Of a stretch of 64,000 nucleotides of DNA, positions 1 through 64,000 are shown in pieces (position 1 is the first letter of the stretch; every line of letters begins with the position of its first letter). Source of the stretch: Macrostomum lignano (Eukaryota); contig NIVC01002201.1 in NCBI GenBank assembly GCA_002269645.1, forward strand, positions 202,277-266,276, written 5' to 3'. Below the pieces are notes generated by a model that had not been told where the DNA came from, ran no database searches, and saw nothing but the letters and a program-made list of their open reading frames with translations. Both the position numbers and the translations under genes were made by a program.

Positions 1-1368
1 GTCCATGAGTTAGTCCAATCGGTGTTACTGAGACTTCAGGGTCACAACGCAACTCTCTAGTATATCTCTGCAAATTAGTCCCCAACTCCTTCTCTTAGCA
101 AGTTTCTTAGAACTGTTTCTCAGCTTTCCAAATGAATAAGTTGCTCTTAACTTCAAGGTCTCTAAGGATTTGTAGATTGAACTGCTATTAGCTTTGATTG
201 CAATGAGTGCTCACAGACACATAGCCAGTTGATTTTATTTGGCTGCAAAATTGCTCCCATATGTATCCCAAAATTTCCCAATACAATTAACAAAAAATAT
301 TTCCCCAATTTATTTTGTGTATTAAAAGAAATGATTTACTGTATTATAACAAATATTTGGTGTATTCAAACAAACTAATATTTAGTGTCTTGTGTAGATT
401 TAATTTCTAAAAAAGGTACAATATTATTCAAGCATTATTCTTACATTGATTAGAAAGGTAAAATATTCAAATAGCACAATTACATAAATATTAGAAATAT
501 TTTGTATATTCTATATATCATTGTTTTGTTATAAATAATAGGGAAAATTTACGATAAACAGTGGCCAGCTGCAAGGCAAACCAAATAAATCCATTCCAAT
601 GTTTCTCTATTGTTTTCAAACTCACTTTTACCATTACTCAGGCTATTTCTCTAGATTTATCTGTATTGGAAAAGAAACTTATAATCAGCCTCAAGAGTAA
701 TTGCTCTTGTGTTACTTATTTTGAGTAGTAGATAGCAACTTAGAAATAGCCTGAAAATTGGGAGAATTCACTCCATTCTCAAAGAACAGGAACTCTAGAT
801 TTCGAATCTAGGAAATTGCCTTAGAAGGCAGTAAGAGCAGTAAACTTACTAGAGTGTAAGCTGTGACCCTCTGATCCTGGTAAGTTGTAACACCTGGACT
901 GAGAGAAAACCCACAATAGGAGAGAGCCAACAAGCCAATAAAATGCATTCAAGTAATAAATTTGCATTCTAGAAATTTCAAATCAAAAGATCTGTTCCCA
1001 ATTTCCATTTTTTAATGTTAAAATGCTGATCCCATGGAAATCAATTTTCCTCAGAATCTAAAGACTTTAGGATTAGGATCAGGATCACATCTAACCTCTA
1101 ATATCATCTTGACAGAGCTAATTTCAAATTTGAAATTTGATTTAAAAATTTGATGTTGTCCAACCCCTTGTATAGAAATACTAGGTTTCTTGCTCTTTCC
1201 ACTGGCTACTTCATGGAGGTTTTTTTCCAACTGTCTTGATTTTTTTCTGCAAGTCCATTTATTCATATTGATTGATTGTTGCTCATGCCAATGTTGCTTA
1301 ACTTGCTATCTATTGGTATAGGCTTGTAAAAGTTATTTATTAAATTTAGTCTAAATTTAATTTATATA

Positions 1369-1613
1369 TTGTGTCTCTTTTCAGCTCTCTTCTCTCCTCA
1401 CGATCATCTTTCCCATCTCTTCTTTCCTCTCCTCATCTTGTCTCATATCTTCTCTCTTATCTTTCTCATCTCTTCTCTCTTTTCCTCATCTCAATCTCTT
1501 CTCTCTTCTCATCTCATCTCACCCATCTCCTCTCCTTTCATCTCTTATCTAATCTAATCTCTCTTCTTTTTTTTCTAGGACCTTGAGGTAAAAAAAGTTT
1601 ACCAGCATGTCTG
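1369..1613 (-). mobile_element. Same hAT MITE family, partial copy
   Basis: TTGTGTCTCTTTTCAGCTCTCTTC internal motif, CT core, terminal GACCTTGAGGTAAAAAAAGTTTACCAGCATGTCTG, flank CCATACAG (nnnTAnnn). Confidence 0.55.
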
Positions 1614-2840
1614 CCATACAGAAACATGTGCATCTTAGTTTTCTAGATACTTTGTTGAACAAAGACTTTATATACCAGAGCTGGAAATAGAAGTCAAATT
1701 AAGTCTGTATTTTTCAGTAACTTAGTCTGGTCATGGTTCATATTTTAATTTGGGCTTTTTCTGCCTCCTGCCAGCGCGTGCACCCGCCTTGTTGACTGGG
1801 GCGTCTGACTGCCAACCAGGCCTTAACAGGACCAGCTGTGATTCATTCATCTCGTGATAATTAGCTTAGAGGCATTATATTGGATTCGGGTGCACTGGGG
1901 GCACAAAGAGAAATTGGCTATGGTCTTCTCTCTTTAGCTTTCATCGGGTTTTTGTAGAGGCATATAGTGGGGATGGATTTTCTAGTCTAGCGGGATTTCC
2001 TTTTCGTGTCTTTTTCTAGGGGCTGGCTCTCATATATTTCATTTCCTCTAGTTTGGCCTGTCTTGGCTTGGTTGCCATGCTAAACTGATAGGGTGCAGTC
2101 CTATCCACCTGGTGCTGGGAGTTCCGACAGTCTCCTGAAAGATTATGGGGCCGATTCTGGACTGGTTGAAGACAGAGTTATTCCATTCTTTCTATCCTTA
2201 AAGGCGGAACTTAAACCTTTTATCCCCTAAACACCCACTCGTGTATTTGGCATCTGGTACGGTAGGTTCCAACCCCATATTTTTCTACTCGCTTGCTAAC
2301 CACCCCACCTCCGAATCTCTTTCTGTCAGGTCAATTATCGACCTGCTAATAACCTGAATTATTCATTATGAAAAATGGCTGCTTGTGTCTTCATGCCTAG
2401 ACTAGGATCATTTTCAGAATGCTTATGTATTTGGCTTTTGTATCATTGGGCATTAGCTAGTCATTTTTATATACTTGACAACATATTGGTAGTTTATTAG
2501 AACTGTCCCGTTGCAATTTTTGAAGTTCGTTTCTATCTTTCCTCGTTTCTACTTTTTTAAAGAAATTCCAAGATTCGTATTTATAAAGTGGGCACTTTCT
2601 GTTAAGTGGGTTTTTGTTTATTTAGGCCACTTGGCCTTTTCTTAATTCAGAGTACTTATAATGAACGCTTTTTACATAACGACGAAAGGAAAGCTGTTTT
2701 AAGTGTCTTATAATCTGAACTCTGCACTTCTATTTCTGACCTCATATTTTTTCACTTCTTTTGCGTTCAAATTTTTAGCCCAGCTGTTTTCTTCAAACTA
2801 CAAATTTGGATTCAGGTAGTCGTAATAAAATTCGAGAAGC

Positions 2841-3672
2841 CTCATTATGATTCATGTCAGCTCATTAGGGTTTATGTCAACTCATTAGGATTTATGTCAG
2901 CTCATTAGGGTTTATGTCAACTCATTAGGATTCATGTCAGCTCATTAAGTTTATGTCAACTCATTAGGATTCATGTCAGCTCATTAAGGTTTATGTCAAC
3001 TCATTAGGATTCATGTCAGCTCATTAGGGTTTATGTCAACTGATTGGGATCCATGTCAGCTCATTAGGGTTCATGTCAACTTATTAGGGCTCATGTCAGC
3101 TCATTATGCTTTATGTCAACTCATTAGGATTCAGGTGGACTCATTAGAATTCAGGTAGACTCATTAGGATTTAGGTAGACTCAATAGGATTCGGGTAGAC
3201 TCATTAGGATTCAGGTAGATTCACTAGGATTCATGTAAGCTCATTAGAATTCATGTCAACTCAGAAGAAATATGGTAGAATCATTAGGATTCAGGTGGAC
3301 TCATTAGGATTCAGGTAGACTCATTAAGATTCAGGTAGACTCGTTATGTTTCAGGTAGAATCATTAGAATTCAGATAGAATCATTAGAATTCAATTAGAC
3401 CCATTAGGATTCAGGTAGACTCATTAGGATTCAGGTAGACTCATTAAGATTCAGGTAGACTCATTAAGATTCAGGTAGACTCATTAGGATTCAGGTAGAA
3501 TCATTAGAATTCAGGTAGACTCATTAGGATTCAGGTAGACTCATTAGGATTCAGGTAGACTCATTAGGATTCAGGTAGACTCATTGGGATTCAGGTAGAC
3601 TCATTAGAATTCAGGTAGACTCATTAGGATTCAGGTAGACTCATTAGGATTCAGGTAGACTCATTGGGATTC
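2841..3672. repeat. 20-bp minisatellite (CTCATTAGGATTCAGGTAGA and CTCATTAGGRTTYATGTCAR variants), about 41 units
   Basis: Direct reading of the tandem periodicity. Confidence 0.95.
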
Positions 3673-5871
3673 TGATGTTAATTTCATTGGAGTTTTTCCG
3701 ATGGCAACTTTAGACTTTTTATTAAAATAATAATGACACTAAAAGTTGAGTTTTTTATGGGTGTTTTCTACTGACCTACTCGGTCTAGTCAACCAGTGGC
3801 CTGTCTGCGCCTTCCTTTAGGCAAAGTTTTCTTTTAAAGCGAATCAATAGCAAGACTTGTTTGACTTGCTTGCAATTGTTTATGGTTTACTGTGTTGAAA
3901 CTATAGTAAGGTTGACATAAACACATTATCAGTTGTGTCAGCGGGTTAGGGTTAGGGTTTATCTTTGTTGTTGGTCGGGTTTTTTGAATAAGCAGGAAGG
4001 CTAAGAATTTGCTTGTTTATAAAACTGACTTTGATTTTCATATTTAAATAATGTCAACACTGGTTGGTAGGTCACTGAAGATGGCCTTGTGTGATAAGCG
4101 AATTATTGATAAACGATGAATTGAAAAGTATTGCTTGGAAATTTGCTTCTTGTGCCATTTTGTTGCGTTCATTAGACTGTCGTTTTGTACTTTTATTGCT
4201 GCTTTAGGGAAATTTGAAAAAAACACATTTACTTGCTTCTTCAGCTTCACTCCATGAATAATTATTGCATGGTTCCCGGGAAGTGTTATGTTTTGCATTG
4301 TGTGTGTGCGTGAGTGGTATTGTATTATAATTGTTGCTAAAAGAAGTGTTGAAAAGCCTGCGGGGGGTGGGGTGGGGTCTGGGGCAAGCCTCACTCAAGC
4401 CGACAGGAAACTTGCAACAAAAATGCAAATGGCAATTGCTTTAAGGCAAGTTCTGGCTGGGGTTTATGAAGCAGGCAAGGGCAGGCCCACTCGATTTGGT
4501 GTTCCTTGTGAGGAGTTTGAAATGGAAATGAAAAAGCAAGAAGGGGAGAGACAGAGAGAGAGAGAGTCAGAGAGTGTATAAGATGGTCTGGCCATTGCTT
4601 TTGAACGCAATCCCGCCAACCAATCAGCCGTCGAGTCTAGGGCTGCACGGATAGAGAGCAGAGTCAAGAGAGGGTTATGCTGGGTTGGGGGCAGCCACCC
4701 ATCCTCCTTTCGGATCGGGTTTTACGTATATGTTCAATAACGTTTGGAGAGCTTTATTATATGAGGCTTGCTGGAAATAGTTTTGCCCTAGGCTGTAGCA
4801 AAATGCAACTTTAGGAAGATTCGTTCATAAAGTTGCATATATTATTTTGCTTTATAAAAAGAACTCTGTTTCATTTGCTTCTGTATTGACTAATTTCTGG
4901 AACTGAATTAAATTCTTCTTGATAAACTTGCAGCATTGTTGCCAACTTGTCACGCAAATCAATTTTTAATCTTTGGTGCGCAACTATATTTGCCTGGAAG
5001 AAGTTCTCTTTTCAAATTGAATCGGATCAAAAGAAGTTTTAAATATTGAATCGACCAGGTAAGTTTACTGTTTGTGTTTATTAACACTACATTTCTATTG
5101 TCAGAATAGATTGCTATTGTGAAGTTTCAAAGGAGTTTTGATAAATAGTAGAACTATGCCTTGTTTAGCTTTTGACCTTGTCGACTCGTCGAGTTTTTTT
5201 GCTTTCAGCCTTGATTCGAATTTCTAGTGAATTTCTTTGGCTTTCTGAAGCCTATTTCTGCTTCAGGAATTATGTATATAATATATTCGGGAAATTGGAA
5301 GGGCTGCTTCTGCTTCTGTAGAACTGATCATTCGCTCTGATATCGCTTTGTTCTCACCACCCCCCCCCCGAAGCCCCTCCTTAGACGCCCCTTCCAGAAG
5401 CGGTGCGTGCTGCTACTTCTCTTAAGCCCTCCCCTCCCCCTCTCTCTCTCCGTCCCAGTCTCTCCTTCCCCTCTTTTCTGTTTCGCACAAGCTGATTGCC
5501 AGAACCAGCTGGCTATCCGTATTTTTGCTTGCCTCATCATCAAGGCCAGCAGCCTTGCTTCCCATTCTCTCCTATAGGCTTTATATAACCTTCTGAACCT
5601 TCTGGGTATCAACGGTGCCGTCTGTCTGCAATATTAATTTTTCACCCCTTATTTCTCTCTAAGCTATAATCTCTGTAGCTTTAATCTAGTAGGAAATCTT
5701 TCAGATTATCGATAAGAGCAAGAAGAACTGACACGGGGATTCTATTCTTTTCACTCTCTCTCTCTTTCTCTGGACTCTGTAAGAATCTAATTCAAACACT
5801 TTCTTTCTCTTTGGCATGGCTAACAAAAAAGGGCTTGAAGACCACTTTTGAAATATGAGATTAAGCTTTAT

Positions 5872-7183
5872 GAGACGCGTCGTCATGCATTTTATGGTGG
5901 GGGGGGCCAAGCCAAGAAAATTCTGCATGTACAGTATTCTCGGATTCGGTGTTGTTAGCACTCATTTTGGCGCCGAAGACAGGCACTCATTTTGGCGCCG
6001 CAGACGGCAGGCACTCATTTTAACGCCGCAGACAGGCACTCATTTTGGCGCCGCAGACAGGCACTCATTTTAACGCCGCAGACAGGCACTCATTTTGGCG
6101 CCGCAGACAGGCACTCATTTTAACGCCGCAGACAGGCACTCATTTTGGCGCCGCAGACAGGCACTCATTTTGGCGCCGAAGACAGGCACTCATTTTGGCG
6201 CCGCAGACGACAGGCACTCATTTTAACGCCGCAGACAGGCACTCATTTTGGCGCCGCAGACAGGCACTCATTTTGGCGCCGAAGACAGGCACTCATTTTG
6301 GCGCCGCAGACAGGCACTCATTTTGGCGCCGCAGACAGGCACTCATTTTGGCGCCGCAGACAGGCACTCATTTTGGCGCCGAAGACAGGCACTCATTTTG
6401 GCGCCGCAGGCAGGCACTCATTTTTGGCACCGCAAACAGGCACTCATTTTGGCGCCGAAGACAGGCACTCATTTTGGCGCCGAAGACAGGCACTCATTTT
6501 GGCGCTGCAGGCAGGCACTCATTTTGGCGCTGCAGGCAGGCACTCATTTTGGCGCCGCAGACAGCCTGAGACAGGCACTCATTTTGGCGCCGCAGGCAGG
6601 CACTCATTTTTGGCACCGCAAGCAGGCACTCATTTTGGCGCCGCAAACAGGCACTCATTTTGGCGCCGCAGACAGGCACTCATTTTGGCGCCGCAGGCAG
6701 GCACTCATTTTGGCGCCTCAGACAGCCTGAGACAGGCACTCATTTTGGCGCCGCAGGCAGGCACTCATTTTTTGTAACCGCAAGCAGGCACTCATTTTGG
6801 CGCCGCAAACAGGCACTCATTTTGGCGCCGCAGACAGGCACTCATTTTGGCGCCGCAGGCAGGCACTCATTTTGGCGCTGCAGGCAGGCACTCATTTTGG
6901 CGCCGCAGACAGGCACTCATTTTGGCGCCGCAGGCAGGCACTCATTTTGGCGCCGCAGGCAGGCACTCATTTTGGCGCCGCAGACAGGCACTCATTTTGG
7001 CGCCGCAGGCAGGCACTCATTTTGGCGCTGCAGGCGCAATATTTTGGCGCCCTGAAGCAAAACTATTGATTTCCACAACGGGTCACAAATTTAGTGTGGG
7101 GGGGGGGACAAAGCTTTGTCAACAGAATCAACCAGCTGTTACTGAAGGGGGGACATGTCCCCCCCCCAGTGGCGGTGCGTCAG
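5872..7183. mobile_element. Non-autonomous hAT-like DNA element (MITE) carrying a 25-bp minisatellite
   Basis: 8-bp direct repeat AGCTTTAT at 5864-5871 and 7184-7191. Imperfect 14-bp TIR (GAGACGCGTCGTCA vs reverse complement CTGACGCACCGCCA, 9/14). Subterminal G-runs and palindrome GGGGGGACATGTCCCCCC at 7147-7164. Confidence 0.65.
5958..7052. repeat. 25-bp CpG-rich minisatellite (GACAGGCACTCATTTTGGCGCCGCA), about 44 units
   Basis: Tandem units; the 25-aa period in the ORF track equals 3 units. Confidence 0.95.
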
Positions 7184-8894
7184 AGCTTTATAATGCCTAA
7201 TATTTAACCTTCCAATTCGTTTTCTATAAACCCATCATCTTTCTTTTAATTCCCACGATTATTTAAATCAATAACTTTTATTTGAAGATGTGCCGACAAA
7301 GGTTTTTAGTTTAGACAGGGTCAGTTTCTCTCATAACAGAATGGCGCCACTGTCAAGTCTGTCTTTATATAAAATTAATCATTTTCAGTAGTAGATAGTG
7401 AAGTTTGACAACCATTTATAATGTCTACTGCGGCTGACTTGGCTGCTTCTGTGTTCTGTCATTTTATATGCAGTGTTTGCCTTACGTTTTTCTCTCTCTC
7501 TCACGGGGGTCTGGATATGAATAGGCTTAGACTGAGATGAGCCTACTTGGTGGGAAAGAGAAAGTCAATTGTCATTTTACTTTCTGGCCTAGTAAGAAAA
7601 ACCGAAACTTATAGCCCTCTGTGGCTATAGGCTATGCATCCTATACATCCTATACATCGAAGTGAAGAGAGAGAGAAAAAGACGTTAAAAACGACGCGAA
7701 GTAGAAAAAAGTAGTTTCCGTTGATCTGTTCAACGAATTTCGTCGTACAGGCGTGTGTTTACTAGTAAGGTTTTCTCCATCTACTAGAGGCAGGCCCTGC
7801 TGCGGTCCAATGCCAAACACTGCTAGGGCTGTGGTTTGAAATCCCATGACCGCAGTAAACTTGCTTCCAAGAAGCGGTTCCTTCCTTGAAAATTGACTGA
7901 ACAACTCTCTGTACGCACGCATATAAGCTGACGGCGAGAATGTCACTGGTTGGGTGGACGGTTTTTTTCCCTTTTCGACTTGACAGTCAGATTAGAAAAT
8001 GGGCCAAGGTGGACCAGAAGGTAGAAATTGGGAAATTAACTTGTTTTTTTATTAGAGGCAGGGGCATGTGTGCACCCTGGCGCACTTTAAGCGACATTGT
8101 CGCATAACCGGCAAGAGGCATATTACTGCCCATTCTGCCGACTCCTCTGAGCAGGCACACAGGCGCGCGCATACGTACGCAGGCACACACTGGAAAGTAA
8201 TCAGTAAAGTTACTTCATTGAGCATAAGTGAAATTCCAAAAAAGAATCAATTTGCATTTAATCTTGATGCAACTTCCACGAAGATTTCGCAATGTTCAGA
8301 CGCGAGCTTCCAATCCAACACGGTGCCATTTTTTAGAAGTCCCTGGTTTGGTTTCAATATTTCCTCGCATCAGCTGTCGAAACGGGTGACATATTGGATG
8401 CTTTTAGGCTACCTTTGCATTGTACGTCGCAGATGCTGAAAGGTGTGAAAAGAAGTTTCTTTCATCAGTTAGAATTTTGTAATTTTAAAAGAGGCCGTTA
8501 AACCAGCTACCATTGCATCTACATGTATGTGTGCCTACGTACCTACCTACCTACGCAATACTTAGTTAGCCCTTGCATGTAATGGCTTAAAACTGCGGGG
8601 CACACAGGCGTAACCTACAGTGGAACACTCTCAAGTTCAAGTAAAAGCAAAAGTTTCCATATAAAGCTTTCCTTTCGTCTTTTCGATTTCTACATATAGC
8701 TGCTGACGGTATTTTTTCGATTTCGCCTCTCTGACTGTAACTACGCATTTTGTCGCTCAGTTGTGCGTGGTGTGTGGCATCGCTCCGAAAGCGAAGTTAA
8801 CCCTCGAACTCTCAGTTCAGTGGCTTTTTGGGGTAGTGTGCTGCTGTTGTGTGTGTACACTGATTGAATTTGTCATTCACCCACTCACTCAAAT

Positions 8895-9150
8895 CAGCCA
8901 GTCAGTCAGCCAGTCAGTCAGTCAGTCACCCACTCACTCACTCAAGTCAGCCAGTCAGTCAGTCAGTCAGTCAGTTAGTCAGTCAGTCAATCAGTAAGTC
9001 AGTCAGTCAGTCAGTCAATCAGTCAGTCAGTCAGTCAGTCAGTCAGTCAGTCAGTCAGTCAATCAGTAAGTCAGTCAGTCAGTCAGTCAGTCAGTCAGTC
9101 AATCAGTCAATCAGTAAGTCAGTCAGTCAGTCAGTCAATCAGTCAGTCAG
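8895..9150. repeat. (CAGT)n microsatellite
   Basis: Direct reading. Confidence 0.95.
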
Positions 9151-10016
9151 TTCCTCAGTGATTAACACTCGGTCACTGTGTCACTCAGACGATAATTTTC
9201 TCAGTCACTATTTTGAATACATCAACAGAATAAAGTATGTAAAACCAAAAACTAAAAGAGATTTTCTCCCTAAAAGCAGAAGTCTCGCAACATTTTTAGG
9301 CATTCGAAAGCTTGATTAAAGTTTGCTACATAAAGGTCGCGTTACTTGCTTAGTCAGTTCGGTACAGTACAGAAAAAGGCCAGCAATGGTGGGAGGTTTG
9401 AAACAGGAATCACAGGCAAGTCTCTCCCCTGCTGTAGGGCCATTAAAACTGCTGTACTGCCTGCTTATAGAGACTTGCAGCTCCAGTTTTTGGCCATCAG
9501 GTTTCCTGGCACAGGAATGGCTGGGAGGGCTCGATCTGAGAGGTGCAGTGAAATCTGCAGTGGTATTTTTTAATAGTATCAATTTTATTGCTTCTTCTAC
9601 TGCTTGCCCGTGTGCTGCTAGCCATCTTTTAGTCTAGCAGAGTTTAAAAATTTTTTGCTTTCCTATATCGCAGCATACAAGCATAAATAACTGTCAGTAA
9701 TTAAAAGCAGGAAGTCTGCTTTAAAGTGTGATAAGAATTCTTCTAGTTAGTGGTTTCTTTTTATGGCTGGCCGGGTAAATGATAATACAATACTTCCTTT
9801 TAGTTGTTGGCTTAGTCACACCCTGACTGGCTTGACTGGCACATGACTTGCAACACCCTGAGAGCTGTCAAATGAATTGACAGTGTTCAATTTCTACACT
9901 TGAGCCGCCACGCAACCCCCTGACACCAGCATATACAAACTAGCCGTGTGCGAGCTTGTGCACAGTAATTCACTATAGCGCGCTTATGTTCGACTGGGTT
10001 CAAGATAATCAATTTA

Positions 10017-10600
10017 ACCGGCCCGCGTAGCCTCTCTCTATGCAGCCCTCGGCTTCTTTGAAACTTTACAATAGCAATCCACCCCGCTCAGGGTTAGTGT
10101 CTCTTCTCAGCTGTCTTCTCTCCTCTCTCCTCCCTATTCTCTCCTGTCTATTCTCTTCTCTTCTCTCCCCTCTTCTCTCCTCTCTCCTCCCTATTCTCTC
10201 CTGTCTATTCTCTTCTCTCTACTCCTCTTCTCTATCACCCTTCTTCTCTCCTCTTCACTTTATGACTCTCATCTCTCCTCTCTAATCTCTCTTCGCTTCT
10301 CTTCTCTTCTCTTCCCTCTTCTCTCCTCTCTCCTCCCTATTCTCTCCTGTCTATTCTCTTCTCTTCTCTCTAGTCTCCTCTCTTCTCTATCACCCTTCTT
10401 CTCTCCTCTTTACTTTCTGACTCTCATTTCTCCTCTCTAATCTCTCCTCTCTTCTCTTCTCTTCTCTTCTCTCCCCTCTTCTCTCGTCCTCTTTTCTCTC
10501 CTATCTAATCTCCCCTCTTTTCTACTCTCCCCCTTCTTCTCTTCTCTATTCCCTGTCCTCTCATCTGGCCCTTGGAATAAAAAAGGAAGGCCGACCCTCG
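10017..10600 (-). mobile_element. Same hAT MITE family, copy with expanded CT-rich core
   Basis: Reverse complements of the family motifs: ACAATAGCAATCCACCCCGCTCAGGGTTAGTGTCTCTTCTCAGC (~10068-10110) and CATCTGGCCCTTGG...GGCCGACCCTCG (10562-10600). Confidence 0.65.
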
Positions 10601-11201
10601 AATGAAAGTATAAGAAATGCCATGAATGAAAGACTTGATCCACTGATTGGCAATTGGGAAAGAGAAGAGGCTGAAATAATATCATTCATTCTCTTCATAA
10701 TTAGTTTTGATTGTGCTACATACAGTATCAACATTATCTTCAACGGGATGACGTAATCAATAGGCCATATAAGAATGGCTTACTTGCAGACTTTAGTTTC
10801 TTTACTCAGCGTTCAACGGAGTCTGTATCGGTATCTGCTTTCCGATTCTTTATTTTTAGATTTCGTTTTCTAGATAGAAGAATTTTGCAGCAATCAGCAA
10901 GCGTTCGACACTCGGCAACAATTTAAAAAGGGACCGCCCAGTCTCTCTCTCCGCTTCATCATTCTTTCCTACAATCCAATTTCGACCCAAGCGATATCTG
11001 CTGTATCTGTTGCTTTCTGCGGCTCAGCATCTTTGATTGCGTAATCAAACCAGTTTTTGTGCCTGTCTGCTTCTGCTAGGCCTGCCCCTTTATTGTAACC
11101 ATATGACTGCCTGCTGACGGCGTCTGTGCAACACCTACATGATGGGTGGCAGCTGTCTGCTTTTTCTTGTATCTGCCACTTCTAGCCTAGCCTTGTCCCT
11201 G

Positions 11202-12410
11202 GCTGAATCTGTCCTCTGCCTAGCTGTTGTGTCTCAGTGTCTGTCTGAATCTGTCCTCTGCCCTAGCTGTTGTGTCTCAGTGTCTGTCTGAATCTGTCCT
11301 CTGCCCTAGCTGTTGTGTCTCAGTGTCTGCCTGAATCTGTCCTCTGCCCTAGCTGTTGTGTCTCAGTGTCTGTCTGAATCTGTCCTCTGCCCTAGCTGTT
11401 GTGTCTCAGTGTCTGTCTGAATCTGTCCTCTGCCTACCTGTTGTGTCTCAGTGTCTGTCTGAATCTGTCCTCTGCCCTAGCTGTTGTGTCTCAGTGTCTG
11501 TCTGAATCTGTCCTCTGCCCTAGCTGTTGTGTCTCAGTGTCTGCCTGAATCTGTCCTCTGCCCTAGCTGTTGTGTCTCAGTGTCTGTCTGAATCTGTCCT
11601 CTGCCCTAGCTGTTGTGTCTCAGTGTCTGCCTGAATCTGTCCTCTGCCCTAGCTGTTGTGTCTCAGTGTCTGTCTGAATCTGTCCTCTGCCCTAGCTGTT
11701 GTGTCTCAGTGTCTGTCTGAATCTGTCCTCTGCCTACCTGTTGTGTCTCAGTGTCTGTCTGAATCTGTCCTCTGCCCTAGCTGTTGTGTCTCAGTGTCTG
11801 TCTGAATCTGTCCTCTGCCCTAGCTGTTGTGTCTCAGTGTCTGCCTGAATCTGTCCTCTGCCCTAGCTGTTGTGTCTCAGTGTCTGCCTGAATCTGTCCT
11901 CTGCCTAGCTGTTGTGTCTCAGTGTCTGTCTGAATCTGTCCTCTGCCCTAGCTGTTGTGTCTCAGTGTCTGTCTGAATCTGTCCTCTGCCTAGCTGTTGT
12001 GTCTCAGTGTCTGTCTGAATCTGTCCTCTGCCTAGCTGTTGTGTCTCAGTGTCTGCCTGAATCTGTCCTCTGCCTAGCTGTTGTGTCTCAGTGTCTGTCT
12101 GAATCTGTCCTCTGCCTAGCTGTTGTGTCTCAGTGTCTGTCTGAATCTGTCCTCTGCCCTAGCTGTTGTGTCTCAGTGTCTGTCTGAATCTGTCCTCTGC
12201 CTAGCTGTTGTGTCTCAGTGTCTGTCTGAATCTGTCCTCTGCCTAGCTGTTGTGTCTCAGTGTCTGCCTGAATCTGTCCTCTGCCTAGCTGTTGTGTCTC
12301 AGTATCTGTCTGAATCTGTCCTCTGCCTAGCTGTTGTGTCTCAGTGTCTGCCTGAATCTGTCCTCTGCCTAGCTGTTGTGTCTCAGTGTCTGCCTGAATC
12401 TGTCCTCTGC
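11202..12410. repeat. 42/43-bp minisatellite (CTGAATCTGTCCTCTGCC(C)TAGCTGTTGTGTCTCAGTGTCTGT), about 28 units
   Basis: Tandem units; 14-aa period in the ORF track. Confidence 0.95.
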
Positions 12411-12780
12411 CTTCACACGCTAGATTTGACAATCTTACTACATTTTGACATAGATTATAATTTCTCTAAAAAGTTGGCATTGATTGGTGTTTTAATTTTT
12501 CATTCCAATCAACTATCCTCTTTAATCATTTGGATCGCCTGTCTTTATCATTTTTTCGTCCTACTAATTACCGTCAAAGTTTTCACGCTGGGCCCTAAGA
12601 CCTAAGGCAGAGATTGGGTGGTAGGCAGGGCCTGCTTGACCTAGTCATCATGGCCATGCAGTGAAGGGTAGCTGGGGTATCCCTCCCTACATAGGCTTGT
12701 TTTAACAAGGTGATAAAAATTTGGTTGCGCAGTTCAGGTGCTTCATGATGACCCTCTATCTCTGTCCGTCTGTCTGTCTG

Positions 12781-13101
12781 TCTGCAGTAGTGTCGCCGGG
12801 TTTCAAGGAGGCTGGTGAGGCTGGCTAAGACGGTTTTTGGTTACTTGGGCCTGCGCAAGGGTTTAAACTGACTGGATTCATGCTTGGCTTGTTTGCGCGA
12901 CGCGTAGATGGTCCATCTTTCTTCACACCGCCTAGTTGCTTAGACTAGGCTAACGCTTGAATGCATATATAATGTGTGTGTGTCAGACTGGTTGCTTGGG
13001 CGCTATTATTTTATATGCAAGACTGGTTCGTTGCCTCTGCTTGCAGTTGTCAAGAGCTGTCTGTCCGTCCGTTTGTCTATGTGTCTTTCTGTCTGTCTCT
13101 G

Positions 13102-13185
<84 letters not shown>

Positions 13186-13499
13186 CAGTAGTGTCGCCGG
13201 GTTTCAAGGAGGCTGGTGAGGCTGGCTAAGACGGTTTTTGGTTACTTGGGCCTGCGCAAGGGTTTAAACTGACTGGATTCATGCTTGGCTTGTTTGCGCG
13301 ACGCGTAGATGGTCCATCTTTCTTCACACCGCCTAGTTGCTTAGACTAGGCTAACGCTTGAATGCATATATAATGTGTGTGTGTCAGACTGGTTGCTTGG
13401 GCGCTATTATTCTATATGCAAGACTGGTTCGTTGCCTCTGCTTGCAGTTGTCAAGAGCTGTCTGTCCGTCCGTTTGTCTATGTGTCTTTCTGTCTGTCT

Positions 13500-13520
<21 letters not shown>
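12781..13520. repeat. 401-bp tandem segmental duplication bounded by (TCTG)n
   Basis: TCTGCAGTAGTGTCGCCGGG at 12781 and 13182; near-identical unique sequence follows both. Confidence 0.92.
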
Positions 13521-14071
<551 letters not shown>

Positions 14072-14938
14072 ATGTATGTATTTATCTATGTATAGAAATA
14101 TAATTAACTGCATATCGTCCTATATTTTTTATTATATGTTCTACTCTTTAAATTAACAACTTTCTATTTTTTCTTTGCGTTTGCGTTGCTCGTCAAATGT
14201 TTTATTTCTGTAATAGAACTTTATATTACAGTTTTACAATATACAGGGTGTACCAGTGTACTGATTTAGAGGAATGTTGCAAATGTATATATTTAAGTGT
14301 GTGTGCGCACGTGCAGTATAATGTGTCTCTTGGGGAAAAATTCCCAGTAAATCCCTGGATGGTGATTCTTTTTTTCTGTTTTTACTATTAGTCAGGCAGG
14401 AAGCTGTCTGCTGGTGGGGTATCGGACCGGCCAAGGGCTTGGCTGTAAAAAATTGGGAGAAAAAACCGGGAATTCTCCGTGGTTATAACCAAGTTTCATC
14501 TATATTGCCATAATTTCTGGAGGCCTGCAGCAGCAGGATGTGGGATCGCTTGGGGACCAGAGATTCCCAGCAGCACCCGCCATCTGTCTGCGACTTCTTC
14601 TCCTGTCCAGGCTGTGTTATTCCTTTCGCCTCGTGCTTTCCTCTTCATCTCTACCCTCTCGTCCTCGAAGCACCATTCGGGCCTCTGTGTTTCCTCCTTC
14701 TTCCTTCTGATTACTGCGGCAGATGCCACCTTACCTATGCCTTATAGATATAACTCTTTGCTTGGTTGGTCAAATCAGATCGATAATTGGGCTAGATTTT
14801 GGGCTCGTTGATGTTGAAGAGATTTCTTGTCACGATTCTGCTTATTAGTAGAATCCCTAAATTTTTGAAATATAGTAAAATCCCTAAATTTGAAATTTTG
14901 TGGTTTCCTGTAACTCTGTATAGGGCATTTGCAAAGTT

Positions 14939-15240
14939 CAGAAGGTCGGCTAACTTTTTACCGCAAGGGCCAGATTGAAGAGGAAATCAGAGAAGGGATG
15001 AGAGATAAAAGAGAGAGTGAAAGAGGGGAGGGTAGAGGAGAGAGAAGAGAGGAGAGGGGAGAGTGGGAAAGGTGAGAGAGAGAGAGGAGAGAGCAGAGGG
15101 GAGAGAGGAGGGTAGGTGAGAGAAGAGAGAAGACAGAAGAGAGCTGAGAAGAGACACAAGCCTTAAGCGGGCCGGATAGCTATTGTGAAATTTCAAAGAA
15201 CCCGAGTGCCAGATAGAGGCTTTGCTGGCCAGAGGTTGCT
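14939..15240 (+). mobile_element. Same hAT MITE family, partial copy
   Basis: CAGAAGGTCGGCTAACTTTTTACCGCAAGGGCCAGA left end, GA-rich core, then GAGACACAAGCCTTAAGCGGGCCGGATAGCTATTGT. Confidence 0.65.
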
Positions 15241-16072
15241 GTCACCTGCTCTAGCTAATTTAAAGTCTTGTGACGTTTCGGGATTCTTAGATACACACTA
15301 AAACACATCAGGTCACACTAATACCGCAAAATCGCATCAGTACCTTACAGTGTAGTAATATACTTATTTGAAGTTTTTTAGATCTAGTTACCCGACGCAA
15401 TAATTCTATAGAGATGTTGGCTGAGATTGCTTTAGATAAGTATAGTCGGGTGTTTTCTATTCCATGTATCAATACCTAATTCCCATTGAAACTTTTTCTT
15501 CCTTTCCAAGGCCATTTGTTACAGTGTACGGTATAGAAGCATGCGACATAATTTATTAGCATTGGAACAACTAAAAATTATGACTAAACGAGAGACTGGC
15601 ATCGCTCTTTGTCACGTGATGCAGGGGTTTCATCGTGACCCGACCAGCTGTTCCAGGGTTCTCTCCGAATGGCGGCTCGCTTTTTGAGTTCGAGTTTGAG
15701 TAATCGACTTAAGAGGTGGGAGAAAGAGACTCCCCTCGGGGGTTTTTAGGCTTGAAATATCCCCCATGTTAATGGGAAGATGGGTTAGGAAGGAAGGAAG
15801 GAGTCTTTGTTTCTTAATAGATTCTCTGCTAGTTGGACAAAGAGCATGAAAAATGAGCTTGAGTTTCTTTAGATCTTGTTGCAATTGAGATTATCCATCA
15901 ATTTTTCAGTTTTGACTTATTCGCTTGGGTCTCTGGGTTGGAATTTTTAGTGACTGATTGGAGCCAAATGAAGTCTTGTCATTCACATCCCCCCTTTTCA
16001 GGATTCGTGTTAATTAATTATTTATTTAAAATCTGATTTTTCTGGGAGGGTCACGTTCGCGCGCGTGGGGCA

Positions 16073-17365
16073 ATGGGGTGTCAAACGTTTCTTTTTTTTG
16101 GGGGGGGGCTTCTAACGAAGACTATAATCATGTTTTATCTAGGAAGTGATTAAGCTTTGTTTGCTCTTTGTTCTGTGTCTAATTTTGTGCATGGTATGTA
16201 GGTACTGATTTTTCTACAGGGTGCTGACCTGCTAGTCAGGTTGTCAATATCCAATGTACGAAATAATTTAATATTGTATTAATAAATTTCTGCGTGTTTC
16301 TTGCGTGTGTGTAAAGATTAAGATGAGAGGAGAGATGGAATGAGATGAGATGAGATGAGAGGAGAGGACAAGAGAGAAGAGAGAGGAGAGGAGAGAAGGG
16401 AGAGGAGAGAACGGAAACAAGAGGATAGGATATGAGAGAAGGGAGAGAAGAGAAGAGAAGGAAGAGGATAGGATAGGAGAGAAGGGAGAGAAGAGAAGAG
16501 AAGGAAGAGGATAGGATAGGAGAGAAGGGAGAGGAGAGAAGAGAAGGAAGAGGATAGGATAGGAGAGAAGGGAGAGGAGAGAAGAGAAGGAAGAGGATAG
16601 GATAGGAGAGAAGGGAGAGGAGAGAACGGAAACAAGAGGATAGGATATGAGAGAAGGGAGAGAAGAGAAGAGAAGGAAGAGGATAGGATAGGAGAGAAGG
16701 GATAGGAGAGAAGAGAAGGAAGAGGATAGGATAGGAGAGAAGGGGGAGGAGAGAAGAGAAGGAAGAGGATAGGATAGGAGAGAAGGGAGAGGAGAGAAGA
16801 GAAGGAAGAGGATAGGAGAGAAGGGAGAGGAGAGAAGAGAAGGAAGAGGATAGGATAGGAGAGAAGGGAGAGAAGAGAAGAGAAGGAAGAGGATAGGATA
16901 GGAGAGAAGGGAGAGGAGAGAAGAGAAGGGAGAGGAGAGAAGAGAAGGAAGAGGATAGGATATGAGAGAAGGGAGAGAAGAGAAGAGAAGAAAGAGGATA
17001 GGATAGGAGAGAAGGGAGAGGAGAGAACAGAAGGAAGAGGATATGATAGGAGAGAAGGGAGAGGAGAGAAGAGAAGGAAGAGGATAGGATATGAGAGAAG
17101 GGAGAGAAGAGAAGAGAAGAAAGAGGATAGGATAGGAGAGAAGGGAGAGGAGAGAACAGAAGGAAGAGGATAGGATAGGAGAGAAGGGAGAGGAGAGAAG
17201 AGAAAAGAAGAATCGAGAAGAAAGGAGATTAGAGAAGATAGCTAAAAAGACACAAACCTTAAGCGGGTCGGATTGCTATTGTAAACCTTCAAAGGAACCT
17301 GGGGGCCAGATAGGGAGGCTTCTCAGGCCGCATGTGGCCTGAGGGCCGGAGTTTGGCGTCCCCTG
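16073..17365 (+). mobile_element. Buster/Charlie-like hAT MITE copy with an expanded GA-rich core
   Basis: Left end ATGGGGTGTCAAAC; right end GGCCGCATGTGGCCTGAGGGCCGGAGTTTGGCGTCCCCTG followed by GTGTAGAT (nnnTAnnn). Internal motif GACACAAACCTTAAGCGGGTCGGATTGCTATTGT is shared with other copies. A matching left TSD was not found. Confidence 0.65.
16320..17225. repeat. About 43-bp purine-rich (GA) satellite inside a MITE
   Basis: AGGAGAGAAGGGAGAGGAGAGAAGAGAAGGAAGAGGATAGGAT units. Confidence 0.9.
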
Positions 17366-18310
17366 GTGTAGATGTACAAGTATGCTTTGTGTAATGTTGA
17401 GTTATCTCTAGCCTACTCTAACTTAGTCCACCCAATGCTATTTTGCCTATATTGTGCTCAAGCTAAAAGGCGAGAAAGATGACTAAAGTTAGACGAGATG
17501 AGAGGAAAGAGATGTCGGAAGCGCATTTTCTCTCTGTGAAGCTTCATCAACTGATGGATTATTGATTTATTGACAGTTCATTTCCACTCCTCTTCTCTCT
17601 GCCCCGTCTTATAGTGTGAGTATGCATATAAATCTATAGTAGCAAATATATATGCATACTGTATTATTAATTCATCGTCATAAAAACTCTATAGTATATA
17701 GTACGCCTGCGACTTTAAAAAAACACCCTTTATCTATCTTGACTCTCTTAGTAATTAAGTAAGCCCTGTGTGAGTTCTCATCCACTGTGTCCTCAGCGTC
17801 ACCCCTCATCATAAAGCCTGGCACATCGCGTTTCCTGTCGTCTATATAGTGCTGCTAGTGACTGCTAATAGTTTGGATTGCAACTGACTGGGTTAATAGA
17901 GCAAGGCATTGAGTAGAGAGCTGTGATTGCACTGTGTCATTGCTGCACAGATTTCTGGTGTTGACCTCGGCTGAACGAATGACTCAACGATATCCAAACC
18001 AACAGGGCTTTGTCTGATACCAGTAATTTTGCGATTTGTCAGAGATTTAATTGTTGTTCTGATGCTTACTTTTTTAAATTCTCTTTGTTTGTCTCCCTAA
18101 TCACTAGGGAAATGGGCGTCTGATTGTCTCTGTCTGTTAGGCTTTTAGTGCAATATATATAACAATTCATGCATGCAACAAACAAAGCATTTGTATTTTT
18201 TAAATCAATCTCACTTTTTTAAAAAGCAGCTCGCTTTTTTATGTGCTTTCTCTTAGACACTGGGGTTCTATTGATATCTGTCTATTTTTGTCTACTAAGT
18301 CAATCTACTG

Positions 18311-18530
18311 CAGGGGTCCTCCGGCCCGCTCACGGTTAGGGTCTTCTCTCTAATCTCCTGTCCTCTCTCATCTCCCCTCCCCCTTTCTCTCTTTCCTCCT
18401 CTCCCCTCCAGCCTCTCTCCCTTCCTCTCTCCTCTCCTCTCTCATCTTGCCTATCTCCTCTTCTTTCTTCCCTCCTCTCTCGTCTCTTTTCCCCCCTTTT
18501 CTCTCTATCGCTCTGGCCAACTGTTTTTCG
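18311..18530 (-). mobile_element. Same hAT MITE family, decayed copy
   Basis: Starts CAGGGGTCCTCCGGCCCGCTCACGGTTAGGGTCTTCTC after ATCTACTG; CT-rich core. Confidence 0.45.
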
Positions 18531-18584
18531 ACAGCTTCTATATTTAGCCCTTTAGTTAATTTTTCCCGATCCCCCCATAATCTA

Positions 18585-19075
18585 CTGTCTACTTCTCCTT
18601 TCTACTAAGTCAGTAATCTACTGTCTACCTCTCCTGTCTACTAAGACAATAATCTACTGTCTGCTCTCCTGTCTACTAGTCAATAATCTACTGTCTGCCT
18701 CTCCTGTCTACTAAGTCAATAATCTACTGTCTACCTCTCCTTTCTTATGCCAATAATCTACTGTCTGCCTCTACTGTCTAGTCTGCCAATAATCTACTGT
18801 CTGCCTTTCCTGTCTACTAGTCAATAATCTACTGTCTACCTCTCCTGTCTACTAAGTCAATAATCTACTGTCTACCTCTCCTGTCTACTAAGTCAATAAT
18901 CTACTGTCTACCTCTCCTTTCTTATGCCAATAATCTGCTGTCTGCCTCTACTGTCTACTATGCCAATAATCTACTGTCTACCTCTCCGACTCTCCTGTCT
19001 ACTAAGTACATCTAGTGTCTACCTCTCCTGTCTACTAAGTCAATCCACTGTCTACCTCTCCTATCTACTAAGTCT
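18585..19075. repeat. About 36-bp minisatellite (CTACTGTCTACCTCTCCTGTCTACTAAGTCAATAAT)
   Basis: Tandem degenerate units. Confidence 0.88.
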
Positions 19076-20039
19076 ATCTTAATTCAATCTTCAGTGTAAC
19101 CTTATAATTTATTTCTATACTTTTTCTTCAGTCGGGCGGGCACCTTGTATCGCATTTCTGTACAAAATAGTTCCTTTTGCACTCATTTTCCTAAAATTTT
19201 GCCAGCCAGCCAAGTCACTGGTTTGGTTGTAAATCATTATTTTTCCTCGAAAAAACAGTCACAATAATAGGTCTTTGTTTGCCATAATTTCCTCATCTAA
19301 CTGACGCCTGCGTCTGACTGAGTCTCACTGCCTTCTTGTTTTTTTCCGGGTTTTTTTAACCTCTAGCTTTGTTGCTCAATGCCTGTAGCTTTCATATTTA
19401 TTATTTTACCAGCTAGAGCTTGAAATTTGCTTGCATTTTCTGTGTGTTCATGAAATACCGCTTTGACAGTGTGCTTTTTTATTATTGACTACTGTTTTAC
19501 CTGAGCAGTTGGCTTTGTCTATTTAGCATTAATGATGGAGCTTTTGTATCGCAATGGAAGATAGAATTTTTTAAAATCACGTTAATGAACTTTGACATTT
19601 TTTACCACTTTATTTAGCCTTTGGGATTTGAACATAATCAAATTAGCTCACAAGGTTTAGACAAAGAGAATTTTCTGCTGCTTCTCTCAATGCCTTCAGG
19701 CTGTTTTTCGTTCACTGCGTGTGGTGTGGTTTTGTAGAGGAAATGAAAATGTAGAGGATTGAAGCCTGGGATCTGGCTTGGAGGCGGCAGCTTTACACAA
19801 GTGGTGTAGGCCTGCCTATCCTGTCTATCCATTCGAGTATTTGACAAGATCTTCGAACTGGGGTGGGAACTGGGATGCTGGATTAGTCGGGACTTAAAAT
19901 GCTCGGGGTGGGATATTATTATAAACACTTATTTAAATCCTCTGTGTGCCGGGTGACAGTTTCAGACTGGCTTAACTGATCTGCTAGAAGTAAATAGACA
20001 GACAGGCTTTGTTTGGTGCACTGCCAGATCCATGTACAG

Positions 20040-20680
20040 ACTAAGACAGGCAAATGATAATACAGACTGACACTGGGACACTGGGACAGTTACTAAGACA
20101 GACAATAAGACACTGAGACAGACACTGCGATAGACACTGAGACAGACACTGCGACAGACACTGCGACAGACACTGCGAACAGACACTGACACCAGCACTA
20201 AGACAGACACTGAGACAGACACTGCGACAGACACTGAGACAGACACTGAGACAGACACTGCGACAGACACTAAGACAGAGACTAAGGCAGACAATGTGAC
20301 AGACACTAACAAAAACACTAAGACAGACACAAAGACACACTAAGACACATAATGAGACGGACAACAAGACAGACACTGAGACAGACACTAAGACAGAGAC
20401 TAAGGCAGACAATGTGAGAGACACTAACAAAAACACTAAGACAGACACAGAGACACACTAAGAAAGATAATGAGACGGACAATAAGACGGACACTGAAAC
20501 AGACACTAAGACAGACACTGAGACAGACACTAAGACAGAGACTAAGGCAGACAATGCGACAGACACTAACAAAAACACTAAGACAGACACAGACACACTA
20601 AGACAGATAATGAGACGGACAATAATACAGACACCAAGGCACAAGACGGACAGACTCTGAGACATACAGACAGATGCACT
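20040..20680. repeat. ACAGACACT(G/A)AG 12-bp cryptic repeat with three longer (~120-145 bp) repeated blocks
   Basis: GACAGAGACTAAGGCAGACAATG recurs at about 20273, 20393 and 20534. Confidence 0.85.
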
Positions 20681-21344
20681 AAATTTTCTTATCTAAGGAT
20701 AATGTTAAGGTTATGATATTGAATAGAACTGATTAAGATAACTGGCCCTATGGCATGACTAGCTCGTGAAACCTGGGTACATGTTAAGCTTCCCAACTAA
20801 GACTTCTCCAATTCTCAATCAGACTGTCCACCCTTACCCTTCCCTTGGTTCCTTCGGTCGGCGGTGGACACCTGATTTCGCCCCCAACCCCCTCTAGCCA
20901 AGCCAGCTAATTTGATGCATTATTCGCAATCATTCGGCCAGAGGCAAAACCTATATGAATAGTATGATTAATATTATTTGCAATTTGAACACCCGGGCTT
21001 ATTCAAGCGTAGATATTATTTGAGGAAATCTTCCCACCCTACCTAAAACCATGCAAGTCTTTGTTCGCATTCTCCCTTGGTTATTGTTGAGACCTAGTCA
21101 GCTGTCAGCGACGGCGCAGGGCAAACCTTACACTTGACTGACCATAAATTATAATTCCGGAAAAAAGGATTACGCAATCGTTCCTCACCTGTCATCCCTT
21201 AGCTCTGAATGCGTTGCAGTTTAAACTCTGCGGATTGTGGTCAAACAAAGGGGACAAATTCTGAGTTCTATTTCTTCGAAGGTCTGGACGAAGTTTTGTT
21301 GATAAGAACCTTAGGTCATTAGATTATGAATAGGCGTCCGTGAT

Positions 21345-21700
21345 GTGTGATGCGTCTAGCTTGTTCTGTGTCTAGTTTGTGGTGTGTCTAGTTTGTGGTG
21401 TTTCTAGTTTGTGATGTGTCTAGTTTGTGGTGTGTCTAGTTTGTGATGTGTTTGGTTTGTGATGTGTTTGGTTTGTGATGTGTCTAGTTTATGATGTGTC
21501 TAGTTTGTGACGTGTCTGGTTTGTGATGTGTCTGGTTTGTGATGTGTCTAGTTTATGATGTGTCTAGTTTGTGATGTGTCTGGTTTGTGATGTGTCTAGT
21601 TTGTGATGTGTCTGGTTTGTGATGTGTCTGATTTGTGATGTGTCTGGTTTGTGATGTGTCTGGTTTGTGATGTGTCTGGTTTGTGATGTGTCTGGTTTGT
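21345..21700. repeat. 16-bp minisatellite (GTTTGTGATGTGTCTR)
   Basis: Direct reading. Confidence 0.93.
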
Positions 21701-23853
21701 GGAAGTTACTTGCCTCTTATTTCAACTACATTACAGCACTGAAAGTAAAGTGTCCTGCCCTGTACAATTAAGACAAAAGAACAGCTTTTTCCTTTTTTTT
21801 CTTTGCCTGCAAGACCTTTTGTCCTTCATTTTTGTGTTTTTTTTTCAGTTTAGTGCTTGCGTTTGTTGGGGCCTGCAGTTTTGTTCTGCGGCATTTTCTT
21901 GCCTTGTTTTTCAATTTTTGCATTTTCCTCTGCCATTCTACGAGTATTTTAGTGCACACAGGGACTGCGTGTGCTTGCTTTGACTTCAGTCAAATTCAGG
22001 CCCCTAAGTGTTTTTCAGAACTCTCCACCTCTTTCATCATTCAAAGCTTTTTTTAAAGAAACCTAAATTTTACCACATGAAATCTCGTTTCTTCCGCTTT
22101 TCCATACATATCGGTGGGCAATTTATTTATCTCCCTCCCTCGCCCTCTCGCCCTCACCCTTTCACATTCCCTCTCACTTAATCTTACTTTCTGAGGCAAA
22201 ACCATCCCACTTACTCTTGTCAACAAAGAGTGCACCACATCTATTTGACTTTAAACACTCCGAGTTCTGTCTGCTTTCTGTGTGTGTTTTCTTTTCCTAT
22301 TTCAAATCTTTCACATCTTCAGGTGCCTTTTTTTCTTGCTTTAAAAAAAGCTCACCGGCCCAAATGTTTTAGTCCAATCTAGAAATTCGACACCCTACCA
22401 TCAAGTTTTGCAGCATATTTGCGTCAATTCACTAAGATTGACACAGCAGTGCGAAATGAAAAAAGGCATTTAAGTACAGCTGTTCGCGTTTATTTAGGCA
22501 GGTCTTTTTTGGATTTCTTTTTGAAGAAGAAAAACGCACACTCTCAGTACCCGTGTTGGCCACCACACTGTAGAGCACTCAACAGAATAAATAAATGAAA
22601 TTAAATAAAAGAAGACCAGAAAAGATTTCTCACCTGCTTCTTTTCAGTTGTAAATCTGTACTTTGTTGAGTTTAGTTCAGAGTTTGTCTTTTATTTATCT
22701 GCCAGCTCAGCTATATAGATAGGCATAATAAATTAGACATTAGGCATAAGCAATTTACTCGGAGGCGTCTTATTATGTAAATACACTGGGGGAGAGATTC
22801 CATTTTTTTCCATTTCTAACCTTTCTAACCCTTCCGGCGCTTCTACTTTATTCAAGATTAGACGGCGAGACAGAGAGAAAATTGCATTGTTAATTTGGGA
22901 GCCGAATAGCGATATAAAACTTTATAGTGTGCATAATGTAAACGATTAATATGCATATGCTGAATTTTACTGTCTTTAGTAATTCACTAACTTATTGGAA
23001 CTCGCTAGGGCATTTTAAATTCGTTTTGTTTGAAGTTTTATTACGTCCCACAGATAGTGTACATGTTTGACGATTAGAAATTCAAGTGCCACCGAAGGCT
23101 TTGTGACAAACAACCATTTCTGTGAAGGTAAAACCTAGAGTCTGACAAATTAGGAGTTATGTGAATAGTTATATTGCTCGGCTCCCAAATCGCCTTGAAT
23201 ATGCATTTATGAATAGACAATAATAATACAAGGTGAGGAGAGGGGGGAATTGACAAAATACTAAGGAAGACTCCCCGTCGCATTCACGCACAGCTCTGCA
23301 TGCGCAGCTGTGTTAAAGACAAGAGAGAAGCGGCCTCTTAAGAACACTTGAGTTAACAGTGTCTCACAGACATTTCTGTTGTGAGTCGGTCAAGTTCAGA
23401 AGCGAAGCCGGGGGGGGGGGGGCAATAAAAGCTACAGTACCATGGGTAGAAAAGAGAATGAATATTTTTCTAAAACGCGGCACCTTTGATTATAGTTTTT
23501 TTTCTCTTCCCTAAAGTGTAAATATGACCGTTTTCTGTATTCTCTTTTTACGTGCCGATTTATATCTATCTATACACACACGGATTTTGTTATCTATAGT
23601 TATGCGTGCCTATATTGTAGTATAGAATATGCGGTAGGTAAGGCGGATTGGTTAATTCTACTTAATTTAGTTGCTTGGATATTTCTTTTTTTCAAGTCTA
23701 TTATAGAGAAAAGAAATAGAGAAATTTAAAGATTTTGAATACAGTTTAAATTTAAAGTATCTCCATGCCAGCGTGGCCTCTCTAGTCTGTATGCGACCTT
23801 CCGGGTTCTTTGAAGCTTTTGTCCCCCCCCCCCCTCGTTTCTTTTTGTCTACT

Positions 23854-25015
23854 TACTTACTTACTACTGACGGGGGGCGCAGGCGCCGCGAATAGGCCGC
23901 GAGGCCCCTATCGCAACCCCAAGGTAAAAGAGCACAAGGATTAGCCTTGGGGGTGCGCCCAGTCCCCGCCAGTAGTCGGCAGGTCCGCAGTGGAGGCATC
24001 GGCGACCCTCATCCGGCCGGAGTCCCGGACGAAGGCGCGGAGGTCTCGGATATTGTCCGCGGTGGTCAGCTCGTCCATCCGCTGGGGGTGGCCGAGGTAT
24101 TTGTGCCGCGCCTTGTTGAAGTAAGGGCAGAAGGTGACGTGATGCTCCGCGGTCTCCTCTCCTATGCCACAGAAGGGACAGGTGGGAGGGCAACCGGTTT
24201 GCAACGATATATGTCTCTGGAAGAATCCGTGGCCGGTTAGGACCATGCACATCTCCCTGAGGTCGGTTCTGTTAAGCGAAATCAGATAATCAGAGACTTT
24301 CCTGTTCAGGTTAGGCATGGCAGAGCGGCTCTGCCTGTACTCGGTGCAGCTGTTCCAGTGGAGCTGGTGCTGCTGATGGAGCCACCTGTTGATATGGCGG
24401 GTGACTTGCGACCTGGGGGTGGGTAGCCTCATCAGACGGTGGTTGCCGTCTGGGTTGCTGCCCTCCTTGGCGAGAGAGTCCGCGAGCTCGTTGCCCAGGA
24501 TGTTGCTGTGACCAGGTGTCCAGATAATTCTAATCCTGTTAAGGACTGAGAGAGATTGCACACTGCGGTGGCATTGAGATACTGTAGCAGCGGAGATATT
24601 CTCAGTGGTTAAGGCCTTAATAGCAGCTTGGCTATCAGTGTAGAAATTAATGTCAAAATTATTAATGTTCGCCTGAAACAGTTGCTGGGCACACTGCTCA
24701 ATGGCGCAAATTTCAGCTTGGAAAACTGAGGTGTTCTCACCGAGGTGCAGACTTTCCTGGAGAAGCATCTTACCCTCGTGGAAAATGGCAATACCCGCTC
24801 CAGCGCGGCCGTTGAACAGCGAGCCGTCGGTGAAGCAGTGAATGCCCTGGCTGCGCCGGTTCACACCGACATCCAGCGGAATGTTGTCTCGGCCAGGGAT
24901 GGCGGTCTTGAAGCCCCTCCTGATGTTGAGGGCGGGAGGTCGACTATCCACATTGCCCAGGTCCATGTGGATGTTGTTAAGGTCGCGGCGGACAAAGTCC
25001 ATATGCTACTTATGC
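23854..25015 (-). mobile_element. 5'-truncated non-LTR retrotransposon (RNase H-bearing, I-group-like)
   Basis: 14-bp TSD TCTTTTTGTCTACT at 23840-23853 and 25016-25029. 3' tail of (AGTA/TAAG)n at ~23854-23868 and a GC-rich 3' UTR hairpin. Internal ORF has RNase H and a CCHC knuckle but no RT or endonuclease. Confidence 0.9.
23941..25002 (-). CDS. RNase H (non-LTR RT-associated type) plus C-terminal CCHC zinc knuckle, 353 aa uninterrupted ORF
   Basis: Catalytic motifs [43 protein letters not shown], followed by LTGHG...CPFC-x7-EHHVTFCP. Confidence 0.88.
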
Positions 25016-26197
25016 TCTTTTTGTCTACTCTCTCACATTGTCTCATCTTCTCTTTCCTCTCTCAATTTGCGCACCCCAGGTTCAGTGAGGAGTCTGGGAA
25101 ACGGTCGTGACTGCTTGCGTCCTTGCTTAGATACGGGCGGGTCGACTGCTGTAAGGACTAATAACTAAAAACATTTAAGCTAGTGGGGTATGTAGGGGTT
25201 TGTAGCCTTATAAAATAGCATATTTTCCTAATGCTGCTTGATCCAGAAGCTATATTTATTCATCGTTGTTTTCATATTTTAAACAAAACGTGATAGAATG
25301 CTAATATATTTTATTCGTATTGAGGCAATCATAGGTGAAAGAACAGGAAACTGAATTGGCTGTGTCCGTCTGTGTGTGTATGTGTGTGTGTGTGCTTTCC
25401 TTGCCAAAATTAATTAAATAAAGTCGCCTCTTACTGGGATATAGAAGAGATTGGCTGAAATACTAGCTAGCTAGCTAGTTAGTTCTAGTTAAACTTTCAC
25501 TTTTCCGCTTTTCTTTACCGCATCCGATAAAAAACGTTGATGCTAGACGTCGAGTTAAAATTTCCCTAAGGAGATTAATTTATTTGAGCTCTCACTGAAG
25601 CGGCCGAAAGCGGGGTCCCTGGATTAAAGCTGCCGTAAGTCTGAGACGAATTCTCCTTTCAACTTCCCTCACCGTTTCTACCGAGGTCTTAAGGCTGAGA
25701 ACTCTCGAGGGAAGATGGTTGGCTTGAGTAAAGTGTATCAAGTTAAGTTGTGTTATGCATAGTAAGCAGCTCGAAGCTGGCGCCATTTCGGGGGTTTACG
25801 TATTAGACAGTCGATTCCCGCTTCGCGGGCTATGGCTGCTTCGGGGCAGGCAGGAAAAAAGTGACTGGGTCTAAAAGCGGTGTATAGGCGATAATTGAAT
25901 TTTTCGAACTAGGACCTACTACCGGTACTTACACTAGTGCCTAGTGCATTATTATATTATTATGCTTCCTCACATACGAGCATGTGTATGCCTCTTAGCT
26001 CATTTTTCCCTCCTCGCGTCTTCTCCCTTCGCTAGCGAGTGGGGTCCTGCTTCAGTTAGTATATATAGATGGATGGATAGATAGAAAGCGACCTCCTGTC
26101 TGTTCCTTGCTAGGCCAAGCGGGTTGGTAGAGGAGAGAGAGAGAGATTAAAAACGGATAGAAGGAGAATGCCGCTTGTCCCGGCGCTGCGTTTAGGG

Positions 26198-26223
26198 CGA
26201 TGACTCATCGTTAGGCGTCACGT
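26198..26223. promoter_or_regulatory. Candidate AP-1 site in a perfect palindrome (CGATGACTCATCG) next to a CRE-like GGCGTCACGT, upstream of robo
   Basis: Motif match only, in a CpG-rich patch about 1.2 kb upstream of the robo ATG. Confidence 0.25.
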
Positions 26224-27249
26224 CTCTCTCCGCCCTCTCTCTCTCTCCCTTCCCCCTTTCCCGCCTTCCCCGTTCTGTCTGGCTCTGTTGGCGGGTCTTC
26301 TCTTAAAAATATATTCTTCAACCCCAAGCCCAAGAGTGTCGTCAAATCAAGTCCTATTTTACAGTCTATAATCTATATTATTGTATTAGATTACATTTGT
26401 TTCATTTTCTTTTCTGCTTAGTTTCACTATTATATATGCGCAGTTTAGAATTATGAAAACAAAATAAGATACACGATTTTTCTGGCGTGCAGTGCATTTG
26501 ATGCTCAGATATCCGTTCGAACTCTCAGCCAATCGATCAAACGGTCCAGTGCAGTTTAAAGAAAACTCCAAGACGTTTGAAAAACCACATGAAACCAACT
26601 GGGAGGCCTAAGAATGCGACATTAGTTTAGTACTTTTTTGAGAAATCAGTGCGTTACACTTAGTTGCCTGATTCAGAAATCTGGAGTGTGTTGTGTGCAT
26701 GCGTGCTTCCAACCAATTGGCTCCCATTGGATTGGAGGGTTACCTTAGGAGTAGCCCAGCCTCGTATCAAAATAGGTTGGCCTAAAGAAGGTCCTCGACT
26801 CTCCCTCCCCCCTCTGCCCATCTGGACGCCTCCTGTCCCTACGAAGGCCCACTTTCACCGCCAACCTCCCTCCCTGAACGTTTTCTTCACCGTTCCTTCT
26901 CCTCAAGCAGCCCGCTCTCTCCTCGCTCAGTCAGTCAGCGTCAAAAGCTTACTTTGGATTTCGTTCAGTTCAGCGTCTCACGGGATGTGATTAATCCCCT
27001 CCCCACGCCTCCTCCCCCTGCTCTCTCCTCTCCCCTCTTCTCCGTTCTCCTCTCTCCTCTGTCCTCGCGTGCCTTACAGCCAACCCTCCAAGGCCTCGTC
27101 CCCGTTTTCCCCAGAGTCAGCCCGACAGTTCGCCCGCCCCATTTTGCCGCTGCTCTGTCTGTCCCATTTAATAACCTAATCTTTCTCTGTTCCTCTCTCT
27201 CTCTCTCGGCTCCATCTGCGCTCCTGCCGAGAGACAAAAACGCAGAAAA

Positions 27250-27283
27250 AAGCGCTAACCTGTTATTATTAATTTCTCTTCAG
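27250..27283 (+). other. 3' splice acceptor upstream of the robo ATG (5' UTR intron or outron)
   Basis: Branch-like GCTAAC at about 27253, then ATTAATTTCTCTTCAG ending at 27283, 149 nt before the ATG. Confidence 0.45.
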
Positions 27284-27432
27284 ATTCTCTGATCGGTTGG
27301 TTGCAAAATCCAAAGAATCTGACATGTTCAATAGCATCGACTTTGTCTGATCTAGCGTCTTCAAAACTATCTGACGATAATACATTGATTGCGAGTCGAG
27401 TCGACAAAGGATAAAAAGAGAAAAGCAATATA

Positions 27433-30400
27433 ATGTCATTTATTGCGCTAATCGCCCTGTCCCATATGGTGATCGCTTCCGTATTGGCCGCATCTGGTAA
27501 CGACCCGGTCATCACAAATCCGCCCACCGCCATGTCGGCATTGCGCGGCACTTCTCTGTCCTTGACTTGTACGGCTGTTGGAGATCCGAAACCGCGTATT
27601 ACGTGGTACAATGCTACGAGTGGTCGTCAGGTTGGTGTATGATATTGCCTTGCTTTGAGAACTGCATTCATGTCATGTAGTCGCTTCCCATTAACATATC
27701 TGTAGGTTCAATATGCCATTTGAAAGCTTCAAATAGATTTACCATCTGGAAGCTTAAAATATCATCTAGAAGCTTCACATATCATCTAGAAGCTTCACAT
27801 ATCATCTGGAAGCTTCACATATCATCTGAAAGCTTCACATATCATCTGGAAGCTTCGCATATCATCTGAAAGCTTCACCTATCATCTAGAAGCTTCACAT
27901 ATCATCTGGAAGCCTCACCTATCATCTAGAAGCTTCACATATCATCTAGAAGCTTCACATATCATCTGGGAGCTGCACATATCATCTGGAAGCTTGACAT
28001 ATCATCTGAGAGCTTCACATATCATCTTAGAGGCTTCGCATATCATCTGGAAGCTTCACATATCATCTGGAAGCTTCACATATCATCTGGAAGCTTCACA
28101 TATCATCTGGAAGCTTCACTTATCCTCTGGAAGCTTCACATATCATCTGGAAGCTTCACATATCATCTGGAAGCTTCACATCACCTGGAAGCTTCACATA
28201 TCATCTGGAAGCTTCACATATCATCTGGAAGCTTCGCATATCTCGTAAAAGCACTAAATATCTTATGCAAGTTTGATACATCGTTCAAACAATGATTTAA
28301 CCACATCAATGAACTATATTAAACCTACCCCTAAACTGACAGGTACACTCAATGTCAGACGACCCAGTTCACAGCATGATCCACCTAGACAGCTCCGGTA
28401 AGCTGACCTTCCTATCATTCGAAGCCAAATTCGAGGGTCGCTACTATTGCAACGCCAGCAACGAGCATGGTTCGACTGTTAGCGACCCAGTCTGGGCTAG
28501 GATTGCTTACCTAAACGACAAGTTCCGCTCGGAGCCGCAGAGTAAATCGGTACCAACGGGTTCTACCATAGAGATTGAATGCGACCCACCAGATGGCCAG
28601 CCTAGGCCGGAAGTGTCCTGGCGTAAAAACGGCCAATCAATAGTACCCGAGGACGGTCGCATAGTTGTTATGGACAATGGCCATTTGCGCATAATGCGAG
28701 CCGGTCCATCCGACGCCGGCGAGTACGCTTGTCGAGCTAAAAATATCGCCGGCGACCAGCTCTCAGCGTCCGCCATCATCAGCGTCAAATCTAAGCCGGT
28801 ATTCCGCGTAGCCCCATCCGATTTAGACAGAATGCAAGGCGAGAATGCTACGTTTAACTGCGCTGCTGTTGGCGATCCGGCGCCTACGCTCAACTGGCGC
28901 AAAGACAATGGACAAATAGTAAAGTCGCGCTCGTTTTCCCATAGCAACGGTTCGTTAACCGTGTTTAATCTGGCCCCAACAGACGCTGGCAAGTACATCT
29001 GCGAAGCGTCGAACAGTGCCGGAACTAACGAAGCCTTAGCCACTTTAACCGTTCGTTTTAAGCCGGAATTTCGCGAAACACCGGTCGACCAAGTTGCCGT
29101 AGAAGGCCACCGAGTAGTATTTCGTTGTCGAGTAGTCGGTAATCCAAAGCCGAATATATTCTGGTCGCAGGATAAAGGTATGTACATCTTCCCCAATAAT
29201 GCGCCAAACGATGACGAGAAACTTCGCGGAGTCAACGTTACAACGGACGGATCTTTAGTGATCGATCCAGTTAGGCCTATTCACCAGGGCAAGTACGAGT
29301 GCCATGCTAATAGCTACGCTGGCAGTGTGCAATCCTCTGCCACGTTAACCGTGACAGCCAGAGCCGCTCTCGCACCAATCATCTCTGTCGGGCCGCAGAG
29401 TCAGTCAGTGACGCGTGGCCAAGATCTCCAATTGAATTGCGAACTTGATCTTGAATACCAGCGCGCTCACGCCAGATTTAATCCGCAAACCATCTGGTAC
29501 AAGGATAGCGTGCCAATTAGGAAGACAAATCGATTCCATGTTAACTATGACGGCTCGTTGAAAATCTACGAATTGCAACCGTCCGATCGGGGTAATTACA
29601 CCTGCGCTATTAAAGTTGGCGGCAAGGTGACCACTTGGCCAACTCCGGCTATTATCGACGTGGTTAATTATCAGGCATCGCCGGACGGTATGAATCGTCG
29701 CAGGCCAGACGTTAGCGACCTGCCGCGGCCGCCTCGGTCCATTGCTGTCACTGATAAAGGAGCAGATTGGGTATTGTTAAAGGTGACGCCTAGAAGTTCG
29801 CCGGCTGTGCCCGGTAGCGAACTGGTTCGTTATCAAGTTGAATATCTGTCGCACGATCTCGGCACTGGATGGCAGTTGTACCCGCATCTGTTCGAATCCG
29901 AGACGCTGAAAGTAGACGGTCTGCGCAGCCAGACGTCTTATCAGTTCCTGGTGCGCACCGTCAACTCTAGGGGCGTTTCTAAGCCATCGACTTTGTCTCC
30001 GCCTGTGCACACGGAGGCCGAGACGCCAACAGATAAATTTGGCTATTCGGAAATACCGCAACACCTGCAAAATATGGGCTACAAAGATTTTCGGCTGCAA
30101 GTAATGAAAAAAGATGTTGTACGCGTGCTATGGAAAGTTCAGGCTAGGCAGAACACTTTAGAATTGACGCACGGATTTCACATCAACTATAGAGTGGTAC
30201 CGCTGCACCGATGTATCGACGATAATAAAGTCTTTCAACAGTACAAGAATAGCCATTGCTCGTTGAAGAATGAGCAGCGATTAAACTATCATTTGCGATC
30301 GCGATTGGATAGGCCAGATACTAGAGCTAGTGATGTTGATGCTTCGTCCTCTTCTGCAGCTGAGGCCAGCTCAGGCGGCGGCGGTGAGCACAGTCCGAGT

Positions 30401-33400
30401 TACGCTCGACAACAGACTAAAACAATTAGTTGGCGTTATAATAAAAAAGCTGCAAGCGCTAACACGGTTTCCGCGACTTTGTCGGATTTGATGTCGTTCA
30501 GCTGCTACGAGGTGACTGTTGAGAATTTTAATAAGCAGGCTATGTACGGCGAAACTAGGGGCTCGCGATCGGAGCCGCACACCGTGCTCACCTGGGAATA
30601 CTTCCCAACTAAGCCGCCTTCGAATATCAGAGCTAGCTGGCTTAGCAACACTAGCCTATCATTGTCTTGGACTCCGCCGCCAGTGACTGATAGCAATGGA
30701 ATTCTTACCGGCTTTGTTATTCATTTGCGTGAACCGGCTTCAGTCAGGCAGTCGCAGCAGTCGTCTGGTAACTCAACATCTGGACTGGAATCTCGCCTAG
30801 TTTGGCGCACGATTAGTATTAACAACGGTAGCGCTAATAGTCACGTGATTACCGGCTTAGATCCTGCCGCAGATTACACTTTACACCTGGCCGCTGTTAA
30901 TTGTCAAGGCGAAGGAACTAGATCGCCGCCTCTGCGCATACCATCGGCCATTTATAGTTTGAGCGCGGCGCAGGAAAAGAAGACCCTATTGAAAGAGCCG
31001 TGGTTTATCTCAATAATGGTTATTGGAATATTGCTTTGGCTAGCAGTCTGCGCTGTAGTCATCTTCGCCTTCCGGACCCGATGCCTGCATAGAAAGAAGC
31101 CGTATTATAAGCCTTATAACAAGGGGGTCGGTGGCGGCGGCAGCGGCGGCTGCGGTTCTGTCGACGCTAGCGGCAACGCTTTTCCATTGCTAAGCAAGTC
31201 GTCTGGCGGTCAGGATGACAGTTCGAATGGCTCGCGATTCACTGGCGGTGTTGGCCACGGCAGCGGGCACCAGTTGTCTGGCGAACTGCACCAGCAGTCA
31301 CCGCCGCCTCCGCCAGACCTTCTTGATCAGCAGCAGCAGCAGCAGCATCAGAGCGCCGCTAACAAGAAGCAGCAGCAGCAGCAGCAACAACTATTCTCCA
31401 ACAGTCCTATGCATATTCATCATATGCAGCAGCAGACTCCGTTGCTGATGCTGGGACACGGCGGTCCTGTTGTTGACCAGATGCTGCCAGCGGCTCCGAT
31501 GCCGCCGCCAGCTACGCTGCCCTCGGTGGCGCCTGTAGCCACTCCGTACGCATCGGCCAGTCTGATTCAGAGCGCTATCCAACAGGACCGACGCTACCAG
31601 CAGGGTTCGTTATATTCCAACGCCGACGAGCCAGCTTGCTCAATGAGCTGCTCAGATTGTAGCGACATCTCTGACAGTACAGCCGCTGTGCAAGATCATC
31701 ACCAGCACCAGCATCAGCGCCACGTGATGACCTCTTCAGGCGGCGCTGTTGGCAATATTAACTTCCCTAGTTACAAGCCGCCAGCTATGAATATCTGCGA
31801 TTTCACGCCGCCACCGCCGCCGCTGTCTGATCTGGTTAGCGGTGGAGGCGGCAGCGGCGGCAGCAGTCGGTGTCCGTATTACACGGCCGATTATCAACAG
31901 CAGCAGCCGGCTTGCAAATCTGGCAGCCAGTCGTCTGAGTCTGGAGCGCCTAGTTGCTATGCTAATTGTGCTCCGGCTTCTACTCAACAACAGCAGCGGC
32001 TTGACAATAAGCTGGTTGTCCGACTAACTCCTGTCACTACTGTTGGTGTTGGCGCCTACGTCACCACGGCCTCCAATTCGTCGTCTTGTTCGCCTAATTT
32101 CGGTCCGCAAGGATTGCCTAATACGGCAACGACAGTGCAGCAGGGTCGCGGCGGAGTTATTAGTCATCATCATCATCCAGGGTGAGCTGTCTACTCTTTA
32201 TGCATATTTGATGCGGGATGGGTATTAGCAGCTGACGAGACAAAACATTGGGAGTTCATTTCGATTGCCGGGTAGATAGACGTGAAAAGGGGAGAGGGTA
32301 GAGGGGAGAGAAGGGGAGAGGGTAGATAGACGTGAGAAGGGGAGAGGGTAGAGGGGTGTGAGAATGGGAGAGAGTAGAGGGGTGTGAGAAGGGGAGAGGG
32401 TAGAGGGGTGTGAGAAGGGGAGAGGGTAGAGGGGTGTGAGAAGGGGAGAGGGTAGAGGGGTATGAGAAGGGGAGAGGGTAGAGGGGTGTGAGAAGGGGAG
32501 AGGGTAGAGGGGTGTGAGAAGGGGAGAGGGTAGAGGGGTATGAGAAGGGGAGAGGGTAGAGGGGTGTGAGAAGGGGAGAGGGTAGAGGGGTGTGAGAAGG
32601 GGAGAGGGTAGAGGGGTGTGAGAAGGGGAGAGGGTAGAGGGGTGTGAGAAGGGGAGAGGGTAGAGGGGTGTGAGAAGGGGAGAGGGTAGAGGGGTGTGAG
32701 AAGGGTTGAGGGTAGAGGATGAGCGGCAGGTTAGTAGAGTTGAAAGGAAGAGGATAGAGCATAGACCTCATAATTGGTTATAACAAAAGGCTCAGAATTT
32801 CAGTATGTCTAACAAAAAATGAATAATTAATTCTGTTCTAGAACTTTACAATATTTTACACAAATTGCACTTTAATCAAAGTGCTATAGTTATATTATCA
32901 ACTTAAAAGACCTGAAAAGCACATGACGCTTCGAAAATCTGCTAGTAATGTATCAGGATTATATTGATTATATTACAAAGTATTGTTTGTAAGCGTGATA
33001 AGGGCTCGTGCAGAAACAAAAAGATTTTACGATGTTTTATAATGCAACTTATATAAAAATCTCGGCGGAATTATTGCTGGCGCCACTGAGACGCGAACCT
33101 GTCAAGGGAAAAAAGATATTTAGACAGCTTAATTAACATTAAATTCTATCCTCTGGTCGGGGCTAGAGAGAAATTGTAAAATGACAGGCGGCTGTCTGGC
33201 TGGTTGACTTGTGGCCAGGTGCCCCTAGCATTAGAGACACTAGTTAGGGCGGCTTATAAAATATTTAGGCATCTGTGTGCATTTTTGGTTTAACATGGAG
33301 CTTCCTGTGCTTATAAAATTCTATTTAAATGTCCTTTCTGACAGTCTTATTAAGAGAAAGCGCTTTGAATATTTAGCTGAAAGTCAGCAAGCCGATGGCA

Positions 33401-33523
33401 GCTGAACTCAATGCCTGGATTTGGGAATCTTCTTTAATCTCTTTGTGGTGGCTGCTATTAGACTTAATCTCTGGCTTGATCTCTATGTCTGTCTGTCCGT
33501 CTGTTTATTCTGCCTGTTATCTG

Positions 33524-33594
<71 letters not shown>

Positions 33595-33654
33595 GTCTAT
33601 CTATCTATCCATCTATCTGTCTATCCATCTATCTGTCTATCTATCTATCTATCC

Positions 33655-33726
<72 letters not shown>

Positions 33727-34544
33727 GTCCATCTAAAACCAGCATTCAGCACTGCCATGCTTTGCCGGCCCCGCAGAAAAGAAATGACGCATTAAAAAGA
33801 TGCCGGCTGCTTACTTATCTTTCGCTTTTTCTCCGCACGTCCCGCTGACCTCGGCTGCTCAGCTCTTTCTTTGGGCACGCAATATTCGAGTGGGAAATCT
33901 CCTCATTTCTCACCAGAAGCGCCAGAGTAGCATCCCTTCTCTGTAATCCCGCCCGGTTCAGAGGGTGACTCTGAGGTCAAGACCATGCGCCATCGAATTT
34001 CCCTGCTCTGCTTCTCCTTGAGTACTCATTTTTTATTCTTCAGCGCGTCTCTCCCTCCCTCCGGCTTCTTCATCTCCGTCGTAAAAACTCGAGCATCCAT
34101 CCGGGCTAGAATAACTCAATCTCAAAGTCTGCTGCTATCGTACGATGCTTGCAGCGTATTAGAAGTGTCACCAGAGCCAGTAACTTAATTACGCCTGGCT
34201 GCAGCCTGCAATAAAAATTGAGATTCGAGATGAGAAGAAAGAAGAAGACAAGTTAGGATGAAAAACACTGGAAATAGGACAAAGCCGTTCACTTTTTTCA
34301 AGATCTTTTTAGGGGGTTACTTTCTTGTGCGGGCGGAGCTGTTCGTTTGGGTCAAGTGAGGCTAACTTTTTTTAGCACAAAAAGTTAATGAAGAGAGTGT
34401 TCGTGAATGCTAATATGCTGATGGAGCTGTGCGGATCTGCTCGGGATTGAAGTGGGGAATTGGCAATCTGGGATTTCAAGTGACTAAGGAGATTGACGCA
34501 CTAAGACAGATGGGCTGGTAGACACTGAAATACGAGTTGCAGAT

Positions 34545-34599
<55 letters not shown>

Positions 34600-37500
34600 G
34601 GCAGACAGACAGACAGGCAGACAGACAGGCAGACTGACAGACAGACAGACAGGCAGACAGACAGACAGGCAGACAGACAGACAGACAGACAGACAGGCAG
34701 ACAGACAGACAGGCAGACAGACAGACAGACAGACAGACAGGCAGACAGACAGACAGGCAGACAGACAGGCAGACTGACACACAGGCAGACAGACACACAG
34801 GCAGACTGCCACACAGGCAGACAGGCATAAAGACAGACAGACATACAGGCAGACAGACAGACACACAGGCAGACAGGCACGTGCAGGCAATCAGTGGACA
34901 GAGGCCCAGACAGTCCAGTCGCCCTGTCCGGCCATAAACATTCGCAAAGCTAAGCATTGGCAGTTAATCAGTCACCAAGCGATCGATCATTTTCTCAGCC
35001 TCCCCCTCCCCTTATCGCGGCCGCAGTCTGCCGCATGTTCCGTCACAATTTGTGCATCAATTTGATATCGTGTCGTGTGTGCGCCTGCCTGTCTGTCTGT
35101 GTTGCATCAGTTCGCTTGTTCCATATTTTACCCGGAGACAGCCAAGGAAATCAGACTTCCCAAATAGTGTAGACTGGCATAGATAGCGCCCGATCGTAAA
35201 TCATAAAGATTTTTTCTGCCTTTTTTATCACCTTTTGGTGCATCAGTGCACCAGAATCTTGGTGTAATCTTTCTGATCTGCCTCATCTGATGCAGCTTAT
35301 CGGCAGTAGTAGTATGATGGTAGTATTATGCTGCAATAGTCATTAATTATTGGTTTTACTGCAATATTATGCAAGATACCTGACTAAGAGAGAAATAATA
35401 AAGATAACCAGCAGATAACTATTTATTCCGCGTCTCTTGGGTAAGGTGGTGTGAGTGAGTGTTTTTTTTTACCCACCAGCACAGCTGGATTTGATTACGC
35501 AATCAGCTACTGTTGAGTGTGTGTGGTGAGGGGGGAGCATTCTGTGGACGTCTGACCTCCAGTCCCCCACTGTGCGGGTTTCTATGATGATAGTAAAATA
35601 AATTGCTTTTTTAAGCGGGGGTTGTGGGGTCAAACAAGTTAGTTGATTGTTCTCCTGTGGTTTCTCTTGTTTTGTGTGTGTCTGATTCATCCTCTAAACC
35701 ATTCCTCCCTCCTCTGCCAATCCTCTCTGATTCCATCCTCTCTGATCCCATCCTCTCTGATCCCATCCTCTCTGATCCCATCCTCTCTGATCCCATCCTC
35801 TCTGATCCCATCCTCTCTGATCCCATCCTCTCTAATCCCATCCTCTCTGATCCCATCCTCTCTGATCCCATCTCCTATCTGATCTCATCTTCTCTAATCC
35901 CATCTCCTCTCTAATCCCATCTCCTCTCTAATCCCATCTCCTATCTGATCCCACCCTCTCACTGATCCCATCTCCTCTCTGATCCTATCCTTTCTGATCC
36001 CATTCTCTCTCTGATCCCATCTCCTCTCTCATCCTATCCTCTCTGATCGCATTCTCTCTGATCCCACCCTCTCTGATCCCATCCTCTGATCCCATCCTCT
36101 CTGATCCCATCCTCTTTCTGATCCCATCCTTTCTGATCCCATCCTCTCTGATCCCATCCTCTTTATGATCCCATCCTCTCTGATCCCATCCTCTTTATGA
36201 TCCCATCCTCTCTGATCCCATCTTCTCTGATCCCATCCTCTCAGATCCCATCCTCTCTGATCCCATCCTCTTTATGATTCCATCCTCTCTGATCCCATCT
36301 TCTCTGATCCCATCCTCTTTCTGATCCCATCCTCTTTCTGATCCCATCCTCTCTGATCCCATCCTCTTTCTGATCCCATCCTCTCTGATCCCATCCTCTT
36401 TCTGATCCCATCCTCTCTGATCCCATCCTCTCAGATCCCATCCTCTCTGATCCCATCCTCTTTATGATCCCATCCTCTCTGATCCCATCTTCTCTGATCC
36501 CATCCTCTTTCTGATCCCATCCTCTCTGATACCATCCTCTCCGATCCCATCTCTGATACCATTCCATGTACACTTCACTGTGCCTTGCGGGTTGGCCCTC
36601 AAAGATTTTTATTGCACGATCATAGCGGAGCCGAGATTCCAATTCAGCTCCAAATTAATGTGACTGCACTTGGAATCGAGCCTGGGCCGCTGGCACATAA
36701 GGGCGCCGCGCTTGACCACTGGGCCACGTCTCTCTGATCGCATCTTTTCTTTTTAATCCCTATTCCTTGATCCCATATTCTATCAGCAGATCCCGGTCAC
36801 ATTCCAATTTCTCCCTCCGAAATTCTCTCCTCTCTTTCAGCCACTCTGATCCCAGGGCACTCCAATCCAATCAAATCAGTCACCTCTCGCTCTAGTAATA
36901 AAAAAGAAAAATCTAATTAACTTTCTCGCCAAATCTGTCATCATATCGCACGTAGAAAATAATATTAGATCAAAAACAATTTTTCTGTCGGGTGTCGGGC
37001 GTTAACTTGGCTAAGTAGCAGCCTATGATTGAATCGACATATCGACACAAGGAAATCGAGGCCTTTTTAAAAGCTTCGTTAATATCCTTCACTATATAAC
37101 ATAATTTTACTATTGCATATACAACTAATGTTGACCAAGGCTTCCTCTATTCTGGAGCATGCTAATAATTTACAAGCTGTGCGTGACTTCGGCGGGAATT
37201 TGCATGCGCATATGCAGTGTATATAGTGTAATCTAATAATGCTATTAAAACCGCAAAGTGATTGCGTAATCTGGGAGTAGGGGGTTCCAGTTACTTTATA
37301 GTAATCAATGCTCAGCAGCTCTGCTATGTAAACTGTAAATTGATTGGTTATTGGCGATAGTAACTACTACTATTAGTAAAATAAAGGCAATGGTCACTTG
37401 CAGTTTGTTAAATATAATTAGATAAACGAGATATACCGCTTCATCAGTTGAGGCTGAGCTCTGTCAGTTCCAATGCATATTACCAACACACGCGCATATT

Positions 37501-37776
37501 AATCCCCCGATTAATCCTCGCTAAATCTCTTGCGTAATTCACTTGTGCTCAGTTGCGCTAAACGATTATTGCAAGCTATCATTATGCGAATACGAACTGG
37601 CAGTGTTCTCAGTCTGTATTTCCAACTGGCGCAATTAGAAAGGATTGAAGAGAGACCTATAAATATAGTCCTAGGCACATTCAGAAACAGAGAGAGGAGT
37701 GAGATGTCAGCGACAGACTGAGCCAAACAGATATTGCAAGGCACTGACAGATAGCTACATGTACACCAAAGGATGC

Positions 37777-37807
<31 letters not shown>

Positions 37808-37956
37808 GCTAGACAGACAGAGACAGACAGACAGACAGCCAGACAGCCAGATAGACAGACAGAGACAGACAGACAGACAGACAGAGACAGAAAGACAGAC
37901 AGACAGCCAGACGGAGACAGACAGACAGACAAACACTAAAACAGACAGCCAGACGG

Positions 37957-37987
<31 letters not shown>

Positions 37988-39841
37988 GACAGAAAGACAG
38001 ACAGACAGCCAGACGGAGACAGACAGACAGACAGCCAGACAGACAGACAGGCAGACAGACAGACAAACAGACAGACAGGCAACAGAGCCAAATAGGGAAA
38101 CGGACAGACTTCATCAAGCTACCCTTAATGCTATAAATGTGAGAGCCAGTCTCCCACAAATGCCTCCAATCTCCATTCCGTACCCACCCGGATTCTTCAT
38201 CATTCCAGTTTCCCTGCCAGCTTCCCCCAGCAGCAGCAGCAGCAGCAGCAGCACATGCCGGGCCAGCACCATCCAACCATGTCGGGTCACAGAGACTCCC
38301 CGGCTCCGAGCAGCCTGCTTGGCGAGGCCGACTCCAACCGCTCCTGGCCTTCAAACATCAACAGCGATGTACAACAGCAGCAGCAGCAGCAACATCGACC
38401 AGACGGCGACGACCTACTCGAAGACGATGTCGACGATTGCGAATATGACGACGAAGACGACCTTGACGATGATATGGACGTTGAAGATGGCGAGTCTGCC
38501 GCTCAGCCCGCCTGTTCGACTAGTAGCAGCAGCAGCGAGGAAGGCGTCCACGAAGACGATGCTCGGAGGGGTCTGCAGCGACAGCCCCAGCATCGGCAGC
38601 AGCGCCAGCAGCGGCAGCAGCATCCGCACGGCGGCGTAAGTCTTTTTAACTTCAATCTCCAAAATGGCACTTCAATCTTCACAAAATGGCACTTCAACCT
38701 TCAAAAATTGCACTTCAATCTTCACAAAATGGCACTTCAATCTTCAAAAATGGCACTTCAATCTTCAAACTGGCACTTCATTTTTCAAAAATGGCACTTC
38801 GATCTTTAAAAATGGCTCTCCAACCTTCAAAAATAACACTTCAATCTTCAAAAATGGCACTTCAATCTTCAAACTGGCACTTCATTTTTCAAAAATGGCA
38901 CTTCGATCTTTAAAAATGGCTCTCCAACCTTCAAAAATAACACTTCAATTTTCAAAAATAGCACTTCAATCTTCAAACTGGCACTTCATTTTTCAAAAAT
39001 GGCACTTCAATCTTCAAAAATGGCTCTCCAACCTTCAAAAATGGCACTTCAATCTTCAAACTGGCACTTCAATTTTCAAAAATAGCACTTCAATCTTTAA
39101 AAATGGCACTTCAATCTTCAAACTGGCACTTCATTTTCAAAAATGGCACTTCAATCTTTAAAAATGGCACTTCATTTTTCAAAAATGGCACTTCAATCTT
39201 TAAAAATAGCTCTCCAACCTTCAAAAATGGCACTTCAATCTTCAAAAATGACACTACTAGCACCATAAATGGCACCAAATAGTCAAAATGGCACTAAAAG
39301 CTACAAAAGATGGCACTGGTTTGAAGTCCAAAAATATAAGTTCATCATGCTTTGCAGATCAGTTTATTTCCCTTAATACTTACTTCAGCATCCGCCTCAG
39401 CGTCATCATCAGCCGCAGGCGCCGGCTCACTATCTGCAGCATCACGGAACAACGCCAAACTACGACAGATTGTTCCATTCGAGCGGCGGCCCAGTCAGCG
39501 TCGCCGGAGGAGGCGGCGGCCCAGCAAGTCCTCTGGTTGGCGGTCCTTCTAGTAGAAGACGGCGGACCAGGCAACAGCAACAGCAGAATCTGCAGCAACA
39601 GCCGAGACCAGCCAGTCCGTACTCAACCGACTCAAACTATTCTGCACTACCGTCGGCGCCTCACCGACCCTATCCCAAGTCTGAGCGAAAGAAGCAGCTC
39701 CGCTCCTACGGCGCCGCTCCGAACGGCGTCAGCAACGGCGGCAACAATGCGTCGAATTCAAACCGGCGACCGTCGGTGCCCAGACAGTCGCATCCGCCGT
39801 TGCCGCCAACTCCGCCTCTGGATCAGCTGCCCATTGTGTGA
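27433..39841 (+). CDS. robo: Roundabout (Robo) family receptor: signal peptide, 5 Ig, 3 FN3, TM and cytoplasmic CC motifs; about 1638 aa from 4 coding exons
   Basis: Exons joined by hand: 27433-27630 (CAG|gttggt, phase 0), 28343-32181 (ctgacag|, GG|gtgagc, phase 2), 38209-38635 (cattccag|, GGC|gtaagt, phase 0; acceptor at 38220 is an equally in-phase alternative), 39389-39841 (acttcag|, TGA). Total 4917 nt, divisible by 3. Five Ig domains with C..W..D-x-G-x-Y-x-C motifs, three FN3, LLKEPWFI then a hydrophobic TM (~31001-31072). Tail has TPYASASLI (CC1-like), DFTPPPPP (CC2-like), [10 protein letters not shown] (cf. ROBO1 SPVSTDSNMS) and PPLPPTPP (CC3-like). Confidence 0.92.
27745..28242. repeat. 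20-bp minisatellite (TCACATATCATCTGGAAGCT) in robo intron 1
   Basis: Direct reading. Confidence 0.95.
32272..32715. repeat. 26-bp G-rich minisatellite (GAGAAGGGGAGAGGGTAGAGGGGTGT) in robo intron 2
   Basis: Direct reading. Confidence 0.95.
33520..33730. repeat. (TATC)n microsatellite
   Basis: Direct reading. Confidence 0.95.
34547..34880. repeat. (CAGA)n microsatellite
   Basis: Direct reading. Confidence 0.95.
35715..36560. repeat. 15-bp minisatellite (ATCCCATCCTCTCTG)
   Basis: Direct reading. Confidence 0.93.
36558..36730 (-). mobile_element. tRNA-derived SINE-like element
   Basis: Minus strand begins GACGTGGCCCAGTGGTCAAGCGCGG (A box) ... GGCTCGATTCC (B box-like). Acceptor stem does not pair and the anticodon loop is non-canonical. 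About 100 bp of non-tRNA body follows. Confidence 0.6.
37775..38080. repeat. (GACA)n microsatellite
   Basis: Direct reading. Confidence 0.93.
38650..39255. repeat. About 21-bp minisatellite (AAAAATGGCACTTCAATCTTC) in robo intron 3
   Basis: Direct reading. Confidence 0.92.
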
Positions 39842-40019
39842 TGGACATTTTTAGGATTTCCTGTTTCCCTGTTTTTACTCTGTTTCAATTCAATTTGATT
39901 TTCTATTGATTGACCGACTGACTGACCTTTGCTGCTCGTGTCAGCCAAATTTACTCATTTGGCTTCCCACTTCACTTAGAGGCTTGTCTTTTCCAATGCA
40001 GAGTTCAATTTAGTTTAGT

Positions 40020-40022
40020 TGA

Positions 40023-40054
<32 letters not shown>

Positions 40055-40055
40055 A

Positions 40056-40102
<47 letters not shown>

Positions 40103-40135
40103 TTGTCTGTCTGTCTGTGTGTCTCTCTGTCTGTG

Positions 40136-40168
<33 letters not shown>

Positions 40169-40312
40169 GTCTGTGTGTCTGTCTGTTTGCCTGTCTGTCT
40201 GTCTGTCTCTCTGTCTGTGTGTCTGTCTGTTTGCCTGTCTGTCTGTCTGTCTGTCTGTGTGTCTGTCTGCCTGTCTGTCTGTCTCTCTCTCTCTGTCTGT
40301 CTGTCTGTCTGC
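40020..40312. repeat. (TCTG)n microsatellite just 3' of the robo stop codon
   Basis: Direct reading. Confidence 0.93.
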
Positions 40313-41629
40313 ACTGACCACTCCAGATCATCAGGCGCAGGCCGAGCCTGCTCAACAGAATCTCTTCTCATTAAAGACAAGACTCGCTATCCCTATTCGC
40401 TCTCAGCTGTCTCTGTGTAAAAATGTCATAGCGCTTTTAGTTTTAAATTTGTCTGTATTATTGTAAAATCATTTCTATAATTTCTTTAAGAAATCGAAAG
40501 TTGCTACAAGCAATGCAGGTTTGCTAGTGGCTTCTAATTATTATATATTGTAGTATAAATAACTGATTCAATATTATTTTACCCAACTCAACGACTTGTG
40601 TCTCATTTTCACTCAACTTCGTTTTTGCTTCTCAATTTGCATATTTTATTCGTCACGTTCTAATTTTTCTACTCTAAGTAGGAAAAAAGTGTATTTGTGT
40701 TTTATTTTCTCACTGTTGATTATTTGGTCCAAAAATGGATTCATTTTTGTTTTAATTAAAACTGTTTCTGTATGTATGAGGGATTTTAATAAATTAACAA
40801 AATAATAGTACAAAATGTGGCATTTTTTCTAATGGCATTGAAATTCCGGACTTGACCACGTCTTGTTTTATTGGTTGGCTAGTCAAATTTACTATAAATA
40901 ATAATTAATATGATTGTATGCAAACTGCAAGTGTCTGTACAATTTTTATTAGAATCTCAAACCTTATTGCTAGCCATCAGCTGGACCTTAATTGTTATTT
41001 TTTGTCCGCAACCACAACTGCAACCTATAACTCAATGCTCTTCTTGTGTAAAAGTCATCCTTGGCTTTTTTATTGTCTTTGTCATTTTTGCCTGCTCCGG
41101 AGTATCTGAGAATGTTGAAATTCTTTGTACATAAATCAATATAAAAACTGCATTGACTTTTAACTTGTTTATTAATGTGAAATAATATTCCTAATCGTCT
41201 GCTTTTAGTAGCTTATAAATTGCAGTATGCATATATATATAGCTCTTTGTTTATTCAATATTGCAAGACACATGTAGCTAGCTTTGTTATACTATTAACT
41301 TTGGTGGTATTTTAGTAATAATTATATTGTTCTACTGTTATTAAAACTACTAGTTTTATTGTGCTTCAAGTAACAAGGATATTGCAGAGATTAAGAATAT
41401 ATTTGCTTTTCTGATGCGAACAAAATCTTTTTAGCTTTATAAAAATATGTCCTTAGTGTACTTTTTCAGTGTCGCATACACAGTAGCGAATGCAATGCTG
41501 GTTTACTATTGTCAAAAATATACTCATTTATATGTGCATCTCAGACTTGGGCTATGCTAAGCCAGTGAAACAGTAACATGGTTTCTTTCTTTGTTGATTT
41601 TTGTTAAAAATAAAGCCATCCGATAGTGA

Positions 41630-44576
41630 AGAATCGCTCATCCAATATTCAATAATCGCCCATAAGATATTCAAGAATCGCTCATAAGATATTCAAGAAT
41701 CGCTCATAAGATATTAAATAATCGCCCATAAGATATTCAAGAATCGGCCATAAGATATTGAAGAATCGGCCATAAGATATTGAAGAATCGGCCATAAGAT
41801 ATTGAAGAATCGGCCATAAGATATTGAAGAATCGGCCATAAGATATTGAAGAATCGGCCATAAGATATTCAAGAATCGCCCATAAGATATTCAAGAATCG
41901 CCCATAAGATATTCAAGAATCGGCCATAAGATATTCAATAATCGGCCATAAGATATTGAAGAATCGGCCATAAGATATTCAAGAATCGGCCATAAGATAT
42001 TGAAGAATCGCCCATAAGATATTGAAGAATCGGCCATAAGATATTGAAGAATCGCCCATAAAATATTGAAGAATCGGCCATAAGATATTGAAGAATCGCC
42101 CATAAGATATTGAAGAATCGGCCATAAGATATTGAAGAATCGCCCATAAGATATTCAAGAATCGCCCATAAGATATTGAAGAATCGGCCATAAGATATTG
42201 AAGAATCGCCCATAAAATATTGAAGAATCGGCCATAAGATATTGAAGAATCGCCCATAAGATATTGAAGAATCGGCCATAAGATATTGAAGAATCGCCCA
42301 TAAGATATTGAAGAATCGCCCATAAAATATTGAAGAATCGGCCATAAGATATTGAAGAATCGCCCATAAGATATTGAAGAATCGGCCATAAGATATTGAA
42401 GAATCGCCCATAAAATATTGAAGAATCGGCCATAAGATATTGAAGAATCGCCATAAGATATTCAAGAATCGCCCATAAAATACTGAAGAATCGCCCATAA
42501 GATATTCAAGAATCGGCCATAAGATATTGAAGAATCGGCCATAAGATATTGAAGAATCGGCCATAAGATATTGAAGAATCGGCCATAAGATATTCAAGAA
42601 TCGCCCATAAGATATTCAAGAATCGCCCATAAGATATTCAAGAATCGGCCATAAGATATTCAATAATCGGCCATAAGATATTGAAGAATCGGCCATAAGA
42701 TATTGAAGAATCGCCCATAAGATATTCAAGAATCGGCCATAAGATATTGAAGAATCGCCCATAAGATATTGAAGAATCGGCCATAAGATATTGAAGAATC
42801 GCCCATAAGATATTGAAGAATCGCCCATAAGATATTGAAGAATCGCCTATAAGATATTGAAGAATCGGCCATAAGATATTGAAGAATCGCTCATAAGATA
42901 TTCAAGAATCGCCCATAAGATATTGAAGAATCGGCCATAAGATATTGAAGAATCGCCCATAAGATATTGAAGAATCGGCCATAAGATATTGAAGAATCGC
43001 CCATAAGATATTGAAGAATCGGCCATAAGATATTGAAGAATCGCTCATAAGATATTGAAGAATCGCCCATAAGATATTGAAGAATCGCCCATAAGATATT
43101 GAAGAATCGCCTATAAGATATTGAAGAATCGCCCATAAGATATTGAAGAATCGCCTATAAGATATTGAAGAATCGGCCATAAGATATTGAAGAATCGCCT
43201 ATAAGATATTCAAGAATCGCCCATAAGATATTGAAGAATCGCCCATAAGATATTGAAGAATCGGCCATAAGATATTGAAGAATCGCCCATAAGATATTGA
43301 AGAATCGGCCATAAGATATTGAAGAATCGCCCATAAAATATTGAAGAATCGGCCATAAGATATTGAAGAATCGCCCATAAGATATTGAAGAATCGCCCAT
43401 AAGATATTGAAGAATCGCCCATAAAATATTGAAGAATCGCCTATAAGATATTGAAGAATCGCCCATAAGATATTGAAGAATCGCCCATAAGATATTGAAG
43501 AATCGCCTATAAGATATTGAAGAATCGGCCATAAGATATTGAAGAATCGCCATAAGATATTCAAGAATCGCCCATAAAATACTGAAGAATCGCCCATAAG
43601 ATATTCAAGAATCGGCCATAAGATATTGAAGAATCGGCCATAAGATATTGAAGAATCGCCCATAAGATATTCAAGAATCGCACATAAGATATTCAAGAAT
43701 CGCCCATAAAATATTGAAGAATCGGCCATAAGATATTGAAGAATCGCCCATAAGATATTGAAGAATCGGCCATAAGATATTGAAGAATCGCCCATAAGAT
43801 ATTCAAGAATCGCCCATAAGATATTGAAGAATCGGCCATAAGATATTGAAGAATCGCCCATAAGATATTGAAGAATCGGCCATAAGATATTGAAGAATCG
43901 CCCATAAGATATTGAAGAATCGGCCATAAGATATTGAAGAATCGCCCATAAGATATTGAAGAATCGGCCATAAGATATTGAAGAATCGGCCATAAGATAT
44001 TGAAGAATCGCCCATAAGATATTGAAGAATCGCCCATAAGATATTGAAGAATCGCCCATAAAATATTGAAGAATCGGCCATAAGATATTGAAGAATCGCC
44101 CATAAAATATTGAAGAATCGGCCATAAGATATTGAAGAATCGCCATAAGATATTCAAGAATCGCCCATAAAATACTGAAGAATCGCCCATAAGATATTCA
44201 AGAATCGGCCATAAGATATTGAAGAATCGGCCATAAGATATTGAAGAATCGCCCATAAGATATTCAAGAATCGCACATAAGATATTCAAGAATCGCCCAT
44301 AAAATATTGAAGAATCGGCCATAAGATATTGAAGAATCGCCCATAAGATATTGAAGAATCGGCCATAAGATATTGAAGAATCGCCCATAAGATATTCAAG
44401 AATCGCCCATAAGATATTGAAGAATCGGCCATAAGATATTGAAGAATCGCCCATAAGATATTGAAGAATCGGCCATAAGATATTGAAGAATCGGCCATAA
44501 GATATTGAAGAATCGGCCATAAGATATTGAAGAATCGGCCATAAGATATTGAAGAATCGCCCATAAGATATTGAAA
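41630..44576. repeat. 22-bp satellite (AAGATATTGAAGAATCG(G/C)CCAT), about 134 units
   Basis: Direct reading; 22-aa period in the ORF track. Confidence 0.97.
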
Positions 44577-45046
44577 ATGCATGTATAAAAGTACTATGGC
44601 ATGCTTCAGTCAATTGTGCTCATACACAATATTTTAGAATGATAGATATTTTGCAGGTATTTTGCAGAAAATTAACAAATTGGCCAGCATAGCGATTACA
44701 TAAAAGAAACAAAAAATTGTTCAACTTTGTAGGCTTTATCAAAATTTATAAGTAGACTGTTAGATGTCCGAGCTTGTACTGTGCATGAACATGTTCTAGT
44801 GTTATTACGAGTACTGCGAATTAGAAAATGTAATAACACTAATTGATCTCTGAATGTAATATTAATAAAAAATATGCAATTGCCAGAAGACAGCAAGAGT
44901 ATTTTCAAACGGTTAAATTCAATCATATTTAACTAGGCTTATCAAATTTCATCTAAGCTTATCATACTGACACTTACAAACCCTAGAAGTAGTCATTTTA
45001 CTGGACTATTAGAAATTTTTACATTAGTTAGTTACAGAATAAGGAT

Positions 45047-45850
45047 CGAAATCATGAGAGTCGCCCTCGAAATCACCGGTGATGAGAGAATCGCCCTGGA
45101 AATCATCAGTGATGAGAGAATCGCACTGGAAATCATCAGTGATGAGAGAGTCGCCCTGGAAATCATCAGTGATGAGAGAATCGCACTGGAAATCACCGGT
45201 GATGAGAGAATCGCCCTGGAAATCACCGGTGATGAGAGAATCGCACTGGAAATCATCAGTGATGAGAGAGTCGCCCTGGAAATCATCAGTGATGAGAGAA
45301 TCGCACTGGAAATCACCGGTGATGAGAGAATCGCCCTGGAAATCACCGGTGATGAGAGAATCGCACTGGAAATCATCAGTGATGAGAGAGTCGCCCTCGA
45401 AATCACCGGTGATGAGAGAATCGCACTGGAAATCACCGGTGATGAGAGAATCGCCCTGGAAATCACCGGTGATGAGAGAATCGCACTGGAAATCATCAGT
45501 GATGAGAGAATCGCCCTGGAAATCACCGGTGATGAGAGAATCGCACTGGAAATCACCGGTGATGAGAGAATCGCCCTGGAAATCACCGGTGATGAGAGAA
45601 TCGCCCTGGAAATCACCGGTGATAAGAGAATCACCCCGGAAATCATCAATAATGAGAGAATCACCCTGGAAATCACCGGTGATGAGAGAATCGCCCTGGA
45701 AATCACCGGTGATGAGAGAATTACCCTGGAAATCACCGGTGATGAGAGAATCACCCTGGAAATCACCGGTGATGAGAGAATCACCCTGGAAATCACCGGT
45801 GATGAGAGAATCGCCCTGGAAATCACCGGTGATGAGAGAATCACCCCGAT
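45047..45850. repeat. 30-bp minisatellite (GAAATCACCGGTGATGAGAGAATCGCCCTG), about 27 units
   Basis: Direct reading; each unit has the 12-bp palindrome ATCACCGGTGAT or its ATCATCAGTGAT variant. Confidence 0.96.
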
Positions 45851-45865
45851 AGCCTCGGTCACTGC

Positions 45866-48800
45866 TCAACAGCCATCCACAAACGCAGTCATGAGTCGCA
45901 GAGTAACCCTGCCGTGCTCGCCGTCCGAGTTGCCTCCTTCAACCTCTTGACAGCTGCCGCCGGCGCCGCAGTAGGAGCCGCCGCCGCCGCCTCCGTGATA
46001 GCGGTTAACCCCGGCGCCCCCGCCGCTGAAGCCGCCGCCAGCGCCTCCGGCTCCGTAGTTGTCAGCAGCGCCACCACCTCCGCCGCCGCCGAAGCCTCCG
46101 TTGCCGCCGTTACCGACGCCACCGACGCCGCCGACGCCGCCGACCCAGCCGTCGGCCAGACCGTCGCCTCGTTCGCCGTCGCGAGTGCCTCGCCTCGGGT
46201 TGACGGCCCGGCCCAGCCAGCCGGCGCCGCAGCCGCCGTGAGTCTGCCTTGATGGAGTGTCTCCAGGAGTGTTCTGGCCAGGGTGTCCGTTGTAACCTCC
46301 AGTTCCTCTGGTGTTGTCGTACACGGAAGATGCTGATGAGCGGCCTCCATTAGCTGTACTTCTGCCTGGCGCACCTGCATTTCAGTATTGGAGGGAACTG
46401 TGGATGATGAATGAGAATCTGAGAATCATTGATGAGAATCTATTGAGAATCATCGATGAGAATCTATTAAGAATCATCGATGAGAATCTATTGAGAATCA
46501 TCGATTAGAATCTATTAAGAATCATCGATGAGAATCTATTGAGAATCATCGATGAGAATCTATTGAGAATCATCGATAAGAATCTATTGAGAATCATCGA
46601 TGAGAATTTATTGAGAATCATCGATTAGAATCTATTAAGAATCATCGATGAGAATCTATTGAGAATCATCGATAAGAATCTATTGAGAATCATCGATGAG
46701 AATCTATTGAGAATCATCAATGAGAATTTATTGAGTATCATGGATAAGAATCTATTGAGAATCATTGATGAGAATCTATTGAGAATCATTGATGAGAATC
46801 TATTGAGAATCATGGATGAGAAGCTATTGAGAATCTATTGATAATCATGAATGAGAATCTATTGAGTATCATGGATGAGAATCTATTGAGAATCATTGAT
46901 GAGAATCTATTGAGAATCATGGATGAGAATCTATTCAAAATCATCGATGAGAATCTATTCAGTATCATGAATCAGAATCTATTGAGTATCATGGATGAGA
47001 ATCTATTGAGAATCATTGATGAGAATCTATTGAGAATCATGGATGAGAATCTATTCAAAATCATTGATGAGAATCTATTCAGTATCATGAATGAGAATCT
47101 ATTGAGTATCATGGATGAGAATCTATTGAGTATCATGGATGAGAATCTATTGAGTATCATGGATGAGAATCTATTGAGAATCTATTGAGTATAATGGATG
47201 AGAATCTATTGAGAATCATTGATGAGAATCTATTGAGAATCATGGATGAGAATCTATTGAGAATCATGGATGAGAAGCTATTAAGAATCATTGATGAGAA
47301 TCTACTGAGAATTATGGATAAATGGATGAGAATCTATTGTGAATCATGAATAAGAATCTATTGAGAATCATTGATGAGAATCTACTGAGAATCATTGATG
47401 AGAATCTATTGAAAATCACGGATGAGAATTTATTGAGCATCATGGATGAGAATCTATTGAGAATCATGGATGAGAATCTATTGAGAATCATTGATGAGAA
47501 TCTATTCAGAATCATGGATAAGAATCTAATCAGAATCATGGATGAGAATCTACTGAGTATCACAGATGAGAATCTATTAAGAATCATTGATGACAAAACT
47601 ATTGATAATCATGAATGAGAATATATTGAGAATCATGAATGAGAATCTATTTAGAATCATGGATGAGAATCTATTGAGAATTATGGATTAATGGATGAGA
47701 ATATGTTGAGAATCACGGATGAGAATTTATTGAGTATCATGGAAAATAATCTATTGAGAATAATTGATAAGAATCTATTCAGAATCATGAATGAGAATCT
47801 ATTGAGAATCATTGATGAGAATCTATTCAGAATCATGGATGAGAATCTATTGAGAATTATGGATTAATGGATGAGAATATGTTGAGAATCACGGATGAGA
47901 ATTTATTGAGTATCATGGAAAATAATCTATTGAGAATAATTGATGAGAATCTATTGAGAATAATTGATAAGAATCTATTCAGAATCATGAATGACAATCT
48001 ATTGAGAATCATTGATGAGAATCTATTGAGAATCATGGATGAGAATCTATTGAGAATTATGGATTAATGGATGAGAATATGTTGAGAATCACGGATGAGA
48101 ATTTATTGAGTATCATGGATAAGAATCTATTGAGAATCATGGATGAGAGTCTATTCAGAATCATGGATGAGAATCTATTGAGAATCATGGATGAGAATCT
48201 ATTGAGAATCATGGATGAGAATCTATTGAGAATCATGGATGAGAATCTATTGAGAATCATGGATGAGAATCTATTCAGAATCATGGATGAGAATCTATTT
48301 AGAATCATGGATGAGAATCTATTGAGTATCACAGATGATAATCTATTAAGAATCATGGATGAGAATCTTTTGAGAATCATTAATGAGAATCTATTGAGAA
48401 TCATGGATGAGAATCTACTGAGAATCATGGATGAGTATCATGGATGAGAATCAATTGAGAATCATTGATGAGAATCTATTGAGAATCATGGATGAGAATC
48501 ATTGATGAGAATCTATTGAGAATCATGGATGAGAATCTATTGAGTATCATGGATAAGAATCTATTGAGAATCATGGATGAGAATCTATTGAGAATTATGG
48601 ATGAGAATCTATTGAGAATTATGGATGAGAATCTATTCAGAATCATGGATGAGAATCTATTGAGAATCATGGATGAGAATCTACTGAGAATCATGGATGA
48701 GAATCAATTGAGAATCATTGATGAGAATCTATTGAGAATCATGGATGAGAATCTACTGAGAATCATGGATGAGAATCATTGATGAGAATCTATTGAGAAT

Positions 48801-51647
48801 CATGGATGAGAATCTATTGAGTATCATGGATGAGAATCTATTGAGTATCATGGATAAGAATCTATTGAGAATCATGGATGAGAATCTATTGAGAATTATG
48901 GATAAGAATCTATTCAGAATCATGGATGAGAATCTATTGAGAATCTACTGAGAATCATGGATGAGAATCTATTGAGTATCATGGATAAGAATCTATTGAG
49001 AATCATGGATGAGAATCTATTCAGAATCATGGATGAGAGTCTATTCAGAATCATAGATTAGAACCGATTGAGAATGAGAATCCTGGATGAGAATCTATTG
49101 AGAATTATGGATCATGGACTACTATAATACATAGAAAAACGGGCTCACCACTGTGTGCATGAGAGGCGCCGCCGCCTCCTCCAGCCGCAGCCAGCAGATA
49201 ATTATCGCCAGTCCGATAGACGAAGCTGCCTCCGCCGCCTCCTGCTCCAGCCTTGCCCGAGCTGGAACTGTCCACACTGCTGCCCGCCTGTCCAACAACC
49301 ACGGCTAGCCGAGTGCCCGCTGTCAGGTTGAAATTGCCTCTGACGGTGGCGCCCCGACCTCCGGCATGATTTCTGATTGGATTGTCGCCGCCTTTGGCGC
49401 CAGCCGCCGCGATGCGGTAGCAGCCAGTGACGCCGATTAGCGAGTATTGAATGAATCCGGCTGGATATTCGGGTTCGAGATTTGGGATCTTGAATGGGTC
49501 TGATGGAGACCGTCAGGAGTGTTTTGTAGAGGCTGTCAGGAGTGTTTAGTTGGTGTCAGGAGTTTTTATTTGGGGTGTCAGGAGTGTTTTTGGGGTGTCA
49601 GGAGTGTTTAGTTGGGGTGTCAGGATTGTCAAGATGGGGTGTCAGGAGTGCAAAGTTATGGTGTCGATCAGGAGAGCCAACAGCTGACTCAACAATCAAA
49701 ATTAAAAGCAGCAACTACTTACGGTCAGAGAACTGAAAAGTAATCACTATTGCTTCGCCCTTGACCCAAACAGTGACGTCATCAGCTTGGCTGGTCAATA
49801 TTGGTTGCAGAGCAGTGAGTCTGCTTTCGGCTAGGGCAGAACTTCCCGGAGCAGTCACTGCCATAACCAGCTGACAAGAAGTCAAAGCACTCTGCCCAGA
49901 GGTTGCAGCCAAGAAGCAAGCGCTTGCAGTTTTGCAGCGAATCAGACAGTCAATGTCAGAGAGGGCGGTAAATTTTTCAACTGCACCTGCGGCTGCCATC
50001 GCCTGGTTAGTGAGATTGAAACCGGTCAGTGACTTGATGTCAGTGAATTCTGTAGAACTCACAATAGACGGTGTCGCGAGTCTGATGACTGGAAAAATTG
50101 AGAATTATACAAGATATTTCTTTTCATACCTTATTCTTTTGTTCTTAGCTTGACTTGTGCGATGTAGCAGCAGGTCATGTGACAGACTGTGTGGCTGTTG
50201 AAACAGGTCATGTGACAGACTGTGTGCTGTTGAAACAGGTCATGTGACAGACTGTGTGCTGTTGAAACAGGTCATGTGATAGACTGTGTGCTGTTGAAAC
50301 AGGTCATGTGACAGACTGTGTGCTGTTGAAACAGGTCATGTGACAGACTGTGTGCTGTTGAAACAGGTCATGTGACAGACTGTGTGCTGTTGAAACAGGT
50401 CATGTGATAGACTGTGTGCTGTTGAAACAGGTCATGTGACAGACTGTGTGGCTGTTGAAACAGGTCATGTGACAGGCTGTGTGGCTGTTGAAACAGGTCA
50501 TGTGACAGACTGTGTGGCTGTTGAAACAGGTCATGTGATAGACTGTGTGCTGTTGAAACAGGTCATGTGACAGACTGTGTGCTGTTGAAGCAGGTCATGT
50601 GACAGACTGTGTGCTGTTGAAACAGGTCATGTGACAGACTGTGTGGCTGTTGAAGCAGGTCATGTGACAGACTGTGTGCTGTTGAAGCAGGTCATGTGAC
50701 AGACTGTGTGCTGTTGAAGCAGGTCATGTGACAGACTGTGTGCTGTTGAAGCAGGTCATGTGACAGACTGTGTGGCTGTTGAAACAGGTCATGTGACAGA
50801 CTGTGTGCTGTTGAAGCAGGTCATGTGACAGACTGTGTGGCTGTTAAAACAGGTCATGTGACAGACTGTGTGCTGTTGAAGCAGGTCATGTGACAGACTG
50901 TGTGGCTGTTGAAGCAGGTCATGTGACAGACTGTGTGCTGTTGAAACAGGTCATGTGACAGACTGTGTGCTGTTGAAGCAGGTCATGTGACAGACTGTGT
51001 GCTGTTGAAGCAGGTCATGTGACAGACTGTGTGCTGTTGAAACAGGTCATGTGACAGACTGTGTGGCTGTTGAAACAGGTCATGTGACAGACTGTGTGCC
51101 GTTGCTTCAGGTCATGTGACAGACTGTGTGCTGTAGCAGCAGGTCATGTGACAGACTGTGCGATGTAGCAGCAGGTCATGTGACAGACTGTGTGCTGTTG
51201 AAGCAGGTCATGTGACAGACTGTGTGCTGTTGAAACAGGTCATGTGACAGACTGTGTGGCTGTTGAAACATGTCATGTGATAGACTGTGTGCTGCTGAAA
51301 CAGGTCATGTGACAGACTGTGTGCTGTTGAAGCAGGTCATGTGACAGACTGTGTGCTGTAGCAGCAGGTCATGTGACAGACTGTGTGCTGTAGCAGCAGG
51401 TCATGTGACAGACTGTGTGCTGTAGCAGCAGGTCATGTGACAGACTGTGTGCTGTAGCAGCAGGTCATGTGACAGACTGTGTGCTGTAGCAGCAGGTCAT
51501 GTGACAGACTGTGTGCTGTAGCAGCAGGTCATGTGACAGACTGTGTGCTGTAGCAGCAGGTCATGTGACAGACTGTGTGCTGGTGCAGCAGGTCAAGTGT
51601 GATAGGAAACGCTTACCATTTGCAGCAATAATTAAGTAGAAGAGCAT
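45866..51647 (-). CDS. Secreted PAN/apple-like + ALK/LTK-type glycine-rich domain protein, 418 aa, 4 exons
   Basis: Exons on -: 51647-51617 (MLFYLIIAAN, G|gtaagc), 50088-49723 (tttttccag|, C|gtaagt), 49499-49149 (ctccatcag|, G|gtgagc), 46374-45866 (aaatgcag|, TGA). All introns are phase 1; total 1257 nt. Exon 2 has C-x3-C-x5-C-x13-C-x-L (CLIRCKTASAC...CQL). Exons 3-4 carry GCYRIAAAGAKGG, GGRGATVRGNFNL...VVVGQAG, GGGGGSFVY, LLAAAGGGGGA, GGFGGGGGGG, GGAGGGFSGG, GGGGGSYC and HGRVTL, the motif order of the ALK/LTK glycine-rich domain. Confidence 0.85.
46405..49115. repeat. 24-bp satellite (GATGAGAATCTATTGAGAATCATG), about 113 units, filling intron 3 of the PAN-GRD gene
   Basis: Direct reading; the unit is a dimer of a TGAGAATC 12-mer. 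Confidence 0.96.
49505..49650. repeat. Short degenerate (GGTGTCAGGAGTGTTT..) repeat in PAN-GRD intron 2
   Basis: TGTCAGGAGT recurs several times. Confidence 0.8.
50150..51595. repeat. 32/33-bp minisatellite (CAGGTCATGTGACAGACTGTGTGCTGTTGAAA), about 45 units, in PAN-GRD intron 1
   Basis: Direct reading. Confidence 0.96.
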
Positions 51648-52036
51648 GACTTCGGCAACCAATTTCTCCAATTTTATTTCACTAACCTTGCCAATGGTTA
51701 CAGAAATGGTTGCGTGAATCAGTCACGGATCCTGACAAATTTATAGTAAACATGATTTTTCGACGAGAACCAATCCATTTTAACAGCAGTTGAAGTGTCA
51801 GTCAAAGCATTCTTGGAAAATGAAGCACAAGAAAAATCAACATTGTTTGAAGAGGACCTAAAAAACCCGTTCATATGAGCGTAAATAAATGAATTCACAC
51901 GTCTGAGAGCTCTTCTCCGCGATTTTAATTGCCTGAGCACCACTCAGTCTCAAAAAAGATGATTGAGAAATTTTCATCTTAATAAAATCGTTTTTCTATT
52001 CTTTGTTGACTTTTTCAAGTGCTAAGCTTCTGCTAG

Positions 52037-52754
<718 letters not shown>

Positions 52755-53285
52755 GTGCTCAAAGGCGTGTGTGCTCAAATCCAGCTCAGAGTTTTTGATT
52801 GACAAAACGTACCATATCAAAAATACACTGGCAATTAGCAAAGCTAAGCTTTATTACTCCGGAGAGATAAGTGCGAGTACTTGGTAACTCGGATTATAGA
52901 AAGTCAAACTGAAGTAAGGCACATGGGACCCCCGAGAGAGATAAACAGTTGAAGCCAGATGAATAAAGATTTGTTTAGCTTACTCTGGCCTTGCCAGTAA
53001 TAAGCACGAGCTATAGGCTGCAGCACTGGACGCGTGGGCATGAACTCTAGACATTAAGGTTCGAGAGAGACTCAGAGCTTCGAAAGCGCGTGAGAAACGC
53101 AGTTAAATAGTCGGATTTCAGTCCAACAGAGCCTGTTAGTGGCTGACCTTTCCCAGCTATTTAACTTTTGTACCCCCCCTGCGGCTGTATAGATGTTGGA
53201 GGGGACAACATATACCTTAGCAACCAGCTATAGTTGACCCTATTTAGCAGCTCACTGCTAAAGCCACAGACTACAGCTGAGAGTC

Positions 53286-64000: not shown

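What the first reader, a model, noticed from the sequence alone, without database searches (positions are those of the whole stretch)
45866..51647. Secreted PAN/apple + ALK/LTK glycine-rich-domain protein with no transmembrane segment or kinase
Seen: signal peptide, 4-Cys PAN-like motif, then a complete glycine-rich domain ending HGRVTLRLMTAFVDGC-stop. The gene is invisible to the ORF track as a unit because about 4.4 kb of satellites fill its introns. Known: in ALK/LTK receptor kinases this domain is a TNF-like sandwich plus a polyglycine-II helix bundle that binds ligand, and PAN domains mediate protein or carbohydrate binding. Inference: a soluble ALK-ectodomain-like protein that could be a ligand trap, a secreted signal, or a mucus, adhesion or defence effector. 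Similar kinase-less glycine-rich proteins may exist in other marine invertebrates, so novelty needs a database check.
Basis: partly seen in the sequence, partly recalled or inferred. Interest (0 to 1): 0.75.

Follow-up and report, generated by a model that had tools for sequence, protein, structure and literature searches.

The report
Secreted kinase-less ALK-type glycine-rich protein gene
This is an intact but unannotated four-exon gene of the flatworm Macrostomum lignano for a secreted protein built from the same glycine-rich fold that the human ALK and LTK receptors use to bind their ligands; it has no membrane anchor or kinase and is one more member of a large, uncharacterised family rather than a new kind of protein.

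Summary
On the minus strand, four exons (51647-51617, 50088-49723, 49499-49149, 46374-45866) join through canonical GT-AG, phase-1 introns into a 418-aa reading frame. About 4.26 kb of satellites fill the introns.

- **Glycine-rich domain: confirmed.** It is a real ALK/LTK-type TNF-like plus glycine-rich domain. Evidence: Pfam PF12810 at 3.7e-10 on exon 3; a family profile that hits only ALK, LTK and SCD-2 in the PDB (down to 1.6e-17); and a paralogue model that matches only ALK/LTK structures.
- **No membrane anchor or kinase.** The only hydrophobic stretch is the N-terminal signal. The stop codon sits where intact paralogues also end. No kinase motif occurs anywhere in the window.
- **PAN/apple label: not supported.** It rests only on a C-x3-C-x5-C-x13-C motif. 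Pfam, a PDB profile, an exhaustive HMMER search and Foldseek all fail to support it. The module occurs only in M. lignano.
- **Context.** The window is M. lignano. The same architecture is already in UniRef in at least 18 clusters. Kinase-less relatives occur in cnidarians and bacteria and score closer to this protein than ALK does.

Most likely it is a soluble extracellular binding protein, not an ALK decoy. It is a new member of a known, uncharacterised kind, of moderate interest.

The parts
51617..51647 (-). Exon 1: the ATG plus the first 10.3 codons (MLFYLIIAAN), the start of the signal peptide; the donor is G|GTAAGC.
   Evidence: This is the first in-frame ATG, with an in-frame stop 26 codons upstream. 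Paralogue P0003 also starts MLF....
51739..51745 (-). TATA-like TATAAAT about 95 nt upstream of the ATG; a possible core promoter.
   Evidence: Read from the sequence. Inference only.
50089..51616 (-). Intron 1 (1528 nt, phase 1), almost entirely a 32-bp satellite (50169-51599, 44 copies, 95% matches).
49723..50088 (-). Exon 2 (366 nt): the rest of the signal peptide plus the cysteine-knotted N-terminal module and linker (aa 11-132).
   Evidence: The acceptor is TTTTTCCAG|, the donor C|GTAAGT.
49874..49948 (-). Four-cysteine core C58-x3-C62-x5-C68-x13-C82 (DCLIRCKTASACFLAATSGQSALTSCQL). The spacing is PAN-like, but the module is restricted to this lineage.
   Evidence: HGF core cysteines at 70, 74, 84 and 96 from PMC9249922. 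No PAN match by HMM, profile or fold.
49500..49722 (-). Intron 2 (223 nt, phase 1) with a 22-bp minisatellite (49512-49650).
49149..49499 (-). Exon 3 (351 nt, aa 133-249): the N-terminal half of the TNF-like/glycine-rich domain, holding the TNF-like strands, the first poly-Gly motifs and the conserved NLT sequon at N190.
   Evidence: PF12810 ALK_LTK_GRD at E = 3.7e-10, 40.7 bits against a cut-off of 24.5..
46375..49148 (-). Intron 3 (2774 nt, phase 1), filled by a 24-bp satellite (46420-49112, about 112 copies).
45866..46374 (-). Exon 4 (509 nt, aa 250-418 plus TGA): the polyglycine-II region (36% Gly), the C385/C391 loop, the last two TNF-like strands, the terminal Cys and the stop codon.
   Evidence: A profile alignment to ALK and LTK runs to the last residue. 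Paralogues P0001, P0005 and P0009 end 1-2 residues after the same Cys.
45056..45846 (.). 30-bp satellite that begins 20 nt after the stop codon. It is 3' flank or 3' UTR and holds no further coding exon.
   Evidence: There is no AATAAA or ATTAAA within 1.5 kb.

Best explanation
The locus is an intact, unannotated Macrostomum lignano gene. It encodes a soluble secreted protein of 418 aa, about 398 aa once the signal peptide is removed.

**Shown by sequence or homology:**
- An N-terminal hydrophobic signal directs the protein into the secretory pathway.
- Next comes a small module with four cysteines, presumably forming two disulfides, that has been found only in M. lignano.
- A complete TNF-like plus glycine-rich domain of the PF12810 family follows. 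This is the fold that forms the ligand-binding region of ALK and LTK.
- The protein ends directly after that domain's last strand. There is no EGF-like module, no membrane anchor and no kinase.

**Inferred:**
- It has no catalytic motifs, so it acts by binding.
- The rigid beta-sandwich and polyglycine-II lattice is the conserved scaffold or binding face. It is 50-60% identical among paralogues.
- The fast-evolving N-module (12-27% identical) supplies paralogue-specific specificity.
- The family therefore looks like a lineage-expanded set of extracellular recognition or adhesion proteins (mucus, adhesion, defence or reproductive secretion), not a derivative of the ALK receptor.
For: - **Gene model:** canonical GT-AG, phase-1 junctions and a single open frame. 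Paralogues align across the junctions without gaps.
- **Domain identity:**
  - PF12810 at 3.7e-10 on exon 3.
  - A profile of the family including this protein hits ALK at 1.6e-17, LTK at 3.3e-16 (profile positions 124-391) and SCD-2 at 1.5e-9. The next hit is at E = 0.6.
- **Fold:**
  - The AlphaFold model of paralogue P0002 has pLDDT above 90 over most of the domain.
  - Its 21 Foldseek matches with E <= 7e-6 are all ALK or LTK structures. The next match is at E = 0.66.
- **Secreted and soluble:**
  - The N-terminus is the only hydrophobic segment.
  - The NLT sequon in the domain is conserved.
  - The stop codon lies at the position where P0001, P0005 and P0009 also end.
  - No kinase motifs occur in any frame of the window.
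  - No coding-like ORFs lie in the 12 kb downstream.
  - No paralogue similarity lies outside the four exons.
- **Family:**
  - At least 18 M. lignano UniRef clusters share the architecture.
  - The relatives are extracellular proteins of cnidarians and bacteria, carrying T9SS, PEP-CTERM, PKD or FN3 partner domains.
- **Species:** the neighbouring ORF is 100% identical to BOX15_Mlig007270g1.
Against: - There is no transcript evidence.
- No canonical poly(A) signal lies within 1.5 kb of the stop, and a satellite starts 20 nt after it.
- The family's conserved N-SSTGRNGSIQ motif reads NLEPEYPAGFIQ here, so this copy is divergent.
- The whole protein gives no Pfam hit. Only the exon-3 part passes, presumably because the composition-bias correction removes the glycine-rich half.
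- The function is entirely inferred. No member of the kinase-less family has been characterised.
Confidence: 0.7

Rival explanations
1. Soluble decoy or ligand trap for the flatworm's own ALK-type receptor. The free domain would sequester an ALKAL-, Jeb- or HEN-1-like ligand and damp signalling.
For: It has the same fold as the ALK/LTK ligand-binding region, and it is secreted without a kinase. Soluble decoys are common for other receptor families (general knowledge).
Against: - ALK is the most distant detectable relative. Single-sequence phmmer gives 15 bits and E = 0.06. Bacterial proteins score 55-64 bits and cnidarian-type proteins 83-104.
- The family is therefore not a truncated ALK.
- In the profile alignment, the acidic ALK residue in ...HGEVNIK... 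faces Arg in this protein (HGRVTLR) and Phe or Tyr in relatives. From memory, not verified here, that acidic residue contacts the ligand.
- An expansion to at least 18 clusters with a hypervariable N-module is not what a dedicated decoy looks like.
- No ALK or ligand gene of M. lignano was examined.
Confidence: 0.08
2. Structural or material protein. The flat polyglycine-II faces would self-associate or stick to surfaces, making the protein a component of adhesive, mucus, eggshell or stylet matrix rather than a specific binder.
For: - The C-terminal half is 36% glycine.
- The protein has nine cysteines, an odd number. The terminal Cys is conserved in paralogues and could form intermolecular disulfides.
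- Polyglycine-II bundles serve as adhesin and surface-binding modules elsewhere, for example phage S16 gp38 and the snow flea antifreeze protein, as reviewed in PMC13243192.
Against: - The domain is a compact globular fold of defined length with conserved non-glycine positions: 35-48% identity outside Gly.
- It is not an extensible low-complexity repeat.
- There is no evidence of tissue, abundance or cross-linking.
Confidence: 0.15
3. Unexpressed or decaying paralogue. The gene would be a recent duplicate stranded in satellite-rich DNA that still looks intact.
For: - It is absent from public protein sets. The best match is 55% identical.
- 4.26 kb of satellites fill the introns, and another array starts 20 nt after the stop.
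- There is no poly(A) signal.
- A family motif has diverged.
Against: - No frameshift or premature stop occurs in 1257 nt.
- All six splice sites are canonical and all introns are phase 1.
- Every invariant glycine and cysteine of the family is kept.
- A TATA-like box lies upstream.
- Satellite-filled introns also occur in the neighbouring ankyrin gene, so they are normal for this genome.
Confidence: 0.1
4. Incomplete model: the true product continues into EGF-like, transmembrane or kinase exons, making it a receptor.
For: UniRef calls fragments of the family 'receptor protein-tyrosine kinase' and calls P0011 'Protein kinase domain-containing'.
Against: - The TGA directly follows the conserved terminal Cys, where P0001, P0005 and P0009 also end.
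- No kinase motifs occur in any frame of 64 kb.
- Downstream minus-strand ORFs over 12 kb are non-coding-like.
- P0011 has no Pfam kinase hit. Its tail is a tandemly repeated peptide (HLHRGLRICFRVFLVLLV twice), which looks like read-through into a satellite.
- The 'kinase' names appear to follow from the PF12810 match alone.
Confidence: 0.03

Closest known systems
Ligand-binding TNF-like/glycine-rich domain of human ALK and LTK and C. elegans SCD-2 (PDB 7NX1, 7NX0, 7NWZ, 7LRZ, 7N00, 7LIR)
   Same: It is the same Pfam family (PF12810) and the same fold, a discontinuous TNF-like beta-sandwich with a polyglycine-II lattice inserted. The alignment is colinear from the first strand to the final strand and Cys.
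   Different: - There is no EGF-like module, transmembrane helix or kinase, and no MAM or LDLa region.
- Foldseek identity of the paralogue model to ALK/LTK structures is 21-26%, and 17-18% to C. elegans SCD-2.
- ALK is a more distant relative than the bacterial homologues.
- The N-terminal partner is a small cysteine module instead.
- The ligand-contact position is not conserved; that it is a contact is recalled from memory.
Uncharacterised M. lignano proteins A0A1I8I814, A0A1I8HRN4, A0A1I8GD17 and others (UniRef names 'WSC', 'Apple', 'PPC' or 'PE-PGRS' domain-containing; here P0001-P0011, P0018, P0229-P0235)
   Same: Same species, same architecture (signal peptide, four-cysteine module, linker with a conserved VW, glycine-rich domain, C-terminal Cys) and same end point. 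Identity in the glycine-rich domain is 50-60%.
   Different: - This copy is not in the protein sets; its best match is 55% identical.
- Its N-module is only 12-27% identical to theirs.
- The NSSTGRNG motif is replaced.
- Many database entries are fragments or chimeras, such as a calmodulin fusion and satellite read-through.
Kinase-less PF12810 proteins of cnidarians (Rhopilema esculentum 'PE-PGRS3-like', P0020; ENA assemblies P0012-P0017) and of bacteria (T9SS, PEP-CTERM, PKD or FN3 fusions)
   Same: They are secreted or surface proteins in which the glycine-rich domain is the C-terminal module and the protein ends right after its last strand. Overall identity to the cnidarian-type proteins is 44-49%, and 26-32% outside Gly.
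   Different: - They lack the four-cysteine module.
- They lack the Macrostomum-specific cysteines C159, C298 and C418.
- Their partner domains differ: EGF-like in Rhopilema, sorting signals in bacteria.
PAN/apple domains (HGF N domain, plasminogen, factor XI)
   Same: Four cysteines occur in the order C-x3-C-x5-C-x13-C, against C70, C74, C84 and C96 in HGF (PMC9249922). A low-confidence model puts C-x3-C on a helix followed by two Cys-bearing strands. UniRef labels some paralogues 'Apple domain-containing'.
   Different: There is no significant HMM, profile or structural match, and the module is found only in M. lignano.

Membership tests
Pfam PF12810 (ALK_LTK_GRD; TNF-like/glycine-rich domain family) | Match to the family HMM above the gathering score | tested here: met
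   The exon-3 product alone scores 40.7 bits against a cut-off of 24.5, E = 3.7e-10, covering profile positions 7-90 of 243. The whole protein and the whole domain return nothing, presumably because of the composition-bias correction on a sequence with 36% Gly.
Pfam PF12810 (ALK_LTK_GRD; TNF-like/glycine-rich domain family) | Colinear homology to solved ALK/LTK domains over the whole domain | tested here: met
   A profile of this protein plus 15 relatives hits ALK at 1.6e-17, LTK at 3.3e-16 (profile positions 124-391 against chain residues 32-315) and SCD-2 at 1.5e-9. Nothing else falls below E = 0.6.
Pfam PF12810 (ALK_LTK_GRD; TNF-like/glycine-rich domain family) | Fold: TNF-like beta-sandwich plus polyglycine-II lattice | tested here: met
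   Tested by proxy only. The model of paralogue P0002 (56% identical in the domain) has pLDDT of 87-97 over most of the long stretch (about 244-389) that has no alpha or beta assignment, and has flanking strands. Its 21 best Foldseek matches are all ALK or LTK structures, with E from 7.8e-11 to 7e-6 and TM 0.40-0.60 per target.
ALK/LTK receptor tyrosine kinases | Transmembrane helix after the ectodomain | tested here: not met
   The only Kyte-Doolittle 19-residue window above 1.6 is at residues 1-20. The C-terminus is RLMTAFVDGC followed by the stop.
ALK/LTK receptor tyrosine kinases | Cytoplasmic tyrosine kinase domain | tested here: not met
   No HRDxxxxN, DFG, GxGxxGxV or APE motif occurs in any of the six frames of the window. 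No coding-like ORFs lie downstream, and no extra paralogue similarity is found.
ALK/LTK receptor tyrosine kinases | Membrane-proximal EGF-like module following the glycine-rich domain | tested here: not met
   The stop codon comes immediately after the Cys that aligns with the last Cys of the ALK domain.
ALK/LTK receptor tyrosine kinases | Binding of an ALKAL-, Jeb- or HEN-1-type ligand | not testable with these tools
   Only an indirect hint exists: Arg replaces the acidic residue of the ALK HGEV strand. That residue's role in ligand contact is recalled from memory, not verified.
PAN/apple domain (PF00024 and relatives) | Match to a PAN family HMM or profile | tested here: not met
   - No Pfam family at E <= 1 for this module.
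- PAN_1 at E = 0.12 in one of seven paralogues, among unrelated noise.
- The family profile finds nothing in the PDB at E <= 10.
- Zero hits in 1.84 billion representatives.
PAN/apple domain (PF00024 and relatives) | Four strictly conserved core cysteines with the characteristic order and spacing | tested here: met
   C58, C62, C68 and C82 give C-x3-C-x5-C-x13-C, against HGF C70, C74, C84 and C96, which give C-x3-C-x9-C-x11-C (PMC9249922). A short motif of this kind is weak evidence on its own.
PAN/apple domain (PF00024 and relatives) | PAN fold (helix packed on an antiparallel sheet, pinned by two disulfides) | tested here: inconclusive
   The model of the exon-2 product has mean pLDDT 48. 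Foldseek finds no match with E <= 0.001 and no PAN structure among the top 50. A model this poor cannot decide either way.

The most novel reading that the evidence does not exclude
Kinase-less secreted proteins with the TNF-like/glycine-rich domain would form an ancient extracellular protein class shared by bacteria, cnidarians and flatworms. The ligand-binding region of ALK and LTK would have been recruited from this class.

In Macrostomum the fold would have been fused to a lineage-specific, fast-evolving disulfide module and amplified into a diversified repertoire of soluble recognition molecules. That would be a previously unrecognised family of invertebrate pattern-recognition or adhesion proteins built on a polyglycine-II lattice.
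Probability: 0.25. Interest if true: 0.65.

Novelty: new member of a known kind. Interest (0 to 1): 0.4.

Why it matters
- **Origin of the ALK/LTK ligand-binding fold.**
  - This fold has been studied only in the receptors.
  - This locus and its relatives show that the fold circulates widely as a free, secreted module.
  - In a genetically tractable flatworm that supports RNAi, in situ hybridisation and transgenesis, it has expanded into a family with a hypervariable partner module.
  - That gives a practical way to ask what the fold does outside kinase signalling and where the ALK ligand-binding region came from.
- **Annotation.** Satellite-filled introns hide intact genes from annotation in the M. 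lignano genome. 40% of this window is tandem repeat.
- **Limits.** The gene itself is one more paralogue of a family already in the databases, so it does not change any concept.

Tried and rejected
- **Whole-protein Pfam scan:** no hits. Rescanning by exon recovered PF12810, so I treat the blank as an effect of composition bias.
- **Single-sequence PDB search:** only marginal ALK hits, E about 0.06. The family profile replaced it.
- **Spliced 418-aa protein:** I did not try to get round this. I used a database paralogue and the contiguous exon-2 translation instead.
- **PAN tests:** all negative or uninformative.
- **More family members or extra exons in the window:** none found.
- **Kinase motifs and downstream ORFs:** none.
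- **Exact-product look-up of the neighbouring ORF:** not on record. Species identity came from the homologue search instead.
- **Literature:**
  - Nothing on Macrostomum glycine-rich or PE-PGRS-like proteins.
  - The single paper that mentions PF12810 says no function can be inferred.
  - The primary ALK/LTK structure papers are not held, so the ligand-contact residues could not be verified.
- **UniRef names** 'WSC', 'PPC', 'F5/8 type C', 'Calmodulin' and 'Protein kinase domain-containing' for paralogues. I rejected them as a guide to architecture.
  - Pfam finds none of these domains in the members scanned.
  - The aligned members carry the same four-cysteine module, or are chimeric or read-through predictions.

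Full report

Yes. Reading the minus strand of 45.8-51.7 kb and checking the exon borders by script gives four exons:
- 51647-51617 (31 nt);
- 50088-49723 (366 nt);
- 49499-49149 (351 nt);
- 46374-45866 (509 nt, including the TGA).

All three introns start with GT, end with AG and are phase 1. The joined CDS is 1257 nt and encodes 418 aa. The finding's coordinates are exactly the stop codon and the ATG.

The ATG is the first in its frame, with an in-frame stop 26 codons upstream. A TATAAAT lies about 95 nt upstream.

Tandem Repeats Finder places three arrays in the introns:
- a 32-bp satellite at 50169-51599 in intron 1;
- a 22-bp minisatellite at 49512-49650 in intron 2;
- a 24-bp satellite at 46420-49112 in intron 3.

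Together they cover 4263 bp of the 4525 bp of intron. The mechanical ORF list shows the gene only as fragments.

**2. The glycine-rich domain**

- **Pfam.**
  - The whole protein gives no Pfam hit.
  - The 117 aa encoded by exon 3, scanned alone, match PF12810 (ALK_LTK_GRD) at E = 3.7e-10 and 40.7 bits, against a gathering score of 24.5.
  - I attribute the blank on the full sequence to the composition-bias correction. The exon-4 part is 36% glycine.
- **PDB, single sequence.** The search returns only ALK chains, and marginally (E about 0.06).
- **PDB, family profile.**
  - A profile built from this protein and 15 relatives (alignment A1) hits ALK at 1.6e-17.
  - It hits LTK at 3.3e-16, across almost the whole domain.
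  - It hits C. elegans SCD-2 at 1.5e-9.
  - Nothing else falls below E = 0.6.
  - The alignment runs to the very last residue. The terminal Cys of this protein aligns with the last Cys of the ALK domain.
- **Structure.**
  - Its mean pLDDT is 74, and above 90 over most of the glycine-rich domain.
  - The TNF-like strands lie at both ends of the domain.
  - Between them is a long stretch, mostly high-confidence, with no alpha or beta assignment. That is what a polyglycine-II lattice looks like to DSSP.
  - Foldseek against the PDB gives 21 matches with E <= 7e-6, all of them ALK or LTK domains. The next match is at E = 0.66.

The homology is not only shared glycine content. At non-glycine positions the domain is 35-48% identical to M. 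lignano paralogues and 26-32% identical to cnidarian-type relatives.

**3. No membrane anchor and no kinase**

- The only hydrophobic segment is at residues 1-20 (Kyte-Doolittle maximum 1.77). The next best window scores 1.16.
- The tail is not hydrophobic, so a GPI signal is unlikely.
- Paralogues P0001, P0005 and P0009 end one or two residues after the same terminal Cys. The cnidarian-type proteins end right after the same strand.
- No kinase signature occurs in any frame of the 64-kb window.
- Minus-strand ORFs in the 12 kb downstream do not look coding.
- tblastn with 11 paralogues finds no family-related similarity outside the four exons; the only other matches are weak, about 16% identical, low-complexity alignments of P0001 to the intron-3 satellite on the opposite strand.
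- One paralogue is named 'Protein kinase domain-containing' (P0011).
  - It has no Pfam kinase hit.
  - Its tail is a peptide repeated twice in tandem.
  - I read that tail as a gene prediction running into a satellite. A satellite likewise begins 20 nt after the stop codon here.

**4. The N-terminal module**

The four cysteines are real: C58, C62, C68 and C82, giving C-x3-C-x5-C-x13-C. The spacing resembles the PAN core, which in HGF is C70, C74, C84 and C96 (PMC9249922). Every test of membership failed or could not decide:
- No Pfam family at E <= 1.
- PAN_1 at E = 0.12 in one of seven paralogues, among noise.
- No PDB hit for a module profile at E <= 10.
- No hit at all in an exhaustive phmmer search of 1.84 billion representatives.
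- An AlphaFold model with pLDDT 48, whose Foldseek matches are designed proteins and ribosomal proteins.
- A profile search of 5.8 billion proteins finds the module only in seven more M. lignano clusters, four of which carry a precomputed glycine-rich-domain (PF12810) hit.

I therefore call it a lineage-restricted four-cysteine module with PAN-like cysteine spacing. It may be a very divergent PAN domain, but that is not demonstrated.

**5. Whose gene, and how common is it?**

- **Species.**
  - The large ORF at 28352-32185 is 100% identical to NCBI BOX15_Mlig007270g1 of Macrostomum lignano.
  - That protein is a Robo homologue, with four Ig and FN3 domains and 33% identity to Schmidtea RoboA.
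  - The window is therefore M. lignano, a marine free-living flatworm.
- **Annotation status.** The glycine-rich gene itself is not in the protein collections. Its best match is 55% identical.
- **Family size.**
  - At least 18 UniRef90 clusters from M. lignano share the architecture.
  - Many are fragments or chimeras.
  - Their automatic names are inconsistent: WSC, Apple, PPC, PE-PGRS, receptor protein-tyrosine kinase.
- **Relatives outside flatworms, by phmmer bit score.**

| Group | Bit score |
|---|---|
| M. lignano paralogues | 85-280 |
| Cnidarian-type proteins | 83-104 |
| Bacterial proteins | 55-64 |
| ALK | 15 |

  - The cnidarian-type proteins are Rhopilema esculentum P0020 and unnamed ENA assemblies P0012-P0017. 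P0012 is an intronless 305-aa gene on a 4.8-Mb contig.
  - The bacterial PF12810 proteins carry T9SS, PEP-CTERM, PKD or FN3 partner domains.
  - ALK is thus the outlier of the family, not its centre.

**6. How it most likely works**

Shown:
- a signal peptide;
- a disulfide-bonded small module;
- a complete TNF-like/glycine-rich domain;
- nothing after that domain.

A sequon (N190, NLT) is conserved in all M. lignano paralogues, which fits passage through the secretory pathway.

Inferred:
- With no catalytic signature, the protein acts by binding.
- Among paralogues the glycine-rich domain is 50-60% identical, while the N-module is only 12-27% identical.
- That contrast suggests a conserved scaffold or effector face paired with a diversifying recognition head. 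The pattern is typical of expanded invertebrate recognition, adhesion or reproductive-secretion families.
- The protein has nine cysteines, an odd number.
  - C159, C298 and the terminal C418 occur together only in the Macrostomum clade.
  - A free or intermolecular cysteine is therefore possible.

The ligand-trap idea is weakened by three points:
- the distance from ALK;
- the size of the expansion;
- an Arg at the position of the acidic residue in the ALK HGEV strand. That this residue contacts the ligand is my recollection. The primary papers were not available.

**7. Caveats**

- There is no transcript evidence.
- No AATAAA or ATTAAA lies within 1.5 kb of the stop.
- This copy has lost the family's NSSTGRNG motif.
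- The fold evidence is by proxy.
- No kinase-less family member has a known function. The only paper that names PF12810 says so explicitly for a fungal case.

**8. Verdict**

It is unproven for PAN and improbable for an ALK decoy.

This is a new, unannotated member of a known but uncharacterised family. Interest is moderate (0.4). The value lies in the family as a tractable route to the non-kinase biology and the origin of the ALK/LTK ligand-binding fold, not in this single locus.

Noticed in passing
window 28352-32185 (+): A 1277-aa single-exon ORF with four Ig and FN3 domains and a transmembrane-like stretch. It is 100% identical to M. lignano BOX15_Mlig007270g1 (1638 aa) and 33% identical to Schmidtea RoboA. 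It is a Robo homologue, and it identifies the species of the window.
   Followed up: partly
window 23941-25002 (-): A 353-aa ORF with an RNase H domain (1e-13) and a weak RVT_3 match: a remnant of a retroelement.
   Followed up: partly
window 55601-61628 (+): An ankyrin-repeat gene in several exons (about 55601-55975, 60194-60595 and 61224-61628). A 2.8-kb satellite with a 15-bp unit (57364-60193) fills one intron, and the mechanical ORF 58289-60595 runs from the satellite straight into an ankyrin exon. This is the same annotation hazard as in the glycine-rich gene.
   Followed up: partly
whole window: Tandem repeats with TRF score >= 200 cover 25.8 kb, or 40% of the window. There are dozens of distinct arrays with unit lengths from 4 to 401 bp.
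   Followed up: partly
window 41622-44575, 45056-45846, 46420-49112: Three different satellites in and downstream of the gene share a GAGAATC or GAATCGCCC core. Their units are 22 bp (GATATTGAAGAATCGCCCATAA), 30 bp (GAGAATCGCCCTGGAAATCACCGGTGATGA) and 24 bp (TGAGAATCATGGATGAGAATCTAT). They may descend from one ancestral unit.
   Followed up: no
window 45866-46374 (-) and paralogues P0001, P0002, P0005, P0009: The mature protein has an odd number of cysteines (nine). C159, C298 and the C-terminal C418 occur together only in the Macrostomum clade and are absent from cnidarian-type relatives. This hints at an extra disulfide plus one free or intermolecular cysteine.
   Followed up: no
protein P0011 (M. 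lignano, UniRef A0A1I8...; not in the window): After the glycine-rich domain, this database paralogue continues into a peptide repeated twice in tandem (HLHRGLRICFRVFLVLLV). This looks like a gene prediction reading into a satellite. Its 'Protein kinase domain-containing' name has no Pfam support.
   Followed up: partly
window 44366-45865 (-), downstream of the stop codon: No AATAAA or ATTAAA lies within 1.5 kb downstream of the stop codon, and the 30-bp satellite begins 20 nt after it. The 3' end of the transcript is undefined.
   Followed up: no
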